NCBI GenBank assembly: GCA_004356455.1 | Contig: SMWZ01000147.1 | Coordinates: 128-64,127 of the forward strand | Direction of reading: 5' to 3' | DNA length: 64,000 bases | DNA from: Deltaproteobacteria bacterium | GTDB taxonomy: Bacteria; Myxococcota_A; UBA9160; SZUA-336 | Part shown: positions 1 to 64,000 of the stretch, one piece after another | How the letters are laid out: each line of letters opens with the position of its first letter | Position numbering within the stretch: position 1 is the first letter of the stretch | Made by a program: the position numbers and the translations under genes | Notes under the pieces: model-generated | What the model was told of the DNA's origin: nothing | Seen by the model: the letters and a program-made list of their open reading frames with translations, nothing else | Database searches by the model: none

Positions 1-61
1 CAATCGGCCTCGGGGTCTTGAGTTCCCTAATCGCGCTCGATCGTTCAGACTCGGGTTCCCG

Positions 62-1264
62 ATGGCGCGCCTGGACACATTCCCCGACGGCTATCGCCAG
101 CACCTGCTGGAGGTGGCCTGCCCGAGCTTCGATGAGACGCCGTTCGTGCCCGGCCCGTCCCTGGCGGAGCGCCGTGTAGCCATCATCTCCACCGCGGGGC
201 TCTACGTGCGCGGGGACCGTCCCTTCACCAGCATCGCCAGCGATTACCGCATCGTGCCGGGCGACGTGAAGGCCAACGATCTGCTGATGAGCCACATCTC
301 GGTCAACTACGATCGCAGCGGCTTTCAGCAGGACTGGAACGTGGTCTTCCCGATCGACCGTCTGCGCGAGCTGGCCGAGCGCGGCCAGATCGGCTCGGTC
401 GCCGACTTCCACTACTCGTTCATGGGTGCGGTCGGTCCGGAGCAGCTGGAGCCGAGCGCGGGGGAGCTGGCCGGACTGCTGCGGCGCGATGGCGTGACCG
501 CGGCGCTCTTGATTCCGGTCTGACCCATGTGCACGCGCGCCGTGGGCGCGCTCGGACACTACCTGGAGCGGGGCGGCGTGCCCACGACCCAGATCAGCCT
601 CATCCGCGAGCACAGCGAACGCATTCGCCCGCCGCGCGCGCTCTGGGTGCCGTTCGAGCTGGGGCGTCCCTTCGGCGTGCCCCACGATGCCGCCTTCCAG
701 ACGCGCGTGCTCGAGGCCGCGTTGCGCTTGCTCGCGGCCGCTTCGGGTCCGGTGCTGGCCGACTTTCCCGAAGACGCGCCCGATGTGCAGGCCGATTCCG
801 GGCCCTGGGCCTGCCCGCTTCCGCTCCCCGCACCGGTGCCACAGGAAGGTGACGCCGGTAAGCTGCAGCAGGCCTTCGCGCGCGAGTTCGCGCAGCTGCT
901 TCCCTGGTACACGCTGGCCCGCCAGAGCCGGAAGCGCACCACGCTGGGCCTCTCGGGCCTGCCGCCGGAGGAGATCGGCCCGTTTGTGGCGCGCTTCCTG
1001 GAGGATCCGCTGCCGTCGAGTCCGCGCGACGATCTCCCGCTCGGCGCGATCTTCAAGCTCGCGGCGGAGGACCTGAAGGCGCTCTACATCGAGGCGGTGA
1101 CGGCGCAGCCGGCCGGCCCGACGGAGCTCGCGCGCTGGTTCTGGAACGAGACCCATGCTGGGGAGCTGCTGCGGGCTCTGCGCACCAAGCTCGCGCAGAG
1201 CGATGATCCGATGCTCAAGCTGGTCGCGAACATCGCCCTCGTGCCCGCGCTGCTCCCACCCTGA
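62..1264 (+). CDS. PrdB/GrdB-family (D-proline/glycine/sarcosine/betaine reductase component B-like) selenoprotein; ORFs 62-523 and 527-1264 joined by an in-frame UGA (Sec) at 521-523
   Basis: The two tracked ORFs share a frame (527-62=465). The junction reads ALLIPV-U-PMCTRAVG, matching the U-x-x-C-T-R context I recall for PrdB/GrdB. It is preceded by the family-like block NVVFPIDRLRELAERGQIGS. A GC hairpin starts 11 nt after the UGA. Confidence 0.7.
535..551 (+). promoter_or_regulatory. candidate bacterial SECIS hairpin (GCGCGCC-GUG-GGCGCGC)
   Basis: Perfect 7-bp inverted repeat beginning 11 nt 3' of the UGA at 521-523, with G/U in the apical loop. The spacing fits bacterial SECIS geometry. 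Confidence 0.5.
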
Positions 1265-1338
1265 GTGCTTACGACGTTTTCTCTAGCAGGCCCGTCCCGG
1301 TCCGTAGTCCATCTGGGTTCCGCTTTGCTCGAGTCGGG

Positions 1339-1707
1339 TCAGCCCACGAGCTCGAAGATGCGCTCGGGCGGGCGACCGACTACGGCCCGAGCCTTCGTCA
1401 CCAGGATGGGGCGCTCGATCAGGATAGGGGAGCCTGCCATCGCCGCGAGGATCTCTGCTTCGCTCGAGTCGGGGTCCAGCCCCACCTCCTTGTAGGCGGA
1501 CTCCGCGCGGCGTACCCACTCTCGCGCGGGAAGGCCGAGCCGCTGGGCCAGCTCGTGCAGCTCGTCGGGCGAGAGCGGCTCGTCCAGATAACGGCGCTCC
1601 CGGTATGCGATGTCGTTCTTTTCGAGCAGTGCGCCCGCCGCACGGCTCTTGGAGCAGCGCGGGTTGTGCAGCAGCGTGAGCTCGTCGGGAAAGAGGTTCG
1701 TCGTCAG
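1339..1707 (-). CDS. arsC: ArsC-family (glutaredoxin-type arsenate reductase / YfgD-like) protein; start codon non-canonical or unresolved
   Basis: My manual minus-strand translation gives ..ELTLLHNPRCSKSRAAGALLEKNDIAYRERRYLDEPLSPDELHELAQRLGL..SPILIERPILV..VVGRPPERIFELVG*. HNPRCSKSR and ERPI are ArsC-family motifs. The ORF is missing from the track because there is no ATG/GTG/TTG upstream of the motif. Confidence 0.75.
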   Translation of the reverse strand: MTTNLFPDELTLLHNPRCSKSRAAGALLEKNDIAYRERRYLDEPLSPDELHELAQRLGLPAREWVRRAESAYKEVGLDPDSSEAEILAAMAGSPILIERPILVTKARAVVGRPPERIFELVG

Positions 1708-2381
1708 GCTTTCACCGGCGGGTGGCGTTTGATCGAGAGCGGGCGGTCCGGAGGCAGAAACACGCGGTCGTCGTGATCCTCGCGGATGATCTGCATCATG
1801 GGTAAAAGGATCCGTGCCAGGATCTTAACGTCGTCAAGCGCGTCGTGGCGGCGCAGACCCTCGATGTTGACCTGGAAGCGCTGGATCAGCGCGCTCGTGC
1901 TCCAGCGTCCCTCCGGCTCGCCCAAGAGTGCCGTGGCCAGCACCACCGAATCCAGTGTGGCGGGGAGGGTGGTGGGCAGGCCGTGGCGTGCCAGCTCGGT
2001 CTCGAGCAGCGGTATGTCGAACTCGAACACGCTCTGACCGATCCAGAAGGCCGAGCCCCGGGCCGCCGCCTGGCAGTCCCTCCACGCATCAGGAAAGGGA
2101 GGTGCGTCCTTCAGCTTCTCGAGCGTAATGCCGGTGAGCTCCTCGACCTCCTTCGAGATCTCGACACCCTCCCCGGGATGGACGAGCTGCACGAAGGCCT
2201 CCTCCTCGAGGATCTTACCGCCCTCGATGGGAAGGCCGGCGATCTGGGTGACACGCTCTCGCGTGGTATCCAGACCGGTGGCCTCGAGATCGTAAACCCA
2301 GATCCGCAGCGAGGAGAAGGCGCGGATCTCGAGGTCGGACACCTCGTAGAGGTCATCCGAGACGGGCTGAATGCGCAGCAT
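1704..2381 (-). CDS. DEDDh 3'-5' exonuclease (DnaQ/epsilon-like domain)
   Basis: WVYDLEATGLD (ExoI), IGQSVFEFDIPLL and HDALDDV (ExoIII) motifs. The start was trimmed to ATG 2381 (MLRIQPV), 9 nt after the upstream stop. The longer tracked N-terminus is Arg/Ala-rich and overlaps the neighbouring gene. Confidence 0.85.
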   Translation of the reverse strand: MLRIQPVSDDLYEVSDLEIRAFSSLRIWVYDLEATGLDTTRERVTQIAGLPIEGGKILEEEAFVQLVHPGEGVEISKEVEELTGITLEKLKDAPPFPDAWRDCQAAARGSAFWIGQSVFEFDIPLLETELARHGLPTTLPATLDSVVLATALLGEPEGRWSTSALIQRFQVNIEGLRRHDALDDVKILARILLPMMQIIREDHDDRVFLPPDRPLSIKRHPPVKA

Positions 2382-2389
2382 GGGGTGCG

Positions 2390-3184
2390 TCAACGGGACG
2401 CGCTCCGCTCGCGAAAGGCATCCACCAGCCTCTGGGGTCCCGCGGCCATCAGAGGCTGGAGCAGCACGTCGGCCTGATTGTAGCGGCGTGGCCCTGTGGC
2501 CAGCGTGACGAACGTACCTCCGGCCTCGCGCAGCAGCAGGTCGCCTCCGCACACGTCCCACTCGCTCTTGGGCGCGGCCGAGATCCAGAAGTCCGCCCGC
2601 CCCGCGGCCACGAGCGCGAGCTTGAGGGCCACCGAGCCCAGCGGCCGCACCTCCTTGAAGAGTTCCTTGTAGGGATCCATCTGCCCCCGGCTCAGTTCGC
2701 TGCGACTCGACAGCACGACGGCCTGATCGAGTCGTCCCACTCCCGAGACCTGGGTGGGCGCATCATCCAGGTACGTCCCCGCGCCTCGGCAGCCCCAGTA
2801 GCACTCACGCGTGAGCGGCTGGTAAACGACGCCCAGCACGGGCTCGCCGCCGAGAGCGAGGCCGATCGAGACCGCGAACTCGGGGATCCCCTGGATGAAC
2901 TCCTTGGTTCCATCCAGCGGATCGATGATCCAGAGGCGCTCGGCGTCCAGGCGTCCGGGCGCATCACGCGTCTCCTCTGACAGGATCGCGTCCTCGGGAA
3001 AGCTCTCATGCAGCACCGCGCATATGGCCTCGTTCGCCTCCAGATCGGCGCGGGTCACGGGGCTGTCCTCGGCCTTGTCCCAGCTCTCGCGGTCGGTCTG
3101 ACAGTGGCGCGCGATGATCTCGCCCGCGGCTCGAGCCGCTTTGCGGGCGGCGGCTACTTCGCGCTCGAACTCGAGCTTCATCAT
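2390..3184 (-). CDS. inositol monophosphatase family / CysQ-like 3'(2'),5'-bisphosphate nucleotidase
   Basis: Motifs SPVTRADL, LSEE, WIIDPLDGTKEF and WDVCGG are typical of the IMPase/CysQ fold. Confidence 0.85.
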   Translation of the reverse strand: MMKLEFEREVAAARKAARAAGEIIARHCQTDRESWDKAEDSPVTRADLEANEAICAVLHESFPEDAILSEETRDAPGRLDAERLWIIDPLDGTKEFIQGIPEFAVSIGLALGGEPVLGVVYQPLTRECYWGCRGAGTYLDDAPTQVSGVGRLDQAVVLSSRSELSRGQMDPYKELFKEVRPLGSVALKLALVAAGRADFWISAAPKSEWDVCGGDLLLREAGGTFVTLATGPRRYNQADVLLQPLMAAGPQRLVDAFRERSASR

Positions 3185-4920
3185 TCGCGCGAGTTCGGCC
3201 GGCTCGGACGGTTCTTAGAGCGGCGACGCCGACGGCGCAGCTTGGGCTCGCAGATGTCGCACACGCCGCAGGGGGTGGGCTCGGCGTCCTCGAAGTAGCG
3301 GCGGATCGCCATCACGTGGCACTCCTCCCCTTCCGCGTAGTTGACCATTCCGTCGAGCCGGCGGCGGTCCGTTGTGCGGCGCTCTTCGTTGCGACGACTC
3401 AGCAGCTTGACCGCGTCCTGCACCCGAAGTTCGCCTGCGAGCATGAACCCAGCATCATCGTGCGTCACCACTCCCGCTTCGCGCAGGCCCTCGAGCACGG
3501 CCTTGGTGCGTGTCACGCCGACCTCGGTCGACATGGCCAGTACCGCGGCGTCCACGGGCCGGTTGTCCGCGCTCCAGGCGGAGAGCCCGGTAACCACCTT
3601 ATGGATCTGCGAACGGCTGGCGGGACCGTCGGACAGGAAGTGGCGCTGAACCGCGAGGTCTTCGGGGTAATAGAGCAGGATGCAGCGTGCGGGCAGGCCG
3701 TCGCGTCCGCCCCGGCCCGCCTCCTGCACGTAGGCCTCGAGCGAGCCGGGGACCTGATAGTGGATCACGTAGCGGATATCGGGCTTGTCCACCCCCAGAC
3801 CGAAGGCGCTGGTCGCGATCATCACGATGCGCTTGCCCGAAGACATGAAGCGCTTGTGGGCGTGGTCGCGCTCGGACTTGGTGAGCCGTCCGTGATAGAT
3901 CTCGGCAGGAATGCGCGCCAGCTTGCACAGCGCGCCCAGGTCCTCAACCTCCTTCACCGTCGCGCAGTAAACGATTCCCGGCCGGCGCAGCCGTCGCAGG
4001 TGCTGAATCAGCTCGCGCCGCTTCATGTCCTCCGAGTCGCAGTCCACGACCTCGAAGCGCAGATTGGGCCGCGCCACCGGCCGCACCACTATTACCGCAT
4101 CGCGCAGGCCCAGGCGCTTGACGATCTCCTCACGCACCAGCGGCGGGGCGGTGGCCGTGAGCGCCAGCACGGGCGGACGTCCGAGGTCCTTCGCTAAGGC
4201 GCCGAGCGCGAGGTACGAGGGACGGAAATCATGCCCCCACTCGGATACGCAGTGCGCCTCGTCCACGACCAGCAGCGAGACGCTGTTGTCGCTCAGTCGC
4301 TGCTTGAAGCGCGACCCTGTGGCACCCTCGGGCGTGATCAGGACGATCTTCTGCTCCCCCTCCTCGAGCAGCGTGAGTGCCTCTTCGCGCTGCGTTCCCG
4401 TGAGCGAGCTGTCGAGACGCACAGTCTCGATGCCCTGCGCGCGCAGCTTCTCGAACTGATCCCGAATCAGCGCGATCAGCGGCGAGACCACCACGGTCAG
4501 GCCCGGGAGCAGCAGGCTTGGGAGCTGGTAGGTGAGCGATTTGCCGCCACCCGTGGGTAGCACCGCCAGCGTGTCGCGGGCGTCCAGAACCGCGCGCATG
4601 GTTTGCTCCTGGCCGGGTCGGAAGTGACGCAGCCCGAACTCGCGCCGCAGCAGGTCCAGCATCTGTGCGCGGCGTTGGTCCGGGACGCCGCCGCGCCGCC
4701 GGCGGCGACGGTTTCGCGAGCGGGGGCGATCCGAGGGGGCCGGGGCCGGCGTGGCTTCATTGGTCTGCGCCGGCTCACTCGCTGCCATCGGCTCTGCGTC
4801 GGCGCGCAGCTCACCCGGGTCGGACGAGTCCGACGTCATCGCCGTCTCCCCGTTAGGGGAGCGCGCTGGGTTCGGTCCGCGGCGCGGCCGCCGCCGCCTC
4901 GACCGCTTTGTTTTCGCCAT
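3181..4920 (-). CDS. recQ: RecQ-family ATP-dependent DNA helicase with Arg-rich N- and C-terminal tails
   Basis: FRPGQEQ, LPTGGGKSLTYQLP (Walker A), VVDEAHCVSEWGHDFRPSY (DEAH) and a C-terminal CGVCDIC zinc motif. Probable start is ATG 4920 (MAKTKRS). The stop overlaps the downstream start (ATGA at 3181-3184). Confidence 0.9.
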   Translation of the reverse strand: MAKTKRSRRRRPRRGPNPARSPNGETAMTSDSSDPGELRADAEPMAASEPAQTNEATPAPAPSDRPRSRNRRRRRRGGVPDQRRAQMLDLLRREFGLRHFRPGQEQTMRAVLDARDTLAVLPTGGGKSLTYQLPSLLLPGLTVVVSPLIALIRDQFEKLRAQGIETVRLDSSLTGTQREEALTLLEEGEQKIVLITPEGATGSRFKQRLSDNSVSLLVVDEAHCVSEWGHDFRPSYLALGALAKDLGRPPVLALTATAPPLVREEIVKRLGLRDAVIVVRPVARPNLRFEVVDCDSEDMKRRELIQHLRRLRRPGIVYCATVKEVEDLGALCKLARIPAEIYHGRLTKSERDHAHKRFMSSGKRIVMIATSAFGLGVDKPDIRYVIHYQVPGSLEAYVQEAGRGGRDGLPARCILLYYPEDLAVQRHFLSDGPASRSQIHKVVTGLSAWSADNRPVDAAVLAMSTEVGVTRTKAVLEGLREAGVVTHDDAGFMLAGELRVQDAVKLLSRRNEERRTTDRRRLDGMVNYAEGEECHVMAIRRYFEDAEPTPCGVCDICEPKLRRRRRRSKNRPSRPNSRE

Positions 4921-5063
4921 CTGCGGCTGCTCTAAGTGGCCCGTATCCAGGACGCACCTCCGGTAAAAGGGCGCGCACCCCATTATATGACTTGGGGCGC
5001 CGAGCGCCCGTCTAAGCCTGGGCGCGCTTCGCCGCTACCCCCGCCCCTTGCGCGGAGCTTGAG

Positions 5064-5084
5064 TGTACAGCAAAATGCTGTACA
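5064..5084. promoter_or_regulatory. perfect 9-bp inverted repeat TGTACAGCA-AAA-TGCTGTACA, candidate operator
   Basis: AT-richer palindrome ending 1 nt before the ATG at 5086, in the recQ-divergent intergenic region. Confidence 0.5.
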
Positions 5085-5085
5085 A

Positions 5086-6105
<1,020 letters not shown>

Positions 6106-6173
6106 CTGAAGAAGTTGTCAGCTGAACGGGTGCCGCGCAAGCTGATAGGATTGCGCGTGGTGGCGGTGCTCGG

Positions 6174-6971
6174 CTAGGGTCCCGGGCCGGATCCGGGCCA
6201 GACGTCGCCCAGACGGCGGCCGGCGGTGTAGCCGCCGTCGACGACGAGCGAGGCGCCCGTCACGAAGGAGGCATCGTCCGAGGCCAGGAACAGCGCTGCG
6301 CTCGCGACCTCCTCCGGCCGACCGGGGCGGCGCAGCATGTGCATCCTGATGAACTCGTCTCGGAGCGGCTTCAGGGCCTCCGTCTGAAGCACCTCGGTCA
6401 TGGGCGTTTCGATGTAGCCCGGACAGAGGCAGTTCACGCGGATGCCGAGGCCCCCGTAGTCGATGGCCATGTTGCGTGTGAGGAGGACCACGCCGCCCTT
6501 GGAAGCGTTGTACGCGGCCTGGGCCTGGATGGCCTCGAGGCCCTCGATGCTCGCCAGGTTGATGACATTCCCTGAACCCTGCTCCAGCATCCGCTTGAGC
6601 ACGTGCTTCGAGAGCAGGAACGTGCCCTTGAGATTGATGTCGAGCACGCGATCCCAGTCCGCCGCATCGAGCGCATCCACGGTGCCGGCTCCCGACACGC
6701 CGGCGGCGTTTACCAGCACGTCGATGCGACCGAAACGCTCGTTCACGAAGCTGACCGCTTCTTTGATTGCGTCCTCGTCACGCACGTCGACGTCGCGGAA
6801 CACCGTCTCAGAAGCCGCAGCGCGGACCGGCCCCCAGGTCTCCTCGGACGGCTTGGCGATGTCGAAGCCGGCGATGCGCGCGCCCTCCTGGGCGAAGCGC
6901 AGCGCACACGCTGCGCCGATGCCCGAAGCGGCCCCGCTGATCAATGCAACCCTGCCCTCGAGTCGGCTCAT
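6174..6971 (-). CDS. SDR-family oxidoreductase (classical short-chain dehydrogenase)
   Basis: ISGAASGIGAA (TGxxxGxG), NAAG and YNASKGG (YxxxK) motifs. Confidence 0.9.
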   Translation of the reverse strand: MSRLEGRVALISGAASGIGAACALRFAQEGARIAGFDIAKPSEETWGPVRAAASETVFRDVDVRDEDAIKEAVSFVNERFGRIDVLVNAAGVSGAGTVDALDAADWDRVLDINLKGTFLLSKHVLKRMLEQGSGNVINLASIEGLEAIQAQAAYNASKGGVVLLTRNMAIDYGGLGIRVNCLCPGYIETPMTEVLQTEALKPLRDEFIRMHMLRRPGRPEEVASAALFLASDDASFVTGASLVVDGGYTAGRRLGDVWPGSGPGP

Positions 6972-7029
6972 GCCTTACCTCCAGCACGAGTCTGCCATAA
7001 GCGGAGCGTGAGCAACGCTGCGGGTGGGC

Positions 7030-7839
7030 TCAGGAGGCGCAGTCGTCGGACGGAGGCCAGTGGAGCAGGACGTGGGCGTAGCGGCTCGAATCCAGGTCGG
7101 CGTGGCTGCGGTCGAAGTAATCCTGCCAGAAGCCACTGATCTGTCTGGCCATCTCCGCCGACTCCGCCGTCACCGCCGACACGTAGACGCATACGCCGGA
7201 GAGGTCGGGGATCAGGCCCTTTAGCTGCAGCTCTGCCAGCAGCTCCTGCTTCTTCTCCGGGGTCCAGGAAATCCGGTCAAAGCGATAGGGCGGATAGTCG
7301 ACGATCATGTCCGACATCAGGATCAGAATCTTGCGTCGCTCCGTGGCTTGGAAGAGCTTCTTGGCCATGAGCAGCGAGCTGAAGATGTCGGTCTTGTTGC
7401 TGGAGCCAGCCTTCAGCAGCATCTCCGGCAGCTGGGCTCGGATCTTCTCCCTGAGCTCGTCTGCCTTCCTCTCGCTCGCCTTCAGCTCGCGTTCGTGGCG
7501 CATGGTGTTGTCCAGCCATCTGTTGAACTCGGGCTGCGGCGGAAAGGTCTCATCCAGCAGAGCATGGAAGCTCGTGAGGGTCTCCTCGTTGATGGGGGCG
7601 ACCAGGATGCGATCTCCGGCCGCGAGCGAGGGGATGATCGTGTCTGCGAAGTCATGCTCGATCAGGGCCCGATTCTCGGCGCCCATGCTCCCCGAGAAGT
7701 CCACGAAGATGATGATCTCGTTGCCAACATTCCTCGTGGACTCCGCGGACACGAAGCAGCCCGTCAGGAGAGCCCCTGCCAGCGCCAGCACGGAAACGCC
7801 GGCTACGAGCTGCTTGAGCGCAAGGGACGTGGACGTCAT
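7030..7839 (-). CDS. vWA-domain lipoprotein with complete MIDAS motif
   Basis: Signal peptide plus lipobox (ALLTGC). IIIFVDFSGSM (DxSxS), NKTDIF (Thr) and LILMSDMIVD (Asp). The start overlaps the upstream stop (ATGA at 7836-7839). Confidence 0.7.
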   Translation of the reverse strand: MTSTSLALKQLVAGVSVLALAGALLTGCFVSAESTRNVGNEIIIFVDFSGSMGAENRALIEHDFADTIIPSLAAGDRILVAPINEETLTSFHALLDETFPPQPEFNRWLDNTMRHERELKASERKADELREKIRAQLPEMLLKAGSSNKTDIFSSLLMAKKLFQATERRKILILMSDMIVDYPPYRFDRISWTPEKKQELLAELQLKGLIPDLSGVCVYVSAVTAESAEMARQISGFWQDYFDRSHADLDSSRYAHVLLHWPPSDDCAS

Positions 7840-8849
7840 CCGCTTGACTGACTCCCGGAGCTGATGTCGACCTCAGGCCACCACTCCAGCGACTTGTACT
7901 CCGGATCCTTCCTGAAGGCGGGCGGCGGCAAGAAGCTGCGGAAGCGCACGTTGGTGCTGCGGTACAGGGCGATGCGTTGACTGGAGAGCGCTCTCGCCCG
8001 CTCAATCCGGCTCTTCGCTCCCTGGATCTCCCCGTTGAGCTTGGTTCCGAGCAGCAAGCGCTGCTTGCGAACCTTGTTGGCGTGCTTATCCAGGAACATG
8101 AGGGAGCTGTGGCTGGAGTCCAGCTTCTCGTCCTGATCATGGGACAGGTAGGAGCTCACCGTCGCTGCGCAGAACACCAGGGCGTTGAGAGCGAAGAGGG
8201 CGTAAGCCAATCCGTCCGCGCTCGCCAACATGGGATCTGCCCCGGTGGCCGCTTGAGCCTCGATATAGCCCTGGCGCATGCTGCTGATCGCAATCAGGGC
8301 CGCAGCCGCAGAAACTGGAGTGATGAATCCGACCACGATGTTTCCGGCTCTTGGCGGAACCGACTGCCTCAGGTGAATGCCGATGAAGAGCCCGAGCAGG
8401 GGGATGGTGATGGCGAGGGTGGATGCCATGATATAGGTCAGGAATTCCGACTCGCCGAAGAGCCGGAACACGATGGTGTTCAGGGGGAATTCGCCGATCG
8501 CCAGGAAGATGATCAGCGCCACGTGATACTTGTAAGGGAATCGACTGTTGAAGTCCCGCCCCAGCTCGGCTTTTCTCGCCTTGTAGATCTTGCCCGCCGC
8601 CTGAAGGCGGCTCTCGAGATCGTTGTAGCGTCCCTGATAGGCCTCGTAGAACGGGCGCAGCTTGGCGATCCGCAGCGAGGCTTTCTCGTAGATCAGCTGG
8701 ACTGCCTGCTCCCCGTGGGCGACCAAGGCCTGCTCGAACTGGGCCGGCTGGTACGACCCCATGTCGGGGATATTCTTCTCGCCGTCCATCTGGCCTTCGA
8801 GCTCGATCCGGCGCTCGTTGGTGAACGGACTGGAGCCCTTTCCGAACAT
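7836..8849 (-). CDS. hypothetical 4-TM membrane protein with N- and C-terminal coiled-coil-like segments
   Basis: Four hydrophobic helices (about aa 110-235) are flanked by heptad-like charged regions. I recognise no family. Confidence 0.6.
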   Translation of the reverse strand: MFGKGSSPFTNERRIELEGQMDGEKNIPDMGSYQPAQFEQALVAHGEQAVQLIYEKASLRIAKLRPFYEAYQGRYNDLESRLQAAGKIYKARKAELGRDFNSRFPYKYHVALIIFLAIGEFPLNTIVFRLFGESEFLTYIMASTLAITIPLLGLFIGIHLRQSVPPRAGNIVVGFITPVSAAAALIAISSMRQGYIEAQAATGADPMLASADGLAYALFALNALVFCAATVSSYLSHDQDEKLDSSHSSLMFLDKHANKVRKQRLLLGTKLNGEIQGAKSRIERARALSSQRIALYRSTNVRFRSFLPPPAFRKDPEYKSLEWWPEVDISSGSQSSG

Positions 8850-8872
8850 CGCTTCTCCCTGCCGCCGACGGC

Positions 8873-9190
8873 CTAGGTATCTACTTCGTGCTTCTTGAGC
8901 GTGGAGGCAAGCTCGTCAATCAGGAACTTCACGCTGTCCAGCACCGCGTCCTCCGTCGAGGAAATGTCACCCACCCGTCTCATCATGACCTGATAGTCGG
9001 CCTTCAGCTGCGACATCGTCTGGTGGATGCGATCCAGTGTCTGCCGCAGCTCGTCCCGCTCTGACTTGAGAGAGCCCCAGCGTTTGAGCAGCGCCTCCAG
9101 CTGCTTGCGCATCTCTCCCGAGTGCTCGACCAGCTCCCGGTACTCAGTGATCGCCTCGAGGATTCGTTTGACCTCGCCATCGTTCAGCAT
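8873..9190 (-). CDS. hypothetical small coiled-coil protein
   Basis: Highly helical, charged sequence. Start chosen at ATG 9190 (MLNDGEV), preceded by AGGAGGGTGGGAG. The tracked ORF extends to 9229. Confidence 0.55.
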   Translation of the reverse strand: MLNDGEVKRILEAITEYRELVEHSGEMRKQLEALLKRWGSLKSERDELRQTLDRIHQTMSQLKADYQVMMRRVGDISSTEDAVLDSVKFLIDELASTLKKHEVDT

Positions 9191-9421
9191 CTCCCACCCT
9201 CCTAAGTTCGCGGGCCGCATGAGCTGCATCTGTTCGGGGAACTCGATGCCGTCGGCGCCCCTAGAAGATCAGCTCTCCGGGGGGTTATCGACGCGAGATG
9301 CGAGCGACTTGACGCTCGTCCCGGGCCCGGCAGAGCCCTCGCCGTTGCAGGTCGATGCAAGGCTCAGCTGGGTCGACTTTGGGACAGGAGCGGAAGCCAG
9401 CGCGCTGCTGCGCGCACAGGG

Positions 9422-10462
9422 CTACTGGCGGATGTCGGTGAGGATGCCGACGTCGCGCCAGCTCTGCTCGGTGCGCTCGGTGATCAGGCCCAGGCGCATC
9501 AGGTTCGGCACGACAGTGTGCATGTAGGCCTCGCTGTTGAGTTCGGTCCAGTTGGGGAGCTTGTGCGCGGTGCGCAGCAGCTCGTCGGGATCGATGTCGT
9601 ACTTGGGCCCCAGCGTCTGGAGCATGTCGAGCTGCTGATTCGCGTTCAGGGCTTCTAGTACAGCGAAGGCCCAGTCCTCCATCTGGTGCATCTTCTCCTC
9701 GCTCGCTTCGCGCACGCAGCGTCGCATGGTCAGGACGCCAAAGGCGGCGTGACGCGACTCGTCCTGCTCGACGCGTTTGAGGATCTCTCTGAACAGCGGG
9801 TTGAGCGTGTTCGAGCGCATGAAATCCATGATGCCAACGGCTATGCCCTCGAAGATCGTTTGCATCCCCAGGCACTTCATGTGGTAGCCCTTGACGCTCA
9901 GCAGCTCGTCCAGCAGGGTCTTCAAGGTTGCGCCGATGGGGTAGATCGTTCCCATCTTGCTGCTCAGGAAACGCGCAAACACCTCGTTGTGGCGCGCCTC
10001 ATCGTAGACCTGGTTGGAGGCGTACCACTTCTCGTCGGTCGTGGGGCAGAGGTTGGTAAGCTGGCCGCAGAGCTGCAGCGCCGCCTGCTCGCCGTGCAGC
10101 AGCTGCGAGATCACATAGCAGACCTCGTCGAACACGGCGGCCTTCTGCGTTGCCTCGTCCTTGCCCAGCATGCGGCAGGCGCTGCCGAGCAGGGTTGCTT
10201 CCGGTCGCATCAGCCAATCGTCTTTGGAGACGGGCGTATCCCAGTCGAGATCGGTCGCGGCGTTCCACTGGTGCTGCTTGCCCTTCTCGTAGAGTGCGCG
10301 CAGCTCCGCTACCTCGCTCCCGTACTCCCACTGCCAGTTGACGTTCGTGGCAGCGTCCACCTCCAGGTGATTGCGCAGACGCTCGATCTCGTCGGTATCG
10401 ACGAAATCGATCAGCTCGAATCCATCCAGCATGCGACGGTGGTCCGGGATCAGCTTCTCCAT
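9422..10462 (-). CDS. ferritin-like di-iron carboxylate protein (AurF/diiron-oxygenase-like)
   Basis: Two E...ExxH pairs: HGEQAAL / DEARHNEVF and FEGIAVG / QDESRHAAFG. Start ATG 10462 has an AGGGAGG RBS. It lies 13 nt downstream of the tetR stop. Confidence 0.7.
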   Translation of the reverse strand: MEKLIPDHRRMLDGFELIDFVDTDEIERLRNHLEVDAATNVNWQWEYGSEVAELRALYEKGKQHQWNAATDLDWDTPVSKDDWLMRPEATLLGSACRMLGKDEATQKAAVFDEVCYVISQLLHGEQAALQLCGQLTNLCPTTDEKWYASNQVYDEARHNEVFARFLSSKMGTIYPIGATLKTLLDELLSVKGYHMKCLGMQTIFEGIAVGIMDFMRSNTLNPLFREILKRVEQDESRHAAFGVLTMRRCVREASEEKMHQMEDWAFAVLEALNANQQLDMLQTLGPKYDIDPDELLRTAHKLPNWTELNSEAYMHTVVPNLMRLGLITERTEQSWRDVGILTDIRQ

Positions 10463-10475
10463 CGGAAAGACCTCC

Positions 10476-11129
10476 CTAGGCGGGCTCGGCCGCGAGCCCA
10501 TGCTCGAGAAACAGAAAGATGTGCTGTTTGCGACGGCGTACCTCCGCCGCTGAGTACACGGGGTGCTGGAGCAGGTCATCTCCAAACTCCCCCGACGCGA
10601 AGTGGTAGACGCTCATGCCGATCAGCGTCTGAAGCGTGTGCGGCACCGAGACGGGGCGGATCTCGCCCGCTGCAATGCCCTCCTTCAGCGCGCGCGCCAC
10701 GCGACTCAGTATGCGTTCCAGGATTCCGTTCAGATGCGCCCGGTCCTTGCGGTCGACCACGTCGCCCTCGAACAGCGTCCGCAGAAGCAGCGGTGCGTAG
10801 GTGGGGTTCTCGGCCAGGGTATCGACCACCACGTCCACCCAGTTCCGGAGCTTCGCCAGTGCCGACTCGGGGCGCTCTTGTACGGCCTCGAGGCGCTCAT
10901 CCATCCGCGTCAGGATGCGCTCGAGCACCGCCACATAGAGCGAGAGCTTGGTGGGAAAGTGGTGGAAGAGGGAGGACTTTCCCAGCCCGACCTTTTGGGC
11001 CACCTCGCGCAGGCCGACGCCGCTGAAGCCGCGGGCCGCAAACAGCGCCTCGGCGCTGTCGAGGATCTTCGCGCGGCTCGAGGGACCGGCCTTGGTCACG
11101 GGCTTGGGGGTGGGATTGTCAGCGCTCAT
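10476..11129 (-). CDS. TetR/AcrR-family transcriptional regulator
   Basis: N-terminal HTH: ILDSAEALFAARGFSGVGLREVAQKVGLGKSSLFHHFPTK. Confidence 0.9.
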   Translation of the reverse strand: MSADNPTPKPVTKAGPSSRAKILDSAEALFAARGFSGVGLREVAQKVGLGKSSLFHHFPTKLSLYVAVLERILTRMDERLEAVQERPESALAKLRNWVDVVVDTLAENPTYAPLLLRTLFEGDVVDRKDRAHLNGILERILSRVARALKEGIAAGEIRPVSVPHTLQTLIGMSVYHFASGEFGDDLLQHPVYSAAEVRRRKQHIFLFLEHGLAAEPA

Positions 11130-11146
11130 GCGGGCCCTCGGACCGA

Positions 11147-11158
11147 CCGACCGGTCGG
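11147..11158. promoter_or_regulatory. perfect 12-bp palindrome CCGACCGGTCGG, candidate TetR operator
   Basis: Located 18 nt upstream of the tetR start (11129), in the 105-bp divergent intergenic region shared with the AAA+ operon. Confidence 0.4.
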
Positions 11159-11234
11159 ACGGGAAGCTTATCGGCTGCGTTTTCTGAGGTCAAGCGCCGG
11201 CTGGGCCTGCTTCCGGTATGCTCCGCGCCGCCCC

Positions 11235-13034
11235 ATGACAGAGAAAGCCATCTCCGCCCTGGCCGCCGCGCTGGACCGCGCGCTGGTGGGGCAGGAGGAC
11301 GCCAAGACCGGCGTGCTGCTGGCCCTGCTTGCGCGCGAGCACGCCTACCTCGAGGGCCCGCCGGGAGTGGGGAAGTCCCGGCTGGCCGAAGCCGGCGTGC
11401 ACGCCGCCAGCGGGTCGCCGATCCAGCTCGCCCTGCACCGCGACACGCGGCTCCAGGACCTGGTGGGGCCCGTGCAGCTGCGGCGCGAGCCTTACGGGGA
11501 AGGGCAACGCCTGCGGCACCAGACCTTGCCGGGACCGCTGCTAGGGGCGGAGCTGGTGCTGCTGGATGATCTCGATCGGGCCCCGGCGCAGGCGCTGGGT
11601 CCGCTGCTCCGCATCCTTGGCGAGCGCTGCTGGCAGGGTCAGGCGTTGCCCCTCGAGTCCGTCATCGCTACCGGGGGGCCCGAGCGGATCGACGCCTATG
11701 CGGATCCACTCGAGCCCGGCTCACTCGATCGCTTCGCGATTCAGGTGCGCATGCCAGGCTTACTCTACGCGCAGCGCTGGGACTGCGCGCGCGTGCTGCT
11801 CGAGGGGAGGGTGGAGCTCTCGCCGGGACCGGTCATCGACCTCTGTACACGCAGACGGCTGCAGGAGCAGGCGCGGCGCTTACCGATGCCGCGCTCGGTC
11901 CAGCGGGCATACGTGGACCTGGTGCTACGGCTGCAACGGTTTGCGGCCGGCGGCATGCCTCTCAGTGATCGGACCTTCGGCCGTGCCGCGCTGCGCGTGC
12001 TGCGGGCGCACGCGCTGCTGCGCGGTGCCTCGCGGGTGGAGCGCACGGATCTGCGCGCGCTGCGCTACATGCTCGGGCGCCGCCTGCCCGACCTGACCCG
12101 CGACCAGTTTGAGGAGCTGCTGGCGGAGGCCGGGCGACCCGCCGCGCCATGGCTGGGGCCTTCCGCCGCCGCTGCGGGTGCGGCCTGGGGCGCGGCCGGC
12201 GCGGCCGGCGCCGAGGCCATCCGGGCCCGCGCGGGCCGGGTGCGCAGCTGGGAGCTCCAGCCGGGCGCGCGCGCTCCGGGGATGGACGAGGCGCAGGTGG
12301 AGCGGGTGCTGCGTGCGCTCGAGGGACGCTTCGAGCGTGGCTACGCGGGCCTGGAGGAGGATCCCGGGGGCTCGCCCCGCAGCTATCGGACACTGCGCGG
12401 GCTGGACGAGGTCTTCGATGCCGACCCGGTCGAGCTGATCGGCTACCTGGACGGGACGCGCCCCGGCCTGCCGCGCAGCTTCCGCCGCGAGCGCAGACGG
12501 GCGGGCGGCCAGGTCGCGCTCCTGCGTGACGTCTCGGCTTCGATGGAGGGAAGGCTCGGCCGCTGGGCGGGGCGGGTGGTCGCGGGCCTGGTGCGTGCCG
12601 GGGCGCGCCGACGCATGCGCATCGGCTACGTAGAGTTTAATCACGATGCCCGCCGCTTTCACGCCGGCGGGCGCTTCTTTCATCGCCGCTACACCAGCCT
12701 GCTCGAGCTGGCCGCGTCCTCGCGGGCGGCCGGGCGCACCAGCTACCAGGCGCCACTCCAGGTTGCGCTGAACGAGTTCCGCGCACGCGCCGGGCGCAAC
12801 CGACACATTGTGCTGTTGACGGACGGGGTGCCGGTGCTGGGCGACCCCGAGGTGCGGCGCGAGCGCACGCTGGCGCGGCGCCTGGGCGTGCAGGTGCACA
12901 CCGTGTTCCTGGGCTTGGGCGAGCACCCGCCCGTGCTGGACGCGATCGCACGCGAGACGGGAGGGCTCTGCTTCGTCGGGCAACCCAGGCCCGGCGGCGG
13001 CTTGCGGGTGCTCGGGCTGGGCGAGGGAACATGA
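11235..13034 (+). CDS. MoxR-like AAA+ domain fused to a C-terminal vWA domain (BchD-like architecture)
   Basis: GPPGVGKS Walker A, LLDDLDRAP Walker B (DD rather than DE), an Ala/Gly-rich linker, then a vWA domain with DVSASM (DxSxS), GRTSY and LLTDG. True start is ATG 11235. The tracked ORF from 10563 is antisense to tetR. Confidence 0.8.
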   Translation: MTEKAISALAAALDRALVGQEDAKTGVLLALLAREHAYLEGPPGVGKSRLAEAGVHAASGSPIQLALHRDTRLQDLVGPVQLRREPYGEGQRLRHQTLPGPLLGAELVLLDDLDRAPAQALGPLLRILGERCWQGQALPLESVIATGGPERIDAYADPLEPGSLDRFAIQVRMPGLLYAQRWDCARVLLEGRVELSPGPVIDLCTRRRLQEQARRLPMPRSVQRAYVDLVLRLQRFAAGGMPLSDRTFGRAALRVLRAHALLRGASRVERTDLRALRYMLGRRLPDLTRDQFEELLAEAGRPAAPWLGPSAAAAGAAWGAAGAAGAEAIRARAGRVRSWELQPGARAPGMDEAQVERVLRALEGRFERGYAGLEEDPGGSPRSYRTLRGLDEVFDADPVELIGYLDGTRPGLPRSFRRERRRAGGQVALLRDVSASMEGRLGRWAGRVVAGLVRAGARRRMRIGYVEFNHDARRFHAGGRFFHRRYTSLLELAASSRAAGRTSYQAPLQVALNEFRARAGRNRHIVLLTDGVPVLGDPEVRRERTLARRLGVQVHTVFLGLGEHPPVLDAIARETGGLCFVGQPRPGGGLRVLGLGEGT

Positions 13035-13996
13035 ACGCGGGGCTCGAGGGTCTACGAAAAGTTCTCGACGAGCACGTCGTGGGGCACGAGGAGGTGAAGC
13101 AAGCGCTGCTGCTCGGCCTGGCCTGTCGCGAACACATCTATCTGGAGGGACCTCCCGGCAGCGCCAAGACGCGCATGGCGGAGGTGGTCGCACGCAGCTC
13201 GAGCCTAAGCTTCTTCTTCTATCAGCTCCACCGGGATACGCGCCTGGCCGAGTTGCTGGGCGATGTGGTCCTCGAGCGCCGGCCGTTGGCCGAGGGCGAA
13301 GGAGAACGCATCCATCAACGCATCGAGCCCGGCGGTATCCTGACGGCGGAGATCTGTGTCCTGGATGACATCTCGCGCGCGCCCGGCGAGGCGCTCAACG
13401 TGCTGCTGAGGATCCTCAACGAGCGAAAGTTCGGCGCCGATTCGATTCCCCTCCTCAGCGCCATCGCCACCAGCAACCCCATGCGCGATGAGTACTACAA
13501 CGAGCCCCTGGACCCTGCGAATCTCGACCGCTTCGCGCTGCAGCTGCGGGTGCCGGGCTTGATCCAGTCGGGCGCGAAGGAGGAGGCGCGTGCCCTGGTG
13601 AGCCGCTTTGCAGCCGGTACGGTGGTCGAGCAACCCGAGCTCCGAGCGGTGGCCAGCCGCCGGACCTTCGACGACCTCTACGCCACGCTCCGCAGGGTTC
13701 AGGTTCCGAGCGAGGTCAAGGAAGGCCTGCTGGAGATCTTGCAAGTGCTCGTGGTCGAGTATGGTTGCAATGAGACGAACTCGCTGCTCACCGATCGCAG
13801 CTTTCTGGTGAAGGCGGTCAAGCTGCTGCAGGGTCGCGCGGCGCTCGCGGGTCGGGAGCGGGTGGAGCTGGCGGACCTGGACGTGCTGCGTTGGATGACG
13901 ACCTTCCGCGTCGCGGAGGAGGTCCACGAGAAGGTTCCCGAGCTGATTGCCCGCGTGGTCGGGAGTGCCGGTGCGCGCCCTGCCCGCGACAGCTAA
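13031..13996 (+). CDS. MoxR-family AAA+ ATPase, paralogous to the N-terminal half of 11235-13034
   Basis: GPPGSAKT Walker [10 protein letters not shown] Walker [11 protein letters not shown] sensor region. It aligns block by block with the upstream gene. ATGA start/stop overlap at 13031-13034. Confidence 0.85.
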
Positions 13997-14009
13997 CATC
14001 GCGCGCGTC

Positions 14010-14429
14010 GTGGAGCGGACTCTGTCCATCATCAAGCCCGAGGTGGTTGCGCGAAACCAGATCGGGGCGATTCTGCAGCACGTCGAGCAAACGGGGCTGC
14101 GGATCGTGGCGACGCGCATGCTCCAGCTGGATCGCCGCCAGGCCGAGGGCTTCTACGACGTGCACCGCGAGCGGCCTTTCTTCCAGAGCCTGGTCCAGTT
14201 CATGACATCCGGTCCCGTCGTGGTCAGCGTGCTCGAAGGCGACGACGCGATCGCGCGCTATCGCAAGCTCATGGGGGCCACAGACCCGGAGCAGGCCGAT
14301 GCGGGCACCCTGCGCAAGCTCTTCGGAACGAACGTGGAGCACAACGCTGTCCATGGCTCGGACGCCCCTGACACTGCCCGCACCGAGGTCGCCTACTTCT
14401 TCGGCGAAGCCGACCTCGTCCCCCGCTAG
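14010..14429 (+). CDS. ndk: nucleoside-diphosphate kinase
   Basis: [21 protein letters not shown] and NAVHGSD motifs. Start set at GTG 14010 to match the usual [11 protein letters not shown]-terminus. Confidence 0.92.
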
Positions 14430-14466
14430 CGCCCAAGGCCCAAAGGCAAGCCCCACTAACGCCATC

Positions 14467-14540
14467 CAAGGCACGCACGAAGTCGCGTGCCGCGCGCGCA
14501 GGCCGGCTTGCCGGCCGATAACGCGCTAGTAACGCGCTAG
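14467..14540 (-). repeat. single inverted copy of the double-hairpin intergenic element (same family as 62622-62790), with an 11-bp TAACGCGCTAG duplication
   Basis: The reverse complement reads TAGCGCGTTA-TC-GGCCGG-CAAG-CCGGCC-TGCGCGCGC-GGCACGC(G)AC-TTC-GTGCGTGCC. Order and linkers match the 64-bp unit at 62.6 kb, but both stems carry different, compensating sequences. Confidence 0.75.
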
Positions 14541-14730
14541 GAGTAAGCCCCGGCGATGAGCACCATCAGGGCCAGGTAGGTCGCAACCAGGAGCAGGCTG
14601 CGGCGCAGCGACGGACGCCTCGTGTCTGAATCTACTGCTTCCCTCATGTCCCCCCCTTCGGCTAACACCCACTGGAGCTATAGCGCGTTGTGATGGAATG
14701 CGCCCTATCGGAGGCGAGAAAGTTGTCGCG

Positions 14731-15741
14731 TTAGCCTGAAGCCTCGGCGAACACGCGTTCGAGGTGGTCGGCCCCGCGCGCGATGGCCCACCAGAAGAAC
14801 GGAAAGAACTGGTAATGCCCGAGCGGCAGATGAATCCAGCGCGGCTCGCCCAGTGCGTGCCAGAGCGCACGCGTGTGCCGGGGACGGACCACGCGATCCA
14901 GGCGTCCGGATGCGATCAGCACGGTCCGGGGGTCGGTCCGGGCCGCGTAGGTGAGCGGGTCGACGATCTCCACGAAGGGGCGCAGGTACTCCAGAAAGGC
15001 CTCTCTTGTCTCGAGCGTGTGCTGTGTCTGAAGCCGCTCGCGGAAGATGCGTACGGGCCGTTCGGAGGAGTCGTACAGGATCTCGGGCAGCCCTCCGCCG
15101 ACCATCAGGAAGAAGCCGGCGTGGACCCGGGGATCGACCTGCATCAGGGTGAGCGCCAGCATGCCGCCCAGACTGACCCCGGCCGCGGCTACGCGCTCGG
15201 GGTCGAGCTGTGGATGGTTGAGTAGCCAGTCGAGCAGCCGGCGTGCATCCAGGATTGCGCTGCGGAAGTGCCGCGCCGGAACCTCGGCTCCTGGGGCCTG
15301 GTCCAGCTCGAGGTCGTGACGCTCCATGCGCGCCACGGCGAAGCGCCGCTTGACCAGCGCCTTGGCCAGCCCCTCCGAGACCACGTGGGAGCCCGCCAGG
15401 ATTGGGAACACGACCACTACCGGGTGGGGGCCGGGACCGGGCGGGATCAACAGGTGCGCGGTGGCCTCATCCCCCTGGCTACCCGGGTAGAGAATCCGGA
15501 AGGCGCGATAGTCGCGCGCGTGGAACAGGGTGTAGAGATCCAGGATCCAGTTCTGCTCGACCGTCCGACCTTCGGGCTGGACACGGACCTGCGAGAGATC
15601 CAGCGGCGCGGGCTCGAGCTCGGGAACCGGCTCGGGGGGCCGAGGGACCCGCTCGGGCTGCGGCTGCCACGAAGTGGTGGTGCAGGCTAGGCAAACGAGG
15701 AGCGCCGCGCCGAGAGCGCACCAGCGCTCCCCGTTTACCAC
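14731..15741 (-). CDS. alpha/beta-hydrolase lipoprotein
   Basis: Lipobox LVCLAC, nucleophile elbow GVSLGG, GTG start 19 nt downstream of the ftsZ stop. Confidence 0.8.
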   Translation of the reverse strand: MVNGERWCALGAALLVCLACTTTSWQPQPERVPRPPEPVPELEPAPLDLSQVRVQPEGRTVEQNWILDLYTLFHARDYRAFRILYPGSQGDEATAHLLIPPGPGPHPVVVVFPILAGSHVVSEGLAKALVKRRFAVARMERHDLELDQAPGAEVPARHFRSAILDARRLLDWLLNHPQLDPERVAAAGVSLGGMLALTLMQVDPRVHAGFFLMVGGGLPEILYDSSERPVRIFRERLQTQHTLETREAFLEYLRPFVEIVDPLTYAARTDPRTVLIASGRLDRVVRPRHTRALWHALGEPRWIHLPLGHYQFFPFFWWAIARGADHLERVFAEASG

Positions 15742-15760
15742 TGCTCTTCTCCCCCCCTGC

Positions 15761-16924
15761 CTAACCGGTCTGCTCGCGATCCTGACTCCCGCGACGAATG
15801 AACGCGGGTACGTCGTACTCCTCCTCGAAAGGCGACATGAAATCCTGGTCGTGGCGCGCGCTGGACGCGCTCAAGCCCGTGAGGCTCTGGCTCCCGGCCT
15901 CCTCCTGTCGCGCAGCGTGGATGGGCGTAACGTTGCCCGGAATGGTTTCGGAATCGCCGCGGCGACGCCGGCGCCTGGGGTCCGAGAGTCCGGTTGCGAT
16001 CACCGTGACGCGGATTTCCTCTTCCATTCCCTTCTGGACGACTGAGCCGAAGATGATGTTGGCATCCGCATGCGCCTGCTCCCGCACCAGCATGGCGGCC
16101 TCGTGAATCTCGTGCAGGGTCATGTCGGGCCCGCCGGTGATGTTGATCAGGATGCCGTGTGCGCCCTCGATGGAGAGCTCCTCCAGCAGTGGGTTCGAGA
16201 TGGCGGCCTGAGAGGCCAGGGTGGCCCGGTTCTCGCCGCTGGCCCGTCCCGTCCCCATGAGCGCCATCCCCATCTCGTTCATCACGGAACGTACGTCCGC
16301 GAAGTCCAGGTTGATCATACCGTGCACCGTGATCAGGTCGGAGATGCCCTGCACCGCGTTCAACAGCACCTCGTCCGCCAGCTCGAAGGCCTCTAGCAGC
16401 GAGGTATTCTTGGGCACCATCTGCAGCAGGCGATCGTTGGGGATGGTGATCAGGGTATCGACCACGTCATGCAGCACATCGATCCCTTCCTCGGCCTGCC
16501 GGCTGCGCACGGAGCCCTCGAACAGGAAGGGCTTGGTCACCACGGCGATTGTCAGCGCTCCGACCTCCTTCGCAACCTCGGCAACGACGGGCGCACCCCC
16601 GGTACCGGTGCCGCCGCCGAAGCCTGCGGTTATGAAGACCATGTCGGCATTGGCGAACTCCTCGCGCAGCCGGTCACGCGCTGCGTCCGCCGCCATCCGG
16701 CCGATGTTCGGATCGGCGCCGGCGCCGAGCCCTCGTTCCCCCAGCTGCACCTTCTTGGGAGCCAGATTCTCGGCTAGCGCCTGGGCATCGGTGTTTACGG
16801 AGAGAAAATCCATTCCGGTTAACCCCGACCTGATCATTGTATTGATGGCGTTTCCGCCGCCCCCGCCTACGCCTACTACCTTGATCCGGGCACGAGGCTC
16901 ACTGTCCTGATCCAACTTAATCAT
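15761..16924 (-). CDS. ftsZ: cell division protein FtsZ
   Basis: [30 protein letters not shown] and the C-terminal DVPAFIRR peptide. Start chosen at ATG 16924 (MIKLDQD), after GGGGGGGAAAGAG. The tracked ORF starts at TTG 16963. Confidence 0.95.
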
Positions 16925-16979
16925 CTCTTTCCCCCCCAATCGTGATTTTTTTCGCATGCTCAAAGTTCCTTCGAGCTCT

Positions 16980-18209
16980 TCAGCTCAGTTCACCTATGAA
17001 CCACTCGCGCATACGTGCGCGAACCTTCCGGAAAGTCGAGCCGTCGTACACGCGGAAGCGCGGCTTGGCTCTTTGCTTCGAACCGTAGAGCGCGAGCCCC
17101 ACGCTGGTGGCGAACTCGGGCCCCTGTACTCGGTCCACGAGTCCGCCCACCCCGCGTGGGATCCCACGTCGCACCGGTAGCTCGAATACCTCCTCCGCGA
17201 GCTCCGGCAATCGCTCCAGCGAGCTCGACCCGCCGGTTACGACCACCCCGGACGGAATCGAGTTAAGCAGGTCTGCGCGAGCCAGCTCATCGCGCACGAG
17301 CGTCAGGATCTCCTCGATACGGGGCTCGAGGAACTCGGAAAGCATCTTGCGGCTGATCTCGCGCGGCGCGCGGCCTCCGACGCTGGGCACCACGAGCAGC
17401 TCATCGGCGGCCAGGAAACGTGGAGCCGCACAGCCAAAGCGTCGCTTGATGCGCTCCGCCTGCTCGAAAGGGGTGCGTAGCCCCACAGCCGCATCGTTGG
17501 TCAGGTGGTAGCCGCCGAGCGAGAGCACGGCCGTATGCTTGATGGAGCCGTCCTGGAAGACGGCAAGATCGGTGGTGCCGCCGCCCATGTCGATCAGCGC
17601 CACGCCCAGCTGTTTTTCGTCGGGGGCGAGCACGGCTTCGCTCGAAGCCAGCGGCTCGAGTACGATATCGATTACGTTGAGTCCGGCGCGGTTGCAGCAC
17701 TTGATGATGTTCTGTACCGAGGTCACCGCCGCGGTCACGATGTGTACCTTCGCTGTGAGGCGAACGCCGGACATGCCACAGGGCTGCTTGATCTCATCCT
17801 GGCCATCGATCTCGTATTCTCGGGGGATCACGTGAATGACCTCGCGGTCCGCGGGAATCGCGATCGCCTGTGCTTGCTCGATCACCCGTTTGACGTCACC
17901 CGGCTTAACCTCATCGCCCTTGATGGCGATCATGCCGATCTCGTTGCGTGCCTCGATATGTCCACCGGCGATGCCCGCGTAAACGGAGTTGATCTCGCAG
18001 CCCGCCATGAGCTCCGCTTCATCGATCGCCTTGCGAATGGAGTCCACGGTTGCGTCGATATCGATCACGACCCCTTTGCGCAGGCCTCGCGACGGGGAAC
18101 CTCCGACCCCGATGATGTCGACAGTCTCGCCCGCGACCGTCGCGACCACCGCACAGATCTTGGTGGTCCCGATGTCGAGGCCTACGACCAGTTCTTCATG
18201 ACGAGCCAT
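16980..18209 (-). CDS. ftsA: cell division protein FtsA
   Basis: Actin-like ATPase motifs: [33 protein letters not shown]. Confidence 0.95.
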
Positions 18210-18945
18210 CCTTTCCCCCCTGTTTGGTGTTCTGAAATTTTCTGAGTGAAACGCTGCCCGGGAAGCGAAGGTCCACCTCGCGGGCCTGGTAACGTTCGAT
18301 CACGCCGCTCGACCGGATCCGCAGCCACGCCCGCAGACTCGCGTCGGGATCGGGCCCGACGCGAATCCGAAGGTCTCGCTCGGCCAGCTGGATACGCAGA
18401 TCGGTCGGGGACCGAACCTCCACCGCGGCGACCGCGATCCCGAGCTCCTGTGCCGCCCGCAGGAGCGGGAGCGCCCATTTCACCTCGCCTCGCACGCTCG
18501 TGAGCGAGTCGCTCTCGTGGGCGACGAGCTCGAAGCGCGCTCCATCGAGTGAGATGCCCTGGCGGTGCCCGGCGAGGCGCGCGATGGGAACGTGCTCTTC
18601 GATCTCCACCACCAGCCGGTCGGGAGGGATGCGTGCCGCGACGCAGCTCGCGACCCGACTGTGCGAGGAGAGCTTCTCGATCACGGCGTCCAGATCCAGG
18701 TCGATCAGCGGGATACTCGCATGCAGGCCCGCGCGCCGCAGCAGCTGGGCTGGAGCCAGCGTCTTGAGACCGATGAACTCGACCACCGCCAGCTGAAAAC
18801 GCGGTGCGCGCGCCTTCTCCGCCAGCCAGGCCAGCGCTGCATCGCTGCTGCGGACGTGGAATACCAGGCCTCCGCTGAGCACGGCCCCGAGCGCGACCAG
18901 CGCGGTCCATCTCGGGCCGCGGCCCGACTTGCGGCTGTGCCTCAT
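18196..18945 (-). CDS. ftsQ: cell division protein FtsQ (POTRA domain)
   Basis: N-terminal TM plus a POTRA-like region, positioned between murB and ftsA. ATGA overlap with the murB stop. Confidence 0.85.
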   Translation of the reverse strand: MRHSRKSGRGPRWTALVALGAVLSGGLVFHVRSSDAALAWLAEKARAPRFQLAVVEFIGLKTLAPAQLLRRAGLHASIPLIDLDLDAVIEKLSSHSRVASCVAARIPPDRLVVEIEEHVPIARLAGHRQGISLDGARFELVAHESDSLTSVRGEVKWALPLLRAAQELGIAVAAVEVRSPTDLRIQLAERDLRIRVGPDPDASLRAWLRIRSSGVIERYQAREVDLRFPGSVSLRKFQNTKQGGKDGSS

Positions 18946-19895
18946 GACTCCTCCCCCAGCACCCGCACCTCGGGCTCGAGCTCGATGCCGAACTGGCGCA
19001 GCACCTCCGTGCGCGCTCGATCCACGAGTTGCAGCACGTCCACAGTCGTGGCTTCACCGCGGTTGACGATGAAGTTGGCGTGGACGGTCGAGATCTCGGC
19101 GCCGCCCGCGCGCTGGCCCTTGAGACCCGCACTCTCGATCAGGCGTCCGGCGGCGTCCCCCGGGGGGTTCTTGAAAACCGAACCGCAGGAGAGCCGGTTG
19201 AGGGGCTGGCTCTCGCGGCGTTTGGTCAGGAGCTGGCGCATCCGGGCACGAATCTCATTGGGCTCGGCGGGCTGCATACGGAAGCGCGCCGCGAGCAGCA
19301 CGCTGTGCGCGGGGACCTCGAGCGCGCGGTAGCGGAACCGGATCTGCTCGGCCTCCAGCTCCTGCACGTGACCCGTGACGGGGTCCATCAGCTCGATGCG
19401 ATCCACCACGTCCTTCATCTCGCGCGACCCGATGCCTGCATTCATTGCCAGCCAGCCTCCCACGCTGCCGGGGATGCCGACCGCGAACTCGAGCCCGCTG
19501 AGCCCTTGCGCCGCGCAGAAGCGGGTGACGCTGGAGTGGGACGCCCCGCTCTCCGCCCGTACGCCGCCCGCGTCATCGCGCTCGAGCGTGCGCAGTCCGG
19601 AGAGGCGCAGCACCAGAGCGCGTAGGCCGGCGTCGGGCACAATGGTGTTGAAGCCCGCGCCCAGGACGTGCAGCGGAAGCTCGTGCTCGCGGCAGAGCGC
19701 GATGACCCGTGCCAGCTCCGCGCGCGACGCGGGGCGCGCGAACGCGTCTGCGGGTCCACCCACGCGCAGGGAGGTGTGCTTCGACATGGGCTCGTCGAAG
19801 GAGACCCGCTCCCCGAGCAGGGCCACGAGCTGGTCTTTGAGAGACGCGTCAATCGTCGCATCCTCCCTCGTTCTCCTCCAGAAAGCGCGCCGCAA
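18942..19895 (-). CDS. murB: UDP-N-acetylenolpyruvoylglucosamine reductase
   Basis: HTSLRVGGPADAF, GAGFNTIV and SCGSVFKNP motifs. The only in-frame start is TTG 19895, 47 nt inside murC, so the start is uncertain. Confidence 0.88.
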   Translation of the reverse strand: MRRAFWRRTREDATIDASLKDQLVALLGERVSFDEPMSKHTSLRVGGPADAFARPASRAELARVIALCREHELPLHVLGAGFNTIVPDAGLRALVLRLSGLRTLERDDAGGVRAESGASHSSVTRFCAAQGLSGLEFAVGIPGSVGGWLAMNAGIGSREMKDVVDRIELMDPVTGHVQELEAEQIRFRYRALEVPAHSVLLAARFRMQPAEPNEIRARMRQLLTKRRESQPLNRLSCGSVFKNPPGDAAGRLIESAGLKGQRAGGAEISTVHANFIVNRGEATTVDVLQLVDRARTEVLRQFGIELEPEVRVLGEES

Positions 19896-21231
19896 GCTGG
19901 CCGATGTCGCCCGCGCCCATGAAGATCAGGGCGTCTCCCGCGCGCACGAGCTGGCGCAGCTTCGATACCACCTCGCCCGCTTCGGCCACCCAGTGCACCT
20001 CGCGATGTCCGTGCCCCCGAATCGCCTCGACCAGATCGCGGGCCTCGACCCCATGGAGCTTGCTCTCGCCCGCCGCGTAGATCTCGGTCACGAGCAGAAC
20101 GTCTGAATCGTGAAAGGCGTGTGCGAACTCGCCGAACAGATCGCGGGTACGCGTGTAGCGATGGGGCTGGAACGCGGCCACGATGCGGCGTCCCAGGCCT
20201 TCCCGCGCGGCCGCCAGCGTGGCGCGGATCTCGGTGGGGTGGTGCGCGTAGTCGTCGATCACCAGCACGCCTTCCCGCTCTCCTCGGATCTCGAAGCGTC
20301 GCTCGACGCCTTCGAACTCCTCCAGCGCGCGCTGGATATCCGTGAAGGCCACATCGAACTCGAGGCCGACCGCGATCGCAGCCAGGGCGTTACGCGCGTT
20401 ATGGATGCCCGGCATCTGGAGCCGAATCGGGCCGAGCTTTCTTCCCTCTTGCTTGGCCACGAAACGAGTCTCTAGACCTTGAACGGAGACCTCCTCCGCG
20501 GAGATCTGCGCCTGAGCCGATAGGCCGTAGGTGCGCACGCGACGTGTGATGTCAGGCAGCAGCGCTTGCACGTTCGGATCATCCAGGCAGAGCACGCAGG
20601 CGCCGTAGAAGGGAACCCGGTTGGCAAATTGCAGGAAGGCTTCGTTCAAGCGCTCGAAGCTCTGGTAGTGATCGATGTGCTCGCGATCGATGTTTGTGAC
20701 CACGACGAGCGTCGGGATCAGATGCAGGAAAGAGCCGTCGCTCTCGTCGGCCTCGGCCACGAGCACGTCGCCGCTCCCCAGCCGGGAGTTCGTGCCGAGA
20801 CTCTTGACCAGCCCGCCCACGATGATGGTGGGATCCAGTCCGCCGGTCTGCAGCACTGCACCCACGAGCGAGGTGGTGGTGGTCTTACCGTGCGAGCCCG
20901 CGATGGCCACGCTGTACCGGATCCGCATCAGCTCGGCGAGCATCTCCGCACGTGGAATCACGGGGATATGGGCCTCGTGCGCCGCCTGCAGCTCGGGGTT
21001 CGTTGCGGGGACGGCCGATGAGTAGACCAGCACGTGAGCGCGGCCCACATTGGCCGCGTCGTGGCCAATCGTGACGGGAATGCCGAGACTGCCCAGGCGC
21101 CGGGTGGCCGAGCTCACGCGCAGGTCCGAGCCAGACACTGAATACCCGCTGGCGTGCAGGATCTCCGCCAGGCCGGACATGCCGATCCCGCCGATTCCCA
21201 CGAAGTACACGCGTTGTATGCGACGAATCAA
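19849..21231 (-). CDS. murC: UDP-N-acetylmuramate--L-alanine ligase
   Basis: VYFVGIGGIGMSGLA and IAGSHGKTTTTS motifs. Start set at TTG 21231 (M-IRRIQRVYF), preceded by GAGGGAG, 13 nt after the murG stop. Confidence 0.92.
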   Translation of the reverse strand: MIRRIQRVYFVGIGGIGMSGLAEILHASGYSVSGSDLRVSSATRRLGSLGIPVTIGHDAANVGRAHVLVYSSAVPATNPELQAAHEAHIPVIPRAEMLAELMRIRYSVAIAGSHGKTTTTSLVGAVLQTGGLDPTIIVGGLVKSLGTNSRLGSGDVLVAEADESDGSFLHLIPTLVVVTNIDREHIDHYQSFERLNEAFLQFANRVPFYGACVLCLDDPNVQALLPDITRRVRTYGLSAQAQISAEEVSVQGLETRFVAKQEGRKLGPIRLQMPGIHNARNALAAIAVGLEFDVAFTDIQRALEEFEGVERRFEIRGEREGVLVIDDYAHHPTEIRATLAAAREGLGRRIVAAFQPHRYTRTRDLFGEFAHAFHDSDVLLVTEIYAAGESKLHGVEARDLVEAIRGHGHREVHWVAEAGEVVSKLRQLVRAGDALIFMGAGDIGQLAARFLEENEGGCDD

Positions 21232-21244
21232 GCTCTCTTCTCCC

Positions 21245-22309
21245 TCAGAGCCAGCTGCGGCACAGCTTCCAGATGCGCTCGGCGGCGTCGGGCCGGGCGC
21301 GCTGTGCTGCCGCCTCGGCCATGCGTTGCCGCCGCGGCGCGTCCGCTGCCAGCGCCCGTACCTCGGGCGCCAGACGCCGGGCAAGCTCGGCGTCGGGAAT
21401 CACCAGGCAAGCACCCGAGCGCTCGAGATCGCGCGCGTTGGCGAGCTGGTGATTGTCCGCGGCGTAGGGGTAGGGCACGAGAATCGAGGGCGCGCCCGTC
21501 ATGCACAGCTCGGCCACGGTGGCGGCACCCGCGCGGGCCACGACCAGATCGGCCTGGGCCAGACGCTCGGGTAGGTCCTCGTAGAACGGTGCGAGCTCGG
21601 CCCGCACGCCGGCCTGCTCATAGGCCGCGCGTACCTCCTCGAAGTGTGCCGCACCGGTCTGATGCGTGATGCGAAAGCCGTCGCGCTCGCTGAGCTGGTC
21701 GAGCACCGCTGTGATCGCTCGGTTGAGCGAACGGGCGCCCTGACTTCCGCCCAGCACCAGCAGGCGCAGCACGTCCTCACTGGAGCCCGAGTTGCCGCGC
21801 GGCATGGCCCGCACGGGGAAGCCCAGCAGGTGCGCGCGGCCGCGCGGGAAGTAGTCCAGCGCTTCCTCGAACTGTACGAAGACGGCGCGGGCGAAGCGGC
21901 CGAGCAGGCGGTTGGCGCGACCCGCACGCGCATTCGGCTCGAGCAAGGCGGTGGGAACGCCGGCGAGCAGAGCGGCCGTGACCGTGGGGACCGACGCGTA
22001 GCCGCCGACGCCGATCACGAGGTCCGCCTGCGCCTGGCGTAGGAGGCGTCGCGCGTGCACGACGCCGCGCAGCAGCGAGATGATTCCGCGCAGCGCCGCC
22101 AGCGGGCCCTTTCCCAATACGGGCCGACTCGGAACCAGGTCGAGTGGGTAGCCCGCCGCGGGCACGTGGCGCGTCTCGAGTCCGCCCTCCGTGCCCACAA
22201 ACTGGATGTGCACCCCGGGCTCGCGTTTGCGGATGGCATCCGCCAGCGCCAGGGCCGGGAAGATATGGCCGCCCGTACCGCCACCCGCGAGCACGACTGC
22301 TAGCGCCAT
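21245..22309 (-). CDS. murG: undecaprenyldiphospho-muramoylpentapeptide beta-N-acetylglucosaminyltransferase
   Basis: LAGGGTGGHIFPALALA N-terminus and cluster position. Confidence 0.92.
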   Translation of the reverse strand: MALAVVLAGGGTGGHIFPALALADAIRKREPGVHIQFVGTEGGLETRHVPAAGYPLDLVPSRPVLGKGPLAALRGIISLLRGVVHARRLLRQAQADLVIGVGGYASVPTVTAALLAGVPTALLEPNARAGRANRLLGRFARAVFVQFEEALDYFPRGRAHLLGFPVRAMPRGNSGSSEDVLRLLVLGGSQGARSLNRAITAVLDQLSERDGFRITHQTGAAHFEEVRAAYEQAGVRAELAPFYEDLPERLAQADLVVARAGAATVAELCMTGAPSILVPYPYAADNHQLANARDLERSGACLVIPDAELARRLAPEVRALAADAPRRQRMAEAAAQRARPDAAERIWKLCRSWL

Positions 22310-23412
22310 CCCTTCCTCCCGGGTTTCTTGGGCCGCGCGACGTTGAGCACGAGCCCGATGGCCGCAAGGCTGACCACCAGGGAAGAGCGTCCGTACGAGA
22401 AGAGCGGGAGGGTCGTGCCCTTGGTCGGAAGCGCACCCATCGCCACACCGGCGTTCACCAGGCCCTGGAGCCAGATCAGCAGGCTCGCGCCCGTGGCCAC
22501 GAGCATGGCGAAGGTATCGCGCGCGCGAGAGGCAATCCCGATCGCCGCCACACCCACTATGGCGAAGCAGACCAGCACCGTAAGTACACCGATCAGGCCC
22601 ACCTCCTCACCCACGACGGACAGGATGAAGTCGGTGTGCGCCTCGGGTAGATAGCCGAGCTTCTGCTGTCCCGCGCCCAGACCTGTGCCCGCGATGCCGC
22701 CGGCGCCGAACGCGAGCAGGGACTGCACCAGCTGGTAGCCGTTCCCGAGCGGGTCGGCCCAGGGATCGAGGAAGCTGCGCAGCCGGTTTACGCGATAGCC
22801 CGCTCCCAGTGCCACCACGGCCAGGGCGGGAAGCGCGATCAGCCCGGTTGCGGCCAGATGCGTGATGCGCGCGCCGGCTGCGAAACAGAGCGTGCCCGCG
22901 AAGAGCAGGAGCATCAGGGCGCCGCCGAAATCGGGTTGCAGCAACAGCACCAGCGCCGGAATACCCGCTAGCAGGGCCGGCACCCCGACCGCGAAGCGGT
23001 AGTCACGCAGCCGTATTTGCTGATCGCTGAGCCAGCGCGCGAGCGCCAGCACCAGCGCCAGCTTGGCGATCTCGAGCGGCTGAAACATGAAGCCGCTGCC
23101 CAACGCAAGCCAGCGCCGCGCGTGGTTTGCCTCCACTCCCAGGGAGCTGAGCGTGGCGATCAGTGCCACCAGCGCCAGGCCCCATCCCAGATAGCTCATG
23201 CGACGGATCGCCCCCAGCGGCACACGCCAGGCGAGCAGGGCCACGAGCAGGCCCAGCGCCAGCCCCATGGTCTGGCGCCAGAAGTACACGGAGGAGCTGC
23301 CGAAGCTGATCTCTGCGCGCAGCGCGCTCGCGCTGTACACCATCACCAGCCCCGTGCCCGCGAGGAACGTCGCACTCACCAGCAGATGTGGCGTTCCGAC
23401 CCGACTCAGCAT
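22300..23412 (-). CDS. ftsW: SEDS-family lipid II flippase/peptidoglycan polymerase FtsW
   Basis: Multi-TM SEDS sequence (FQPLEIAKL, LPEAHTDFI, TKGTTLPLFSYGRSS). Start ATG 23412 overlaps the murD stop. The tracked 504-aa ORF has a spurious Arg-rich N-terminus. Confidence 0.9.
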   Translation of the reverse strand: MLSRVGTPHLLVSATFLAGTGLVMVYSASALRAEISFGSSSVYFWRQTMGLALGLLVALLAWRVPLGAIRRMSYLGWGLALVALIATLSSLGVEANHARRWLALGSGFMFQPLEIAKLALVLALARWLSDQQIRLRDYRFAVGVPALLAGIPALVLLLQPDFGGALMLLLFAGTLCFAAGARITHLAATGLIALPALAVVALGAGYRVNRLRSFLDPWADPLGNGYQLVQSLLAFGAGGIAGTGLGAGQQKLGYLPEAHTDFILSVVGEEVGLIGVLTVLVCFAIVGVAAIGIASRARDTFAMLVATGASLLIWLQGLVNAGVAMGALPTKGTTLPLFSYGRSSLVVSLAAIGLVLNVARPKKPGRKGWR

Positions 23413-24713
23413 GCGATCTCCCCGGGCAGCGCCCGCGCCAGCTCCGCAAAGCGCCGGCCGCGCGCCTCGAAGGATGGGAACTGGTCGAAGCTCGAGCAGG
23501 CGGGCGCGAGCAGGACGGTGTCGCCGGGGCGCGCGCGCTGGGCGGCCAGCGCGACCGCCTCGTCCAGCGATCCGACGCGCGCGATCGTCGTCCGATCGCC
23601 GAGCGCGCCGGCGAGCTCGGGCGCGGCCTCGCCGAAGAGGATCGCCGCGCGTACGTTTCCCAGGATCTCGGCCAGCGGGCCAAAGTCCAGACCCTTGCTG
23701 CGACCACCGGCGAGCCAGAGCGTGGGGGAGGGCTGGGATGCAAGGCTGAGGGCCGCGGCCGCGGGGTTGGTGGCCTTCGAATCGTCGACGTAGCGCACGC
23801 GTGCACGCGTGCAAACGAGCTGCGCCCGGTGGGGCAGTCCCTCGAAGCTCTCACTCACCGAACGGATGGCCTCCAGCTCGGCTCCCGCCGCGTGCGCGGC
23901 CAGCATGGCGGCCAGCGTATTGGTCACGGGCACGCGGCAGGCGGGGGCGAGCGCGTCCGCTGCGAGTCGCAGCAGCTCCTGTCCGCTCTCGTAGAGCACG
24001 AGGTCCTTGCCATCGATGCTGGCGCCGTGCGAGAGCTTGCTCTGCTGACTGAACCCGAGCGTGCGCGCCACGGCTCCCTCGGCCACGCTCCGCGCCCAGG
24101 TATCGTCCGCGTTGAAGATGAGGCTGCCGTCCTGCGGCTGCAGCTCCGCGATGCGGGCCTTGGCCGCGCCGTACGCCTCGAGCGTGCCATGACGATCGAG
24201 GTGGTCGGGGGCCAGGTTTAGCAGCACGCCCACGTGCACGCGGAGCTCGCGCGCGTGTTCGAGCTGAAAGCTCGAGAGCTCGGCCACCACCCGGTCCGCG
24301 GGCTCATCGACCAGCCTGCAGAGGGGCTCACCCAGGTTTCCGCCCACCGGGACCGTGAGGCCGCTCTGGCGCAGCATCGCAGCGATCAGCACGGCGGTGG
24401 TGCTCTTGCCGTTGGTGCCGGTCACTCCGATCAGCGGCGCGCGCAGGTGCGGAGCGGCCAGATCGATCTCGGGCACGAGCTTGGGGTGCGGCGGGACGGG
24501 AAAGCCGGGACTCGTCACCACGCGCTCGAAGCGGTCGAAGGCAGGAAGCTCCGCGCCCGAGAGTCCCTCGACAGCGGGCTCGAGCGCGTCGAGACGGTTA
24601 CGGTCACGGTCGTAGGCGCTCACGGCTGCGCCCTGTCGCCGCAGCAGCTGCACCGCGGCCATGCCCGAGCGTCCCAGGCCCAGAACCAGAATATTTTGCC
24701 CCGCGTAGCTCAT
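23406..24713 (-). CDS. murD: UDP-N-acetylmuramoylalanine--D-glutamate ligase
   Basis: ILVLGLGRSGMAA and GVTGTNGKSTT motifs. ATGA overlap with the mraY stop at 24710-24713. Confidence 0.92.
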   Translation of the reverse strand: MSYAGQNILVLGLGRSGMAAVQLLRRQGAAVSAYDRDRNRLDALEPAVEGLSGAELPAFDRFERVVTSPGFPVPPHPKLVPEIDLAAPHLRAPLIGVTGTNGKSTTAVLIAAMLRQSGLTVPVGGNLGEPLCRLVDEPADRVVAELSSFQLEHARELRVHVGVLLNLAPDHLDRHGTLEAYGAAKARIAELQPQDGSLIFNADDTWARSVAEGAVARTLGFSQQSKLSHGASIDGKDLVLYESGQELLRLAADALAPACRVPVTNTLAAMLAAHAAGAELEAIRSVSESFEGLPHRAQLVCTRARVRYVDDSKATNPAAAALSLASQPSPTLWLAGGRSKGLDFGPLAEILGNVRAAILFGEAAPELAGALGDRTTIARVGSLDEAVALAAQRARPGDTVLLAPACSSFDQFPSFEARGRRFAELARALPGEIAC

Positions 24714-25786
24714 CGTAGCTTCAGGAGCGACAGGGCGACCAGGCCCAGAATCACCGAGATAATCCAGAAGCGCACGATGATCTGGGGCTCGGGCCAGCCC
24801 TTGAGCTCGTAGTGGTGATGGATCGGTGCCATGCGGAAGACGCGTCGCCCGCGCAGCTTGAAGGAGGCGACCTGCACGATCACCGAGAACATCTCGACCA
24901 TGAAAATGCCGCCGGCGATGATGAGAACGATCTCCTGTCGAATCACGATCGCCATCACGCCCAGAGCACCGCCCAGCGCCAGTGAGCCCGTATCTCCCAT
25001 GAAGAGCGATGCGGGATAGGTGTTGAACCAGAGGAAGCCGAGCCCCGCCCCCAGCATCGAGGTACAGAAGATGGCCAGGGTGCCCGCGCCCGGAATGTAT
25101 TTGAGCTCCAGGTAGTCGGCGAGCACGCGGTGGCCGCAGACGTAGGCGAAGAGACCGATCACCGCGGCGGTGATCAGCACCGGACCGATCGCGAGCCCGT
25201 CCAGTCCGTCGGTCAGGTTGACCGCGTTGGAGAAGCCGACGATCAGCAAAACCGTGACCGGGATGTACGCCGCCCCAAGCGAGGGGTGGAAGTCCTTGAG
25301 CAGCGGCAGCGAGATCTCGGCGTCGAAGGCGGGCAGGAGGTAGAGGGCGATCGCCGCGGCGCTGGCGATCGCGAACTGCCAGAACAGCTTGGTGCGGGCC
25401 CGGATGCCCGAGGGGATCTTGCGCACGGCCTTGCGGTAATCGTCGCAGAAGCCGAGCACGCCGCAGCCCAGCGTCACGCCCAGAACGATCCATATATAGG
25501 GGTTCGTCCACTCCGCCCAGAGCAGCGTGCTGGTGATCAACGCGAGCAGAATCAGCACGCCGCCCATGGTCGGGGTGCCCGCTTTTTCCTGGTGCCGATC
25601 CGGAGGATCGTCGCGCACGGTCTGGCCCAGCTGGCGATCCTCGAGCAGTCCGATCAGGGCTGGTCCCACGATGAACGCGATCAGGAGCGCGGTCAGCGCC
25701 GCGCCGATCGAGCGAAAGGTCAGATAGCGGAAGACGTTGAAGGCCGAGATCTGCTCCGCGAGCGGAAACAGCAGGTGGTAGAGCAT
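24710..25786 (-). CDS. mraY: phospho-N-acetylmuramoyl-pentapeptide transferase
   Basis: GTPTMGG, NAVNLTDGLDGLA and FMGDTGSLALGG motifs. Confidence 0.95.
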   Translation of the reverse strand: MLYHLLFPLAEQISAFNVFRYLTFRSIGAALTALLIAFIVGPALIGLLEDRQLGQTVRDDPPDRHQEKAGTPTMGGVLILLALITSTLLWAEWTNPYIWIVLGVTLGCGVLGFCDDYRKAVRKIPSGIRARTKLFWQFAIASAAAIALYLLPAFDAEISLPLLKDFHPSLGAAYIPVTVLLIVGFSNAVNLTDGLDGLAIGPVLITAAVIGLFAYVCGHRVLADYLELKYIPGAGTLAIFCTSMLGAGLGFLWFNTYPASLFMGDTGSLALGGALGVMAIVIRQEIVLIIAGGIFMVEMFSVIVQVASFKLRGRRVFRMAPIHHHYELKGWPEPQIIVRFWIISVILGLVALSLLKLR

Positions 25787-27168
25787 CAGGTGCCCTCCAG
25801 TAGCGCGGCCACCACGCGCTCCATGTGCATCGAGTGAGATCCCTTCACGAGCACGGTGCCCCCCGCCACTGCAAGCCGTCGTACCTCAGCCGCGGCGGCT
25901 GCGGTGTCGGGAACCTCGAGCGCGTTCTCCACGCCCGCCGCGTGAGCGGCGCGCACCGCATGCGCAGCCAGTGGACCCACGCCGATCACAACCTCGACGC
26001 CCAGCCGCGCTGCGAGCTCTCCCACGTCGGCATGGAGCTGTTCGGCCTCGGGCCCGAGCTCCAGCATGTCGCCGAGTACGGTGATGGCTCGACCGCCTGT
26101 GTGAAGCGCGTGCAGTGTATGCAGCGCGGCCTCCATCGACCCGGGGTTGGCGTTGTAGCTGTCGTCGAGCACCGTGAGTCCGCCCGACGCCTGCACTACG
26201 CGCAGGCGGCCGGGTAGGGCCTCGAAGCTCTCGAGGCCCACCCGTACGGCATCCAGTGCTTGTCCTTTGAGGAGCCCCGTGGCCCAGGCCGCGGCGGCTG
26301 CGCAGAGCGCGTTCTCCACCACGTGCCGGCCCGGCACGCGCAGGCGGACCCGGCAGCTCCCCGCGGGCGTCTTCAGGCGGAACGCGCTCTGGGGCGCGTC
26401 CTCTGCCTCGAGCTCCGCCTGAAACTCGGCGTTCGGGGTCAGGCCGAAGTACAGATGCCGGCCTTTGAAGCGATGGGCCTGCGCACACACGTGCGGATCG
26501 TCGGCATTGATCACCGCGGTGCCGTTCGCACGGATATGATCGAAGAGCTCACCCTTGGCGCGTGCGATGGCTTCGAGCGAGCCGAGCGGGCCGAGGTGGG
26601 CCGGCGCCACCTGGATGATCGCGCCCACATCGGGTGAGGCGATGCGCGCCAGCGCATCGATCTCTCCGGCGTGGTTCATCCCCAGCTCCACCACCAGCGC
26701 CTGATCCGTATCCTCGAGCGCGAGCACCGAGAGCGGAAGCCCGATGTGATTGTTCAGGTTGCCGGGGCTGCGGCGCACCCGCAGCCCGGCCTGCGCCAGG
26801 ATCTGTGCGCACAGCTCCTTGGTGGTGGTCTTTCCGTTGGAGCCGGTGATCGCGACCACGGGACCGGCAAAGGCTTGGCGCCGGACCGCGGCGAGCGCAC
26901 CCATGGCGCGCACGGTGTCATCGACACGGATCGTGGGGACGGACAGCGGAGCGTGGCCATTCTGCGAGATCAGGGCCGCGGCAGCGCCGCGTGCAACAGC
27001 CTCCTCCAGAAAGTCGTGTCCGTTGTAGCGCTCGCCCCGCAGCGCGATGAAGAGCTGCCCGGGCTGGATGCTGCGCGTGTCGGTCGAGACTCCGACCAGT
27101 GCGGGGTTCCCGTCGCCTCGTACCTCGCCCCCACAGGCACGGGCGATTTCTTCGACGCGCCAGCTCAA
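25786..27168 (-). CDS. murF: UDP-N-acetylmuramoyl-tripeptide--D-alanyl-D-alanine ligase
   Basis: VSTDTRSIQPGQLFIAL and ITGSNGKTTTKE motifs. TTG start overlaps the murE stop (TTGA). Confidence 0.92.
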   Translation of the reverse strand: MSWRVEEIARACGGEVRGDGNPALVGVSTDTRSIQPGQLFIALRGERYNGHDFLEEAVARGAAAALISQNGHAPLSVPTIRVDDTVRAMGALAAVRRQAFAGPVVAITGSNGKTTTKELCAQILAQAGLRVRRSPGNLNNHIGLPLSVLALEDTDQALVVELGMNHAGEIDALARIASPDVGAIIQVAPAHLGPLGSLEAIARAKGELFDHIRANGTAVINADDPHVCAQAHRFKGRHLYFGLTPNAEFQAELEAEDAPQSAFRLKTPAGSCRVRLRVPGRHVVENALCAAAAAWATGLLKGQALDAVRVGLESFEALPGRLRVVQASGGLTVLDDSYNANPGSMEAALHTLHALHTGGRAITVLGDMLELGPEAEQLHADVGELAARLGVEVVIGVGPLAAHAVRAAHAAGVENALEVPDTAAAAAEVRRLAVAGGTVLVKGSHSMHMERVVAALLEGT

Positions 27169-28634
27169 CTCGTAGCCCCCCGCGCACTCAGCGCCGCGCG
27201 GGCCTCGCTGCGGTCGTCGAAGGGCCGCCGTTCCTGTCCCACGATCTGGTAATCCTCATGGCCCTTACCGGCGATCACCACCACGTCTTGCTTTGCGGCC
27301 GTGGCGATGGCGTGGCGGATGGCCTGGCGTCGGTCTGCGATCACCTCGTAGGAGCCCCTGAGCCCCACGGCCACGTCGCGTAGGATGGCGTCGGGATCCT
27401 CGGTGCGCGGGTTATCACTGGTGGCCACGACGTGGTCGCTGTGACGGCAGGCGGCCTCAGCCATGGGCGCGCGCTTGGTCCGGTCCCGATCGCCGCCGCA
27501 GCCGAAGACCGTGATCAGACGCCCCGCTATGAGCGGGCGCACGCTCCCGAGCACGCGCTCGAGCGCATCAGGCGTGTGCGCGTAGTCGATCAGCACGACC
27601 GGCTCCACGCTTGCCGCCCGCTCGAGTCGTCCGGGGATGGCGGCACACGCGCCCAGGCCCTCGCTGATGTGCGCCCAGCTCATGTCGAGCGCACGCGCGG
27701 TCGCGATGGCTGCGAGCGCGTTGTCGACCTGGAAATCGCCGGCGAGCGGCAGCTGAATCTCGCAGCGATCGTCGCCCAGTTCGACGATAAAGCGCGAGCG
27801 GGCCAGCTCGACCTCTTCCTCGACCGTGCGCAGGTCGGCGCTGGAGCCGGCGCCGCGGCCGAAGGTCCACACGCGCTGACCATGGCTGTGGGCGAGCTCA
27901 GTCAGGCGCGGCGTGAGCGAGTCCTCCGCCTTCAGGATCGCGGGGCCGCCGAGATAGGTCGAGCTGAAGAGCTCCGCCTTGCTGGAGGCGTAGGCCTCCA
28001 TGTCGCCGTGGAAGTCCAGATGGTCCTGGCTGAGGTGGGTGTACACCGCGGCGGCGAAGCGCAGCGTACGGACGCGTCCCAGGGACAAGCTGTGCGAAGA
28101 AACCTCGAGCACTCCGGTCTCGACGCCCGCGTCCCGCATGCGGGCCAGCGTGCGCTGCAAATCCAGGGACTCGGGCGTGGTCAGCCCAGCCGGCTCCTCG
28201 ACGCCTGGGAAACGCACGGAGATAGTCCCGATGCTGCCCACGCGCTGATGTGCCGCGGTTAGGATCGACTCGATCATCCGCACGGTGCTGGTCTTGCCGT
28301 TGGTTCCGGTAACACCGATCAGGGTCATGCTTGCGCCGGGGGTTCCGAAGAAGCGTGCCGCCACCTCGGCCAGAGCCGGGCGCGTGTTCCGCACCACGGC
28401 CACAGGGATCGCCAGACCCTTGAGCGGCTCCTGGCTGAGCACGGCTGCGGCCCCCGCCTCCGCCGCTTGCTGCGCGAAACGATGTCCGTCGCTGCGCGCG
28501 CCGCGCAGCGCGACGAAGAGCGCGCCGGGCTTGACCTGCTGCGAATGGTAGGCGAGCTCTGAGATTACGGTGGACGCATCGCCCGTGATCCGGGCACCGA
28601 GGCCCTCCAGTAGCGCGTCGAGTCGCAGACTCAC
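27165..28634 (-). CDS. murE: UDP-N-acetylmuramoyl-L-alanyl-D-glutamate--2,6-diaminopimelate ligase
   Basis: GVTGTNGKTST and DYAHTPDAL motifs. GTG 28634 overlaps the ftsI stop (GTGA). Confidence 0.9.
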   Translation of the reverse strand: MSLRLDALLEGLGARITGDASTVISELAYHSQQVKPGALFVALRGARSDGHRFAQQAAEAGAAAVLSQEPLKGLAIPVAVVRNTRPALAEVAARFFGTPGASMTLIGVTGTNGKTSTVRMIESILTAAHQRVGSIGTISVRFPGVEEPAGLTTPESLDLQRTLARMRDAGVETGVLEVSSHSLSLGRVRTLRFAAAVYTHLSQDHLDFHGDMEAYASSKAELFSSTYLGGPAILKAEDSLTPRLTELAHSHGQRVWTFGRGAGSSADLRTVEEEVELARSRFIVELGDDRCEIQLPLAGDFQVDNALAAIATARALDMSWAHISEGLGACAAIPGRLERAASVEPVVLIDYAHTPDALERVLGSVRPLIAGRLITVFGCGGDRDRTKRAPMAEAACRHSDHVVATSDNPRTEDPDAILRDVAVGLRGSYEVIADRRQAIRHAIATAAKQDVVVIAGKGHEDYQIVGQERRPFDDRSEARAALSARGATS

Positions 28635-30331
28635 GTCTTTCCCCTTGGCCGCAGGGGCAGCTGCTCCAGCGCGAAGCCGACCAGCTCCCGGAAGACCGGC
28701 GCCGCCACCCGCCCGCCCGTGTGTGCCCCTTGCGGCTCGTCGATCACCACGACCACCACCAGGCGGGGGTTCTGTGCCGGAACCAGGCCCATGAAGGATG
28801 CCACGAACCGGTCTTTCGAGTAGCTGCCGTTTACGATCTTCTGAGCGGTCCCGGTCTTTCCGGCCACCGCATACTGCGGCAGGGCGGCCGCCTTGCCCGT
28901 GCCCCGTGCCACCGCATCCTGCAACATGGCGCGTATGCTGCGCGCCGTGGACTCGGAGAGAACGCGCTCGCCCAGGCCGCTCGGCCACTCGACCGTGCCT
29001 CCCGGTCCTTCGACCCGTAGTACCAGCCGCGGAGAGACGCGCTGCCCACCGTTGGCGAGCGTGGCTCCGGCGGCTGCGAGCTGAAGCGCTGTCACGGCGA
29101 TACCCTGGCCGAAGGCAAGGTTCGCACGTTCCACCCGCTGGGACTCCCGCAGCGGACGCAGGATGCCGGGGCTCTCGCCCGGGAAGCCGCTGCCCGTGGA
29201 CTGGCCGAAGCCGAACGCGCGCAGCCCCTCGACCAGGCGTGTCGCTCCGAGCTGCTCGGCGACCTTGGCCGCGCCGATATTGCTCGAGAGGGTGATGATG
29301 TCGTGCACGCTCAGCGCGCCGTAGGGCTTGAAGTCGTGGATCACGTGATCACCCACGCGCCAGGCGCCCTGCTCGCAGTCGAAGCGATCGTCGGCACGCA
29401 CCACTCCCGCGTCCAGCGCCATGGCTATGCCGAAGGGTTTCAGCGTACTGCCCGGCTCGAACACGTCCACGAAGGCGCGGGCGCGGAAAGCGCTCGGCTT
29501 TTCCAGCCAGAAGCGGTTGGGATCGAAGGTCGGCCGTTCGGCCACGGCCAGCAGGTCGCCCGTCCAGGGGTCGAGGGCGACCAGCGTGGCGTGCCGTGCA
29601 CGGGTGCGTTGCATCGTCTGCTCCAGCAGGTTCTCGGCGTAGTGCTGAAGCCGGGCGTCCAGGGTGAGCACCACACGCGCGCCTGCGCGCGCGTTCGTGT
29701 CTCCCTTCCAGCGAATCAGACGCTGGCCGTGGGCGTTGCGGAGCAGCGGCAGCGAGGCCGAACTTCCGCGTAGAGCCGCGTCGAACGCCAGCTCCAGACC
29801 CGAAAGACCCTCACCGTCCCGACCCGCGAAGCCCAGATAGGCGGCGGCGAGTCCGCTGGGGTAGAAGCGCTTGCGCTCCGGGTGCAGGCTCACGCCGGCG
29901 AGACCCAGGTCTCGCACCCGATCGGCCTCCTCCGGGGTCGCCCAGCGCTTGATCCACACGAAGCTGCGTCCCGAGCTCAAGCGTTTGCGCAGGTGCTTCT
30001 GAGGCAGGTCGAGCGCGCGCGCGAGCGCCGCCGCGGTGGACCGTGCATCGGAGATGCGTCGGGGCGAGGCCGCGACGGATTCCACCTCGGCGGAGCCGGC
30101 GAGCAGGGTTCCGTGCCGATCGTGGATCTCGCCGCGCAGCGGCTCGAGGCGTACGGTGCTGCGGTGCACCTGTGCGCGGGCCGCGAGCCACTCCGCATCC
30201 AGAGCCTGGAGCTGCACGGCCCGAGCGCCCAGACCCGCGTAGCCGAGCACGCCCAGTCCCGCCAGGATCATGAGCCGCCGGCGCTGGATCGCCACGTTGC
30301 GCTTTTTGCGGGCGACGCGGCGTCGGTTCAC
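28631..30331 (-). CDS. ftsI: peptidoglycan D,D-transpeptidase FtsI (PBP3)
   Basis: N-terminal TM, transpeptidase motifs (GSTLKPF, SSN, KTGT). GTG 30331 overlaps the ftsL stop (GTGA). Confidence 0.9.
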   Translation of the reverse strand: MNRRRVARKKRNVAIQRRRLMILAGLGVLGYAGLGARAVQLQALDAEWLAARAQVHRSTVRLEPLRGEIHDRHGTLLAGSAEVESVAASPRRISDARSTAAALARALDLPQKHLRKRLSSGRSFVWIKRWATPEEADRVRDLGLAGVSLHPERKRFYPSGLAAAYLGFAGRDGEGLSGLELAFDAALRGSSASLPLLRNAHGQRLIRWKGDTNARAGARVVLTLDARLQHYAENLLEQTMQRTRARHATLVALDPWTGDLLAVAERPTFDPNRFWLEKPSAFRARAFVDVFEPGSTLKPFGIAMALDAGVVRADDRFDCEQGAWRVGDHVIHDFKPYGALSVHDIITLSSNIGAAKVAEQLGATRLVEGLRAFGFGQSTGSGFPGESPGILRPLRESQRVERANLAFGQGIAVTALQLAAAGATLANGGQRVSPRLVLRVEGPGGTVEWPSGLGERVLSESTARSIRAMLQDAVARGTGKAAALPQYAVAGKTGTAQKIVNGSYSKDRFVASFMGLVPAQNPRLVVVVVIDEPQGAHTGGRVAAPVFRELVGFALEQLPLRPRGKT

Positions 30332-30642
30332 TCGCGAGCTCCGCTGGCTACGTCCGCGGCGGAGAGGTGGACCACCTGACCCGCCTTCGGGTAATCCAGA
30401 CCGAGTGCGCGCGCCTTCGCCTCGATGCGTCGGGGCGAAGCGAGGGCGGCAGCCTCGAGGCGCAGCTTCTCGACGTCGCGCCGGAGCTGGGATTCCAGCT
30501 CGCCCAGACGCGTCAACTGATACTGGAGCGACACGATATGCGTGCGGGTCCATACGAGGGCGCCTGAGCCGACGCTGATGCCCACCACGGTCGCCAGCAG
30601 GATGCCCAGCCAGCGCCCGCCCCGTTTGAGACGCAGGTTCAC
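30328..30642 (-). CDS. ftsL: cell division protein FtsL
   Basis: Small bitopic protein with a TM and a coiled coil, positioned between rsmH and ftsI. GTG 30642 overlaps the rsmH stop (GTGA). Confidence 0.8.
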   Translation of the reverse strand: MNLRLKRGGRWLGILLATVVGISVGSGALVWTRTHIVSLQYQLTRLGELESQLRRDVEKLRLEAAALASPRRIEAKARALGLDYPKAGQVVHLSAADVASGARE

Positions 30643-31559
30643 CAACGGACCGCCCCCCGTAGGCGCGCACTGCGCGCGCGCGGATTGCGCAGAACCTCGT
30701 CCGGGTTCGGAGGCTTGCCTCGCGCCACGATCTTGAGACGCGGAGTGCGTCCACAGCCGCAGCGCGGAAGATCCGGAGGACAGATGCAGCCGCGCTCCTC
30801 CCGCGCCAGGAACTCCTTGACCCGACGGTCCTCACCCGAGTGATAGCTCAGCACTGCGAGACGCCCGCCCGGGGCCAAGAGCTCCACCGCGCTCTCGAGC
30901 GCTTGCTCGAGCTCTTGGAGCTCGTTGTTCACGGCGATACGAAGCGCCTGGAAAACCAGCGTCGCGGGGTGGTGACGCCGGCGCGGGAGTCTGACGTTGC
31001 GCAGCGCGTCGCGCAGATCCTGGGTGGTGCGAAGCGGCAGCCGTGCATGCAGGGCGCGCGCGACCCGTCGCGGCGCGGGCACACCGCCCGCGCGCAGCAG
31101 CTGCGCTAGCTCCGGCTCGTCGAGGCGCGCCAGCAGCTCGCTCGCGGTCTCGCCCTGCTCCTGATCCATGCGCATGTCGAGCGGCACCAGCCGCTCGCTC
31201 TGCCGAAAGCTGAAGCCGCGGCCGAGGTCGTCGATCTGTGCCGAGCACAGCCCGAGATCCATCAGGATGCCGTCGACGCGCTCGAGTCCGGCGCCCTTGA
31301 CCACATCGCGCAGGTAGGCGAGCCGCGCATGCACCAGCGAGACCGCGCCGCCGAAGGGGCGCAGCTGCTCTTCGGCGCGACGCAACATGCGCGGGTCGCG
31401 GTCGATGCCGATCAGCTGCCCGTCAGGGCCGAGCGCGCGCAGGATGCGCTCGGCATGACCGCCCAGGCCCACGGTAGCGTCGATGATGCGTTCGCCCGGA
31501 CGGGGGTTGAGGATGCGCAGGACCGGCTCCACCATGACGGGCAGGTGAGCCGCTGTCAT
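30639..31559 (-). CDS. rsmH: 16S rRNA (cytosine1402-N4)-methyltransferase
   Basis: HLPVMVEPVL, DATVGLGGHAE, DLGLCSAQ and SYHSGEDRRVK motifs. ATG 31559 shares 1 nt with the mraZ stop. Confidence 0.93.
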   Translation of the reverse strand: MTAAHLPVMVEPVLRILNPRPGERIIDATVGLGGHAERILRALGPDGQLIGIDRDPRMLRRAEEQLRPFGGAVSLVHARLAYLRDVVKGAGLERVDGILMDLGLCSAQIDDLGRGFSFRQSERLVPLDMRMDQEQGETASELLARLDEPELAQLLRAGGVPAPRRVARALHARLPLRTTQDLRDALRNVRLPRRRHHPATLVFQALRIAVNNELQELEQALESAVELLAPGGRLAVLSYHSGEDRRVKEFLAREERGCICPPDLPRCGCGRTPRLKIVARGKPPNPDEVLRNPRARSARLRGAVRW

Positions 31560-31996
31560 CACAGGCCGAACTCCTTCAGGATGTCGGTGTAGTTGGAGTA
31601 CTCCATCTTCGTCTGCTCGAGATCGGCATCCAGTCGAGCGCGATCCCAGACCTCGATCCGCCGCCCGACGCCGGTGAAGACGATCTCGCGGTCGAGCCCC
31701 GCCCACTTGCGCAGCCGGGGCGGGATCAGGATGCGGCCCTGGCGATCGATCGCGGCGGGCGAGGCATTGCCTAGCATTAGACGCTGCAAATGCTGAATCG
31801 ACTCGATCGTGCTGGAGGCGTGCGTGAGCTTCTCTCGCAGCGCGTCGAACTCGGCCGCCGGGAAGAGCGTCAGGCACTGGGTCAACGCCGTGATCCAGGG
31901 CTCGCCCTTCAGGCTCTTGAGGGTCTCCCGGTAGGACTTGGGAAGGCTCGTGCGCCCCTTCTCGTCCAGAACGTGGTCATGACTTCCCCAGAACAC
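31559..31996 (-). CDS. mraZ: transcriptional regulator MraZ
   Basis: Two SpoVT/AbrB-like repeats (LDEKGRTSLP, IDRQGRILIP). GTG start. Confidence 0.93.
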   Translation of the reverse strand: MFWGSHDHVLDEKGRTSLPKSYRETLKSLKGEPWITALTQCLTLFPAAEFDALREKLTHASSTIESIQHLQRLMLGNASPAAIDRQGRILIPPRLRKWAGLDREIVFTGVGRRIEVWDRARLDADLEQTKMEYSNYTDILKEFGL

Positions 31997-32084
31997 GGCC
32001 TAACCCCCGGACTCAGCGCACGACCGTGGGAAGGGGTGTCTACGAACGCTGTACTTCCCCCCCTGTTCAGCACGTCGTTCGTAG

Positions 32085-32109
32085 ACCACCCAATCCCACG
32101 GCGTCCCAC
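32085..32109 (-). promoter_or_regulatory. three direct repeats GTGGGA-N4-GTGGGA-N4-GTGGTC with 10-bp phasing: candidate MraZ operator in the dcw promoter region
   Basis: The minus-sense sequence reads AAAGTGGGACGCCGTGGGATTGGGTGGTCTAC, 89-113 nt upstream of the mraZ start. This resembles the phased TGGGN repeats bound by E. coli MraZ. Confidence 0.55.
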
Positions 32110-32253
32110 TTTATTGGGTTCCGATGGATTCGTCAACCCACCTGGCCAACCCCAAATAGCGAGTGATTTCAGGGATGTCTGCAGAAACGTGCGGGTCGCT
32201 GGATGTTGGGGCGCGAGAGCGGTCGAGGCCCCAGATCCAGTGTATGAGTGGGC

Positions 32254-33306
32254 TCAGGCATAGGCGCGCCCGCGCAGCGAGCTCCAGCTCTGGGCGTGCG
32301 CCTCGCGCAAACCCCCGATGAGCTCGCTTCCCACCGGAGTGAGCGCTGGAAGTTTTTCGGGGCGGAGCTCGGGCTCGGCCAGCAGCCGAACCACGCCGGC
32401 TACGGATTCGCCGAGCGCCTCGAGGTCGTAGCCGCCCTCCAGCGTGAGCAGCATGCGCCCTGCGCAGACCTCTTCGGCCAGTGCGCGCAGCATGCCCGCG
32501 AGCACACGGAAGCCATCGCTGCTGACCTGCATCGAGGCCAGCGGGTCGCGCGCGTGCGCATCGAAGCCGGCTGAGATCAAGAGCAGCTCCGGGCGGAACT
32601 CGCGCAGCGTCGGAATGACGATCTGCTCGAAGGCTGCTGCGTACTCGGCGTCGCCGCAACCCGCCGGCAGCGGAAGGTTCAGCGTCGCGCCTTCGCCGGC
32701 GCCGCTGCCGCGCTCTCGCAGCGCGCCCGTGCCCGGGTAGAACGGGAACTGATGCAACGATACAAACAACACGTCTCGCTCGTGCTCGAAAAGGTGCTGG
32801 GTGCCGTTTCCGTGGTGCACGTCCCAGTCGACGATCGCGATGCGTTCGAGCCCCGCCTCCGCGCGCAGCGCCTGCGCGGCCACGGCCACGTTGTTGAGCA
32901 AGCAGAAGCCCATGGCCCGCGCTCGCTCAGCGTGATGCCCGGGTGGCCGGGTCAGCGCGAACCCGCTCCGGGCTTCGCCGCGCGCGACCCGCAAGGCCAA
33001 CTCGACCGCGCTGCCGGCCGCCAGGCGCGCAACCTCGTGCGACCTCGGGGAGATATAGGTGTCGGGATCCAGCTGTGTGGTCTGCCCCTCGAGCTTCTGC
33101 AGCAACGCCAGGTGCTCGGCGCTGTGGGCCCGCAGGATCTCGTCATCGCTGGCCGCGCGGGGTGCGACTTCCAAGACCTGTTCCAAAAGGGGCGCCAGCG
33201 CCCGGTCGATGGCCTCGAGACGCTCGGCGCGCTCCGGGTGTCCCTCGGGCGAGGTGTGTGCGCGAAAGCGGGGATCGCGAACGAGCAGTGGGCGGGGATC
33301 AGGCAT
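32254..33306 (-). CDS. histone deacetylase-family (class II HDAC/AcuC-like) amidohydrolase
   Basis: RPPGHHAE, DWDVHHGNGTQ and GGYD motifs. Start trimmed to ATG 33306. Confidence 0.88.
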   Translation of the reverse strand: MPDPRPLLVRDPRFRAHTSPEGHPERAERLEAIDRALAPLLEQVLEVAPRAASDDEILRAHSAEHLALLQKLEGQTTQLDPDTYISPRSHEVARLAAGSAVELALRVARGEARSGFALTRPPGHHAERARAMGFCLLNNVAVAAQALRAEAGLERIAIVDWDVHHGNGTQHLFEHERDVLFVSLHQFPFYPGTGALRERGSGAGEGATLNLPLPAGCGDAEYAAAFEQIVIPTLREFRPELLLISAGFDAHARDPLASMQVSSDGFRVLAGMLRALAEEVCAGRMLLTLEGGYDLEALGESVAGVVRLLAEPELRPEKLPALTPVGSELIGGLREAHAQSWSSLRGRAYA

Positions 33307-33371
33307 CAGCGTCGGGTCGCACGTTAGCAACCGATTGACACCACCGCCTGCTTGTCCGATACAACGCAATC

Positions 33372-34352
33372 GTGTCGACCGGGCGGCCGCCGCGAAGTCT
33401 GGCGATCAGTGGGCTGGGGTCCTACGTGGGCGGTCAGATGGCGCTGCGGCTGCTCGAGGGTCCCTCTCCGCCGCGGATCGTGGGACTCGATCTGAGCGTG
33501 CCCAAAGCGCTCGAGGGAAGGCTGCGCTTCCATCGGGTCGATCTGACGGGGCCCACCGCCGACAGCGTGCTCGCCGAGCTGCTGGAGAAGGAGCGCTGTG
33601 ACGCGCTGCTTCACGCCGCCTTCTTCACCGATCCCCACCCCGACCGGGAGTACGCCCACGAGCTCGAGGTGATTGGCAGCCTTAACGTGATGAACGCGTC
33701 GGCCGCCGCGGGCGTGAGCAAGCTGGTCGTGGCCAGCACGGCCCAGGTCTACGGTCCGCATCCCGACAATCCGAACTTCCTCAGCGAGCGGCACGCCCTG
33801 CGCGCCCATCCCGACGCTCACGCTATTCGCGATCGGGCCGAGATGGAGCAACTGCTCCGCACCTTCGCCACACGGCACCCGAGCATCAGCGTCGTGTCCC
33901 TGCGCCCCTGCTGGGTCATGGGGCCCAGCTACACATCGTCCGTGACGCGCCACTTCGAGTCGGCCCGGGTGACGACGCTGCTCGGCTACGACCCGCTCAT
34001 GCAGTTCCTGCACGAGGAGGACCTGCTGGACGCTGTCGGGCTGGCTCTCACGCGTGAGGTGGCCGGCCCGTTCAACCTGGCGGGCGACGGGCTGCTGCCC
34101 CTGTCCACCCTGATCCAGCTGGCCGGCAAACGCACGCGGCCGCTGCCGCATCCGCTGCTCTACCGGCTCGGCTATCTGGCCACCGTTGCGCGCACGGGCG
34201 ATCCGCCTGCGGCGTTCTATGATTACCTGCGGTTCGGGTGGGTGGTCGACACCGAGCGCGCCAAGCAGGAGCTCGGATTTCGGCCTGGCTACACAACCCG
34301 GGAAGCCTGGATGAGCTGCGTGGTGGAGCGCCGGCTGAAGAGCTACCGATGA
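33372..34352 (+). CDS. NAD-dependent epimerase/dehydratase (extended SDR)
   Basis: ISGLGSYVGG Rossmann motif and extended-SDR length. GTG start. Confidence 0.8.
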   Translation: MSTGRPPRSLAISGLGSYVGGQMALRLLEGPSPPRIVGLDLSVPKALEGRLRFHRVDLTGPTADSVLAELLEKERCDALLHAAFFTDPHPDREYAHELEVIGSLNVMNASAAAGVSKLVVASTAQVYGPHPDNPNFLSERHALRAHPDAHAIRDRAEMEQLLRTFATRHPSISVVSLRPCWVMGPSYTSSVTRHFESARVTTLLGYDPLMQFLHEEDLLDAVGLALTREVAGPFNLAGDGLLPLSTLIQLAGKRTRPLPHPLLYRLGYLATVARTGDPPAAFYDYLRFGWVVDTERAKQELGFRPGYTTREAWMSCVVERRLKSYR

Positions 34353-35383
34353 GCGAGATCGAAGCCGCTTCCGGAAACGGCGGGCCCACGCCCGAGCAGC
34401 TCGCGGAGCTGCGGAGCTCACTGGCGGAGCTGCGCGGCGAGCTCGAGGCCCGCTTCGGGCCGCAAAGGGAGCGCACCGGTGCCTCGCCCTTCCGGGTGCT
34501 GGATGAGCTGGGCAACAGCCTGCGCTCCGGCCTCGACAAGCTGGGCGTGAGCGGGCTCTACTCGGGGCTGCGGCGGCTGGTCTCGGCCTATCGCATGGAT
34601 AACCGCTCACTGGAGGTGGACGAGTTCGGCTCGGACCCGCTCTATCTCGAGAAGAGCCGGGTGCTGCTCGATTTTCTGTTCGACCGCTGGTGGCGCGTGA
34701 AGGTCAGCGGCGCGGAGCATCTGCCCAGCGGGGGACGGGTTCTGCTCGTCGCGAATTGCTCCGGGATCCTTCCCTACGACGCGCTGATGATTGCGCACGC
34801 GGTCGAGCGTTTTCACCCAAGCCAGCTGCGTCCACGCTTTCTCGCGGCGGACTGGATCGCGACCTTACCATTCGCGCAGCCGCTGCTCACCCGGCTCGGT
34901 GGGGTGCGCGCGTGTCCGGAGAACGCCGAGCGGTTGCTGCGCACGGGCCACTGGGTGGTGACGTTTCCGGAGGGCCAGAAAGGAGCCGTCAAGCCGTTTC
35001 GCCAGCGCTACCAGCTGCAACGCTTCGGGCGGGGCGGGTTCGTTTCCCTGGCGTTGCGCCTGGATGCGACGGTCGTTCCGGTGGCGGTGGTTGGTGCGGA
35101 GGAGGTCCACCCCGTTCTGCTCGACCCGACGCTTCCCCGGCGCTTGCTGGGTGTTCCTCTGCCGGTGACCCCGACGTTCCCCGTCGCGGGGCCGCTGGGC
35201 CTGATCCCGCTACCGAGTCAGTGGCGCATCCGCTTCGGGGAGCCGATCCGCTGGGACGCTGCCGCGCGCGAGAAAGCCGACGACGCGCTCTACGTCAACC
35301 GTACGCGGGACCAGATCCGCAACACGATCCAGTTGCTGCTGGATGAAGAGGTACACCGCCGGACTGGAGTCTTTCGCTCTTAG
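34349..35383 (+). CDS. lysophospholipid/glycerol acyltransferase (PlsC-like) family protein with Cys at the expected HX4D histidine
   Basis: LLVANCSGILPYDALM (block I) and VTFPEGQKG (block III). ATGA overlap with the epimerase stop. Confidence 0.7.
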   Translation: MSEIEAASGNGGPTPEQLAELRSSLAELRGELEARFGPQRERTGASPFRVLDELGNSLRSGLDKLGVSGLYSGLRRLVSAYRMDNRSLEVDEFGSDPLYLEKSRVLLDFLFDRWWRVKVSGAEHLPSGGRVLLVANCSGILPYDALMIAHAVERFHPSQLRPRFLAADWIATLPFAQPLLTRLGGVRACPENAERLLRTGHWVVTFPEGQKGAVKPFRQRYQLQRFGRGGFVSLALRLDATVVPVAVVGAEEVHPVLLDPTLPRRLLGVPLPVTPTFPVAGPLGLIPLPSQWRIRFGEPIRWDAAAREKADDALYVNRTRDQIRNTIQLLLDEEVHRRTGVFRS

Positions 35384-35385
35384 TC

Positions 35386-35916
35386 CTAGAGGGGGCGGTC
35401 GTGGTCCCGAGCCAGCTGGGCTTCGAAGGACTCGAGCGCGCGGGTGAGCCGGTCGACCTTCTTGTTGAGCGCCTCGAGATCCCCGCGGGTGGGGAGGTCG
35501 ACCATGCGCAGCACACGCTCGACCGCCTGGTGCACCGCGCGCGTGATCTCCGAAACATCGAGCTCACGCGGCGTCTTGATCCAACGCTTCATGTTGTCGC
35601 GCACGTCGGAGATGTTGCCCGGCACGTCGCCCATGGAGCGCCGGATGGCGCCATAAATGGCGTCGCCCCCGCGCTGAATCAGCTCCGAGAGCACCTGCCC
35701 GGGAACACCCGAGTTCGCATCCGGTTGCTGCTTCTGGTCGTCCACCAGGATCTGCGAAAGAACGACCGGGGTGATGTCTTTCCCCGACTCGTTGTCGATC
35801 ACCTGGATGTCGCGCCCCTCTCGAACGAGCTCGGAGATGCCCTTGAGCGTGATATACCGGCTCGAGTCAGTGTTGTACAGCTTCCGGTTCGCGTAGCGTT
35901 TGATCAAGATGACCAT
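35386..35916 (-). CDS. phaR: polyhydroxyalkanoate synthesis repressor PhaR
   Basis: N-terminal IKRYANRKLYNTDSSRYITLKGISELV is the PhaR signature. Start is ATG 35916. Confidence 0.88.
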   Translation of the reverse strand: MVILIKRYANRKLYNTDSSRYITLKGISELVREGRDIQVIDNESGKDITPVVLSQILVDDQKQQPDANSGVPGQVLSELIQRGGDAIYGAIRRSMGDVPGNISDVRDNMKRWIKTPRELDVSEITRAVHQAVERVLRMVDLPTRGDLEALNKKVDRLTRALESFEAQLARDHDRPL

Positions 35917-35971
35917 GGGTCGGGAGTATCCCACCCGCCCACACACGGGTCAAACCGTTACCAACGGGAGA

Positions 35972-36358
35972 TCAGGAGGAGGGGGCTCGCGAGCGGCGGG
36001 GAGCTCGGCGCGGCGCGCGGGCAGCTGTTTCGTCGGCGCGTAGCTCCGGTTCGATCACGTCCAGCAGGGCGCTGCAGAGGTCGCGCAGGCGACGCGCCGC
36101 GGCATCGCCCGCTGCTCTCCGCTCCCAGCGCTCGCGCTCGTCCCGCAGCGCCTTTTGGAGCAGTGGAAGCAGTCCTGCGGCTCCGCGCGCTTCTAAATCG
36201 GACCAAAGCTGCAGCAGTGCTTCTAGACCCGTTTCAGGCGCTCCGGCCTCGTCCGACTCCAGACGGATGCGCCAGCTGGCCAGTCCCTCGGCGCAGGCCA
36301 GAAGCAGCTCCTCCCACCCCTTAGCGAGATGCACCAGCGCTCGCTCGCGCTCAGACAT
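35972..36358 (-). CDS. hypothetical helical protein
   Basis: ATG 36358 overlaps the upstream ATPase stop by 8 nt (ATGTCTGA). I recognise no family. Confidence 0.45.
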   Translation of the reverse strand: MSERERALVHLAKGWEELLLACAEGLASWRIRLESDEAGAPETGLEALLQLWSDLEARGAAGLLPLLQKALRDERERWERRAAGDAAARRLRDLCSALLDVIEPELRADETAARAPRRAPRRSRAPSS

Positions 36359-37526
36359 CACGTGCCTCCTCGAACAGGTGCGAGGCCATGCGCCGTAAAC
36401 CCTCGAGTGCATGCACGTCCTCCGAGAAGAGGGGGATCTTCCGCACGGCCTCCGGCGAGAGCCCGATCGCTTCTTCCAGGCGCGCGCCAACCTCCGCATC
36501 CCGCCGCGCCAGCAAGGCCTGCTGCGTCAGCGTGGCCACCAGCTCGCGTGCCGCCTGCTCAGGCTCGAAGCCTGGATCCCGTTTCGCCAGCTCTTTAGTC
36601 AGCTGCTCCGTTAGCTGCTTGGCCTCGGCCGTCCCGAGCTCGGGTGTCCGACCTCTTCCCGGCCAGGTCCGCACGCGGTTCATCACCAGCCCCAAGAGGT
36701 GAACTCTCTCCTGCTGCAGCCGCTTCCAGAAGTCCTCGGCTCGGCGCGCCTGCTCTGGATCGGGTCCCACCACGAGTACGAAACCGCAGATGGGATCTCG
36801 CAGCAACGCCTCGGTCGCGCGCGCGCGCTCGGTGAAGCCCTCCAGCATGCTCTCGAATGCCAGCAAGAAGTCGGAGATGGCCCTCAGGAACCCCAGTCCG
36901 GTCACCATCTCGAGTGCGCGCAGGACGGTCGCAGAGCCGAAGCGGAAGAGGCGAAAGCCGGTACGCCCGAGTGCGAGTGCGGGGCGGAATAAAAGCTTCA
37001 GTAGATCGCTCTGTAGGAAGCCTGTGAGTCGGCGTGGCGCGTCCAGAAACTCGAGCGCGTGGCTGCTGGGCGGCGTGTCGAGCACGATCAAATCATACTC
37101 GCCGGCGCTGTGAAGCTGGTGCAGGCTCTCCATCGCCGAGTACTCACGGCTCCCAGCCAGCGCATCGGTGAGATTCTGATAGATCGGGTTGGTGAGGATA
37201 CGCTCGAGCGCCTCCTCGTCTGGCGAGTAGCGGCGGACCAGATCGTCGAAGGTCTGCTTCGTGTCGAGCATCATGGCGACGAACTCGCCGCTGGCTTCGA
37301 TCCCGGCGGCTCGCAGCACAGCGCCCGGAATCGAGTGCGGCTCGTGTCCCAGCTCGATCCCGAGCGCGTCGCCCAGACGGCGCGCAGGATCGATCGTCAG
37401 TACCAGGACCCGCTTTCCACGGCGCGCGGCCTCGAGTCCCAGGGCGGCGCTGACGGTGGTCTTGCCCACGCCGCCGGTCCCCACGATCACCAGGATCTGG
37501 TGCTCGAGCCAGGGCGTCTCGCTCAC
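36351..37526 (-). CDS. ArsA/Get3-family P-loop ATPase (second of tandem pair)
   Basis: IVGTGGVGKTTVSAAL deviant Walker A and LTIDPARRL. GTG 37526 overlaps the upstream stop (GTGA). Confidence 0.85.
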   Translation of the reverse strand: MSETPWLEHQILVIVGTGGVGKTTVSAALGLEAARRGKRVLVLTIDPARRLGDALGIELGHEPHSIPGAVLRAAGIEASGEFVAMMLDTKQTFDDLVRRYSPDEEALERILTNPIYQNLTDALAGSREYSAMESLHQLHSAGEYDLIVLDTPPSSHALEFLDAPRRLTGFLQSDLLKLLFRPALALGRTGFRLFRFGSATVLRALEMVTGLGFLRAISDFLLAFESMLEGFTERARATEALLRDPICGFVLVVGPDPEQARRAEDFWKRLQQERVHLLGLVMNRVRTWPGRGRTPELGTAEAKQLTEQLTKELAKRDPGFEPEQAARELVATLTQQALLARRDAEVGARLEEAIGLSPEAVRKIPLFSEDVHALEGLRRMASHLFEEARDV

Positions 37527-38521
37527 GCCGGCATTTCCCAACCCGCGAGAGCACGCTTCAGGTGCTTGGCCAGGGGAGCCAGGCTTGCGGGGTTCTCGAT
37601 GGCGCGCACGAGGTAGGGCAGGGAGACGATAGAGCTGCCGCATCCGCGCTCGAGCTGCTTCAGGAAGCCGCGCTGCAGCGACGATCGGCGCACGCGGTAC
37701 TCGACACAGGTTCGCAAGAGCTCCGGATCCAGCAGAGGGGCGTCCCGGGCGGGCGGCGTAAGCCGCGCGAGCGTCGAGAGGACGGTCTCCAGCTGCGGCA
37801 GCTCGGGACCGGGCTCCACGGCGTTCGCGATCACGGGGCCGATGGTCATCCCCAGCCCTGCCATACGCGCACACAGCTCCAGCGTCTCACTTACGGGGAG
37901 CTCCTCCGCGAGCGTGACCGGCAAGACGAGCGTGCGCTGAGGGTCCTGAAGCAGGTCCTGCACCCAGTCGGTGTGTCTTCGCAGCGGTCCCAGCTGGACG
38001 CTGTCCAGCACCACCTTGGGCACGGAAAGGAAGGAGATACCGTGTCCCGTGGCTGGCCCATCCACGATCAGCAGGGGCCAGCGAGGTCGCTCACCCTGCA
38101 TCCTGGACTGGAGGTACCACAGCTTGCCGAGCGTGATCAGGGCGCGCCATCCCGGCGCGGCGTCCAGCATGCGCCGGAAGCCCTTGTTACGCACGACCGC
38201 ATTGACGATGCGGCGAACGCGCAGCTGGAGCTCGAGGTACTCGATCAGAGCCACTTCGGGAACGATGCGGAGCGTGAAGAGATGAGGCGCCAGCTGGATG
38301 GGATCCCGGCCACCGTCCGTCTGGAGCGTGGCCGGATCATCGCTCAGCAGCCGGGGCAGCAGTGGCGTTTCGCCCAGCTCGATGACGACCGTGTCGATAC
38401 CCTGGCGGGCGCTCAGCAGGCCGAGAGCCGCGGCGATGGTGGTCTTTCCTGTACCCCCTTTTCCGGTCACGATCAGCAAGCGCCGCTGGCTGAGCGCCGC
38501 GAGCCCCTCATTCACCCGCAT
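37523..38521 (-). CDS. ArsA/Get3-family P-loop ATPase (first of tandem pair)
   Basis: IVTGKGGTGKTTIAAAL deviant Walker A and VDGPATGHG. Confidence 0.85.
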   Translation of the reverse strand: MRVNEGLAALSQRRLLIVTGKGGTGKTTIAAALGLLSARQGIDTVVIELGETPLLPRLLSDDPATLQTDGGRDPIQLAPHLFTLRIVPEVALIEYLELQLRVRRIVNAVVRNKGFRRMLDAAPGWRALITLGKLWYLQSRMQGERPRWPLLIVDGPATGHGISFLSVPKVVLDSVQLGPLRRHTDWVQDLLQDPQRTLVLPVTLAEELPVSETLELCARMAGLGMTIGPVIANAVEPGPELPQLETVLSTLARLTPPARDAPLLDPELLRTCVEYRVRRSSLQRGFLKQLERGCGSSIVSLPYLVRAIENPASLAPLAKHLKRALAGWEMPA

Positions 38522-38599
38522 ACCTCAAGCGCACTCCGATCTTCGCCGACGCGCAGCGTGGGAACGTGCGTGTTCGCGCGCCAAGGGATCCGTGCAGCG

Positions 38600-39673
38600 A
38601 TGGTCGTTGTCTGCAAAAACTGTGAGACCCGCTTCAACCTGCCGGATGAAAAGATTCCGCCCGGGGGGGCCAAAGTGCGCTGCTCCCGCTGTGAGCACGC
38701 CTTTCACGTAGACCCCCCGGGGCCGCTCGAAGCTCGCCCCTCACCCGGCCGGCCCGAGGATACCGATACGGGCCGGCCCGAGGAACCGGCTCCCTTCCGG
38801 GAGGACTCAGATCTGGAGCATCCGGAGTTCCTCTTCGGGGTCGATGAGGCTGACGAGGCAGCCGGGAAGTCGGAGGAAGGGGTTCTGGGCGGCGCGGCCA
38901 GCGATGACTTCGATCTCGGCGAGATCGATGAGCCGCCGCCCGAGCTCGGCACCATCGATGCCGATCTGAGCCCGCCCGACGACGGCCTCCAGCTGGTCAG
39001 CGAGGTGGAGGCGCGAGAGCAGGAGTCGGAGGATAGCGAGCCCGGAGACTCCTGGGACCCCTTCGATGACGGCCTGGCCACCCCGCCCCCGCTGCGGGCC
39101 CGGGAGCCGATTCCCGTCCGCTCCGGCCAGGGCTTCGCCGAGCAGGAGTTCGAGCGGGCGGACGCCTCGGAGGGGGAGGAGAAAGCGGCTCCCGCCGCCC
39201 GGGCGAAGCGCAGGGGGCCTGGCCGGCTGGCGCCGTTGCTGGCTACGGTCGTGGGCGTGTTTCTGATCGTGGGTGGGCTGCGCGCGCTCAAGTTGTATGC
39301 GATCGACCATGAGCCGGGTCCGCCGAGCGTGCGGACGACTGGCTGGATCGCGACCGATATCCACGCCATGTACGTGCGCGACGCCAGTGGCCGCCGGGTC
39401 CTGGTCGTGCGCGGGAACCTTGCCTCGGATGGCTCCACACGCACCCCAAAGGTGTGGGCCACGCTGCTCGATGCGGACGGGGAGGCGCTGGGCTCCTCCG
39501 TCTCCGGGCTGATGACCCGGCTCGAGGTCGCGGAGTTGGGGCCCGGGGCTCTGAAGAGGCGCTTCGACTCGCCGGCCCGATCACGGATTATCGGCAGGAT
39601 CAAGGGCTTCACCGTGCTGATCCCCGACCCCTCCGAGGAGGCACGCCGCTACCGCGTCGAGCTCACGCTCTAG
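38600..39673 (+). CDS. MJ0042-type zinc-ribbon protein with acidic disordered linker, one TM and a DUF3426-like C-terminal domain
   Basis: MVVVCKNCETRFNLPDEKIPPGGAKVRCSRCEHAF zinc ribbon. True start is ATG 38600. The tracked ORF from 37562 is antisense to the ATPase gene. Confidence 0.75.
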   Translation: MVVVCKNCETRFNLPDEKIPPGGAKVRCSRCEHAFHVDPPGPLEARPSPGRPEDTDTGRPEEPAPFREDSDLEHPEFLFGVDEADEAAGKSEEGVLGGAASDDFDLGEIDEPPPELGTIDADLSPPDDGLQLVSEVEAREQESEDSEPGDSWDPFDDGLATPPPLRAREPIPVRSGQGFAEQEFERADASEGEEKAAPAARAKRRGPGRLAPLLATVVGVFLIVGGLRALKLYAIDHEPGPPSVRTTGWIATDIHAMYVRDASGRRVLVVRGNLASDGSTRTPKVWATLLDADGEALGSSVSGLMTRLEVAELGPGALKRRFDSPARSRIIGRIKGFTVLIPDPSEEARRYRVELTL

Positions 39674-39689
39674 GGGGCACTCCGCCCCG

Positions 39690-39893
39690 TCAGCGCTCCG
39701 ATTCGTCCTGCTTCTGCTCCGGATCCTTGTTGGGCGTGACGTCGATCTCGGGTGGCTCACGCAGGGCCGCGCGAAAGTTCTTGATCCCCTTCCCGAGGCC
39801 CTCACCGATCTGCGGCAGTCGGGTGGCGCCGAAAATCAGTACGATGATCACGAGGATCATCAGCAGCTCTGGGATTCCCAGCCCGAACATCAT
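39690..39893 (-). CDS. tatA: twin-arginine translocase subunit TatA/E
   Basis: [41 protein letters not shown]. Start at ATG 39893. Confidence 0.9.
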
Positions 39894-39953
39894 GGGCAGG
39901 GTGCTGCAGCCCCGGGTTGAAGTCAACGGAGCCAGACGGAACCTTCAGGACGC

Positions 39954-41306
39954 ATGAAGCCAGCGATTTTCAAGGCCTACGACATCCGCGGCATCTACCC
40001 CGACGAGCTGGACGCAGACGCGGCGCTCGCCATTGGAGGAGCGCTTGCAAGCTTCCTGGGTGGTGGTCCCATCGTGCTGGCCCGGGACATGCGTGTGAGT
40101 GGAGTGGCTCTGCGCGAGGCCCTCGTTTCGGGACTGCTGGCCGAGGGCGTGGAGGTGATCGACATCGGTCGGGTCGCCACCCCGATGGTCTACTTCGCGA
40201 CGACGAGGTTCGAGGCGGCCGGAGGCGTGATGATCACCGCGTCCCACAATCCCGGGGCGTACAATGGATTCAAGCTATGCGGTCCGTCGGCGGTGCCCAT
40301 CGGCATCGAGACGGGCATGAAGCAGATCCGCGCGCTGGCCGAAGATCGGTTCGGCCGAGCGGTCGGGCCCCCGCGTGCGCAGCTGCGCGAGCAGAGCATC
40401 GATGCGGAGTACTACACGAGTCTGCTCGAGATGTTCCCCGGCCGCCCCCGGCTGCGCGTAGCGATCGACGCCGGCAACGGCATTGCGGGCGCCGCGATCT
40501 CGGGTCTTCTGGAGCAGCTGCCTCTCGAGGTCACCCGGCTCTACTTCGAGCCCGACGGGTCATTTCCCAACCACGAGGCCGATCCGCTCAAGCTCGAGAA
40601 CCTAGAGGATCTTCGCCATGCGGTGAAGTCTGTGGGGGCGGACCTGGGGATCGCCTTCGATGGAGACGGGGACCGCGCGGTGTTCGTCGATGCGAGCGGA
40701 GATCCTATCCCGGCCGACCTGATGACGGGGTTGCTTGCCGGCGTCGTGCTCGAGCACCGCCTGCTCGGAGCGGGACCGGGTGCACACGTGATCTACGATC
40801 TGCGCTGCAGTCGCGTGGTTCCCGAGTGCATCCGGGAGGGGGGAGGGATCCCGGAGCGGAGCCGCGTTGGGCACGCGTTCATGAAGCAGCTGATGCGCGA
40901 AACGGATGCGTGCTTCGGGGGCGAGCTCTCGGGGCACTACTACTTCCGTTTTCCCAGCGGCTATGTCGCAGACGACGCGGCCGCCGCGATGCTGCTGCTG
41001 CTGCAGGCGCTCGAGCTCGGGGGTCGGCCGCTGGCGGAGCTCTCAGCTCCGCTACGACGCTACTTCCAGAGCGGCGAGGTCAATCGCAGCGTGCGGGACG
41101 TGTCCGCGACCCTGGAAAGAGTGGCCCGCGCCTTTCCAGACGGGAAGGCGGACGGGCTCGATGGGCTCACCATCTCCTTTCCCGACTGGTGGTTCAACCT
41201 GCGTCCATCGAACACCGAGCCGCTGCTGCGGCTCAATGTCGAAGCGTCGAGCGAGGAAGAGATGGTGGCGCGTCGCGACGCGGTCCTCGCCTTGATCGAC
41301 GCGTAG
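39954..41306 (+). CDS. phosphomannomutase/phosphoglucomutase
   Basis: FKAYDIRG, TASHNP (catalytic Ser loop), FDGDGDR and GELSGH motifs. Confidence 0.92.
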   Translation: MKPAIFKAYDIRGIYPDELDADAALAIGGALASFLGGGPIVLARDMRVSGVALREALVSGLLAEGVEVIDIGRVATPMVYFATTRFEAAGGVMITASHNPGAYNGFKLCGPSAVPIGIETGMKQIRALAEDRFGRAVGPPRAQLREQSIDAEYYTSLLEMFPGRPRLRVAIDAGNGIAGAAISGLLEQLPLEVTRLYFEPDGSFPNHEADPLKLENLEDLRHAVKSVGADLGIAFDGDGDRAVFVDASGDPIPADLMTGLLAGVVLEHRLLGAGPGAHVIYDLRCSRVVPECIREGGGIPERSRVGHAFMKQLMRETDACFGGELSGHYYFRFPSGYVADDAAAAMLLLLQALELGGRPLAELSAPLRRYFQSGEVNRSVRDVSATLERVARAFPDGKADGLDGLTISFPDWWFNLRPSNTEPLLRLNVEASSEEEMVARRDAVLALIDA

Positions 41307-41315
41307 GCTGCAACG

Positions 41316-42119
41316 GTGGCCGTGCGTCGCTCCGGTTTCTTTGCTGGCGCTGCCAGCCTGAGCACTGCCCTGCGCTTGCTTCGCTCGCACTCCGAGCTCT
41401 GGGTCTGGTGTGCGCTCCCGTTTCTGGTGAACCTCGCCGCCTTCGCGCTGGCCGTGTCCGTCTTTTGGACCTACTGGGAGCCGCTCAGCGAGAGCGCGGC
41501 GGCGCTTCTCCCCACGGCGGATCCAAAAGTCTGGTACGGCTGGCTCTGGGCGGGGCCCCTGCGCGTGCTGGCCTGGTTGCTGAAGTGGATTCTGATGGGG
41601 CTCTTCGGGGTTGTGCTCTATTTTTTGTTCACGCTGCTCGGGGGCGTGGCTGCCTCGCCCTTCCTCGACGTGCTCTCGCGACGGGTGGAGCGGCTGCGAA
41701 GTGGAGCCGTGCTGGAGGAGTCGCAGACGGGCCTGCGGGCTGCGCTCACGGGGTCGCTGCGGGTGGTGATCGAGGAAGGTCGGCGCACGCTCTTTTTGCT
41801 CGGCGGCTGGCTCGCCTTCTTCCTGCTCGGCTGGGTGCCGGGTCTGCAGCCGCTCGCCTTCCTGGGAGCGCTGCTCTTCGCCATGTTCTTTGCGCCCCTC
41901 GACTACACCGGCTACCTGCTGGACCGGCGCGGCATCCCCTTCCGTGAGCGCCGTCGCTGGCTCTGGCAGCACCGGCGCGCGATGCTTGGCTTCGGCGCGA
42001 CCGCACTCGGTACCTTTCTCGTTCCGGGGCTGAACTTCCTGTGTCTACCCTGGCTCGTGTGCGCGGGCACACTGCTCGCGCTCGACCTCGGCCCGCCTAC
42101 TCCGGCGGAGCCCTCCTGA
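41316..42119 (+). CDS. CysZ/EI24-family membrane protein
   Basis: ALPFLVNL, ASPFLDVLSRRVE, PLDYTGYLLDRRGIPFRERR and PGLNFLCLPWLVCAGT parallel E. coli CysZ blocks as I recall them. GTG start. Confidence 0.75.
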   Translation: MAVRRSGFFAGAASLSTALRLLRSHSELWVWCALPFLVNLAAFALAVSVFWTYWEPLSESAAALLPTADPKVWYGWLWAGPLRVLAWLLKWILMGLFGVVLYFLFTLLGGVAASPFLDVLSRRVERLRSGAVLEESQTGLRAALTGSLRVVIEEGRRTLFLLGGWLAFFLLGWVPGLQPLAFLGALLFAMFFAPLDYTGYLLDRRGIPFRERRRWLWQHRRAMLGFGATALGTFLVPGLNFLCLPWLVCAGTLLALDLGPPTPAEPS

Positions 42120-42120
42120 A

Positions 42121-42858
42121 TCAGGCGCTCAGGCGCAACGCCAGGTCGCGTACGCTTCGAGCCGTGCTCCCCTCCTCATCCACGTCGAGCACCGAGAGTC
42201 CGTGGAGCAGGGAACGGAAGATGGCCGGACCCCGGTGCAGCTCGCCCAGGTCTTCGAGCTCGAGCCCGAGCTGGCGCTGCGCCGCCCGTGCCAGTTTTCC
42301 GAGCGTGTCCTGGACCTCGGAGCTGCTGTTCGCGCCCACCCGCACCGCGCCCACCCGCAGCTCGGGCATGAGCGGGCCGAGCTGGCGCAACAGACCCAGC
42401 GCCTGCCCCGGTCCCAAAGGCGTGGCCTCGAGCGGCACCAGCACACCATCCACCGAGCCCGGTGCAAGCTGCTGGAGCAGGGTCCCGAGCGTGGCGGGAG
42501 GTAGCAGGACGAAGCTGCGCGTTCCGGGCGGCCGCTGCTGCAGGCTACGCTCCAGCCCTTCGGCACCTGCGTCTGCGAGGTCGATCTCCTGCCAGGAAAC
42601 CTCGGGTGCGCGAGGCAGCAGGCGATGGCGCGGAAACGGGGCCAGGATCTCGGCGCGCGCTCCGTCCCGGGCGGTCGCTACCGCCAGATCGATCGCGAGC
42701 GCGCAGCTCAGCAGTCGTTCAGCACTGGCCGGAAGACACCAGACTATGGCGGAGGTGGGAAGTTGCGCCCGCGTGGTCTGCACCTGCGCGCGCGCCTCGC
42801 ACTGCTCGTCTTCGGGGATGAAATAGTGAAGTACGTCACCCAGGCCCCTGCGCCGCAC
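42121..42858 (-). CDS. MinD/ParA-like protein lacking a P-loop (degenerate paralogue)
   Basis: The C-terminal half resembles ParA/MinD (VLLPPATLG.., VGANSSSEVQDTLGKL.., LGELHRGPAIFRSLLHGLSVLDVDEEGSTARSVRDLALRL). The KGGxGK[ST] position reads CLPASAER. Confidence 0.5.
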   Translation of the reverse strand: MRRRGLGDVLHYFIPEDEQCEARAQVQTTRAQLPTSAIVWCLPASAERLLSCALAIDLAVATARDGARAEILAPFPRHRLLPRAPEVSWQEIDLADAGAEGLERSLQQRPPGTRSFVLLPPATLGTLLQQLAPGSVDGVLVPLEATPLGPGQALGLLRQLGPLMPELRVGAVRVGANSSSEVQDTLGKLARAAQRQLGLELEDLGELHRGPAIFRSLLHGLSVLDVDEEGSTARSVRDLALRLSA

Positions 42859-42899
42859 GTCCCGACCTCCGGTAGACGCGGCGCGCCCCAGCGCCGCGC

Positions 42900-43979
42900 T
42901 CAGCTGATGATGATCACCGAGTTTATACCACCCGCCGGTCCCTCGACGGAGCGAGGGTTACTTGGATCGGGCATCCAATCCCCGTCGACCTTGTAGCGGT
43001 ACTGGTATACGCCGGGTCCGAGTCGGACGATCATCTCCCAGGTGCCGTTCGGCCCGCGGCGTGTCTCCACGTCCTTGTTTGCCACCCAGTCGTTGAAGTC
43101 CCCCGCGAGCTGTACCTCCCCTGCGCTGGTGCTCTTGTAGGTGAAGACGACGCCCTTGGCCCCCGCCGCCTTGGGCTGAGGCATCTCCTCCTCCTCTTCC
43201 GCGTGCTGGATGCGGTCGAAGAGCAGCTCCAACGCGAGTGACATGTAGTCGACGAAGCCGTAGCAGCGCCGGTCGAGCTTGCTGATCGGGAGCCCGCGCT
43301 GGGCCGCCTCGCGTAGCCGCACGTTCTGCCGAATCACGGTGTCGAAGACCAGGTCCTTATAGGTCTCCCGGATCTCGGCCAGGGCACGCTTGGCGAAGCG
43401 CGTGCGGCCATCGAAGAGCGTGGGCAGGATGCGGATGGAGAGCTGGTGACCGACCCGGTCCTCCAGCAGGCCGATCGTCTCGAGCAGCTTCCCGACTCCG
43501 TGCATGGCGTAGTAGCTGGTCTCGAGCGGAATGATGACCTCCTGGGCCGCCCGCAGGGCGTTGAAGGTGAGGATCCCCACGTTCGGGGGACAGTCGATCA
43601 GGACGAAGTCATAGGGTTTGGGGAGCAGCTCCAGGGCCTTGGCCAGACGCTCCGTACGTCCCTTGGCTCCCTCGGCGGCGAGCTTCTGCTCGAGGGCCGA
43701 GAGGATCACGCCCGAGGGCGCGACATCGAGGTTCTCGTCGGCGGGCACGGTCACCTCGTCCAGGCGGGCGCTGGGGGCGCCGTCCTCCGCCAGCACCTCG
43801 TACAGGTTCTCCTCAAGCTGCTCGGGGTCCAGGCCTAGCCCGAGCGTGGCGTGTGCCTGGGGGTCGATGTCGATCACGAGCACACGGTGTCCCTCGCTGG
43901 CGAGGCAGCCCGCAAGGTTGACGACCGTCGTGGTTTTGCCACACCCCCCCTTTTGGTTCATCACCGCTATGGTGCGCAT
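42900..43979 (-). CDS. ParA/Soj-type ATPase fused to a C-terminal CBM48/AMPK-beta-like carbohydrate-binding domain
   Basis: IAVMNQKGGCGKTTTVVNLA deviant Walker A. C-terminal VVFTYKSTSAGEVQLAGDFNDWVANKD..GTWEMIVRLGPGVYQYRYKVDGDWMPDPSNP matches the AMPK1_CBM pattern. ATG 43979 has a GGAGGAG RBS. Confidence 0.8.
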   Translation of the reverse strand: MRTIAVMNQKGGCGKTTTVVNLAGCLASEGHRVLVIDIDPQAHATLGLGLDPEQLEENLYEVLAEDGAPSARLDEVTVPADENLDVAPSGVILSALEQKLAAEGAKGRTERLAKALELLPKPYDFVLIDCPPNVGILTFNALRAAQEVIIPLETSYYAMHGVGKLLETIGLLEDRVGHQLSIRILPTLFDGRTRFAKRALAEIRETYKDLVFDTVIRQNVRLREAAQRGLPISKLDRRCYGFVDYMSLALELLFDRIQHAEEEEEMPQPKAAGAKGVVFTYKSTSAGEVQLAGDFNDWVANKDVETRRGPNGTWEMIVRLGPGVYQYRYKVDGDWMPDPSNPRSVEGPAGGINSVIIIS

Positions 43980-44262
43980 AATGTCTCTCCTCCGCGTCCG
44001 GCATGGTAGGGAGGAACGAGGCGTAGACCGCGCATGCAAGCGGGGCTGCCCCACGGGGTCGGCTGCGGATTTCTTGGCTTTTTAGGGTTAACTGAGCGCA
44101 GAGGAGGGGAAGCAGGGGGAGGCTGGCTGCGCGGAGGTGAGGCACGTGCCCGCCAGGATCGCGTCATCCCCGGCTGCACTGACGAAGCCCGAGCGCTACT
44201 GAAATAGAGCGCCTTCAATCCTCCCACCCCTACGTAACATTTAACAGTAGCCAAAATTCGAG

Positions 44263-45213
44263 ATGGTCAACAGCGCCACCCGCACCAGCGCCCCGGTCGC
44301 GGTGATCGATTTGGGGTCCAATACGGTCCTGCTGCTCGTAATCGAGCCTGGGGGGAAAGTGCTACGCGACGAGGCGCGAATTACACGCTTGGGCGAGGGT
44401 GTTTTCGCAACGGGGGTTTTAGACCCGGCAGCGGAGCTGCGCACGCGCAAGGTCGTGCGCGAGTTCGCCTCGCGCGCGCGTGCGCTTGGTGCGCAGCGGG
44501 TCGTGGGGGTCGGCACCGCGGCGCTGCGCCGCGCCCGTGACGGAGAGCGCGTGCTGCAAGAGCTGTGTGCCGAGGGAGCGCTCGATGCCGGCCACCTGCT
44601 GGATGGCCAGCAGGAGGCAGAGCTGTCGATCGCAGCCAGCCTCCGCGCCCGGGACCCGAGCCAGGGCCCTTTGCTGGTGATCGATGTGGGGGGAGGGAGC
44701 ACCGAGCTGGCCTGGACCAGGGGCCGGGACGAGGTACAGGGGGCGAGCCTGGCGCTGGGATCCGTGCGCCTGACCGAAGCTCACGTGAGCCGCCACCCGA
44801 TCCCGGCCGCGGAGCTGGCCGAGCTGCGGAACGCGGTGGAGCGCGGCAGCGCCGAGCTCGCGCACGCTCGCGGTCTGGACGGCAGCGGCGAGGTGGTGGC
44901 CGTGGCCGGTACCGCCACCACCCTGGCGGCGATGGAGCTACGCCTCTCTCGCTACGTCGCGGAGGCGGTCGAGGGTCTGGTGCTCGAGCGCCAGACGCTG
45001 TCGCGCTGGATCGCGGAGCTCTCACGGATGAGTGTAGGGGAGCGACGTCGCCTGCCGGGCTTGGAGCCCGGCCGGGCCGACGTGATTGTGGCCGGCCTCG
45101 TGATTCTGGAGGGGATGCTCGGAGCCATCGGCGCGGAACGCTTCCGCGTGAGCGGTCGTGGCCTGCGTTTCGGCGTCGCCTTCCGGCTTCTCGAAGGCCG
45201 CAACCTGGTTTGA
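44263..45213 (+). CDS. Ppx/GppA-family phosphatase (exopolyphosphatase-like)
   Basis: VAVIDLGSNTVLLLV, VIDVGGGSTEL and AVAGTATT motifs. Confidence 0.88.
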   Translation: MVNSATRTSAPVAVIDLGSNTVLLLVIEPGGKVLRDEARITRLGEGVFATGVLDPAAELRTRKVVREFASRARALGAQRVVGVGTAALRRARDGERVLQELCAEGALDAGHLLDGQQEAELSIAASLRARDPSQGPLLVIDVGGGSTELAWTRGRDEVQGASLALGSVRLTEAHVSRHPIPAAELAELRNAVERGSAELAHARGLDGSGEVVAVAGTATTLAAMELRLSRYVAEAVEGLVLERQTLSRWIAELSRMSVGERRRLPGLEPGRADVIVAGLVILEGMLGAIGAERFRVSGRGLRFGVAFRLLEGRNLV

Positions 45214-45228
45214 TAGGCTTGGAGTGTC

Positions 45229-46392
45229 GTGGCCAACTCAGCTCTCGTCGTCGTCGGGTCGGATGAACCGCGTCCGTTCATGCGGGGCATCCTGGTGCAG
45301 TCCCTCGTCTCGCGGGGTGTGCCGTTCGATGTGGCCCTCGAGACCGCGAACGAGATCCGTGGGCGCCTGGCGAACCAGGAGGAGGTCGCGCTCCACGATC
45401 TCTCCAAGCTCGTAGAGGAGCTGCTGGGGGATCGCTACGATCTCGAGGCGCTGCCCCTGCCGCCGGCGCAGGAGCCGCCGCAGGTGAGCGGTCCGCGCGG
45501 GACGTCCAGCCCCTTCTCGAAGGGCGTACTCGCGGTCTCACTTCAGGGCGCGGGTCTGGACCCGAATGACGCTTACGACGTGGCGCGCGAGCTCGAGGTT
45601 CGCCTGCTGCGCGAGGCGCGTCGCTCCATCGACCGCGTCGCGCTGCGCGACCTGGTGAGCGAGACCATCGAGCGCACGCACGGCTCCAAGGCTGCCGAGC
45701 GCTATCGCGTCTGGCGGCAGGCGCTCGAGGACGGTCGCCCGATCTTCTTGCTGCTGGGCGGTTCCACCGGCGTCGGCAAGACCTCGATCGCGGTCGAGGT
45801 CGCGCGCCGGCTGGAGATTTCGCGCGTGATTGGGACCGACTCCATCCGCCAGATCATGCGACTCATGTTCTCCGCTGACCTGATGCCCGAGATCCACTGC
45901 TCCACCTACGATGCCTACCGCGCGCTCCACCTGGAGTGGCCGGTCGAGGGGGGCGACGTCATCGTCGGCTTCCGAGAGCAGGCGCAGAAGATCGTGGTGG
46001 GGGTACACGCGCTTCTCGACCGGGCGGTCGAGGAGAATGTGAGCATGATGGTGGAGGGCGTGAACCTGCTGCCGGGCGTGCTACACCTCGACCGCTACCG
46101 CGAGAACGCGCACGTGATCTTCCTGGTCGTGGCCACGCTGGACAGCAAGGCGTACGCGGCCCGCTTCCAGTCGCGAGCAGCGACGGCGCGAGAGCGCGGG
46201 GCGGATCGCTACCTGAGATTCATGGACGAGATCCGCTCCATCCAGGATCATGTGCTGGCGGAAGCGGAGCAGCTTGGTCTGCCCATCATCGACAACGTGC
46301 GGCTCGATGACGCCGTGCTCTCGGTGACTCGCTCTGTCATCTCCACGCTCAAGAAGTCGATGTCGGACGCCGTCGATGAAGGTGCGTCCTAG
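45229..46392 (+). CDS. 2-phosphoglycerate kinase-like protein (ATP-cone-like N-terminal repeats plus P-loop kinase)
   Basis: FMRGILVQSL and FSKGVLAVSL repeats, then LLGGSTGVGKTSIAVEVA Walker A and GTDSIRQ. GTG start. Confidence 0.7.
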   Translation: MANSALVVVGSDEPRPFMRGILVQSLVSRGVPFDVALETANEIRGRLANQEEVALHDLSKLVEELLGDRYDLEALPLPPAQEPPQVSGPRGTSSPFSKGVLAVSLQGAGLDPNDAYDVARELEVRLLREARRSIDRVALRDLVSETIERTHGSKAAERYRVWRQALEDGRPIFLLLGGSTGVGKTSIAVEVARRLEISRVIGTDSIRQIMRLMFSADLMPEIHCSTYDAYRALHLEWPVEGGDVIVGFREQAQKIVVGVHALLDRAVEENVSMMVEGVNLLPGVLHLDRYRENAHVIFLVVATLDSKAYAARFQSRAATARERGADRYLRFMDEIRSIQDHVLAEAEQLGLPIIDNVRLDDAVLSVTRSVISTLKKSMSDAVDEGAS

Positions 46393-46430
46393 TGTCCTGT
46401 TCCGGGCGCTGCTAGAGGAAAATCAGCGAT

Positions 46431-47258
46431 ATGGAGAGATGGACCCGGCCTGCTCTCAGCTGCCTCGCGTTCTGCGCCGTGTTTGCGGCTTGCAGCACGC
46501 TCACGGTGCAGGAGGAGAAGAAACTCGGCTATCAGGTCCAGCGTCAGGTGCGGGAGGAGTACCAGTTCCTCCGTGAGCCGATCATCGTCAATTACGTGCG
46601 CAGTATCGGCCAGGAGCTGGTCCGGGCCGCGCCTCCCTCGCCCTTCGAGTTCCGCTTCTATGTCGTGGAAGATGAGCAGATCAACGCCTTCGCCATCCCC
46701 GGAGGTGCGGTTTACGTCCATACGGGGCTGATTACCACCGCCAAGAATGCCGGGGAGCTCGCAGGTGTCCTCGCCCACGAGATCGGACACGTAACGGCGC
46801 GCCACGTGGCCCAGATGTACCGCCGGCAGCGCAACACGGGCTTCGCCGCGAACATAGTGTCCATATTGCTTGCTATCCTGACCGGGAATAGCTACGTGGC
46901 GCAGGGGGGCCAGGCGGCGACGGGACTCGCGGCCCAGGCCTATATCAACACCTACACTCAGGACGCCGAGGAAGCGGCCGACGCCCAGGCGGTGAAGACG
47001 ATGGTGAAGGCGGGCTACGACCCGAACGCGCTGATCACGATGCTCCAGACCCTGCAGGCGGAGGCCGCGGGCGGCCTCCAGGTGCCGCAGTTTCTGCTCA
47101 GTCACCCGGCGACCTCCGAGCGCATCCAGGATGTCTCCTACCTGATCCGCCAGCAGGGTCCGCTCTCTGGACTCCGCACCAACGACCGCAAGTTCGAAAT
47201 CATCAAAGCTCGGATTCGACTGGTCGTAGGGACGGATGTGGATCCGGAGCCCGAGTAG
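46431..47258 (+). CDS. M48-family zinc metallopeptidase lipoprotein
   Basis: Lipobox FAAC, HEIGHVTARH (HExxH) and a downstream E. Confidence 0.88.
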   Translation: MERWTRPALSCLAFCAVFAACSTLTVQEEKKLGYQVQRQVREEYQFLREPIIVNYVRSIGQELVRAAPPSPFEFRFYVVEDEQINAFAIPGGAVYVHTGLITTAKNAGELAGVLAHEIGHVTARHVAQMYRRQRNTGFAANIVSILLAILTGNSYVAQGGQAATGLAAQAYINTYTQDAEEAADAQAVKTMVKAGYDPNALITMLQTLQAEAAGGLQVPQFLLSHPATSERIQDVSYLIRQQGPLSGLRTNDRKFEIIKARIRLVVGTDVDPEPE

Positions 47259-47276
47259 CCTGCTGCGAGAGAGCCC

Positions 47277-48944
47277 ATGATGAGCGTCCCCCCCCAGCTT
47301 CCGTCTCCCGGTGTCGTGTTGCGCCGCCTCTTGCAGAACCTCGGGGGGGGTCTGCGCGACCTGGTGTTGCTTCCGTTCCTGAGCCGGATCCCTCGCGAGT
47401 GGGTGGTGCTGCGCCTGGATCGAGGCCTGGCCGAAGCCAGCACCCCCTCGCCCTGGCTCGAGCAGCTGATGCAGCGGCCGCCGCTGCTCGCCAACGTGCT
47501 GGAAGTCATGCGTTACGCGCAGCGAGATGAGCAGGTACAGGGCGTGCTGCTCAAGCTCGGCCCCGGGTCGCTGGGCTGGGCCAAGGTGAGCGCGCTTGCT
47601 CGTGCCCTGGGCCGGCTGCGTGAAGCGGGCAAGCGCGTTGTGGCGTACGCCGAGAACACGGGCAACGCGGGCGCGTGGCTCGGTGCAATGGCCGATCATT
47701 TCTGGATGGCGCCCGAGGGACGGCTGGATCTGCTGGGCGTACGCATGGAAGTTCCGTTCCTGCGGCGCGCGTTGGAGAAGCTCCAGATCGAGCCGGACGT
47801 GATTTCCGCCGGCCGCTACAAGTCGGCGGCGGAGACGCTGGAACGCAGCTCGATGAGCCGCGCCGCGCGGGAGGCGCTGGAGGCCGTGGTCGAAAGACTC
47901 TACGAGGCACTCATCGATGGGCTGGCCAGCGGGAGCGCGGGCAGCGCTGAGCGGGCGCGTGAGTGGATCGACAACGGACCCTACCTGGCGGTGCAGGCGC
48001 ACGAGATCGGGCTGGTCGACGAGCTCGTCTACGCGGACGAGGTGCCGCAGCGTCTGGCGGCGCTGGCCCCCGGGAACGGGGAGCCCGAAGCAGGGCACGA
48101 GGCGCGGCTGGTGAGCGCGGCGAGCTACGCGCGCGTGGCGCGCCCACGCTTCCAGTGGCAGCCGGTCCTGGGCGAGGCCAACGAGCTTGCGGTCGTCGTG
48201 CTGCAGGGCCTGATTCTGCCGGGCGCGGGCTCCTCCCGCGGTATCGTGGGTCTGCTGGGTCGCCTGGCACAGAGCGATAACGTGCGCGCGGTCGTGCTGC
48301 GCATCGATAGCCCCGGCGGCGATCCGCTGGCGTCCGATCTCATCTGGCGTGCCGTGGGCAAGCTGGCGGAGAAGAAACCCGTGGTGGCCAGCCTGGGAGA
48401 CACGGGGGCTTCGGGCGGCTACTACGTCGCGATGGCGGCCAATGAGATCATCGCCGAGCCCACCACGCTCACCGGCTCGATTGGCGTGGTCATGGCCAGC
48501 CTCAAGTTCGACGCCTTCCTCGAGCAGCTGGGCGTGAGCTTCGATGCGGTCGAGCGGGGGCGCCACGCGGGCATCTACGATCCGGTACGGGCGCGCACCG
48601 AAGAGGAGCGCGCGCTGCTTCGTCGTCAGATCGAGCTCCTCTACACGGACTTCGTACGCAAGGCGGCGAAGGATCGCGGGCTTTCGGAGGAAGTGTTGGA
48701 CCGGGTCGCGCAGGGACGGGTCTGGACCGGGTCGCATGCCAAGGAGCATGCGCTCGTGGATCAGCTGGGCGGTCTCGACGTGGCACTGGCCCGGGTGCGC
48801 GAGCTCTCCGGACTCGAGCCCGAGGCGGGGCGCGTGGTGCAGTATGCGGTTTCGCCGGTTGCGGCGAGGTTTCTGCGGTCGAGTCCGCTCGAACGCGCTC
48901 GGGGGGCGCAGTTTCTATGCCCGGTTCAAGTGCGCCTGGACTGA
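47277..48944 (+). CDS. sppA: signal peptide peptidase SppA (S49 family, two-domain type)
   Basis: GDTGASGGYYVAMAANEIIAEPTTLTGSIGV catalytic Ser block and a duplicated ClpP-like fold. Confidence 0.88.
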   Translation: MMSVPPQLPSPGVVLRRLLQNLGGGLRDLVLLPFLSRIPREWVVLRLDRGLAEASTPSPWLEQLMQRPPLLANVLEVMRYAQRDEQVQGVLLKLGPGSLGWAKVSALARALGRLREAGKRVVAYAENTGNAGAWLGAMADHFWMAPEGRLDLLGVRMEVPFLRRALEKLQIEPDVISAGRYKSAAETLERSSMSRAAREALEAVVERLYEALIDGLASGSAGSAERAREWIDNGPYLAVQAHEIGLVDELVYADEVPQRLAALAPGNGEPEAGHEARLVSAASYARVARPRFQWQPVLGEANELAVVVLQGLILPGAGSSRGIVGLLGRLAQSDNVRAVVLRIDSPGGDPLASDLIWRAVGKLAEKKPVVASLGDTGASGGYYVAMAANEIIAEPTTLTGSIGVVMASLKFDAFLEQLGVSFDAVERGRHAGIYDPVRARTEEERALLRRQIELLYTDFVRKAAKDRGLSEEVLDRVAQGRVWTGSHAKEHALVDQLGGLDVALARVRELSGLEPEAGRVVQYAVSPVAARFLRSSPLERARGAQFLCPVQVRLD

Positions 48945-49540
48945 CGGTGGTGCTCGAGGTGGAGGAACTGCGGGTACGTGGGCTCGAGACCTGCGTGGGG
49001 CTCCGACCGGTCGTGCTGGAGATCGGATTCGGACGAGCCGACCTCATGCTGAAGCTGGCCGAAGCCCAGCCGGAGCGGCGCTTCCTGGGTGTGGAGGTCT
49101 CGCGCAAGCGCGTCGAAAAGAGCGCACGCCGCGTTGCGGCCAAAGCCCTGCAGAACATCAAGCTGGTGCACGCGCCCGCGGAGTACCTGCTCGAACGCGT
49201 GCTGCCCGAGGCCTCGGTTGCGGAGTGCTGGGTCAACTGTCCCGATCCCTGGCCCAAGAAGCGCCATCACCGTCGCCGTCTCGTGAACCGGGAGTTTGCG
49301 CTGCGCATGGCGCGAGTGTTGGAGCCCGGAGGTGTGCTGCACATCTCCACCGATCACACCGGCTATGCCGAGAGGATCCACGAGGTCATGTCGAAGGCGC
49401 CGGGGTTGCGAAACCTGCACGCGCCGGCGCCGCTCTCGACCGATCGCCCCGCGCGACCCGAAACCGCCTACGAGGCTGAATGGATTGCCGAGGGACGCGA
49501 CATCGTTTACTTCGATTACGTGAGAGAGGCGGGAGCGTGA
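48917..49540 (+). CDS. trmB: tRNA (guanine46-N7)-methyltransferase
   Basis: LEIGFGRADLM, FLGVEVS, NCPDPWPKKRHHRRR. Alternative GTG start at 48947, 2 nt after the sppA stop. Confidence 0.88.
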   Translation: MPGSSAPGLTVVLEVEELRVRGLETCVGLRPVVLEIGFGRADLMLKLAEAQPERRFLGVEVSRKRVEKSARRVAAKALQNIKLVHAPAEYLLERVLPEASVAECWVNCPDPWPKKRHHRRRLVNREFALRMARVLEPGGVLHISTDHTGYAERIHEVMSKAPGLRNLHAPAPLSTDRPARPETAYEAEWIAEGRDIVYFDYVREAGA

Positions 49541-50640
49541 GTCGAAACACGAACTCCGTGCTGGACCACACATCCGAAGAGCTCAGGCAGGCCTTCGCAC
49601 GCGAGGGGCTCGAACGCTTCAGGGCCGATCAGGTGCTGCGCTGGGTGTATGGGCAGCGAGTCCGCGATTTCCGCCTGATGTCCGATCTCGCTCGTCCCCT
49701 GCGCGAGCGGCTGTATGAGACGTGGAGCCTCGGCTGCCTGGAGCGAGAGTCGAGCTTCGAGTCCACCGATGGCACCCGCAAGCTGGTGCTGCGCACGCAC
49801 GACGGAGCGAAGATCGAGTCGGTGCTGATTCCCGAGCCCAGGCGTCAAACGCTCTGCGTCTCCTCGCAGGTGGGCTGCAGCCTGGACTGCTCCTTTTGCG
49901 CGACGGGGCGACTGGGGCTGGGCCGCAACCTGCGCGCGGGCGAGATCGTAGACCAGGTTCTCCACGGGGCGGAGGTTCTGGCGCGCTCTGGCAAGGAGAT
50001 CACGCACGTGGTCTTTATGGGCATGGGAGAACCGCTGCTCAACCTCGACAACGTGATCCGCTCGATCCGAATCCTGGCGGATCCCCGAGGGATGGGGCTC
50101 TCCCCTCGCCGGGTCACCGTCTCCACGGCGGGCGTCGTTCCTCGCATGGCGGAGCTCGGTCGGGCGCTGCCGGTGCGGCTCACGGTCTCGCTGCATGCTA
50201 CGACCGATGAGGTGCGCAATGAGCTGGTGCCGCTGAATCGTCGTTTTCCGATCGCGACCCTGCTGGAGGCCTGCCGGCGCTATCCGGCTTCGCGGCGCGA
50301 CCGCCTCTCGTTCGAGTACACGCTGATCCGGGGGGTGAACGATTCGCCCGACGATGCCCGCCGGCTGGTAAAGCTCCTGCACGGGCTGCGCGCCAAGGTC
50401 AACCTGATCCCCATGAACGAGCATCCGGGCAGCGCCTACCGCCGACCCGAAGCGCCTCAGATCGAGGCTTTTGCCGGGACGCTGGCGGCCGCGCGCCTAC
50501 CGGTGACGGTGCGTCGCAGTCGGGGGGATGACATCTTCGCTGCCTGCGGACAGCTGGGTGCACCTGCGCCCAGCCATGAGGGGCAAACTCGGCTGATTCT
50601 GTCCGATAAGCAGAAGGGAAATGCTCTACGCCATCGGTGA
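49537..50640 (+). CDS. rlmN: 23S rRNA/tRNA (adenine-C2)-methyltransferase, radical SAM
   Basis: FRADQVLRWVY, CVSSQVGCSLDCSFCATG and MGMGEPL. GTG 49537 overlaps the trmB stop (GTGA). Confidence 0.92.
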   Translation: MSRNTNSVLDHTSEELRQAFAREGLERFRADQVLRWVYGQRVRDFRLMSDLARPLRERLYETWSLGCLERESSFESTDGTRKLVLRTHDGAKIESVLIPEPRRQTLCVSSQVGCSLDCSFCATGRLGLGRNLRAGEIVDQVLHGAEVLARSGKEITHVVFMGMGEPLLNLDNVIRSIRILADPRGMGLSPRRVTVSTAGVVPRMAELGRALPVRLTVSLHATTDEVRNELVPLNRRFPIATLLEACRRYPASRRDRLSFEYTLIRGVNDSPDDARRLVKLLHGLRAKVNLIPMNEHPGSAYRRPEAPQIEAFAGTLAAARLPVTVRRSRGDDIFAACGQLGAPAPSHEGQTRLILSDKQKGNALRHR

Positions 50641-51286
50641 CATTCACGGAATGGGCGACAAGCTCAAGCAGCTGATCGAGAAGCTTCCGCTCCAGCTGGG
50701 CGACCAGCTCCTTTTCATCGGAGACTACGTGGACCGGGGTCCGGATCCGGCGGGGACCGTGGAGTTCCTGGTCCGGCTCCAGAAGCGGCAGCGCTGCACG
50801 TTTCTGATGGGCAATCACGAGGCGATGTTCCTGTCCTTTCTGGGCTGGAACGGAGCGGCGTATTTCGGTGCCGAGGCCTTCCTGGAGAATGGCGGAGATA
50901 CGACGCTCCAGAGCTACGGCTTCTTCAACTCAGAGGATGATTTCCAGTTGCCCAAGCAGCACGAGGAGTTCTACCGCAACCTCAAGCTGTGGCATGTGGA
51001 CGGGGAGTACCTGTTCGTGCACGCGGGTCTGTCGAAAGAGGCGCTGCGGCTTTCCGACGTCGAGTACGCGCTGGCGCGAGAGCAGCCGCGCGACCTGCTC
51101 TGGCAACGCGGAACGGCCGACCTGCCGCATAGCCTGGGCGCGACCGTTGTGTACGGCCATACCCCCATGCCCGACCTGCAGGTGCGCTGGAACCTGCCCT
51201 ATTCGATCGGGATCGACACGGGCTGCGTCTATGGCGGTATGCTGACCGCGATCCGGCTACCCGATGAGACCCTCTTCCAGGTATGA
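50621..51286 (+). CDS. metallophosphoesterase (PPP-type Ser/Thr phosphatase / ApaH-like)
   Basis: [21 protein letters not shown] and VHAG motifs. Confidence 0.85.
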
Positions 51287-51287
51287 G

Positions 51288-52427
51288 ATGCTGGAACTCA
51301 GTGCAGAACAGGAGCTGATCCGCGCCACGGTACGGCGTCTGGCGCAGGAGGAGCTGGCTCCACTCGCCGGACGGATCGACGCCGAGGATTGGTTTCCACG
51401 CGACTTCTTCCGCAAGCTGGGCGAGATCGGGGCGCTTGGCGTGCTGGCGCCGGAGGAGTACGGCGGAAGCGGCGGGGACTACCTGAGTGCCGCGCTGATC
51501 ATGGAGGAGCTGGCCAGGGTGTCTGGCTCGGTCGCGCTGTCCTACGGCGCGCACGCTGTGCTCGCAGTGGGCGCGATCGTGCGCGATTGCAGCCCTGAGC
51601 AGAAGGCGCGCGTGCTACCGGCGCTGTGCACGGGCGAGGCGCTCGGTGCCTGGGCCCTGACCGAGCCCGGCGCGGGCTCGGACGCCCTGGGCATGCGGAC
51701 TCGGGCGAAACGCGACGGCGATGACTACGTAATCGATGGATCGAAGACCTTCATCACCAATGGCTCCGAGGCGAAGACTCTGGTCATTTATGTGAAGACG
51801 GATCCCGATCTTGAAGCCCAGGGCGTCTCGGTCTTCCTGGTGGACGCCAGCTTGCCCGGCTTCTCCGTCGGCCGCACCGTTGAGAAGATGGGGATGCGAG
51901 GCAGCCCTACGGCCGAGCTACGCCTGGACGGGGTGCGCGTTTCCGTCGAGGATCGTATCGGAGAGGAGAACAAGGGCGTCAGCATGATGATGCGCGGACT
52001 CGATGTGGAACGAGCCACCCTGAGTTTCATCTCGCTGGGTCTAGCAGAGGCGGCGCTCGAGCACTCGCTCGCGTACGCGAAGGAGCGGAAGCAGTTCGGC
52101 AAGCCGATCGGCGAGTTTCAGATGGTCCAGAAGATGCTGGCCGATATGTATACGGAGCTTACGGCCGCGCGTCTGCTCTCGTACGAGGCCGCGCAGCGCT
52201 GCATTCACGAGCAGAACTGCTCGAAGCTCGCTTCCGCGGCCAAGCTCTTCTCTTCCGAGGTCGCCACGCGCGCGGGCATGGCCGCCGTTCAGATCCTGGG
52301 GGGCTACGGGTATACGCGCGACTATCCCGTCGAGCGCATCGCGCGCGACGCCAAGCTGATGGAGATCGGTGCGGGGACCTCCGAGATCCAGCGCGTGATC
52401 ATCGCCCGCGAGCTGCTCGGCCAGTAG
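51288..52427 (+). CDS. acyl-CoA dehydrogenase (isovaleryl-CoA dehydrogenase-like)
   Basis: [15 protein letters not shown] and [34 protein letters not shown]. Start ATG 51288 lies 1 nt after the upstream stop. Confidence 0.9.
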
Positions 52428-52433
52428 CTGGCT

Positions 52434-54335
52434 CTAGCCCCCGATGTGCTCCACCACGGGGATCTTGAGAGCGCTGCCGGGCGTCAGCTCCGTAAGGTCG
52501 ACGTCCGGGTTATAGCGCTGAATCAGCCACGTTGGCACGCTGTAGGTCTGGTGCGCCAGCACCCACAAACTATCTCCCCGCCGCAGCTTGTGGTCGAGCG
52601 TTCCGGTGACCTGGTAGGAGCCGAAGAAGTCCTCCTCGATCCCCTTGTGGAACTCGAGTCGGCGTTGCAGGAAGGTGTCGCGCTCGACGCGTGAGAAGTC
52701 GAGCTTCAGTCGCGTGCCCATGCGCAGCGTGCGGCGCGAGGAGAGTCGGTTCAGTCTCCGTAGCTTCGAAACCGGGAGCTGCAGCCACTCGGCAAAATGC
52801 CCCAGTGTCTCGAGCGCATCTACGAGCACGTAGTCTCCCTGGAGTCGACGCCAGGGTGAGTCGTAGGACGCGGGAGCCGGCGGTCCATACAGAGGTTCGA
52901 CCTCCTCCCTGGGAATCGCTTTGGGCTTGGGGCTCGCCTTGGCCGACTTCACGAGGTTGAAGCTGCGCTTGCCACGCGAGCGCCTGCCCTCCGGGAGCTG
53001 GAGCACTTGGCCGGGAAAAATACGATGGCGGCTGGGCAGGTTGTTGAGCACCACGAGCGTGCTCACGGAGGTTCTGTAGCGCCCTGCGATCCGGCCGAGC
53101 GTATCCCCGCGCCGAACCTGGTGGTAGCGCGAGCGGTGCTGCGCATCGTGGCGAAACTCCTCGGGAATTGCGGCCAGCCATGCTTCGGCGTTCGGCACCA
53201 CGGTGCCCGCGGGCAGTCGCAGCACGTAACTCTTCGGAATGAGCTTCCCGGAGCGATAGATCGGAGGGCGCAGCGCATGGTTGTAGTGGCGCACGACCTC
53301 CGGCGAGACTCCCAGGTAGGTCTGCAGGTCCTTCACGTCCAGGAAGAAGGGCAGCCTGATCTCGTCGACGACCTCAGGGTCGTCCCGCTTCACGGGTCCA
53401 AAGTAAGTCTCGTGAGCGTGCAGAATTTTCCGGGCAGCCAAGAACTGGGCGTAGAAGTTACGCGAAGCGAAGCCGAAGCTGCGGCTGCGGTACTTCTTGA
53501 TGAGGATCGCCAGATCGTCCGTCCCGAGCCTTCGCTTGGCTCGGCGCATCCCGGCCACCCCGTGGTTATAGGCGGTGATGGCGAGCGGCCAGTTGCCGAG
53601 CGACTTGTAGTTGTGACTGAGCAGGCGAGCGGCCGCGCGCGTCGCCAGGATGGGGTCGAGGCGTTGGTCCATGACGTAGTCGATCTTGAGGTAACGCTTG
53701 CCGGTAGAGCGTATGAACTGCCACACGCCTGCGGCCCCGTCCTTGGAGTACGCCTTCAGGTTGAAAGACGACTCGACGTGCGGCAGATAGGCCAGGTCCT
53801 CGGGAACCCCCTCCTCACGCAGGATGGCCCGCATGGCGTTCTCGTAGGCCCCCGACCGGAGCAAGCCCTCATAGAACTTGTCTCGCTGTCCGAGCTGGAA
53901 GCGCACCCTGCGTGCCGCGACGTGGTAGTCCGAGCGCTTGGGTGGGTGTCCCAGCTCCAGCTCGAGCAGGCGCACCACGGTTTCCTCCGCCTCGCTGCGC
54001 GGCGGCTTGCCCGTGGCCAGGCGTCGCAACGCGGATCGCCAGAAGCGTTTGCGCTGGTCGACTCGTCGCTGGCGCGCCCGCGGGCTCTTCTCGTTCTGGA
54101 AGTGGATCGTCTCGTAGACGACGCCAAGGTGGCGCGAGTGATGCAGTAGCCCGCTTTTTGTCGTGACCTCGAGGTAGATGCGCATCCAGAAGGCGACCGC
54201 TGTGCGCATCGCTTCCGGCTGCGGAAAGTCTTCGACGTCCGGCGCGGACGCCTTGGGGACGGCCAGCCCCAGGCTGAAAAAGAGAACCGCAACCAGTGGA
54301 GCTACGCGCGCTCGTCTGCTCAAGTATCCCCCCAT
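52434..54335 (-). CDS. MltD-like lytic transglycosylase with C-terminal LysM repeats
   Basis: SLT block LAYLPHVESSFNLKAYSKDGAAGVWQFIRSTG, followed by three LysM-like segments (YHQVRRGDTLGRIA.., YVLVDALETLGHFA.., KLRRGDSLWVLA..). Confidence 0.85.
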   Translation of the reverse strand: MGGYLSRRARVAPLVAVLFFSLGLAVPKASAPDVEDFPQPEAMRTAVAFWMRIYLEVTTKSGLLHHSRHLGVVYETIHFQNEKSPRARQRRVDQRKRFWRSALRRLATGKPPRSEAEETVVRLLELELGHPPKRSDYHVAARRVRFQLGQRDKFYEGLLRSGAYENAMRAILREEGVPEDLAYLPHVESSFNLKAYSKDGAAGVWQFIRSTGKRYLKIDYVMDQRLDPILATRAAARLLSHNYKSLGNWPLAITAYNHGVAGMRRAKRRLGTDDLAILIKKYRSRSFGFASRNFYAQFLAARKILHAHETYFGPVKRDDPEVVDEIRLPFFLDVKDLQTYLGVSPEVVRHYNHALRPPIYRSGKLIPKSYVLRLPAGTVVPNAEAWLAAIPEEFRHDAQHRSRYHQVRRGDTLGRIAGRYRTSVSTLVVLNNLPSRHRIFPGQVLQLPEGRRSRGKRSFNLVKSAKASPKPKAIPREEVEPLYGPPAPASYDSPWRRLQGDYVLVDALETLGHFAEWLQLPVSKLRRLNRLSSRRTLRMGTRLKLDFSRVERDTFLQRRLEFHKGIEEDFFGSYQVTGTLDHKLRRGDSLWVLAHQTYSVPTWLIQRYNPDVDLTELTPGSALKIPVVEHIGG

Positions 54336-54384
54336 TTTCTGTATCGTGGCGTGGGCCCATAGCTTGAGCCGGAACCGTGCTACA

Positions 54385-55416
54385 TCACACGTTGAAACGG
54401 AAGTGCACGACCTCGCCGTCCTGGATGACGTAACCCTTCCCCTCGAGGCGTAACTTTCCGAGCTTGCGCGCTTCGCCGAGACCGCCCTGGAGCGGTTCCA
54501 AGTCTTCGGCAGCGATCACCTCGGCGCGAATGAAGCCGCGGGCGATGTCGGTGTGGATCTTCCCCGCTGCAGCATGTGCCGTCGTTCCTCGGCGGATGGC
54601 CCAGGCTCGGCACTCGTCATCGCCGATGGTGAAGAACGGGATGATGTCGGCGCAACGGAGTATCGCGCGCGTCACGGCCGCCCCCGCGGGCTCCGGGATG
54701 CCGTACTCGGCCAGGAACGACACCCTCTCCTCCGTGGGGAGCTCCGCCATCTCGGCCTCGAGGGCTGCGCACAGGGCCAGCGTTGGAATCCCGTACTCCT
54801 CAGCACGCTTGACCAGTGCCTCCGGCGGCGCTGCATCGGCTGCGTCCTCCGCCGTGTTGACCAGTGCGATCATGAAGCGATCGGTCACGAAGGCGTAGCC
54901 GCGCAGCGCTTCGCGCTGCGGCGTGGAGAGGGATGCTGCCGCCACGGGCCGTCCCTCCTCGAGCGCGTGCTGCGCGCGCTCGAGCGCCGCGCGCTCGGTG
55001 TCCGAATACTTCGCGTGGGCCTGGCCCAGTCGCCGCTCCACCAAGGTCAGATCCGCCAGACAGAGTTCGCTCAGTAGCCGCTCGAAGCCTTGGCCGAGGG
55101 CGGCCTCGGAGGGATCCGCGAAGGCGGGGACCGCCAGCAGCAGCTGGTCCATCTGTTTCATTGCCCCGATTTCAGCGGTCGGGAAGGATGGCTCGAGCGA
55201 GGGGCAGCAGTCGTGCACGCGGATCTCGATCGGCGTCGTTTTCTTGGGCCGAAAGCGCGCACTCAGCTGCTCCAGACGCGCGTCCTGGACGTGGATGGTT
55301 CCGATCGCACCCCCGGCGTGGCGTGCTCCCGATTCCCTGGGCGCCCGGTGAGCCAGCAGGGCTCGGAAGAGCGTCGTGCGGCCGGAGCCCGCCAGTCCAG
55401 CGATTCCCACATCCAT
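54385..55416 (-). CDS. YchF/OLA1-family protein with atypical G-domain motifs
   Basis: The C-terminal half matches YchF (ECRAWAIRRGTTAHAAAGKIHTDIARGFIRAEV, GKGYVIQDGEVVHFRFNV). The P-loop reads GLAGSGRT and the G3 position reads VHDCC. Confidence 0.75.
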   Translation of the reverse strand: MDVGIAGLAGSGRTTLFRALLAHRAPRESGARHAGGAIGTIHVQDARLEQLSARFRPKKTTPIEIRVHDCCPSLEPSFPTAEIGAMKQMDQLLLAVPAFADPSEAALGQGFERLLSELCLADLTLVERRLGQAHAKYSDTERAALERAQHALEEGRPVAAASLSTPQREALRGYAFVTDRFMIALVNTAEDAADAAPPEALVKRAEEYGIPTLALCAALEAEMAELPTEERVSFLAEYGIPEPAGAAVTRAILRCADIIPFFTIGDDECRAWAIRRGTTAHAAAGKIHTDIARGFIRAEVIAAEDLEPLQGGLGEARKLGKLRLEGKGYVIQDGEVVHFRFNV

Positions 55417-55478
55417 GAGCCGGGGCAGGATAGCGCGAATGTTATGCTTCGGACCTTCGGCGATGTCAGGGAGGAGCC

Positions 55479-56621
55479 ATGGGACCGCTACAGGGCGTGA
55501 AGGTCATCGAGCTCGCCGGCATCGGGCCCGGTCCGTTCTGCGGGATGATGCTCGCAGACATGGGCGCGGAGGTGCTGCGCATCGACCGCGCTCGGAACGT
55601 ACCGGGTGCCGAGCGGCGGAACATGTCGGGGGACGTGCTCGGCCGGGGACGGCGAAGCGTCGGCGTGGATCTCAAGCATCCCAAGGGTGTGGAGACGGTG
55701 CTGCGGCTGGTGGAGCAGGCCGACGTCCTCTTTGAGGGCTTTCGTCCCGGTGTGGTGGAGCGACTGGGTCTCGGTCCCGAGGTGTGTCTGGCGCGCAACC
55801 CGCGCCTGGTTTACGGACGCATGACCGGCTGGGGTCAGGATGGACCCCTCGCCAAGGTGGCGGGACACGACATCAACTACATCGCGCTGGCCGGGGCGCT
55901 GGATGCGATCGGGCGCGCGGGGGAGGCGCCCGTTCCCCCGCTCAACCTGGTGGGGGACTTCGGAGGCGGCGGGATGCTGCTCGCGTTCGGAATCCTGGCC
56001 GCGCTGGTGGAGCGCGGCCATTCGGGGAAGGGCCAGGTGATCGATGCCGCGATGGTGGACGGCGCAGCCATCTTGATGGCGATCTTTCACGGCATGCGGG
56101 CCTCCGGCTTCTGGTCGGACGAGCGGGGCACGAACATGCTCGACACCGGGGCGCACTTCTACGATGTGTATGAGACCGCGGACGGGAAGTACGTGTCGAT
56201 CGGATCCATCGAGCCCCAGTTCTACGCTGAGCTGCTGCGCTTGAGCGGGCTCGAGGGAGAGAAGCTGCCAGCTCAGATGGATCGCTCGCGCTGGCCCGAG
56301 CTGAAGGAGCGGGTGGCCAAGGTGATCAAGACCCGCACGCGCGACGAGTGGTGCGAGACCATGGAGGGATCGGACGTGTGCTTCGCCCCCGTGCTCTCGA
56401 TGGCCGAGGCGCCCCAGCACCCGCACAACCGGGCGCGTGGGACCTTTGTCGAGGTGGAGGGCGTCTCCCAGGCCGCGCCTGCGCCGCGCTTCAGTCGCAC
56501 TCCGCCCGACATCTCTCGGCCTCCGCCGCATGCGGGGCAGCACACCGATGAGGCCCTGGCGGACTGGGGGCTATCGGCCGATGAGATCGCGCAGCTGCGG
56601 GAACACAAGGCCATCGCCTGA
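55479..56621 (+). CDS. CaiB/BaiF-family CoA-transferase (alpha-methylacyl-CoA racemase-like)
   Basis: [32 protein letters not shown] and GHDINY motifs. Confidence 0.9.
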
Positions 56622-56631
56622 GTCGGGAGGC

Positions 56632-57492
56632 GTGGCGGGGATCGCGCTGCTCGTAGCTTGCGTGCCCCTGGGCCTGGTCCCGACACCGGCCCGCGCGACC
56701 TGGTCTATCGTGGCCGTGGATGGCGCGACCGAAGAGGTCGGCATCGCGGCGGCGTCGTGTATCGGGGGCGTCGAGGTGACGGGCGGCCTCGCGCCCGGCC
56801 GGGGCGTGATCGCGGCTCAGGCGCTCAGCAACCCCAGCGCCCGCGACCAGGCCGTGGAGCTGCTCGCCGCTGGCGCCAGTCCGCGCGAGGTGATCGAGCA
56901 GGTCACCACAGTTGAGTTCGATCCCGAGTCGTTTCGGTCGGGCCCGAAGCTGCGGCAATACGGTGTGGCGGCGCTCGGGTTCGAGGCTGCGGCGGCCAGC
57001 TTCACGGGCTCGTGGGTCCTCGGCTGGAGCGGCAGCGCGCATGGCCAAGGGGTAGCTGTCCAAGGCAACCTGCTGTACGGGGCAACGGTCGTCGAGGCTA
57101 CGCTCGCGACCTTCGAAGCGATCGCCCCCGGGACCGCCGCCACACTAAGCGATCGCTTGATGGCCGCGCTCGAGGCCGGCGCGGCCCAGGGCGGAGACAA
57201 GAGGTGCGCGAAGGAGCTATCCGCGCTGTCTGCCTTCATCGCGGTGGCGCGGCCCGGAGATGATGCCCGCCATCCGTATCTGCGGATCGTGGCTCCCTAC
57301 GCCGGCGAGACGGACACCAGCCCGTGGACCTTCTTGCGCCAGCTTTTGTGGCCGCAACGAGGTGACCTGAGTGAGAACCCGGTTACGCGGCTGCGAAAGG
57401 AGTACGACCGCTGGCGTGAGCGCAACCCGCGCGCTCAGGAGCGCGGCGTGGTTCCGAAGGCTTCGCGCGCGCGCGAACGCGCCCAGCCGTAG
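56632..57492 (+). CDS. exported DUF1028-family (Ntn-hydrolase-like) protein
   Basis: TWSIVAVDGATEEVGIAAASC resembles the TFSIVA N-terminus of DUF1028, preceded by a hydrophobic leader. The start is uncertain (GTG 56632, or ATG 56581 inside the upstream gene). Confidence 0.6.
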   Translation: MAGIALLVACVPLGLVPTPARATWSIVAVDGATEEVGIAAASCIGGVEVTGGLAPGRGVIAAQALSNPSARDQAVELLAAGASPREVIEQVTTVEFDPESFRSGPKLRQYGVAALGFEAAAASFTGSWVLGWSGSAHGQGVAVQGNLLYGATVVEATLATFEAIAPGTAATLSDRLMAALEAGAAQGGDKRCAKELSALSAFIAVARPGDDARHPYLRIVAPYAGETDTSPWTFLRQLLWPQRGDLSENPVTRLRKEYDRWRERNPRAQERGVVPKASRARERAQP

Positions 57493-59054
57493 TCGGGCTT
57501 GCCGGCGGGCGAGCGCATGACCTCGTCCACCAGCAGCAGGTTACGCGGCAGCTTGTAGCCGGCCAGCTTACTGCGGCAGAGCGCGTTGATGTCCTCGAGC
57601 TTCGGGCGGCGGCCCGCGCGCGGCTGCACCACGGCTGTCACCCGTTCGCCCCAACGCGGATCGGGCACGCCCACCACCAGCACGTCGAAGACGTCGGAAT
57701 GGGACTTCATTGCGGCCTCGACCTCCTCGGGGAAGATCTTCTCACCGCCGGAGTTGATGCAGGCCGAGCCGCGGCCGAGCAGCAAGATCGTTCCCGACGC
57801 CTCCACCTGCGCGTAGTCGCCGGGGATCACCCAGCGAACGCCGTTGGCGTCCTCGCGATAGGTCTCGGCCGTCTTCGCGGGGTCTTTGTAGTAGCCCAGG
57901 GGAATGTGACCGCGCCGCGCGAGCATGCCGACGACATCGGAGCCAGGCTCCAGCGGCCGTAGATCCTCATCGAGCACGCTCGTGAAGCGGTTCATGGTGA
58001 AGCGCGGACCCGCGACCGGTCCCTGGGTGTCGAGCACCGTTCCGTTATAGCCTGTCTCCGAGGCGCCGAAGCCGTCCAGCACCATCACATTAGGCAGGTG
58101 ATCGCGCAGCTCCTGCTTGACGGTCTTCGACAGGATAGCCGCGCCGGAGTGCAGGATCGTAAGCGAGCTGAGGTCGTAGCCCGCTTCAGCTGCGGCGAGC
58201 GCGTCCGCCAGGGGTCGACCCATGGCATCGCCAGTGATGGTCATCATCTGGACCCGCTCGCGCTCGATCAGACGCCAGATGCCGTCGGGGTCGAAGTGCC
58301 GGTCCGTATACACGACCACCCGGTTGCCGCTAAACAGCGAGGAGGTGACGAGCCACTGCGCCTGGCCGTGCATGAGCGGTGCGATCGCGATCGCCGTCTG
58401 GCCGCGACCCGCTTTTGCCCGCTCGCTGACCTGCTGCGGCCGCTCGATCGGTGGCTGGGCCACCGCGCCGCCCAGGCCGCCAAAGTAGAGGTCCTCGTGC
58501 CGCCACATCACGCCCTTGGGCATGCCCGTGGTGCCACCGGTGTAGAGCATGTAGAGGTCGTCACCGGAGCGCTGAGCGAAGTCGCGCTTGGGCGAGGCCG
58601 CGGCCAGCGCGTCCTCATAGGGGATCGAGCCGAGGCCGCTGTCCCCGGCTCCGCTCTCGTCTTCGAGCACCACGAAGTGGCGCAGCTGGGGCAGATCGTT
58701 GAGGACGGCTGCGATTCTGGGCGCGAAGCGCCGCTCATGTACGATCGCCACCAGGTCCGCGTTGTCGAAGAGATAGCGCAGCTCCTCCTCCACATAGCGA
58801 AAATTGATGTTGATTGGCACTACGCGCAGCTTGTAGGCAGCGAAGAGCGCTTCCACCCACTCCGCGCGGTTATAGGCGTAGATCCCGATGTGCTCCCCGG
58901 TGCGGATGCCGCTCGCGCTCAGGTGATGCGCCAGCCGGTTGGCCCGCGCCTCGAGCTCTGCGTAGGTCATGCGTCGTCCGCCGGCGACCAGGGCCTCGCG
59001 CTCGGAAACCGCATCGACTGTGGCCTCGAACAGGTCCGCCAGGTTAAACTCCAT
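57435..59054 (-). CDS. AMP-dependent acyl-CoA synthetase/ligase
   Basis: LYTGGTTGMPKGV (AMP-binding motif I), GDYAQVEASGTILLLGR and the C-terminal AGKPDY. Start ATG 59054 (alternative 59081). Confidence 0.9.
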   Translation of the reverse strand: MEFNLADLFEATVDAVSEREALVAGGRRMTYAELEARANRLAHHLSASGIRTGEHIGIYAYNRAEWVEALFAAYKLRVVPININFRYVEEELRYLFDNADLVAIVHERRFAPRIAAVLNDLPQLRHFVVLEDESGAGDSGLGSIPYEDALAAASPKRDFAQRSGDDLYMLYTGGTTGMPKGVMWRHEDLYFGGLGGAVAQPPIERPQQVSERAKAGRGQTAIAIAPLMHGQAQWLVTSSLFSGNRVVVYTDRHFDPDGIWRLIERERVQMMTITGDAMGRPLADALAAAEAGYDLSSLTILHSGAAILSKTVKQELRDHLPNVMVLDGFGASETGYNGTVLDTQGPVAGPRFTMNRFTSVLDEDLRPLEPGSDVVGMLARRGHIPLGYYKDPAKTAETYREDANGVRWVIPGDYAQVEASGTILLLGRGSACINSGGEKIFPEEVEAAMKSHSDVFDVLVVGVPDPRWGERVTAVVQPRAGRRPKLEDINALCRSKLAGYKLPRNLLLVDEVMRSPAGKPDYGWARSRAREAFGTTPRS

Positions 59055-59176
59055 GGCTGCGAGTGGAGCATTTCTCGGCATCTCAGTGCAACCACGGTCC
59101 GCCCTGTCGGGCCCTAGCCGTAGCGGCCCCCGCAATGCGAGAATGTGCCCAGCCCTGCAGCCCTGGGAGTCAGGAG

Positions 59177-60049
59177 ATGAAGTTCTGGCAGCCGATCTTA
59201 TTTACGGAACCCGAGCAGCTGGTTGAAGTTGCCCGCATCGCGGAGGAGGTTGGCTTCGACGGCATCCTCATCTCGGATCACCTCTTCTACCCGGGGAAAA
59301 TCGAGTCGGCCTATCCCTACGCGGCCGACGGCGAGCCACCCTTCGACCCCGAGACGGACTGGCCCGATGTCTGGTGCGCAATCAGCGCCATGGCCGCGGT
59401 CACCGAGCGGATCCGCTTCTGCAGCATGGTCTACATCCTGCCGCTGCGAGATCCCATCGAGGTGGCGAAGCAGGTCTCGACCGCGGCCGTGCTCTCGCGA
59501 GACCGTGTCGTTCTGGGCGCGGGCGTGGGCTGGATGAAGGAGGAGTTCGAGCAGCTCGGCCGGGACTTTCACACGCGCGGCCGCCGCTTCGACGAGATGG
59601 TGGAGGTCATGCGCAAGCTCTGGACCGGTGAGATGGTCGAGCACCACGGGAAACACTACGACCTGGACCGCCTGCTGATGAGGCCTGCGCCGGCCCGGCC
59701 CGTCCCCATCTATGTAGGGGGGCAGAGCGAGCCCGCGCTACGCCGTGCGGCGCGGCTAGGCGATGGCTGGATCGGGGCAGCGGCCTATGCGCCGAACGAG
59801 ATTTCGGGGCTCACAGAGCGGCTCCAGGAGCTGCGCAAGCAGGAGGGCCGCGAGCATCTCCCCTTTGACATCATGTTCCCCATCGCTGCCACGCCCAGCC
59901 CGGATCTCTACCGGCGCCTGGAGGATCAGGGCGTGACCTCGACCACCAGCTCGCCCTTCAGCTACAGCGTGGGCCCTCGCTCGACCCTCGACCAGAAGCG
60001 CAGGCTGCTGGAGGACTACGCCGAGAACGTGATTCGCAAGATGAAGTAG
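59177..60049 (+). CDS. LLM-class (luciferase-like) F420-dependent oxidoreductase
   Basis: FDGILISDHLF, LGAGVGWMKEEFE and GRRFDEMVEVMRKLWTGE are typical of the LLM/F420 subgroup. Confidence 0.85.
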   Translation: MKFWQPILFTEPEQLVEVARIAEEVGFDGILISDHLFYPGKIESAYPYAADGEPPFDPETDWPDVWCAISAMAAVTERIRFCSMVYILPLRDPIEVAKQVSTAAVLSRDRVVLGAGVGWMKEEFEQLGRDFHTRGRRFDEMVEVMRKLWTGEMVEHHGKHYDLDRLLMRPAPARPVPIYVGGQSEPALRRAARLGDGWIGAAAYAPNEISGLTERLQELRKQEGREHLPFDIMFPIAATPSPDLYRRLEDQGVTSTTSSPFSYSVGPRSTLDQKRRLLEDYAENVIRKMK

Positions 60050-60138
60050 GATCCCTGCCCGTGGGGCATGCGACCCAAAGAAGGGTTGACGCGGAATCGG
60101 GCCAGTCCGTCAGGATCGGCACCCTGCTGCGGCTGAGC

Positions 60139-60603
60139 GTGAAGCCGCTCCGAAAGCGCAAGCTGGACGTCTTCTTCATCGCCTGCTTCGCCTTCGGGGT
60201 CTTCTCCTGCCTGTTCTCGGACCTGTATGCGGTAATGGGCTGGCTGGAGGGAGAGGGATTCTGGGCGCAGGCCAACCGCTACTACCTCGAGGGGGATCCG
60301 TTCCTCGCCTCACATCCCTACTACATGCGTATCGTAATGCTGACCTCGGCCTTCGTCTGGCTACCGTTCTATCTCGTCTTCATCTACGCGCTCGTCCGTG
60401 GCTGCAACTGGGTGCGGCCGCTCGCGTTGCTCTATGTCGGCGGCATCACCGTAAACATGGTGAACTTCTTCTGGTTCGAGTTCGCGGGTCCGCTGCCGCC
60501 CACGGAACACCTGGCCTGGGTTCTGGGCTGGAACCTTCCGTATCTGATCGTGCCGCTGCTGTTCGGGCTGCGCATGTGGAGGCACGAGCCATTCGGCGCC
60601 TAG
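60139..60603 (+). CDS. EXPERA-domain membrane protein (TMEM97/sigma-2 receptor homologue)
   Basis: DPFLASHPYYMRIVMLTSAFVWLPFYLVFIYALVRGCNWVRPLALLY parallels human TMEM97 [48 protein letters not shown] as I recall it. Four TM segments. Start is GTG 60139 or GTG 60061. Confidence 0.7.
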   Translation: MKPLRKRKLDVFFIACFAFGVFSCLFSDLYAVMGWLEGEGFWAQANRYYLEGDPFLASHPYYMRIVMLTSAFVWLPFYLVFIYALVRGCNWVRPLALLYVGGITVNMVNFFWFEFAGPLPPTEHLAWVLGWNLPYLIVPLLFGLRMWRHEPFGA

Positions 60604-60676
60604 GGCTCTGCGGGTAACGCATGTTCGAATCCACGCCGGTTGTGTTTCCGGGGGTGTAGCTCTAGGCTGCGCCCGC

Positions 60677-62620
60677 ATGAGGCTCCCATTCGCGCTCGCA
60701 GCGGCAGCGCTGATCGGCTGCTCGGGCCCCTCGCCGATCGAGTACGAAGGTCCGGTGGCCGGCTGGCCCGAGTACGGCGCGGCCAAGGGGGGCGGCCACT
60801 ACTCGCCCCTCACTCAGATCCATAAGGACAACGTCGGGGAGCTCGAGATCGCGTGGGTCTATCACACCGGCGATTACGATGACGGCTCCGCCAGCCTGGC
60901 GCCAAGTTCTTTCCAAAACACGCCGATTCTCGTGGACGACACGCTTTACCTGTGTACGCCCTTCAACCGTGTGATTGCGCTCGACGCCGACACCGGTCGC
61001 GAACGCTGGAGCTTCGACCCCAAGCTGGACACGTCCCAGCGCTACCTGCAGGTGTGCCGTGGCGTCACGGCCTGGGACGATCCTCGGCGCAAGCCCGGGC
61101 GCAGCTGTGCACGGCGCATCTTCATGGGCACGCTCGACGCACGTCTGATCGCGTTGGACGCGCACAGCGGGGAGCCGTGTGAAGACTTCGGCCAGAAGGG
61201 CGAGGTCGACCTGGGCCAGGGCATTGGGCGCGTGGACCCGGGGGAGTATGGCGTCACCTCGCCGCCGGTGGTGATCCGCGACCTGGTGGTGACAGGCAGC
61301 TACGTGCTCGACAACCGCCGCAGCGATGCGCCCGCCGGGGTGGTACGCGCCTACGACGCGCGCAGCGGCGAGCTGCGCTGGAGCTGGAACCCCGTCCCGC
61401 CGGGGCAGAGCCAGATGGAGTTCGATCCAGCCACCGGCGAGCGTATCTACCGCAAAGGCACCGCGAACGTATGGTCGATAATGTCGGTCGATCCAGAGCG
61501 GGGCCTCATCTTTGCTCCGACCGGAAACACCGCGCCCGACTACTACGGCGGCGATCGCCGCGGCTTCGACTACTACTCGAGCTCGGTGGTGGCCCTGCAT
61601 GCCTCGAACGGCCAGGTGATCTGGCGCTTCAAGACCGTGAACCACGACGTGTGGGACTACGACGTGCCGGCGCAGCCCACACTCTTTGATTTTCCGCATG
61701 GCCGGGGGACGATCCCGGCGCTGGTGCAGGTGACCAAGATGGGACACCTCTTCGTCCTCAACCGCGAGAGCGGCCGGCCACTCTTTCCGGTGGAGGAGCG
61801 CGCGGTGCCGATGGGCGGCGTGCCGGGTGAGGTGCTCGCGCCGACTCAGCCCTTCCCCACGCGCCCCCCTCCCCTCCACCCGGGCGAGCCGCTCACCCCC
61901 GATGACGCCTGGGGCTTCACGTTCTGGGATCGGGGAAAGTGCCGCGAGTGGATTGCCTCCCTACGCTCGGAGGGCATCTTTACCCCACCTTCGCTGCAGG
62001 GCTCGATCCACTATCCGGGCAGCTCGGGCGGGATGAATTGGGGTGGCCCCGCCGTCGACCCGGAGCGACATATCCTCGTCGTGAACACGACCCGCGTAGC
62101 CAACCACATCCGGCTGGTTCCTCGGAAGGCGGTCACGCCCGAGCAGGCCGCGGCCCAGTACGGCTTCGAGCCCGCACTCGGGAGTCCTTACGGCCTCGAG
62201 CGCCTCCCGCTGCTGTCGCCGCTGGGCGCGCCCTGTAACCGGCCGCCCTGGGGTACACTCGTGGGTGTGGACCTCGCGCGCGGCGAGATCCTGTGGGACG
62301 TGCCGTTCGGCACCACGCGCGACATGGCGCCGTTTCCGATCTGGCGCAAGCTCGGCGTGCCCAACATCGGCGGCCCCATCGTGACGGCCAGTGGGCTCGT
62401 CTTCATCGGGGCCACCACGGACGACTTCCTGCGCGCTTTCGACAGCGAGACAGGCGAGGAGCTCTGGAGGGGACGGCTCCCGGGCGGCGGCCAGGCCACG
62501 CCCATGACCTACCGCACCAGCCGCGAGACCAAGCAGTTCGTCGTGATCGCTGCGGGCGGACACGGGCTCATGCGTACGACGGGCGGCGACGCGCTGGTGG
62601 CCTTTAGCCTGCCTGAGTAG
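60677..62620 (+). CDS. PQQ-dependent dehydrogenase (glucose/quinate/shikimate family) lipoprotein
   Basis: Lipobox LIGCSG and eight-bladed propeller motifs (NVWSIMSVD, YSSSVVALHASNGQVIWRFKTVNHDVWDYD, GGMNWGG). Confidence 0.88.
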   Translation: MRLPFALAAAALIGCSGPSPIEYEGPVAGWPEYGAAKGGGHYSPLTQIHKDNVGELEIAWVYHTGDYDDGSASLAPSSFQNTPILVDDTLYLCTPFNRVIALDADTGRERWSFDPKLDTSQRYLQVCRGVTAWDDPRRKPGRSCARRIFMGTLDARLIALDAHSGEPCEDFGQKGEVDLGQGIGRVDPGEYGVTSPPVVIRDLVVTGSYVLDNRRSDAPAGVVRAYDARSGELRWSWNPVPPGQSQMEFDPATGERIYRKGTANVWSIMSVDPERGLIFAPTGNTAPDYYGGDRRGFDYYSSSVVALHASNGQVIWRFKTVNHDVWDYDVPAQPTLFDFPHGRGTIPALVQVTKMGHLFVLNRESGRPLFPVEERAVPMGGVPGEVLAPTQPFPTRPPPLHPGEPLTPDDAWGFTFWDRGKCREWIASLRSEGIFTPPSLQGSIHYPGSSGGMNWGGPAVDPERHILVVNTTRVANHIRLVPRKAVTPEQAAAQYGFEPALGSPYGLERLPLLSPLGAPCNRPPWGTLVGVDLARGEILWDVPFGTTRDMAPFPIWRKLGVPNIGGPIVTASGLVFIGATTDDFLRAFDSETGEELWRGRLPGGGQATPMTYRTSRETKQFVVIAAGGHGLMRTTGGDALVAFSLPE

Positions 62621-62621
62621 C

Positions 62622-62790
62622 TAGCGCGTTAGCGGCGAGCACAGCTCGCCTGCGCGCACGGCGCCGGACTTCGTCGGCGCCTCTGTAGCGCGTTAGCGGC
62701 GAGCACAGCTCGTCTGCGCGCACGGCGCCGGACTTCGTCGGCGCCTCTGTAGCGCGTTAGCGGCGAGAAAAGCTCGCCTGCGCGCATGGC
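62622..62790 (+). repeat. tandem array of a 64-bp double-hairpin element: 62622-62685, 62686-62749 (1 mismatch), and a partial diverged third copy from 62750
   Basis: The unit is TAGCGCGTTA-GC-GGCGAG-CACAG-CTCGCC-TGCGCGCAC-GGCGCCG(G)AC-TTC-GTCGGCGCC-TCTG. It starts 1 nt after the PQQ-dehydrogenase stop, and the third copy forms the 3' end of ORF 62757-63335. Confidence 0.9.
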
Positions 62791-63335
62791 GCTTGTGCCT
62801 CCTTATCGGGTGCCCGTGACGACGAGAACACGCTGAGCGAAGCAGCGGTCCCCCAGTGCTCCCCTATCGCAGCGGCCATCTCTCCCAGGGCCTCGAGCTC
62901 AATACCGATCGGATAATCGGGTGCTCGCGTCATGCGGGCGAAAGCACCGAAGGCCACGAGCGCCGTGATGCGGTCGGGATGGGTGGTGGCAAACAATGCG
63001 CTCAGGGGTCCACCCTCGGAGATGCCGAAGAGCACGGCTTGCTCACTACCCGTTGCGCTCATGACAGCGTGGATGTCGTCCATCCGCGGCTCATAGCTGG
63101 GCGCACCGGCGACCCAATCCGAGAGGCCCGTGCCGCGCTTATCGAAGGTGATCACGCGGGAGAAGGACGCGAGCCTCTGAATGAAGCGTGAGTAGCCCGG
63201 CAGCTCATGGAAGAACTCGACGTGAGATACCAAGCCTGGGACGACGATGAGGTCCCGCGGGTCCTCCCCCACAACCTGGTACGCGATGCTCAGCTCGCCG
63301 CTCTTTGCGTACCGGGTCGTGGGCAGCTCCTGCAT
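62757..63335 (-). CDS. alpha/beta hydrolase, apparently C-terminally truncated (possible pseudogene)
   Basis: TRYAKSGELSIAYQVVG, FDKRGTGLSD and GISEGG (nucleophile elbow). Only 192 aa, ending inside the 64-bp repeat, with no Asp/His part of the fold. GGAAGGAG RBS. Confidence 0.6.
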   Translation of the reverse strand: MQELPTTRYAKSGELSIAYQVVGEDPRDLIVVPGLVSHVEFFHELPGYSRFIQRLASFSRVITFDKRGTGLSDWVAGAPSYEPRMDDIHAVMSATGSEQAVLFGISEGGPLSALFATTHPDRITALVAFGAFARMTRAPDYPIGIELEALGEMAAAIGEHWGTAASLSVFSSSRAPDKEAQAPCAQASFSRR

Positions 63336-63353
63336 TGCTCCTTCCAGCTAGGA

Positions 63354-63422
63354 TGATCCCCCAGCCAGCACCGAGCTGGTCAGCAGCTCCTCGCGGTAGC
63401 GCGCGTCCCACCACTACATCTG
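63354..63422 (-). repeat. orphan copy (A) of a 69-bp gene-junction repeat
   Basis: 61/69 identical by my manual alignment to 63923-63991. It carries TAG (63414-63416) where copy B has TCA. Confidence 0.8.
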
Positions 63423-63455
63423 TGTACCCGACTAGGAGGGCGGTCCGCGGCTAAC

Positions 63456-63914
63456 TTACGGGTGGTTCGAGTAGCCCTCCCAATCGACGGCGCCGTCACG
63501 ACCCTGCTCCGCTTCGTCGCCGCGGAACTCGTCGAGCTCGATCACGTTGCCATCGGGGTCTCGGATGAAGACGGCCGTGAGCCCCCCGAAGCTAAAGGAG
63601 CCCGTGGTGGGGATTCCCTTCGCGTCGAGGAAGGCCTTGGTGTCGTCCATAGAAGATATGCGGAGCGCCACGTGCGTATAGCCCGGGTGCTTCTCGTCGA
63701 TGTCCATCAGGATGTTGGAGCCGCCACCGCTGGTGCTGGGTCCTAGCAGGTTGAGCGTTACCCCACTGGCCTTGTTCCGCATGATAATGGGATGGCCCTG
63801 GTCGAAGCCCGCGTCGGCGATGAGGTCGAAGCCCAGCTCTCGGTAGAAGGCGACAGAGGCCACATTGTCCGAGATTCGGATGCCCACGTGGTCAACCTTC
63901 TCAATCTTCAGCAT
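63456..63914 (-). CDS. VOC-family (glyoxalase/bleomycin-resistance/dioxygenase) protein
   Basis: KVDHVGIRISD, GYTHVALRI and VFIRDPDGNVIEL. ATG 63914 overlaps the upstream stop (ATGCTGA). Confidence 0.85.
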   Translation of the reverse strand: MLKIEKVDHVGIRISDNVASVAFYRELGFDLIADAGFDQGHPIIMRNKASGVTLNLLGPSTSGGGSNILMDIDEKHPGYTHVALRISSMDDTKAFLDAKGIPTTGSFSFGGLTAVFIRDPDGNVIELDEFRGDEAEQGRDGAVDWEGYSNHP

Positions 63915-64000
63915 GTGGTTCTTGATCCCCCGTCCAGCACGGAGCTGGCCACCAGCTCCTCGAGGTAGCGCGCGTCCCACCATGACATCTGCAGCTGCTT
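63908..64000 (-). CDS. 3' end of a CDS running off the right edge of the window (unknown product)
   Basis: An open minus-strand frame ..KQLQMSWWDARYLEELVASSVLDGGSRTTC* with G/C-rich third positions. It contains repeat copy B. Confidence 0.5.
   Translation of the reverse strand, partial: KQLQMSWWDARYLEELVASSVLDGGSRTTC
63923..63991 (-). repeat. copy (B) of the 69-bp junction repeat, here in-frame coding sequence
   Basis: See 63354-63422. The two copies are 569 bp apart and bracket the VOC gene. Confidence 0.8.

Follow-up and report, generated by a model that had tools for sequence, protein, structure and literature searches.

Three genes, here called A, B, and C, lie side by side on the minus strand of the window, the whole 64-kb stretch of DNA that was analyzed. 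Gene A (8873–9190; 105 aa), gene B (7836–8849; 337 aa), and gene C (7030–7839; 269 aa) are co-oriented open reading frames, as a preliminary description of this DNA had claimed, and the stop codon of B overlaps the start codon of C as ATGA (7836–7839), in keeping with the translational coupling proposed there. By alignment of its homologs, which all begin ML(N/K/S)D, gene A starts at 9190 rather than at the longer ORF start at 9229. A 231-bp spacer (9191–9421, minus strand) precedes gene A, matching the separate upstream region of about 230 bp described before, and contains a GGAGGG ribosome-binding site (9197–9202) 6 nt 5' of the gene A ATG as well as the motif GCGTCAAGTCG, which is common to upstream regions of related Myxococcota loci. 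This spacer has no sigma-70 consensus and no Rfam match, and no promoter-like or terminator-like sites were found around the trio. On the other side, 58 bp (6972–7029, minus strand) separate gene C from a short-chain dehydrogenase (SDR) gene, a position occupied by a different gene in every other genome. The hairpin previously claimed in this spacer is not significant (z = +0.5; 142 of 200 shuffled sequences fold at least as well), so we place the spacer outside the module.

The preliminary description had also read low GC content and A/T-ending codons as marks of foreign or accessory origin. The raw GC of the trio is indeed lower (0.59–0.62 versus a window gene mean of 0.669), but GC3 is not: A has 0.82, B 0.83, and C 0.86, and the mean across the window is 0.828 ± 0.039, which contradicts the claim of many A/T-ending codons. 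GC is deficient only at codon positions 1 and 2 (0.47–0.50 versus 0.59 ± 0.05) and thus reflects amino-acid composition. The neighboring AurF-like gene shows the same codon-position GC profile. High identity to homologs in Nitrospirota and Methylomirabilota suggests lateral transfer at some time; a recently acquired foreign island is nevertheless largely refuted and very improbable, as third-position GC is native, no integrase, tRNA-linked, or repeat boundary is seen beside the trio in the window, and no homologs occur in plasmid, phage, or viral-contig collections.

The encoded proteins

Protein A is a soluble, all-helical (coiled-coil), cytoplasmic protein with no hydrophobic segment by hydropathy. 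Searches of Pfam, NCBIfam, and PDB returned only generic coiled-coil matches, PADLOC-DB v2 returned only coiled-coil noise (E ≥ 1e-3), and no sensor domain was matched in Pfam, NCBIfam, or PADLOC.

Protein B has four hydrophobic segments (residues 110–128, 140–158, 171–189, and 213–231), and its charge distribution indicates an N-in/C-in topology under the positive-inside rule. In an AlphaFold2 model of the monomer, which is of moderate confidence (pLDDT 76, pTM 0.53), long helices at residues 37–96 and 239–303, cytoplasmic under this topology, flank the 4-TM core. The core, delimited by alignments and by column counts in 40 distant representatives (residues 107–236; 8142–8531, minus strand), contains E120 in the middle of TM1 (8490–8492), which is invariant across the superfamily, as well as conserved N124, F128, G157, R192, and N222, and a periplasmic loop, FGE(S/P)E, that includes E133 and E135. 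Alignments define two further conserved motifs on the minus strand, one N-terminal (residues 15–47; 8709–8807) with G19, D22, G23, P28, and F38-E39, and one C-terminal (residues 292–316; 7902–7976) reading Y296-R297-x2-N300-x-R302-x-R304 and, further on, P309 and F312; the C-terminal tail is conserved as well. Judging from the helix boundaries in the model, the N-terminal motif would sit at the far end of a stalk in the cytoplasm, with the C-terminal motif next to it. Among the 40 distant B proteins, G157, R192, and Y296 are present in 40 of 40, E120 and N124 in 39 of 39, N222 and R304 in 39 of 40, and G19, D22, G23, and P28 in about 36 of 37.

Sequence searches of Pfam, NCBIfam, PADLOC, and PDB with B gave nothing significant, at least 279 B homologs all lack a Pfam domain, and Foldseek with the B model found no match at E ≤ 1e-3 (best E about 0.02, TM-score 0.2–0.3). 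No CARF, SAVED, or similar sensor domain is recognizable in B by Pfam, NCBIfam, or PADLOC, nor in the Foldseek fold search. The earlier judgment that A and B could not be placed in known families therefore stands. The weak top Foldseek matches of B are TolQ and ExbB chains (E 0.02–0.1, probability 0.8–0.94), and, like ExbB, TolQ, MotA, and ZorA, B is a helical inner-membrane protein with long cytoplasmic helices, its buried acidic residue recalling the functionally essential buried polar residues of those proteins. B might thus form an ExbB/TolQ/MotA/ZorA-like pentamer in an ion-driven 5:2 stator-type motor. However, the TM-scores are only 0.17–0.30 with no match at E ≤ 1e-3, there is no MotA_ExbB Pfam match, and the stator proteins differ in topology and in partner requirement: in B the four TM helices are contiguous and long helices occupy both ends of the chain, and B has no single-TM partner with a conserved Asp, the only hydrophobic segment of C being a cleaved lipoprotein signal that is unconserved and contains no Asp. 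We regard a stator as extremely improbable.

Foldseek also aligned B with the tripartite alpha-pore-forming toxins AhlB, SmhB, and MakA, secreted helical bundles with a hydrophobic head (E 0.06–0.15, TM-score 0.24–0.30, probability up to 0.97). B has no secretion signal and contains four full-length TM helices; the likeness is probably one that long helical bundles share in general. A Wzz chain-length regulator was rejected: Wzz has two TM segments flanking a large periplasmic coiled-coil domain, whereas B has four, with coiled coils that the positive-inside rule places in the cytoplasm, and no Wzz Pfam match.

Protein C is a lipoprotein with a predicted periplasmic vWA domain. Its signal peptide and lipobox (residues 1–28; 7756–7839, minus strand; LLTG-C28) fit the pattern [LVI][ASTG][GA]C after a hydrophobic segment at residues 12–30, which predicts lipidation. 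C28 is invariant in the core clade and kept in 27 of 33 distant representatives; the sequence of the signal segment, the only hydrophobic segment of C, is not conserved. Alignment locates the MIDAS residues on the minus strand at DxSxS (D47, S49, and S51; 7687–7701), T150 (7390–7392), and D177 (7309–7311). All five are invariant in 51 core C sequences, and among 33 distant ones we found D47 in 32, S49 in 30 (Thr in two more), S51 in 31 (Thr in one more), T150 in 31 (Ser in two more), and D177 in every one, which upholds the complete MIDAS in an exported vWA lipoprotein that had been reported earlier.

The AlphaFold2 model of C (pLDDT 79, pTM 0.76) gave 110 Foldseek matches in the PDB at E ≤ 1e-3; the best 50 of the 110 have probabilities of 0.99–1.00 and are all vWA-fold proteins, e.g., integrin I domains. 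At the sequence level, Pfam VWA_2 stays below threshold (23.4 bits versus a cut-off of 27) and covers residues 126–177 only, and a PDB profile search found no significant vWA match, the MIDAS region weakly matching alpha2-delta-1 (E about 0.9). C is a vWA protein at the fold level only, and the A-B-C family as a whole matches no family in Pfam, NCBIfam, PADLOC, PDB, or the papers compared. C shares the vWA fold and the complete DxSxS...T...D MIDAS with alpha2-delta and integrin I domains, but differs from them: it is a small lipoprotein of bacteria, an extra helix of 35 residues (112–146) is inserted in it, and its C-terminal SRYAHVLLHWPP motif is unique. The envelope-spanning design noted previously holds for the set: a soluble A, a 4-TM B with two cytoplasmic helices, and an exported vWA lipoprotein C.

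Distribution and neighborhoods of the A-B-C clade

The trio is present in about 45 of 185,579 species representatives, all of them MAGs, from the phyla Nitrospirota, Methylomirabilota, and Myxococcota; it is found only in uncultured genomes. Whether the three genes co-occur had been posed as a question, and the co-occurrence is very strong: the A-B-C order is the same in essentially every locus of these approximately 45 genomes where the contig allows, and is kept even in a clade in which B is only 33–36% identical. No fourth gene recurs in the variable flanks. These observations support the trio as a self-contained, conserved, envelope-spanning module.

A second question had been whether the trio sits in defense islands. 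In about 50 loci the neighbors are instead mostly housekeeping genes (e.g., gyrAB/serS, rpsB-tsf, queA-tgt, ispDF, recBD) and are not syntenic; in the window they include RecQ, ferredoxin, NDK, and ftsAZ. No cas, CARF, or NrN genes were detected in 53 loci of the window's clade or in the 64-kb window, and the window contains no CRISPR array.

The window itself might point to a MoxR-vWA (Bat/aerotolerance-like) chaperone system, as a MoxR-vWA fusion gene (11232–13034) and a MoxR gene (13031–13996) lie 2–5 kb upstream. However, they are on the opposite strand with AurF-like and TetR genes intervening, C is exported whereas MoxR proteins are cytoplasmic, and no MoxR, DUF58, or TPR gene recurs beside the trio in roughly 50 other loci. 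The neighborhood survey thus contradicts this assignment, to which we give almost no credence. Bat/aerotolerance, TerY, and MoxR-vWA proteins are, like C, bacterial vWA proteins with a MIDAS, but in those systems the vWA protein is TM-anchored or cytoplasmic and accompanied by MoxR/DUF58/TPR proteins or by a PP2C/kinase pair, and no such partner recurs with the trio. A TerY-P triad was rejected, there being no PP2C phosphatase or Ser/Thr kinase in the operon or in conserved flanks. Bat, Ter, Wzz, and known defense families had been named beforehand as systems to which the trio might prove homologous, and none matches.

A different explanation is that A-B-C is a constitutive housekeeping complex for envelope function or ion homeostasis, for instance a channel for divalent cations or protons whose periplasmic subunit binds metal, or a sensor of envelope integrity, and that only some distant relatives were co-opted by CRISPR, much as canonical CorA stands to CRISPR-associated CorA. 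The non-syntenic, mostly housekeeping neighborhoods without nearby cas genes, the native GC3, the absence from plasmid, phage, and viral collections, the usual single copy per genome, and the identity across phyla (55–70% for B, 60–72% for A) are all in its favor. Conversely, the range is restricted for a housekeeping function, the high between-phylum identity suggests an accessory module passed on laterally rather than a core function of ancient date, IS-type transposase genes lie beside the trio in two loci, and the sister groups of the window's clade on the B tree include CRISPR-linked members. We consider a housekeeping complex possible, if on the unlikely side. The conservation of 55–70% across phyla, the mostly housekeeping neighborhoods, and the native codon usage are explained equally well by a housekeeping role.

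B-C pairs in type III CRISPR-Cas loci

The B superfamily comprises at least 669 clusters (E ≤ 1e-3; clustered at 50% identity) and has no Pfam model; metagenomic copies number in the thousands. Where a metagenome locus extends far enough past B, a C homolog nearly always lies directly 3' of it (74 B hits and 63 C hits, the loci without C being mostly short or incomplete contigs), and hhalign identifies the downstream proteins in loci L054, L056, and L058 as C homologs with 99.6–100% probability. Upstream of B, gene A was found only in the core clade, L112, and L125; no part of the superfamily other than the A-B-C clade carries it. B-C, lacking A, forms the conserved core of what is a far larger family.

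Ten of the 22 informative distant B-C groups, spread over at least five branches of the B tree, are CRISPR-linked, and about half of the informative distant loci lack CRISPR genes. B-C is accompanied by Cas10 and a RAMP protein in L054, by RAMPs, Csx19, and a CARF protein in L056, and by RT-Cas1 fusions in L080 and L091; CRISPR arrays adjoin the pair in L080, L081, L091, L099, and L108. The B family has no counterpart in the CRISPR-accessory surveys compared. PADLOC-DB v2 contains no match for the B or C of the window; five distant B proteins and four of five distant C proteins also gave nothing, and the fifth C gave a non-significant match (E = 0.009). Distant B-C pairs are most likely an ancillary membrane-acting module within type III CRISPR-Cas loci.

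Two sets of known type III components invite comparison. CRISPR-associated CorA acts with NrN in type III-B systems that signal through SAM-AMP (PMC11229360, PMC12255297). Distant B-C pairs likewise occur in type III loci beside NrN: an NrN-type DHH hydrolase lies immediately 3' of C in L115 and L132, and L121 encodes an NrN homolog. L115 also encodes a CorA-like protein, confirmed by Pfam, the counterpart of which in L132 is a BLAST homolog. Like B, CorA sits in the inner membrane, extends a long helical portion into the cytoplasm, and lacks a nuclease domain; in both families, some members appear to be CRISPR-linked and others CRISPR-free. However, the two share no sequence or fold similarity: CorA has two TM helices and a GMN motif, whereas B has four, carries the motif E-x-P-L-N, and is obligatorily paired with a vWA lipoprotein in the periplasm. 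Moreover, the window's clade, unlike CRISPR-associated CorA, is not CRISPR-linked. Cam1, Csx23, Cam2, and Cam3 are CRISPR-associated membrane effectors of type III loci that are thought to act on the membrane (PMC11229360), and CARF-2TM (Cam1-like) proteins directly adjoin B-C in L080 and L127. These effectors carry a soluble sensor domain (CARF, cA4-binding, or REC), which is not detectable in B, and they have no periplasmic vWA partner.

The defense role that the preliminary description allowed for is therefore supported only indirectly, by the embedding of distant B-C pairs in type III CRISPR-Cas loci, and not for the window's clade specifically; with no cas, CARF, or NrN gene nearby, such a role may not carry over to this clade. 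One fused relative adjoins SIR2_2 and helicase genes, and other relatives adjoin a phage integrase and a HEPN/MNT pair. The trio could alternatively be a stand-alone abortive-infection or defense module in which A or the stalk tip senses infection, B depolarizes or permeabilizes the inner membrane, and C is the periplasmic partner, making it a CRISPR-independent counterpart of the CRISPR-linked B-C pairs. The CRISPR-embedded relatives, the genes beside the relatives just named, and the gain of A in exactly the clade that lost the cas linkage would suit such a module, but no PADLOC model matches, the clade's neighborhoods are not defense islands, and sequence conservation is unusually high for a defense gene. 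We judge it unlikely.

A putative gated membrane complex

Our preferred reading, held tentatively and at a little less than even confidence, is that the trio forms an undescribed three-layer envelope complex that would have a gated membrane protein at its center and, in this clade, no coupling to CRISPR. B is an inner-membrane protein and probably oligomeric; the model, a monomer of moderate confidence, lends no support to an oligomer or a pore. The invariant buried residues E120 and N124, together with the periplasm-facing residues R192 and N222 (invariant) and E133 (mostly so), would fit a gated pore that conducts ions or protons. From TM1 and TM4, a pair of cytoplasmic helices, each of ~60 residues, would extend as a stalk of roughly 9 nm, and the two most conserved cytoplasmic motifs, G-x2-DG-x4-P and YRxxNxRxR, appear to meet at its tip, which may be the input site for a ligand or partner protein. 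A is probably a resident regulator that attaches to the stalk or to its tip.

The alpha2-delta subunit of voltage-gated Ca2+ channels uses its MIDAS to contact an acidic residue in a channel loop on the outside of the cell. By analogy, we propose that C may sit on B in the same docking geometry, its vWA domain probably docking through the MIDAS metal on an acidic group of the periplasmic face of B, for which E133 and E135 are candidates. Of 39 distant B proteins, 9 have another residue in place of E133, and most have one in place of E135, so this putative MIDAS ligand is not shared by all. Once docked, C could cap, anchor, or regulate B. The genes and their conservation, the topology, the vWA fold, the co-occurrence of B with C, and the CRISPR linkage of relatives are established by the analysis; we infer the physical B-C complex, ion conduction by B, input at the stalk tip, and the role of A alike.

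The window's clade would have lost the CRISPR linkage, gained A, and come to lie among mostly housekeeping genes, and the trio may be a new membrane-acting defense or envelope module. A bolder and more doubtful interpretation is that B-C pairs are undescribed two-compartment membrane machines, in which a pore gated at the ~9-nm stalk tip has its periplasmic face under the control of a MIDAS-vWA protein. They would then constitute a new type III ancillary effector in many lineages, possibly responsive to nucleotides without CARF or SAVED, and in the CRISPR-free A-B-C loci the coiled-coil protein A would replace the CRISPR-derived input.

The CRISPR linkage of about half of the informative distant groups marks B-C as a concrete candidate for a new ancillary module that acts on the membrane, and bears on the way in which type III systems affect membranes without using nucleases. 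Comparing the CRISPR-free clade, with its extra cytoplasmic component, to the CRISPR-linked pairs could show how gating works. Even if its role is housekeeping, the family would represent a new envelope complex in the environmentally important Nitrospirota, Methylomirabilota, and Myxococcota.

Gene content and composition of the operon

The operon consists of three co-oriented genes on the minus strand, just as the preliminary description had it: A, a coiled-coil protein (start 9190; 105 aa), B, a membrane protein (7836–8849; 337 aa), and C, a vWA lipoprotein (7030–7839; 269 aa). The ORFs of B and C overlap in ATGA, which bears out their proposed coupling. The start of A was placed at 9190 because its homologues, 103–105 aa in length, all begin with ML(N/K/S)D and because GGAGGG lies 6 nt upstream; a longer ORF starting at 9229 was rejected, as every homologue begins with that motif.

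No hydrophobic segment was found in A. B contains four (residues 110–128, 140–158, 171–189, and 213–231), and because its short loops 1 and 3 are acidic, in contrast to a basic loop 2, both termini are predicted to be cytoplasmic. AlphaFold2 models were built as monomers from 49- and 51-sequence alignments. That of B (pLDDT 76) is all-helical, with helices 37–96 and 239–303 flanking a four-TM core, so that hydropathy, loop charges, and model agree on the four-TM architecture with cytoplasmic helices on either side that had been proposed. This topology contradicts a stator-type motor, whose required partner is also absent, making such a function highly improbable. C contains a single N-terminal hydrophobic segment ending in the lipobox LLTG-C28. 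Its model (pLDDT 79, pTM 0.76) has 110 Foldseek matches at E ≤ 1e-3, and the best 50 of the 110 are all vWA-fold proteins, e.g. integrin I domains. The MIDAS residues D47, S49, S51, T150, and D177 are invariant, in accord with the earlier view of C as an exported vWA lipoprotein with a complete MIDAS.

We then compared the three proteins with known families. Pfam, NCBIfam, and PADLOC returned nothing for B, only coiled-coil noise and nothing significant for A, and for C only a sub-threshold VWA_2 match in Pfam (23.4 bits vs. a cut-off of 27), with nothing significant in NCBIfam or PADLOC. Profiles of A, B, and C gave no significant match to PDB sequences; the hits discarded were coiled-coil noise, a repeat artefact (PPR), and a non-significant alpha2-delta match. 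The model of B has no Foldseek match at E ≤ 1e-3. The nearest structures, at E 0.02–0.1 and TM-scores 0.17–0.30, were TolQ/ExbB chains and AhlB/SmhB toxins, and we took likeness to TolQ/ExbB and to alpha-pore-forming toxins to be probably generic to long helical proteins. The labels "MtrG" and "prefoldin subunit 5" that JGI attaches to homologues were likewise set aside as coiled-coil or TM artefacts. The impression that the first two proteins fit no family thus held up in these searches. By the tests applied here, the trio belongs to no described family or system and a known fold can be assigned to C only; its function may still be of a known kind, e.g. a membrane effector or channel.

The trio had also been described as a lower-GC segment with many A/T-ending codons, and a foreign or accessory origin had been suggested. 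Its raw GC is indeed low (0.59–0.62 vs. a gene mean of 0.669 in the window), but GC3 is normal (0.82 in A, 0.83 in B, and 0.86 in C vs. a mean of 0.828 ± 0.039 for 54 window genes); the statement on A/T-ending codons is therefore wrong, and the origin inferred from it falls. The whole deficit lies at codon positions 1 and 2 (0.47–0.50 vs. 0.59 ± 0.05) and thus reflects amino-acid composition, not foreign codon usage. With GC3 against it, a recent foreign island is a very unlikely reading of the operon. The same pattern of low GC at positions 1 and 2 with normal GC3 is seen in a neighboring gene for an AurF-like/R2-like di-iron oxygenase, located beside a TetR regulator (9422–11129, minus strand). 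As the listed TTG start of this ORF (10585) overlaps TetR by 110 bp, its true start is probably an internal Met (MEKLIPD, near 10462).

The downstream hairpin proposed previously is no more stable than shuffles of its sequence (z = +0.5), a promoter/terminator scan at the operon found no terminator-like or promoter-like site, and an Rfam scan around it found no relevant family; a sigma-54 consensus lies upstream of A in one locus only. A non-coding motif (GCGTCAAGTCG...; about 9300–9330 in the window, minus strand), roughly 100–120 nt upstream of A, is common to the Myxococcota-type loci L005, L007, L009, and L010, and could be a promoter or operator, or mere conservation among related genomes. 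Nitrospirota loci contain, just upstream of A, a small gene ending ...QENRSLHGEIVY.LKRAV (L003, 490–669; L008, 6435–6686; also L012, L014, L015, L016, and L019), which is absent from the window. Its product shows weak likeness to Arc/ribbon-helix-helix regulators (AmrZ, E = 0.03; EndoAI antitoxin, E = 0.34) and may act as a repressor dedicated to the trio.

Distribution and neighborhoods of the trio

For B and for C alike, hundreds of homologues were found (46–99% identity), all unnamed or "hypothetical" and without a Pfam domain. They derive from Nitrospirota, Methylomirabilota (Rokubacteria), and Myxococcota/"Deltaproteobacteria" MAGs, and from one MAG labelled Acidobacteria; C of the window shares 99% identity with the representative of a cluster including TDI97512.1, from a "Deltaproteobacteria bacterium" MAG. 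Whether the three genes co-occur had been posed as a check, and their order and orientation are constant wherever the contig allows, across 45 species-representative genomes and eight further contigs. A hot-spring Nitrospirota/Leptospirillia clade keeps A-B-C with B only 33–36% and A about 30% identical. None of the family members found here comes from a cultured organism, plasmid and phage collections contain no B homologue, and two profiles found none in IMG/VR viral contigs. A homologue search with a broad alignment of B (A3) returned the core family only.

The flanks of the trio vary between loci and are mostly housekeeping genes (gyrAB-serS, rpsB-tsf with Mla, queA-tgt, ispDF, recBD); IS-type transposase genes are nearby in two loci, and clustering of all flanking ORFs of the core clade revealed no recurrent fourth gene. 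The window neighbors are RecQ, inositol monophosphatase, ferredoxin, a PGPGW protein, and an SDR on one side, and the AurF-like protein, TetR, MoxR-vWA, MoxR, NDK, and ftsZ-ftsA on the other. ftsZ and ftsA (15761–18209, minus strand), at the end of a division and cell-wall gene cluster, are 7–9 kb from the trio, which therefore occupies a core chromosomal region. An intergenic stretch elsewhere in the window (62622–62792) contains a GC-rich 64-bp unit repeated in tandem, with 2.7 copies at 95% identity.

These neighborhoods, together with native codon usage and high conservation, suit an envelope or ion complex with a housekeeping role; a distribution that is restricted, confined to MAGs, and spread across phyla fits it less well, and we consider this reading possible but rather unlikely.

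The MoxR-vWA fusion (bpMoxR/AAA_5 plus VWA) and the second MoxR ATPase that follows it (11232–13996, plus strand) both match the MoxR domain of "MoxR-vWA-beta-propeller ternary systems", and they could possibly form a separate NTP-dependent conflict system. No linkage of these genes to the trio was found in other genomes; with the neighborhood survey against it, assignment of the trio to a MoxR/Bat-type system is scarcely credible.

The B-C pair and its CRISPR-associated relatives

When 1.84 billion representative proteins were searched with a profile of B, a superfamily of 669 clusters emerged at E ≤ 1e-3, of which 352 also pass E ≤ 1e-10; ten members tested, including 770–900 aa fusions, contain no Pfam domain. 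The signature comprises an N-terminal G-x2-D-G-x4-P motif, E-[FILV]-P-L-N-x2-V-F-x2-F-G-E in TM1, where E120 and N124 are membrane-buried, and a C-terminal Y-R-x2-N-x-R-x-R ... P motif, along with invariant G157, R192, and N222. Periplasm-proximal residues F128, E133 (30/39), T138, R192, Y195, and N222 are also kept family-wide.

Among 76 metagenome loci, a C homologue lies directly 3' of B in nearly every distant locus with enough downstream sequence (63 matches to C vs. 74 to B), and loci without C are mostly short or truncated contigs. The downstream proteins of L054, L056, and L058 were recognized as C homologues by hhalign (probability 99.6–100%), and distant C proteins retain the MIDAS and the lipobox Cys. 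A is restricted to a monophyletic A-B-C clade made up of L112, L125, and the core loci; the small ORFs that precede B in distant loci bear no relation to A. The superfamily's real conserved core is thus an obligatory, often translationally coupled gene pair, encoding an N-in/C-in four-TM protein and an exported MIDAS-vWA lipoprotein.

In three proteins (P0308, P0321, and P0356) a B-like domain is fused to an exported-looking N-terminal extension of about 600 aa, which has no Pfam match and may be periplasmic. The fusion gene on the JGI contig of P0308 adjoins SIR2_2 and helicase genes, followed by a 238-aa gene that is possibly a C homologue.

We surveyed 40 dereplicated groups, chosen via one peptide pattern (E[FI]PLN...) and with heuristic gene calls. 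Of the 22 informative groups (without A, at least 5 kb of sequence, dereplicated at 70% B identity), 10 are housed in type III CRISPR-Cas loci, while about half of the informative distant loci are without cas genes. In L054, a Cas10 palm domain and a RAMP protein are directly downstream and a phage integrase upstream; L056 has three RAMPs, Csx19, and a CARF protein upstream on the same strand and a HEPN/MNT pair downstream. In L080, the gene directly after C encodes a CARF-2TM protein (E = 7e-33), and RT-Cas1 and long CRISPR arrays come next; L091 has the order RAMPs, B-C, CRISPR array, RT-Cas1. L116 encodes RAMPs and a reverse transcriptase, and in L127, RAMPs are accompanied by a CARF-TM protein whose gene immediately precedes B; L099 and L108 each have a CRISPR array less than 1 kb from C and a CARF-like or RAMP protein. 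The arrays in L080 (14572–16645), L081 (11202–12990), L091 (10667–10925), L099 (4048–4234), and L108 (4119–4427) are genuine, with 36–37-nt repeats at a period of 69–75, 1–5 kb from B-C; several repeats near the pair end in the typical ATTGAAAC or CTGAAAC. An "RT-Cas1" match in L071 was not counted because it spans the RT part alone.

In L115 (3088–5560) and L132 (3260–5565), B-C is followed directly by an NrN-type "DHH_CorA" hydrolase (PADLOC, E = 1e-83), with a CorA-like protein next in line, which Pfam confirmed in L115 and BLAST homology in L132; an NrN homologue also directly follows C in the short contig L121 (1638–2366). Together, NrN and the CorA-like protein make up the SAM-AMP-type cassette of type III-B systems, and B-C-NrN-CorA may be a new arrangement of it.

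RAMPs, RT, Cas1, and CARF-TM are the commonest families among 133 close neighbors of the pairs. PADLOC has no model for the CRISPR-linked B and C, and three CRISPR accessory-gene surveys (PMC11229360, PMC6546367, PMC10910872) mention no four-TM protein paired with a vWA lipoprotein. In L078 (4239–6803) and L106 (11079–13523), distant loci in which no cas genes were seen, a large HerA/TraG-like ATPase (DUF87, TrwB_AAD_bind) lies two to three genes after B-C, and could be another recurrent association, with conjugative or defence elements.

In a neighbor-joining tree of B, CRISPR-linked members occupy at least five separate branches, and the sister group of the A-B-C clade holds L054 and L056. 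The same cas, CARF, and NrN queries have no match in the 53 core-clade loci or the window, which also contains no CRISPR array. That the trio is a stand-alone defence module would match the associations of the wider family but not the neighborhoods of the window's own clade, and we judge it improbable.

A possible membrane module

The reading we prefer, tentatively and with a little less than even confidence, is a B-C membrane module with input at a stalk tip, an ion path, MIDAS docking, and A as a modulator; its likeliest step would be the existence of a B-C complex and its least likely ion conduction. The helix entering TM1 (37–96) and that leaving TM4 (239–303) would together make up a stalk in the cytoplasm, some 60 residues long (roughly 9 nm), and the motifs at residues 19–28 and 296–312 would therefore meet at its membrane-distal end, the proposed input site. 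Because the tip motif is rich in Tyr, Arg, and Asn, the input could plausibly be a nucleotide signal or a partner protein. Given the buried E120 and N124, a B oligomer may hold a path for ions or protons, and the strictly kept MIDAS suggests that C may dock via its metal onto an acidic group of the small periplasmic face of B. Where it lies in CRISPR loci, the B-C pair would serve as an ancillary module acting on the membrane, in a role comparable to that of CorA or Cam1, or alternatively would cooperate with the CARF-TM or CorA proteins encoded beside it. A would replace or modulate the input to the B-C module in the clade of the window.

Follow-up and report, generated by a model that had tools for sequence, protein, structure and literature searches.

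Two adjoining genes in the window (the whole 64,000-nucleotide stretch under analysis) probably encode partner subunits that make up a single MoxR-class AAA+/vWA remodelling machine with a Mg-chelatase-like build, a reading to which we assign a probability of about 60%. Gene 2 would be the ATP-driven motor, conserved in sequence, and gene 1 a duplicated copy of it, which kept the Walker A motif and a trans-acting Arg finger and lost sensor-1, and its MIDAS vWA domain, carried on a disordered linker, would grip the client. Tight translational coupling would provide both chains together. In such a hetero-oligomer gene 1 would join, or stack on, the gene 2 ring, with a limited number of vWA arms per ring. 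Few AAA+ machines are as poorly understood as the MoxR/vWA systems, down to how many vWA adaptors a motor ring bears.

Organization and paralogy of the gene pair

The initial annotation had proposed a two-gene architecture with an ATGA junction and with ndk 13 nt downstream, and the coordinates, reading frames and translations agree with it (Table 1). Gene 1 and gene 2 adjoin, in constant order, in the 14 loci that have both on one fetched stretch; an NTGA overlap joins them in 9 of 15 related loci, with spacings of -16 to +12 nt in the remainder. By synteny of the fetched loci, ndk also lies downstream of the operon in L023-L028, L030, L032, L036 and L001. The search for the pair matched 19 of the 401 genomes of the phylum, and homologues of gene 2 are 70-90% identical. 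A scan of the genome collection with gene 1 alone returned 2 loci, a single-protein query reaching close relatives only. A tblastn search of plasmids with gene 2 gave canonical MRP/Bat-operon MoxRs, none above 31% identity, and no member of the DD clade (see below), and no promoter or terminator signal above shuffled controls was found in 11000-14750.

Table 1. Coordinates of the gene pair, its parts and its neighbours in the window
Feature	Position	Strand	Description
AurF-family di-iron protein	9422..10462	-	Pfam AurF, 54 bits; co-transcribed with tetR
Divergent TetR-family regulator (tetR)	10476..11129	-	Pfam TetR_N, E 7e-14
Putative TetR-type operator	11140..11170	.	Around palindrome CCGACCGGTCGG (11147-11158), in the tetR/gene 1 spacer
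Gene 1, MoxR AAA+/linker/vWA fusion	11235..13034	+	599 aa; translation, Pfam, AF2, Foldseek
Gene 1 AAA+ module	11235..12134	+	aa 1-300; Walker A, Walker B, Arg finger
Gene 1 linker, Ala/Gly-rich	12135..12356	+	aa 301-374; low pLDDT, low conservation
Gene 1 vWA domain, complete MIDAS	12357..13031	+	Pfam VWA, E 9.5e-6
ATGA start/stop overlap of gene 1 and gene 2 (translational coupling)	13031..13034	+	Context gaacATGAacg
Gene 2, stand-alone MoxR AAA+ motor	13031..13996	+	321 aa; ends in TAA
Spacer between gene 2 and ndk, 13 nt	13997..14009	+	Relatives have coxS-coxL-coxM-coxG-mocA here, ~4.8 kb
ndk, probably co-transcribed with the pair	14010..14429	+	GTG start at 14010

Pfam recognizes AAA_5, bpMoxR, AAA_lid_8 and VWA in gene 1, and AAA_5, AAA_3 and bpMoxR in gene 2, with AAA_5 at 62 and 40 bits for the two proteins (cut-off 22). 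Their AAA+ modules are 39% identical over 306 residues (E 1e-59), and this alignment contains every block quoted in the initial annotation, which had matched the two modules block for block. The nearest PDB sequences in a HMMER comparison are MoxR 2r44 and RavA, which are also the best Foldseek matches of gene 1 (AF2 monomer, mean pLDDT 83.5). The pair thus has the AAA_5/AAA_3 core and lid and the vWA/MIDAS association of the MoxR family, and lacks its canonical Walker B, hhhhDE.

A conserved motor and a partly degenerate copy

Gene 1 has a Walker A motif, GPPGVGKS (11355-11378), a Walker B motif, LVLLDD (11553-11570), and an Arg finger, R166 (11730-11732). Its sensor-1 position reads GG (11673-11678), the Asn being lost, and throughout the gene 1 family A, G or S, and no Asn, occupies sensor-1 positions 147-148. 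K47 is kept in 113 of 116 homologues and R166 in 106 of 116. The motifs of gene 2 are Walker A GPPGSAKT (13148-13171), Walker B ICVLDD (13352-13369), sensor-1 N149 (13475-13477), Arg finger R167 (13529-13531) and sensor-2 R256 (13796-13798), and each of its catalytic residues K46, D112, D113, N149, R167 and R256 is found in 120 of 120 homologues. Mean column conservation is 0.63 for the AAA+ module of gene 1 versus 0.84 for gene 2. By these alignments, the fused copy is the faster-evolving of the two and is partly degenerate; the loss of sensor-1 from gene 1, together with a frozen gene 2, is the pattern expected if one partner carries catalysis. The vWA domain had been described as MIDAS-complete, and D432-x-S434-x-S436 (DVSAS, 12528-12542), T502 (12738-12740) and D530 (12822-12824) are indeed invariant in 116 of 116 homologues. 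The linker, the least conserved region of gene 1 (0.55; dN/dS 0.57), is predicted to be disordered, its pLDDT in the AF2 model falling under 50 in two stretches, residues 305-332 and residues 364-373.

Walker B and the DD clade

The reading of Walker B as DD in both genes had come with the caveat that it might be an alignment artefact. It is not: HMMER sets 'vlDDisrap' on 'laDEvnRsP' of MoxR 2r44 and on 'flDEiwka' of RavA, D111-D112 of gene 1 close strand 107-111 of the AF2 model, and the motif is fixed family-wide, with DD in 120 of 120 members of the gene 2 family and, at the two positions, in 105 and 108 of 116 members of the gene 1 family. The motif is also widespread, 106 DD against 2 DE being found among the best 139 wider representatives (50% clustering). 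The other MoxRs of the window's genome read ILADEINRAP, and in an AAA+ phylogeny run against these canonical DE proteins the DD clade splits off with 100% SH-aLRT support. The pair belongs to a little-studied MoxR clade defined by a Walker B of the form hhhhDD. The gene 2 sequences form one monophyletic group in this tree (100), lying within the fused AAA-vWA forms. The gene 1 clade branches as sister to the rest of the members and not to gene 2 (SH-aLRT 89), a placement, and with it the timing of the duplication, that long-branch effects may distort.

No described fused MoxR-vWA/DD subfamily was found in the literature, and the pair falls outside the characterized MoxR subfamilies compared (MRP, RavA and APE2220/CoxD, three of the seven Snider-Houry subfamilies). 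The initial annotation had allowed that the pair might lie within a well-characterized subfamily with a known client. The scores argue otherwise: the RavA equivalog of NCBIfam gives 50.5 bits for gene 2 and 30 bits for the other protein (cut-off 681), VWA_CoxE gives gene 1 17.1 bits (cut-off 26.4) versus 288 bits for CoxE, and comparison with CoxD/CoxE found no similarity. Hydrolysis through DD may be Asp-based and slow or, as the initial annotation had also suggested, regulated; by fixing Asp in place of Glu in Walker B, the clade has in effect run an experiment of its own on the catalytic base.

Two probable routes to two products

Members of the clade would obtain two products in one of two ways, from one gene with an A9-A12 slip site (low GC) or from a second gene (GC-rich, including the window). 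Related metagenome loci, 68 in all, show the following: 53 carry A9-A12 where the AAA module meets the linker and lack a second AAA+ gene; in 11, all GC-rich, the second AAA+ gene is present and the A-run missing; and 4 are in-frame fusions with neither. The A-run and the second gene never occur together (0/68), with a Fisher p of 9e-10 for loci that are not independent and whose effective sample is small, because they fall in about five lineages and correlate with GC content. In L039, one extra A in the A9 run joins the AAA ORF to the vWA ORF, giving a product of 643 aa that is collinear with gene 1. The window's pair has no A-run of at least five in 11235-13996, where the longest homopolymer is G6. 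Poly-A frameshifting in 'magnesium chelatase' genes is experimentally known to yield an ATPase and an ATPase-fusion product (PMC3711429). Poly-A slip-site AAA+/vWA genes of the 'magnesium chelatase' frameshift cluster (Antonov et al., 2013) share the pair's two-product logic, except that in the window the short product comes from a separate, diverged gene. It seems that the low-GC relatives make the motor alone and the motor-vWA form from one gene by A9-A12 slippage. Since slip site and second gene alternate and are never found together, both chains are likely to be needed, and the DD clade as a whole appears to require a motor and a motor-vWA form. The clade offers natural constructs for testing motor/vWA stoichiometry.

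These loci also bear on whether the two genes could have separate functions, gene 1 acting as a self-sufficient homo-oligomer of motor and adaptor and gene 2 as an independent MoxR chaperone with a client of its own. The four in-frame fusions would suit such an arrangement, as would the eukaryotic homologues, which are single fused proteins, and the retention in gene 1 of Walker A, DD, Arg finger and sensor 2. We nevertheless regard it as unlikely, given that no locus combines the slip site with the second gene (53 versus 11, both in none), and given the conserved adjacency and NTGA coupling, and the contrast between a gene 1 without sensor-1 and a gene 2 at ~84% column conservation.

Relation to Mg-chelatase and to other MoxR/vWA systems

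The layout had been likened to that of BchD/BchI, and the comparison gains from the loss of sensor-1 and from the slip-site relatives. In Mg-chelatase (BchI/BchD or ChlI/ChlD), as in the pair, a lone AAA+ motor goes with a paralogous protein composed of a degenerate AAA+ module, a linker and a MIDAS vWA domain; moreover, some prokaryotes obtain the short and long forms by poly-A frameshifting (PMC3711429), as the pair's relatives appear to do. However, PF01078 covers only residues 15-53 of the pair (~40 N-terminal residues, at 22 and 17 bits), the NCBIfam models for BchI/BchD do not match either protein at E ≤ 0.1, and BchI is not among the best 50 Foldseek matches. The pair also differs in having Walker B DD, not DE, and a linker that is Ala/Gly-rich, not acidic/Pro-rich, and neither the window nor any fetched locus showed BchH/ChlH or a porphyrin context. 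The likeness is architectural and convergent, and the pair is no member of the Mg-chelatase family.

In NorQ/NorD, CbbQ/CbbO and RavA/ViaA, a MoxR-fold hexameric motor works with a MIDAS vWA protein that tethers the client so that it can be remodelled or receive its metal (PMC9976466, PMC3893208). The pair shares with these systems the combination of a MoxR-fold motor and a MIDAS vWA adaptor; it differs from them in that their vWA partner is without an AAA+ module and in that their Walker B is DE. RavA has, in addition, a C-terminal LARA domain, whereas gene 2 has none and ends after the lid.

The best Pfam match of both proteins is PF20030, bpMoxR (E 7e-20 and 1e-12), as would be expected if the pair lay at the heart of a conflict or defence system built on MoxR and vWA, of the bpMoxR ternary type, which Kaur et al. 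reportedly described in 2020. PF20030 is, however, non-specific: of 14 control genomes, 12 have ordinary MoxRs that match it, as do three canonical MoxRs of the window's genome. No beta-propeller, VMAP or iSTAND third component and no effector was found nearby in the window, the fetched loci or the clade loci, the PADLOC matches are P-loop-only IetA, and the gene context is metabolic and housekeeping. A role in defence is, in our view, most improbable.

The cox operon and its loss

A coxS-coxL-coxM-coxG-mocA operon of form II (AYRGAGR) begins with the pair in 12 of 18 related genomes. Nine of the fetched loci have gene 1-gene 2-coxS-L-M(-G-mocA) as one contiguous block, and AYRGAGR is present in 9/9 of their CoxL proteins. 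Orthologous CoxL occurs in 13 of the 18 pair-bearing genomes and is missing from the two family members without the pair. We propose that the ancestral pair stood first in an operon, controlled by TetR, for a molybdenum hydroxylase of the form II CODH-like kind (coxSLMG and mocA), and that it probably matured or reactivated this enzyme. For such enzymes, of debated substrate and maturation, the operon link suggests a concrete accessory factor.

CoxD and CoxE of Oligotropha (Afipia) carboxidovorans mature the metal centre of a molybdenum hydroxylase (PMC3471820, PMC4240915) and, like the pair's relatives, combine an AAA+ and a vWA protein in a CoxSLM-type operon. Orthology with the pair was considered and rejected, with BLASTP E values of 0.48 and 0.54 and an hhalign probability of 0.9% (pHCG3 accession NC_015689). 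The Walker B of CoxD is VLLIDE and that of the pair DD. Moreover, in relatives the pair lies upstream of coxSLM, whereas CoxD/CoxE lie downstream; the vWA domain of the pair is fused to a copy of the motor, and no XdhC/CoxF gene is adjacent; the enzyme beside the pair in relatives is form II (AYRGAGR), that of O. carboxidovorans form I (AYRCSFR); and the window itself is without cox genes.

No cox or mocA homologue was found in the window's genome, although, at a completeness of only 89.8%, a cox locus might lie in what the assembly misses. Synteny reveals a graded series of cox deletions, from L029 through L026 and L001 to the window. MoCoBD_1 has no match in G000, G118 or G388, and G118, at 96% completeness, is also without a cox locus. 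Against a relative of the same cox-less order, dN/dS is 0.31 for gene 1, 0.18 for gene 2 and 0.35 for a neighbouring hydrolase, all estimated from one close pair with small dS (0.08-0.15). These values indicate that the pair is under purifying selection despite the loss of cox. Retained and constrained though the cox genes are gone, it must therefore serve something else, and in cox-less carriers the machine would have at least one other client.

It could be argued instead that the pair, like CoxD/CoxE, matures the form II molybdenum hydroxylase and nothing else, and is a functionless, decaying leftover in the window's genome. The tight contiguity with coxSLMG-mocA in 12/18 genomes and the graded deletions would agree with this, and in a close relative, L037, gene 1 is apparently split over two frames. 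Yet in the window both ORFs are intact and have every family-invariant residue, their dN/dS (0.18-0.31) is no worse than that of the hydrolase, the pair is kept in three separate genera without any MoCoBD_1 protein, and most members of the wider DD clade have no cox neighbour at all. We consider this reading quite unlikely.

An AurF-like candidate client

With the cox genes deleted from the window's genome, the pair would be kept for another duty. The best candidate for the remaining client is the AurF-like di-iron protein, whose divergent gene the putative TetR operator seems to connect to the pair. An AurF-like orthologue is found in 11 of the 18 pair-bearing genomes, including all three without any xanthine-oxidase-family enzyme; G318 and G138 have the pair and neither a CoxL nor an AurF-like orthologue. 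NorQ/NorD provide a precedent for a MoxR/vWA pair that inserts non-haem iron (PMC9976466). The initial annotation had proposed to look for clients among conserved neighbours; comparison of 84 loci found no neighbour common to the whole DD clade. A wider reading, possible but tentative, is that the DD clade is an obligate machine of motor and motor-vWA, an independent re-invention of ChlI/ChlD, in which the ratio of the two is set by poly-A slippage (low GC) or by a duplicated, sub-functionalized gene (GC-rich); in Myxococcota it would supply the maturation or reactivation factor that has long been missing for form II 'CODH-like' molybdenum hydroxylases, and would moonlight on a di-iron oxygenase.

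As for the putative operator itself, the block GACCGACCGACCGGTCGGACGGGA(A)GCTTA is common to the window, L023, L024, L036 and L037, and tetR is syntenic in L023, L024, L027, L028 and L037. In the more distant operator-bearing loci the flanking proteins are only 50-65% identical, and L027 retains the operator core through GACGGG.

Two paralogous MoxR chains with a DD Walker B motif

Gene 1, a MoxR AAA+/linker/vWA fusion, and gene 2, a stand-alone MoxR AAA+, are joined by an ATGA overlap, and ndk starts with a GTG codon 13 nt past the TAA stop of gene 2; the ORF listing and translation bear out this layout, as proposed in the initial annotation. Pfam assigns AAA_5, bpMoxR, AAA_lid_8 and VWA to gene 1, and AAA_5, AAA_3 and bpMoxR to gene 2. 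An alignment of gene 2 with the first 300 residues of gene 1 shows 39% identity (E 1e-59) and includes all the blocks quoted in that annotation as shared between the two AAA+ modules. The annotation had also read DD at Walker B in place of the MoxR canon, hhhhDE. This is not an alignment artefact, because for both proteins HMMER aligns DD with the DE of MoxR 2r44 and RavA, and because the DD of gene 1 closes strand 107-111 in its AF2 model (mean pLDDT 83.5). The same model shows disorder at residues 305-332 and a confident vWA fold; Foldseek ranks 2r44 and RavA highest, with BchI outside the top 50. The locus encodes two paralogous chains, one of which bears a vWA/MIDAS domain on a flexible tether; the two genes are tightly coupled and asymmetrically conserved.

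Features of the window around the pair
Feature	Position	Strand	Remarks
AurF-family di-iron gene	9422-10462	-	phyletic pattern common with the pair
Operator-like block	11140-11170		tetR/gene 1 spacer
Gene 1	11235-13034	+	599 aa; ORF listing and translation
Gene 2	13031-13996	+	321 aa; ORF listing and translation
Gene 2-ndk interval	13997-14009		13 nt

Homologues of both proteins are numerous (70-90% identity for gene 2, 45-67% for gene 1), and those with a source name are labelled as Myxococcota, Myxococcales or Deltaproteobacteria MAGs. Matches occur in 19 of 401 sampled genomes of the phylum, mostly in the window's own family (13/15) and in one other family; in this sample, wherever both share one contig, the fusion precedes the stand-alone AAA+. 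Motif conservation is sharply unlike between the two families, and from these frequencies gene 2 looks like a fully equipped motor, with Asp as its catalytic base. The AAA+ module of gene 1 looks like a nucleotide-binding, Arg-finger-donating and catalytically weakened copy. BchD has changed in the same direction, which supports the BchD/BchI-like architecture suggested initially.

Motif conservation in the two families
Motif	Gene 2 family (n=120)	Gene 1 family (n=116)
Walker A	K46 and T47, 120/120	K47, 113/116
Walker B	LDD, 120/120	D-D, 105/116 and 108/116
Sensor-1	N149, 120/120	Asn lost (A/G/S)
Arg finger (LDRF)	R167, 120/120	R166, 106/116
Sensor-2 (DR)	120/120	115/116
MIDAS (DxSxS, T, D)	not applicable	116/116

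A Walker B of the form hhhhDD is typical for STAND NTPases that act as switches. When 1.84 billion representatives were searched exhaustively, 120 proteins matched at E < 1e-30; of the top 139 representatives, 106 have DD at Walker B and 2 have DE. Many members of this DD clade combine AAA+, linker and vWA on one polypeptide of 570-1000 aa, in the layout of gene 1, and their AAA+ modules are 50-57% identical to gene 2, as against 39% for the gene 1 module. A maximum-likelihood tree sets the clade apart from the canonical DE-type MoxRs of the same genome (100% support), nests a monophyletic gene 2 group (100) among the fused forms, and places the gene 1 group as sister to the remaining members (89); the faster rate of the gene 1 group may have influenced this placement. 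Among MoxR/vWA systems the pair is a new variant, and its DD subfamily is undescribed. The window's genome holds three more PF20030-matching MoxR genes (C61:21308-21841, C35:4511-5035 and C51:3136-3657), and both of those translated (C61 and C35) read ILADEINRAP, the canonical DE. Some fused members come from protists, including Hondaea fermentalgiana (GBG30265.1, labelled 'ATPase ravA'), MMETSP transcripts and the diplonemid Namystynia; three of these relatives (P0259, P0257 and P0287) are vWA-fused, carry DD and are about 50% identical to gene 2's clade. In P0257 the AAA+ match begins at residue 56, so that an N-terminal extension is present, which could serve organelle targeting. The protist genes may have been acquired by transfer.

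A slip site or a second gene

In one related fusion (L038), an A10 run (8926-8935) lies precisely at the AAA/linker boundary, and in another locus (L039) an A9 run (1222-1230) separates 'split' AAA and vWA ORFs. With one A more, the latter join up as a single protein of 643 aa that is collinear with gene 1 and has closely matching vWA motifs (PRIFRRTRQERGGRMAIIRDISQSM against PRSFRRERRRAGGQVALLRDVSASM; VEFNH in both). A metagenome scan returned 80 loci (L054-L133), 68 of them with both AAA and vWA parts. Fifty-three have an A9-A12 run at the junction and no second AAA+ gene (43 in frame, 10 frame-shifted; GC 0.37-0.61); 11 lack the run and have a second AAA+ gene directly downstream (GC 0.60-0.70); four, on short, possibly eukaryotic contigs, have neither (GC 0.53-0.67); none has both. 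This mutual exclusion is the most informative result of the analysis (Fisher's exact p = 9e-10), although the loci come from no more than about five lineages and the p value thus overstates the independent evidence. The length of the run determines which of the products lies in frame and so suggests a site of slippage, either in transcription or in translation. For 'magnesium chelatase' genes, experiments have shown that poly-A frameshifting gives rise to both an ATPase and an ATPase fusion (PMC3711429). Given the mutual exclusion and this precedent, the system appears to need both motor-only and motor-vWA chains across the clade, and we conclude that gene 2 is the gene-encoded counterpart of the short slip product. 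Pairs are of two kinds: the sensor-1 Asn is still present in the fused copy of some (L043, L100-L109) and lost in the window's kind (gene 1, L121, L124). NTGA translational coupling is found in 9 of 15 loci.

Loss of a cox operon

Directly downstream of the pair and on its strand, relatives carry coxS (2Fe-2S), coxL (MoCoBD), coxM (FAD), coxG, mocA (a MobA-like cytidylyltransferase) and then ndk. All nine pair-adjacent CoxL proteins carry the form II signature AYRGAGR; CoxL of O. carboxidovorans reads AYRCSFR. Orthologous CoxL occurs in 13 of 18 pair-bearing genomes, adjoining the pair in 12, and is absent from both family members without the pair. The loci form a deletion series, from the full operon through gene 1-gene 2-coxG-mocA (L029) and gene 1-gene 2-mocA-ndk (L026, L001) to gene 1-gene 2-ndk (the window, L036, L032), and the 13 nt before ndk in the window compare with about 4.8 kb of coxS-L-M-G-mocA in L023 (10746-15522). 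Neither coxS, L, M, G or mocA homologues (tblastn) nor a MoCoBD_1 HMM match is found in the window's genome (89.8% complete), and the same holds for genomes G118 (96% complete) and G388; MoeA, of Moco synthesis, is still present in all three. The ancestral operon included a form II Mo-hydroxylase; here the operon was lost and the pair kept. Comparison with L036, a close relative that has the same gene order and likewise lacks cox, gives dN/dS values of 0.31 (gene 1) and 0.18 (gene 2), compared with 0.35 for the neighbouring hydrolase; the pair is therefore still constrained.

Known systems, mechanism and candidate client

The canonical pHCG3 CoxD and CoxE are without similarity to gene 2 and gene 1. 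CoxD, a member of the APE2220 subfamily (PMC3471820, PMC3893208), differs from the pair in its Walker B (VLLIDE), and on VWA_CoxE, CoxE reaches 288 bits and gene 1 reaches 17. By these differences the pair is a non-orthologous analogue of CoxD/CoxE. Identity with RavA, the sole NCBIfam match, is rejected at 50 bits, far below the cut-off of 681, and membership of BchI/BchD is rejected because PF01078 covers only about 40 residues. A conflict or defence system, which would accord with the PF20030 (bpMoxR) matches, is likewise rejected. PF20030 also matches genes in 12 of 14 control genomes, as well as the canonical MoxRs of the same genome, and is therefore not specific to such systems; moreover, no third component was found at the locus and PADLOC returned nothing relevant.

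In subunit logic the pair would work like the Mg-chelatase BchI/BchD, and in its likely task like NorQ/NorD, CbbQ/CbbO or CoxD/CoxE. Possibly, gene 1 enters or caps a gene 2 ring, where its Arg finger would complete the adjacent gene 2 active site and its own site would bind nucleotide but be slow in turnover. With Asp as catalytic base, hydrolysis may be slow or partner-dependent. The vWA/MIDAS would hold an acidic residue of a client, and ATP-driven movements would open that client for metal or cofactor insertion or repair. The remaining co-regulated candidate in the window's genome, the AurF-like di-iron protein, is a rather doubtful client. Its orthologue occurs in 11 of 18 pair-bearing genomes, including all three without any xanthine-oxidase-family enzyme, and is absent from both pair-less family members; across the wider DD clade, no neighbour is conserved.

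A divergent tetR gene lies upstream of the pair, followed by the AurF-family gene. The block in the tetR/gene 1 spacer, GACCGACCGACCGGTCGGACGGGA(A)GCTTA with the palindrome CCGACCGGTCGG, is common to the window, L023, L024, L036 and L037; in L027 the core is retained as far as GACGGG. In L037 (a contig of GCA_044233465.1, a close relative), gene 1 (1971-3766) matches in overlapping pieces in different frames (1971-3452 and 3350-3766) and is called as a truncated 511-aa product, and the tetR region (1211-1861) appears in the gene calls as two short genes of 118 and 83 aa, of which just one has a TetR_N match; the breaks stem either from an error in assembly or from decay. In L026, tetR was not found. 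A small SCP2-like ORF (MAETPKNLDEV...) lies directly upstream of gene 1 in L026 (7576-7914) and in L028, where it sits between tetR and gene 1 (spacer 7444-8004).

Follow-up and report, generated by a model that had tools for sequence, protein, structure and literature searches.

What is the G+C-rich sequence at positions 14467-14540 of the window (the whole stretch of 64,000 nucleotides analysed here), and how is it related to a sequence of similar layout, in the opposite orientation, at 62622-62685? Reading of the letters alone had suggested that the two are distant copies of one element whose structure is under selection, as either an RNA or a REP-like DNA hairpin. The 74-bp stretch is one of about 150 copies in this uncultured myxobacterium, and these copies make up an undescribed REP/BIME-like family of DNA repeats, not a locus-specific RNA or terminator. 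It is probable, in our judgement, that they are dispersed non-coding repeats of the REP/BIME kind, with units of about 64 nt, and are spread by machinery reading folded DNA.

Anatomy of the repeat and of its two loci in the window

Direct reading of the minus strand from 14540 to 14467 gave TAGCGCGTTA-C-TAGCGCGTTA-TC-GGCCGGC-AA-GCCGGCC-TGCGCGC-GC-GGCACGC-G-AC-TTC-GT-GCGTGCC-TTGG, and that of the plus strand from 62622 to 62685 gave TAGCGCGTTA-GC-GGCGAGC-ACA-GCTCGCC-TGCGCGC-AC-GGCGCCG-G-AC-TTC-GT-CGGCGCC-TCTG. As had been claimed, the reverse complement of 14467-14540 matches 62622-62685 module for module, and both stems differ between the loci yet stay complementary: P2 is GGCCGGC/GCCGGCC at 14.5 kb and GGCGAGC/GCTCGCC at 62.6 kb, and the P3 arms are also swapped with pairing kept (GGCACGC/GCGTGCC versus GGCGCCG/CGGCGCC). 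A repeat copy is indeed present at 14467-14540, but its extent had to be corrected, as the actual unit occupies 14466-14530 and the segment 14530-14540 is a duplicated head. A covariance model (R1) built from 56 distinct full units, the copy in question not among them, matched 14466-14530 on the minus strand with 85.7 bits and E = 2.8e-16, with 21 of 21 pairs formed.

This complete type-A unit (14466..14530, minus strand) begins with ACT-A (14530-14527), followed by the P1 5' arm GCGCG (14526-14522), the internal loop TTATC (14521-14517), the P2 5' arm GGCCGGC (14516-14510), the P2 loop AA (14509-14508), the P2 3' arm GCCGGCC (14507-14501), TG on the 3' side of the internal loop (14500-14499) and the P1 3' arm CGCGC (14498-14494). 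After the spacer GC (14493-14492) comes P3, composed of the 5' arm GGCACGC (14491-14485), a bulged G (14484), AC (14483-14482), the loop TTC (14481-14479), GT (14478-14477) and the 3' arm GCGTGCC (14476-14470), and the tail TTGG (14469-14466) closes the unit. The general order is 5'-ACT-(A/G), P1 (5 bp), (G/T)TA(T/G)C, P2 (7 bp with a 2-4-nt loop), TG and the P1 3' arm, then 1-2 nt, P3 (7 bp, one bulged base, 2 bp and a TTC loop) and the tail TYRG. P1 encloses P2; the internal loop between them is asymmetric, a 5' strand (G/T)TA(T/G)C facing a 3' strand TG. Module 1 has 36 nt and P3 has 22 nt; both are G+C-rich imperfect palindromes folding as predicted, and the minimum-energy fold reproduces P1, P2 and P3.

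The outer segments had been taken for conserved single-stranded linkers. This is not correct: GCGCG and CGCGC are the two arms of an outer helix, P1, and this helix shows covariation between subfamilies. As the outer linkers pair with each other, the unit consists of three helices (P1, P2 and P3). P1 was counted at sites with the unpaired linker motifs and a paired hairpin 1, leaving the outer 5-mers free. With P1 pairing not required, the arms were found as GCGCG/CGCGC (65), GCCGG/CCGGC (24), CCCGG/CCGGG (17) and GCGGG/CCCGC (15), and the cross-combinations about once each. In alignment A1, 97.8% of cells were paired, both sides had changed in 11 of 21 pairs and covariation was 0.40 versus 0.13 after shuffling and at most 0.09 in slid registers, while in A2, from other genomes, 97.9% of cells were paired with double changes in 17 of 21 pairs; both alignments were selected for, or fitted to, structure, and the less biased checks are smaller. 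Matches found with nhmmer by sequence only (163 distinct) were 95% Watson-Crick, and P3 anchored on invariant positions only was 92% Watson-Crick at variable positions versus 48% with the arms shuffled, with 12 different stem cores. New variants of every helix were present in other genomes, for example P1 GCGAG/CTCGC and P2 GGGCGGC/GCCGCCC. Even the GAC-TTC-GTC core, which had been thought conserved, covaries from AC/GT to GC/GC in 8 of 56 copies. The P3 bulge is T rather than G in two relatives with 81% Ndk identity (L092 and L093) and at loci of the only congener, for example GGCGCGC-T-AC TTC GT GCGCGCC; judged from these variants, the bulge is conserved as a bulge and not as a specific base.

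P3 always followed module 1 (56/56) and was never alone. Of the 153 copies of module 1, 62 continue into type A, 63 into type B and 9 into type C; the remaining 19 have other or nested arrangements. Type B (e.g. C193:5376-5460) has ACTTCGCTCGGCTGCGCCTCGCTGCGCG, a small covarying hairpin and TTGC, and contains two direct repeats of the segment made of the P2 3' arm, TG and P1'. Type C (e.g. C224:16081-16010) is GGGCGACTC-TTGA-GTCGCCC hairpin with CTAG on both sides. Units were arranged in head-to-tail arrays or nested within the hairpin of other units, and adjacent heads were direct in 94 cases and inverted in 16.

The 14.5-kb copy is accompanied by pieces of other events. The 11-nt duplicated head at 14530..14540 (minus strand), TAGCGCGTTAC then TAGCGCGTTATC, was recognised by the tandem repeat finder with a period of 11 and 2.0 copies. 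The same head duplication, TAGCGCGTTAC then TAGCGCG(T/G)TA..., occurs at four loci (14519-14540 of the window, and C134:28358, C193:5365 and C166:10845 of the genome), and in front of many other units stand CTAG and, 3-8 nt further on, TAC. The duplication may have been left by successive insertions 3' of ...TAC, or may mark a hotspot of slippage. The gap between the type-A unit and the ndk stop codon is occupied by a decayed remnant of an older type-B element tail (14430..14465, minus strand; ...GTGGGGCTTGC...), as comparison with relatives revealed: three relatives with 94% Ndk identity (L086, L087 and L089) have an intact type-B element ending ...GGGGCTTGC at the corresponding junction. The window's 14.5-kb copy is nested in this remnant.

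The TAG at 14537-14539, assigned before to a candidate small ORF, lies inside the duplicated head and is the stop codon of a gene conserved in relatives. Alignment of relatives placed this small membrane-protein gene of 36 aa (MREAVDSDTRRPSLRRSLLLVATYLALMVLIAGAYS) at 14537..14647 on the minus strand, between ndk and an AXE1-like hydrolase. It is conserved, with 36-37 aa, throughout L074-L093, whose Ndk identity goes as low as 81%; it has one predicted transmembrane helix and no Pfam match. From its conservation it looks like a real, unannotated small membrane protein. Lineages with the element end this gene in TAG and the empty lineage ends it in TAA; wherever present in the ndk spacers of relatives, the element supplies this stop codon.

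The 62.6-kb locus is a tandem array with a 64-bp period and 2.7 copies (tandem repeat finder). Type-A unit 1 (62622..62685, plus strand; 87.8 bits with R1 for 62620-62685) is followed by type-A unit 2 (62686..62749, plus strand; R1 match C13:62811-62876), with a single base change, C to T, by which a P2 G-C pair becomes G-T. A partial unit 3 (62750..62818, plus strand; 44.8 bits with R1) has an intact module 1 (P1 and P2) and a degenerate P3. The two stop codons reported for this locus agree with the array: the TAG of the PQQ-dehydrogenase gene (62618-62620) abuts the element, unit 1 beginning 1 nt after it, and the TAA of the ORF at 62757-63335 (minus strand) is, according to the ORF list, the TTA (62757-62759) of the third head. 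This ORF encodes an alpha/beta-hydrolase fold with Pfam positions 3-103 of 245, which is the N-terminal half only, and the repeat array codes for its final 11 residues and for its stop. In relatives, homologues lie in open frames of 446-609 aa, and the hydrolase gene appears to be truncated at the array. All of the 15 public contigs with an identical PQQ-dehydrogenase end at most 40 nt past its stop codon, in the first unit, which means that the array breaks assemblies. A 52-aa ORF at 62629-62787 (minus strand), wholly inside the array, is almost certainly spurious. Elsewhere in the window, R1 gave a weak, degenerate match at 56816-56880 (minus strand; 23.3 bits, E = 0.004), which may be a decayed copy or chance.

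Abundance, gene context and ends

The genome of this organism (G000) is a 3.40-Mb assembly of 236 contigs with 65.9% G+C and 89.8% completeness. A genome-wide search for further copies found the 10-mer TAGCGCGTTA 58 times, 167 nhmmer matches to a profile of module 1 (first 36 nt), and at least 127 copies with R1. A short chance match of G+C-rich palindromes, the alternative named in the sequence-only reading, does not account for these numbers. R1 also found 55 copies in the only congener (G001); within the taxonomic family, other genera had 90 (G004), 75, 37 and 23 (G006) copies, and nine genomes had zero. In the Myxococcota class, 36 of 225 genomes and 24 of 90 genera had R1 matches, several other families included. 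Public contigs with the motif were mostly labelled as uncultured Myxococcales, Deltaproteobacteria or Myxococcota MAGs, with one labelled Gammaproteobacteria and one Planctomycetia. No description of such repeats in Myxococcota was found by full-text search of the literature.

Genes were predicted with a simple codon-usage caller, which gave 83% of the genome as coding, and 6 of 149 copies lay inside gene calls. More than 100 contigs carry copies, scattered between housekeeping genes. The 86 element-bearing spacers included 45 convergent, 32 tandem and 9 divergent ones, a convergent share of 52% versus 17% expected, and both loci of the window lie between convergent genes as had been stated. 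Between tandem genes, 19 elements were sense and 12 antisense. At the 5' end the junction is regular, xAC|TAG. In 16 cases the stop codon of the upstream gene is the TAG of the element itself, in 9 further cases a stop codon plus C (TGAC, TAAC or TAGC) precedes this TAG, and in many copies the 5' end is 0-12 nt from a co-oriented stop codon. Orientation with respect to GC skew was unbiased (30 versus 37 elements), although genes were biased (663 versus 438). In the search for an autonomous copy, genes bracketed by two elements were only housekeeping ones, such as lexA, asnS, mreB and folE.

A structured RNA module, which would be co-transcribed with the upstream gene and whose hairpins would shield the mRNA 3' end, terminate transcription or hold up terminating ribosomes, would also be placed at gene 3' ends, and the excess of convergent spacers (45/86), the short distance to co-oriented stops, the predicted fold with P1, P2 and P3 and the conserved unpaired bases are in agreement with it. 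REPs near stop codons are known to affect translation (discussed in PMC12306157), and stalling of terminating ribosomes is reported for E. coli REPs within 15 nt of a stop codon. Against the RNA module, G.U pairs, used as a strand test, showed no excess (36 versus 55 A.C), and in tandem gene pairs the sense orientation was not much more frequent than the antisense one (19 versus 12). No T-tract was present on either strand of either locus, so the bidirectional terminator suggested before has no sequence support, and the scan for intrinsic terminators found no terminator-like site on any of these strands. Comparison with Rfam 15 gave no gathering-level match in the window and only chance-level ones (E at least 0.58) at the loci. 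Of the two possibilities first proposed, REP-like DNA fits best, and RNA is weakened by the pair counts and by the orientation of the copies.

The left end (TAGCGCGTTATC...) and the right end (...GTCGGCGCC TYRG) have no mutual similarity, and comparison of ends in type-A solo units found no terminal inverted repeats. The 5' end of the 33 solo units is ACT(A/G)G, with AC at -2/-1 in 28-30 of them, and the 3' end is GCC-TYRG. No TA duplication was found at solo units; A stands at +6 in 7 of 33, so at most 7 have TA after the tail. GTAG was seen only at internal array junctions. These ends bear on the explanation that the repeat is an IS630/Tc1-type MITE, which inserts into the TA of CTAG and rebuilds TAG stops. 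The 5' junction is usually A-CTAG, a minority of copies end ...GCC CTAG, nesting is common, and some of the 12 convergent head pairs resemble terminal inverted repeats (C86:33601-33730, C11:28365-28487), all as such a MITE would have it. But the type-A unit is without terminal inverted repeats and has the P3 hairpin plus TYRG as its right end, CTAG follows just 3 of 56 units, other subfamilies start with ACTGG or ACTAC and not with CTAG, and heads are mainly direct (94 versus 16 inverted). The IS630 transposase domain DDE_3 (PF13358) was absent from the 89.8% complete assembly of G000 and from all high-copy genomes of the family; it was present only in genomes with 0-13 copies and was anti-correlated with copy number. 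We regard a MITE origin as very unlikely.

Turnover at orthologous sites

The ndk spacer was compared among relatives. Strains with 99-100% identical Ndk have exactly the arrangement of the window. The group with 94% Ndk identity has the same head and junction, but a type-B tail replaces P3. A relative with 88% identity (L091) has no element here, and its ndk TAG is separated from the small gene's TAA by 11 nt. The group with 81% identity carries a type-A unit of independent origin, oriented the other way, 6 nt past ndk. Two contigs with identical Ndk protein showed 7 differences in 620 nt, all within one 25-nt patch, which converts P2 from GGCGAGC/GCTCGCC to GGCCGGC/GCCGGCC. This swap looks like a gene-conversion footprint rather than stepwise compensation.

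Similar turnover was observed around mreB, which in G000 (C52:26573-27967) is flanked by family members on both sides, its TAG stop being the head of a type-B element. Upstream of mreB, one unit or two tandem units were found among 99% strains, and a 95% relative has a fully compensated, different P3 at the same site. The mreB-yceG spacer was found filled, empty with an unrelated 74-nt spacer, with type B (+), or with type A (-), the last two in strains with identical MreB. Many public mreB contigs barely exceed the gene length, which is consistent with assembly breaks at both repeats. At two further sites the element is present in the congener and absent in G000; the flanks there are only about 78% identical, by which presence or absence is clear and the junctions are not. 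In the "empty" relatives, the spacer sequence is unrelated and is not the filled site minus the element, so replacement or recombination could explain some differences as well as insertion.

In the short spacers that follow gene 3' ends, the repeat behaves as a DNA element whose copies appear and disappear, invert, give way to others or multiply. Arrays vary in copy number between near-identical strains, and stem variants move between copies as short patches. The covariation had been taken as the sign of a structure under selection. It is true that compensatory change keeps a conserved structure, but some of the changes arrive as whole copied patches. A locus-specific RNA function would not tolerate strand flips, module swaps and absence at orthologous sites in close relatives, and together with the evidence from strand and terminator analysis we consider the RNA module unlikely.

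Likeness to known repeats and possible mode of spread

With the REP/BIME/REPIN elements of Enterobacteria and Pseudomonas, the Myxococcota repeat shares short G+C-rich imperfect palindromes in more than 100 copies, extragenic and mostly after genes, whose stems stay complementary while the sequence varies. Both form mosaics or clusters with other motifs and break short-read assemblies. The two differ in that a REP/BIME is one palindrome, whereas the Myxococcota unit has an outer helix around a hairpin and then a second, bulged hairpin. The tag is GTAG in REPs and ACT(A/G)G here, and REP doublets are inverted, whereas our repeats are head-to-tail or nested, and no RAYT was found.

The last point is important for the idea of a classical REP, in which a RAYT (Y1 HUH transposase) would act on single-stranded hairpins and so move the repeat. 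Module 1 is much like an E. coli REP in being an imperfect palindrome (36 nt) whose internal loop is asymmetric and which bears a (C/G)TAG tag at its 5' end, and the high-copy, extragenic and mosaic occurrence, with structure kept and sequence variable, would also be expected from such a system. However, Y1_Tnp/RAYT (PF01797) was absent from G000, whose assembly is 89.8% complete, and none was found in G001, G004 and G006 either (at least 127, 55, 90 and 23 copies in these four genomes). Among 32 relatives, several Y1 genes were in genomes with 0-2 copies and did not track copy number. The RAYT/IS200-like transposase that the sequence-only reading had proposed to look for was not found in G000, and its presence in relatives does not follow copy number. 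The tag is ACT(A/G)G and not GTAG, dimers are direct and not inverted, and no orientation bias against GC skew exists although genes are biased. RAYT mobilisation is, in view of this, extremely unlikely.

Readings of the repeat as attC, CGTC-REP or Helitron/IS91-like were dropped, the defining motifs being missing from the end sequences. Integron attC sites are also conserved in structure and variable in sequence, with paired boxes, an unpaired internal loop and an extrahelical base. But the attC core pair RYYYAAC/GTTRRRY is missing here; the GTTATC of the repeat is unpaired and has no inverse core. The minimum size of attC sites is about 57 nt; module 1, with 36 nt, is shorter, and the copies are scattered on more than 100 contigs and not in cassette arrays. 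IS630-type MITEs such as RUP of Streptococcus pneumoniae are likewise small, non-coding, located at gene ends with CTAG/TAG and often nested; the type-A unit differs from them in lacking terminal inverted repeats, its solo copies showed no TA duplication, and the high-copy genomes have no IS630 transposase. The CGTC-tagged REPs are a super-family apparently without a dedicated transposase, with heterogeneous stems and loops and short unpaired tails, as in the present repeat. They have a terminal CGTC tag, 8-9-bp stems starting with A-T pairs, 4-5-nt loops and CCA tails (PMC3733652), and mostly form head-to-head dimers (Di Nocera, De Gregorio & Rocco 2013, PMC3733652). None of these tag, stem, loop, tail and dimer features is found in the Myxococcota repeat, which differs in tags, stems and dimer organisation from both the GTAG and the CGTC super-families (PMC3733652), and Myxococcota are not listed in that study.

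As to the mode of spread, the propagation machinery would recognise the three stems and a few conserved unpaired bases, namely those of the asymmetric internal loop, the bulge and the triloop. Its target would most likely be a folded single strand of either polarity. Recognition of the folded strand would account for stems that stay complementary as their sequence drifts. A RAYT or an IS630 transposase does not appear to be the spreading enzyme. Where the element is transcribed, it would put stable hairpins at mRNA 3' ends, which is most likely a side effect and not the reason for its existence. A more specific proposal is that the three-helix unit is the substrate of an undescribed hairpin-recognising enzyme or host factor, neither RAYT nor DDE transposase, which spreads and homogenises the elements class-wide. 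We offer it tentatively, as possible but rather unlikely; if true, it would mean a new mobilisation system for REP-like DNA, possibly homing to xAC|TAG gene ends.

For the uncultured Myxococcota class, these results give a defined covariance model and anatomy of an abundant repeat, which explains the poor assembly of these MAGs. Annotation is affected as well: genes take their stop codons from the repeat, spurious ORFs arise within it, and it lies at the end of a gene that appears truncated. "Compensatory" stem changes can arrive as conversion patches, and it means that caution is needed when structured RNAs are called from covariation in repeats. The REP/BIME concept gains, outside Proteobacteria, a RAYT-less family with three stems.

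Follow-up and report, generated by a model that had tools for sequence, protein, structure and literature searches.

The locus consists of two adjacent genes on the minus strand, the only genes of the module in the window (the whole stretch of DNA that was analysed, 64,000 nucleotides). The upstream gene, at 42900..43979, was delimited from the list of open reading frames and its translation, Pfam matches and homologues, and encodes a product of 359 amino acids (followed by a stop codon) in which a ParA ATPase is joined to an AMPK-beta/CBM48-type domain, hereafter called ParA-CBM. It starts with an ATG at 43979, and a Shine-Dalgarno sequence, GGAGGAGAG, lies at 43985..43993. The downstream gene, at 42121..42858, encodes 245 amino acids (plus a stop codon) predicted to form a pseudo-ATPase of the FlhG/MinD fold, here called the partner. 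Its start codon is a GTG at 42858, 41 nucleotides past the stop codon of ParA-CBM, and its own Shine-Dalgarno sequence, GGAGG at 42866..42870, lies within this spacer; both ribosome-binding sequences were identified by direct reading of the minus strand. No terminator-like site was seen on the minus strand between the two genes. An earlier note on this DNA, made from its letters alone, had given the same positions and spacing, and these agreed with the list of open reading frames. A single open reading frame encompassing both proteins was considered and rejected, as the reading frames differ and the long open frames are an artefact of high GC content.

The first 255 residues of ParA-CBM (43215..43979, minus strand) form a Soj-type ParA ATPase domain, delimited by matches to sequences of known structure and by conserved motifs. 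Pfam assigned AAA_31 (3e-53) and CbiA (2.9e-22) to the 359-residue product, and the best matches in the PDB were ParA 8ray (1.6e-48) followed by the Soj structures 1wcv, 2bek and 6iub. The deviant Walker A motif with its signature lysine (K10-GGCGK15-T(T), of the form KGGxGK[ST]), the DxD of motif 2 (D37 and D39) and the Walker B aspartate (D129) are all present, and K10, K15, D37, D39 and D129 are invariant among approximately 200 homologues. Judged by these motifs, ParA-CBM is a Soj-type ParA that is catalytically intact. The domain also carries a Soj-like DNA-binding segment, NVRL(R/S)EA (NVRLREA in this protein), in which position 221 is R or K in 201 of 204 sequences; this segment is the one feature that would argue for ATP-dependent dimerization and non-specific DNA binding. 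An acidic low-complexity linker follows (residues 256-275; 43155..43214, minus strand), recognized by its poor conservation (identity of 0.29 to close relatives and 0.08 within the class) and by its variable length, which exceeds 100 amino acids in Planctomycetota.

The remaining residues, 276-359 (42903..43154, minus strand), make up the AMPK-beta/CBM48-type carbohydrate-binding domain (CBM), with W298, R328, W335 and N353. Residues 277-357 matched AMPK1_CBM (PF16561) with 41.2 bits against a gathering cut-off of 26.8, CBM_48 (PF02922) scored 31.2 bits against a cut-off of 22.4, and the C-terminal 99 amino acids matched the glycogen-binding domain of AMPK beta1 (1z0n) at 1.8e-8. The structure of the CBM alone was predicted by AlphaFold2 with a pLDDT of 91.5, and its best Foldseek matches, 1z0n and 6c9j, superposed with TM scores of 0.78-0.89, an rmsd of 1.8 Å and 34% identity. 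The fusion of a ParA ATPase to a domain of this kind, as proposed in the earlier note, was thus borne out by Pfam scores above threshold, by the match to 1z0n and by the predicted fold. Since no signal peptide-like leader was found on ParA-CBM, the CBM is expected to be cytoplasmic. W298, R328 and W335 align with W100, K126 and W133 of AMPK beta1, where mutation weakens or abolishes glycogen binding (PMC6274970). These carbohydrate-contact residues of the putative sugar-binding domain are nearly invariant: W298 is conserved in 198 of 200 sequences, R/K328 in 194 of 200, W335 in 197 of 198 and N353 in 185 of 198. Both the fold (TM up to 0.89, rmsd 1.8 Å) and the sugar-contact residues are shared with the CBM of AMPK beta and the CBM48 modules of SEX4 and LSF, whereas here the domain is fused to a ParA ATPase, and the bacterium has no detectable alpha-glucan metabolism.

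The partner gave no Pfam or NCBIfam match. With a profile built from 21 homologues, its C-terminal half matched FlhG (4rz3, 2.4e-9), FleN (5j1j, 2.5e-8) and, more weakly, MinD (1hyq, 0.036), the alignment with FlhG spanning residues 137-248. The AlphaFold2 model of the whole protein (pLDDT 85.8) matched FlhG, FleN, MinD, NifH and Soj in Foldseek over approximately 249 columns (E 3.7e-11, TM 0.66-0.69). Based upon secondary structure, Foldseek and the FlhG alignment, residues 36-245 (42124..42753, minus strand) were assigned to a degenerate SIMIBI domain of the FlhG/MinD-like type in which Walker A, motif 2 and Walker B are lost. At the position of the P-loop, the loop between strand 1 (residues 38-43) and helix 1 (residues 49-64) reads ASAER, with no G-K-S/T, and both the DxD and the Walker B aspartate are missing. 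Sequence and model together support a SIMIBI fold in a non-working ATPase that has lost every nucleotide-binding motif, which is in keeping with the non-catalytic role, attributed to the missing Walker A box, that had been suggested for this protein. FlhG, FleN and MinD are its best profile and fold matches, but unlike these ATPases the partner has no nucleotide-binding motifs, ends directly after the last core helix with no C-terminal extension or amphipathic membrane helix, and has no flagellar or Min genes around it in the window. The ParA-fold similarity of the downstream gene product was therefore recovered by profile search, and its description as a MinD/ParA-like paralogue held as far as the FlhG/MinD fold is concerned. 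A recent duplication of the neighbouring ParA was not supported: comparison of the partner and ParA-CBM families with hhalign was not significant (probability 0.5%), and from these profiles the partner is therefore FlhG/MinD-like rather than a recent duplicate of its neighbour.

In relatives throughout the class and in other phyla, the partner gene immediately follows ParA-CBM. The partner evolves fast, with 25-45% identity where ParA-CBM retains 51-80% (25-27% against 51-59% between families). Outside its N-terminus the more distant members share only 31-45% identity. The most conserved part is an N-terminal peptide, VRRRGLGDVLHYFIPE (residues 1-16; 42811..42858, minus strand), a putative ParA-binding motif resembling that of ParB. 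Five of its residues (D8, L10, H11, F13 and I14) do not vary within the family and four more (L6, G7, V9 and E16) hardly vary, and AlphaFold2 predicts residues 1-12 to be disordered (pLDDT <50). The peptide resembles the N-termini of ParB proteins of the same class, RRSALGRGLGALLPE, and L6, L10, F13 and I14 have the i, i+4, i+7, i+8 hydrophobic spacing of L11, L15, L18 and I19 of Myxococcus xanthus ParB, for which experimental and modelled contacts with ParA were used for comparison (Schnabel et al. 2025, PMC12462528). At its centre is D8, where the ParB motif has R or K, and basic residues are found upstream at R2-R4. Versions in other phyla read KKLGRGLEDFSHLFLS. The peptide is carried by the pseudo-ParA, directly by a restriction endonuclease (REase)-like protein (L029, L034), or, in Planctomycetota, by a long fusion protein (L057). 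It is also retained where the ParA has no CBM (L066, Nitrospirota), and the peptide is therefore predicted to target the ATPase domain rather than the CBM; the converse, that the peptide is a ligand of the CBM, was rejected on the same observation.

By analogy with ParB, docking of the peptide on ParA is proposed. The residues of ParA-CBM equivalent to the pocket, V134, I136, F139, L171 and V176, stay hydrophobic. All class members listed have K or R at residue 99, and those of their partners that could be read have an acidic core; in the four lineages with an LGRGL peptide residue 99 is non-basic, accompanied by D90 in three of them (L029, L034 and L040), a covariation that rests on two to three independent lineages. 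Chromosomal ParABS systems are among the known systems closest to the pair. Their ATPases, for example M. xanthus ParA (8ray), are the closest solved relatives of the ATPase domain (1.6e-48) and share its catalytic motifs and its Soj-like segment for DNA binding, and the partner peptide has the hydrophobic spacing of ParB, with an LGRGL core in other phyla. In contrast to ParABS, the partner is not a ParB: no ParB/Srx CTPase domain or helix-turn-helix was found by Pfam or NCBIfam, and its fold is SIMIBI. The central arginine of ParB is replaced by aspartate in the partner, E117 of ParA is replaced by lysine in ParA-CBM, and the ligand-binding domain is on the ATPase itself. A separate canonical ParA is encoded elsewhere in the genome, adjoining yidC-jag-rsmG on another contig (C26). 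A regular-expression search found no ParB in this genome, because that contig stops just past parA; the ParB sequences compared with the peptide were taken from relatives.

The distribution of the fusion was surveyed in genomes of the phylum and beyond. Of 58 genomes sampled from this uncultured Myxococcota class, 51 contained the fusion junction, as against none of 243 other genomes of the phylum, and within the class ParA-CBM is single-copy and near-universal. The best 120 homologues share the architecture at 72-97% identity, and hundreds of full-length homologues occur in many phyla, including an orthologue in approximately 45 of 61 Phycisphaerae genomes. The gene order TatA-PGM-EI24-[partner]-ParA-CBM-2PGK-M48-SppA recurs in five more genomes, which represent three further families and in which ParA-CBM (51-59% identity) is conserved as much as or more than its housekeeping neighbours. 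A misassembly or a fusion singular to this genome, which the earlier note had named as a risk, was rejected on the strength of the full-length homologues and the conserved synteny. Versions of the module that lack the CBM exist in Nitrospirota. Fuller modules in other families contain, in addition, a MerR-like gene and an inactive REase-like gene (NucS-like, E 0.018); the REase-like gene was found at three of the loci compared (L007, L008 and L010) and in other phyla. Neither gene occurs in the window. No REase-like homologue was detectable anywhere in the genome, and a search for a MerR of the module type gave only a weak generic MerR match on another contig (C136), with unrelated neighbours. 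Insofar as these genes are absent here, the two-gene form may work differently from the fuller modules.

The earlier note knew of no described system of this composition. One has been described: Li, Burroughs and Aravind list a "ParA-CBM system" in clade ConB5 (bioRxiv 10.64898/2026.10.19.760177, October 2026), and its second variant includes a second, rapidly evolving, catalytically inactive ParA and an inactive REase. This preprint was the only report found in a search of the literature for ParA together with glycogen or CBM48, and it makes no mention of a ParB-like peptide. As in variant 2, ParA is fused here to a C-terminal AMPK1_CBM and is adjacent to an inactive, fast-evolving ParA-fold protein, matched by the partner; the inactive REase-fold neighbour is absent here and present in the fuller relatives of the locus. 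Since the REase-fold gene is absent from both window and genome, the locus is a reduced, two-gene form of the published system. The description in the preprint is computational, and the immune role is given there as a prediction rather than a result. The distribution is described there as sporadic and the CBM as fast-evolving (bioRxiv 10.64898/2026.10.19.760177), whereas here the system is core to the class and syntenic, with a well-conserved CBM.

We favour the interpretation that the pair is a chromosomal, vertically inherited, lineage-core ATP switch resembling ParABS, in which the partner contacts the ParA dimer through a peptide that mimics ParB and the ligand of the CBM is of a carbohydrate type but is not glycogen made by the cell itself, and assign it a probability of roughly 0.45. 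ParA-CBM with bound ATP would form a sandwich dimer on nucleoid DNA, as Soj does. The partner peptide would fold as a short amphipathic helix (L6, L10, F13, I14) and engage this dimer, setting its lifetime or its rate of ATP hydrolysis, and the apparent charge swap (R13 of ParB corresponding to D8 of the partner, and E117 of ParA to K99) could insulate the pair from the housekeeping ParA and ParB. The two CBMs of a dimer would provide a bivalent grip on a cytoplasmic carbohydrate-type ligand or cargo, which in this lineage is presumably not self-made glycogen. The near-universal, single-copy and syntenic distribution points to a role in cell organization or sensing in normal physiology over one in a mobile defence island.

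ParA/MinD ATPases normally recognize their cargo via a separate adaptor. In the adaptor-based positioning systems McdAB (carboxysomes), PomXYZ, ParC/ParP and PpfA/TlpT, the cargo-binding element sits on the partner. The pair resembles these in combining an orphan ParA with a partner of its own, whose N-terminal peptide presumably regulates the ATPase, and differs from them in that the putative cargo-binding element is fused to the ATPase. A ligand-binding domain on the ATPase and an activator-like peptide on a dead ATPase are thus the unusual features of this locus. A further-reaching version of the favoured interpretation, in which the pair works as an additional, insulated machine of the ParABS type that belongs to the core of whole bacterial classes, with a portable, charge-swapped ParB-mimic peptide driving a nucleoid-bound ParA and the fused CBM holding a non-glycogen cytoplasmic glycan or glycoconjugate, is rather speculative. 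If true, it would mean that these bacteria have an unrecognized intracellular structure or signal that bears carbohydrate. Members of this large family occur in many phyla, and in at least two classes they belong to the core. The proposed pairing of peptide and pocket and the possible charge swap also suggest concrete point mutants.

Two readings based on in silico analysis are current, immunity and glycogen positioning. In the former, the system acts in conflict with phages or plasmids: the CBM senses an infection-linked carbohydrate, ParA multimerizes on DNA and the invader is blocked, with additional sensing by the inactive ParA and, in other modules, by the inactive REase (clade ConB5; Li, Burroughs and Aravind 2026). 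The phylogeny and context analysis of the preprint, the patchy distribution across phyla, the fast evolution of the partner and the REase-like and MerR-like genes of the fuller modules are consistent with such a role. Within the class, however, nearly all genomes have the gene, as a single copy in a fixed block of housekeeping synteny, and it is common in Phycisphaerae; a distribution of this kind, core and syntenic, speaks against a typical defence island. Nor is the CBM fast-evolving in the dataset analysed, in which the CBM had an identity to P0001 of 0.75/0.45/0.39 and the ParA domain one of 0.83/0.63/0.45, and in which the contact residues of the CBM hardly vary. PADLOC returned only P-loop-level matches for the pair, and no defence genes were seen adjoining it within the window. 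Immunity was therefore considered unlikely as the function here.

Positioning or partition of glycogen granules, with the CBM gripping the cell's own glycogen particles and a ParA cycle on the nucleoid spacing or sharing them, is the most intuitive reading, and direct tethering to glycogen-like granules had been suggested in the earlier note. The CBM is of the true AMPK-beta type, with equivalents of the glycogen-binding residues at W298, R328 and W335, and is predicted to be cytoplasmic, and GlgB is present in 11 of the 36 class carriers tested for both features. Against this, no GlgA above cut-off and no GlgB, GH13, GH57 or glycogen phosphorylase was found in the genome, which is 90% complete, and relatives at 95-97% completeness share the same absences. 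The same families are missing from the near-complete carriers G002 (97%, three contigs), G016 and G030 (two contigs), GlgA being absent from G016 and G030 only above the curated cut-off, with weak partial matches present. GlgB is absent from 25 of the 36 carriers, while two f2 genomes of the class that lack the fusion do have it, and GlgB of the TIGR01515 type is absent from four carriers that do not belong to the class sampled (Phycisphaeraceae, Sedimentisphaerales and Acidobacteriota MAGs and one further Myxococcota MAG); the CBM residues are under selection regardless. Because the genome has no glycogen genes, a glycogen cargo is unlikely in it, and the tethering proposal did not stand; glycogen positioning appears quite improbable. 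For the many carriers with no glycogen metabolism this reading is removed, and the key question becomes the ligand of the CBM.

In AMPK, the CBM also contacts the kinase domain, a protein-protein interaction of functional relevance. A similar role here, with the CBM-like domain as a protein-protein or regulatory module that docks, for example, on the ATPase or on another protein, and the pair as a ParA switch of non-carbohydrate output, would fit this precedent of docking on the kinase lobe, the lack of glycogen genes and the CBM-less modules of Nitrospirota, but the nearly invariant residues are exactly the surface aromatic and basic ones that contact sugar, and the partner peptide is independent of the CBM, which leaves this alternative with a low probability. 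A final observation concerns the favoured interpretation, in which the CBM ligand is a carbohydrate other than self-made glycogen: the domain keeps exactly the residues with which AMPK binds alpha-glucan, which fits poorly with a lack of alpha-glucan synthesis.

The ParA-CBM gene is an open reading frame on the minus strand, running from an ATG at position 43979, with GGAGGAGAG upstream, to a stop codon at 42900-42902. The partner gene follows on the same strand after 41 nt, from a GTG at 42858 preceded by GGAGG to its end at 42121. No terminator-like site was found between the two genes on this strand. Because the flanking genes on both sides lie on the opposite strand, ParA-CBM and its partner constitute a two-gene unit. 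Residues 1-255 of ParA-CBM form a complete Soj-type ParA (Pfam AAA_31, 3e-53; CbiA, 2.9e-22), with ParA 8ray (1.6e-48) and the Soj proteins of Thermus and Helicobacter as the nearest solved structures. K10, K15, D37, D39 and D129 were invariant across about 200 homologues, among which a Soj-like NVRLREA segment was also conserved. An acidic linker, variable in length among homologues, leads to residues 276-359, which scored over the Pfam gathering thresholds for AMPK1_CBM and CBM_48 and aligned with the glycogen-binding domain of AMPK beta1 (1.8e-8). This domain was modelled as a beta-sandwich (pLDDT 91.5); among PDB structures, AMPK beta CBMs resembled it most (TM 0.78-0.89, rmsd 1.8 A), and the starch phosphatase SEX4 came next. 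W298, R328 and W335 are the alignment equivalents of AMPK W100, K126 and W133, mutation of which abolishes or weakens glycogen binding (PMC6274970). In a set of about 200 homologues that spans many phyla, each of the three is retained in at least 97% of sequences. Fold and sugar-contact residues thus match those of the AMPK beta CBM, and the fusion proposed in the earlier note was borne out. AMPK1_CBM-like domains in other Myxococcota classes (for example G086:C36:293-1792) occur as tandem repeats, up to five copies in one 689-aa frame, in large proteins unrelated to ParA. The window's own genome also encodes a canonical Soj-type ParA (KGGVGKTT) outside the window, downstream of yidC-jag-rsmG (C26:6351-7127); that contig stops about 380 bases past the gene, which leaves the assembly without the parB expected there.

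The partner had no match in Pfam or NCBIfam. A profile of 21 partner sequences gave hits of about 1e-9 to FlhG and FleN, covering the C-terminal half, and the AF2 model (pLDDT 85.8) matched FlhG, FleN, MinD, NifH and Soj across the whole domain. The P-loop position reads ASAER, and motif 2 and the Walker B aspartate are lost; the protein is therefore a pseudo-ATPase, in agreement with the non-catalytic role first suggested. Its description as a paralogue held for the SIMIBI-type fold shared with FlhG and MinD, while family comparison gave no detectable support for a recent copy of the ParA-CBM gene. One homologue (L031:1123-2085) keeps a Walker-A-like GKST loop (GGDRTPGKST), and the family is thus not uniformly devoid of nucleotide binding. 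At a Margulisbacteria locus (L046:5076-6002) an AAA_22 ATPase gene follows ParA-CBM in place of the partner.

The best-conserved stretch of the partner is its disordered N-terminus (consensus RRRGLGDVLHYFIPEEEQ), which across phyla reads KKLGRGLEDFSHLFLS, PKLGRGLSDVSRFFLS or KRLGKSLDDISHFFLS; ParB N-termini of this class read RRSALGRGLGALLPE. The peptide behaves as a portable module, carried by the pseudo-ParA, by a long fused protein (L057) or directly by an REase-like protein. In the last case, at loci from Rokubacteria (L029:5088-5789) and Gemmatimonadales (L034:5052-5711), a LGRGLE(D/E)VSHLFLS peptide is fused straight onto the REase-like domain, and the pseudo-ParA gene is absent. Since the peptide is still present at loci whose ParA lacks the CBM, its target is probably the ATPase domain. 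ParB R13 is required for ATPase stimulation and lies near Y81, E82, D110 and E117 in the authors' structural model (Schnabel et al., PMC12462528). L6, L10, F13 and I14 of the partner share the spacing of the ParB hydrophobic positions, and the pocket equivalents in ParA-CBM (V134, I136, F139, L171 and V176) are still hydrophobic. The central arginine of ParB is, however, replaced by D8, and the E117 equivalent is K99, with K/R99 in every class member listed. In lineages with LGRGL-type partners position 99 is non-basic, and three of four (L029, L034 and L040) have an acidic D90. From these alignments, which cover few independent lineages, D8 and K99 resemble an exchange of charges that would prevent cross-talk with the housekeeping ParA and ParB.

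Of 58 genomes sampled from the class, an uncultured lineage whose records bear the titles Myxococcota or Deltaproteobacteria MAG, 51 had a continuous ParA C-terminus and CBM. The fusion was absent from all 243 genomes sampled elsewhere in the phylum, the CBM part alone matching in other proteins. A species-representative scan recovered full-length fusions from Planctomycetota, Omnitrophota, Gemmatimonadota, Rokubacteria, Acidobacteriota, Thermodesulfobacteriota, Margulisbacteria, Krumholzibacteriota and Gammaproteobacteria, and versions without the CBM from Nitrospirota. About 45 of 61 Phycisphaerae genomes carried a strong orthologue, with an open frame of 400-530 aa. The fusion is thus not singular to one genome; its frequencies in the two groups make it a core gene of two distant classes or more, rather than merely sporadic. 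In the window the pair lies within a block (37523-48944) of ArsA-like, Zn-ribbon, TatA, PGM/PMM, EI24-like, Ppx/GppA, 2-phosphoglycerate-kinase-like, M48 protease and SppA genes, the pair falling between EI24-like and Ppx/GppA. This block is largely syntenic in five genomes of three other class families (f5, f6 and f9), with the Ppx/GppA and ArsA-like genes unmatched; the partner adjoins ParA-CBM in all five. ParA-CBM is 51-59% identical there, at least as much as most neighbours (a short TatA match excepted in some), whereas the partner is 25-27% identical.

Neighbour clustering across 85 loci gave a recurrent order of MerR-like HTH, ParA(-CBM), partner and a protein of about 200 aa with weak NucS-like (REase-fold) similarity. 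The earlier note named no system of this composition, yet Li, Burroughs and Aravind (bioRxiv 10.64898/2026.10.19.760177) list a matching "ParA-CBM system", the second variant of which also includes another, inactive ParA and an inactive REase; the composition was therefore already described, although computationally only. The MerR-like and REase-like genes are lost from the window's family. An ECF sigma-factor gene comes after the fuller module in other families of this class (L007:5806-6486, L008:9081-9752, L009:8530-9132 and L010:7955-8653), often followed by an alpha/beta-hydrolase gene, and is absent from the corresponding position in the window. The REase-like protein has a degenerate D...ExK catalytic signature and a conserved C-terminal motif, FR(T/S)GL(S/T)xxDLxLxxxExxxF (L008:8400-9041, L010:7250-7945, L018, L020-L022 and L026), a candidate for a second docking peptide. 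The preprint predicts an immune sensor, and the fast evolution of the partner and the REase-like and MerR-like companions favour that role. Within the class, however, nearly every genome has the gene, in one copy and in a syntenic position, the CBM shows no more divergence than expected (identity 0.75/0.45/0.39 versus 0.83/0.63/0.45 for the ParA domain), and PADLOC gave nothing beyond P-loop-level matches, so that immunity appears rather unlikely. On these same grounds we favour, at a probability of roughly 0.45, a physiological ParABS-like switch in which the CBM would bind a carbohydrate-type ligand.

That ligand was first proposed to be glycogen-like granules, which is contradicted for this lineage. 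The window's own genome, a 90%-complete MAG, lacked GlgA above cut-off, GlgB, GH13, GH57 and glycogen phosphorylase, as did the near-complete carriers G002, G016 and G030; G149, a single contig, lacked GlgA, GlgB and phosphorylase. Across the class GlgA was above cut-off in 14 of 61 genomes and GlgB was found in 22 of 61. GlgB was missing from 25 of the 36 full-fusion genomes present in both samples, and present in two genomes without the fusion. Four carriers that do not belong to the sampled class, namely MAGs of Phycisphaeraceae, Sedimentisphaerales and Acidobacteriota and one further Myxococcota MAG, likewise had no GH13-type GlgB. With glycogen genes missing in so many carriers, self-made glycogen cannot be the conserved ligand, and glycogen positioning by ParA-CBM is distinctly improbable. 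The sugar-contact residues nonetheless stay under selection. That the CBM acts as something other than a lectin is judged as improbable as glycogen positioning. In one genome of the same family (G319:C2:2036165-2037513) the GlgB match is in pieces, with an in-frame TGA in two overlapping pieces, a sign that parts of the lineage may be losing their glycogen genes through decay.
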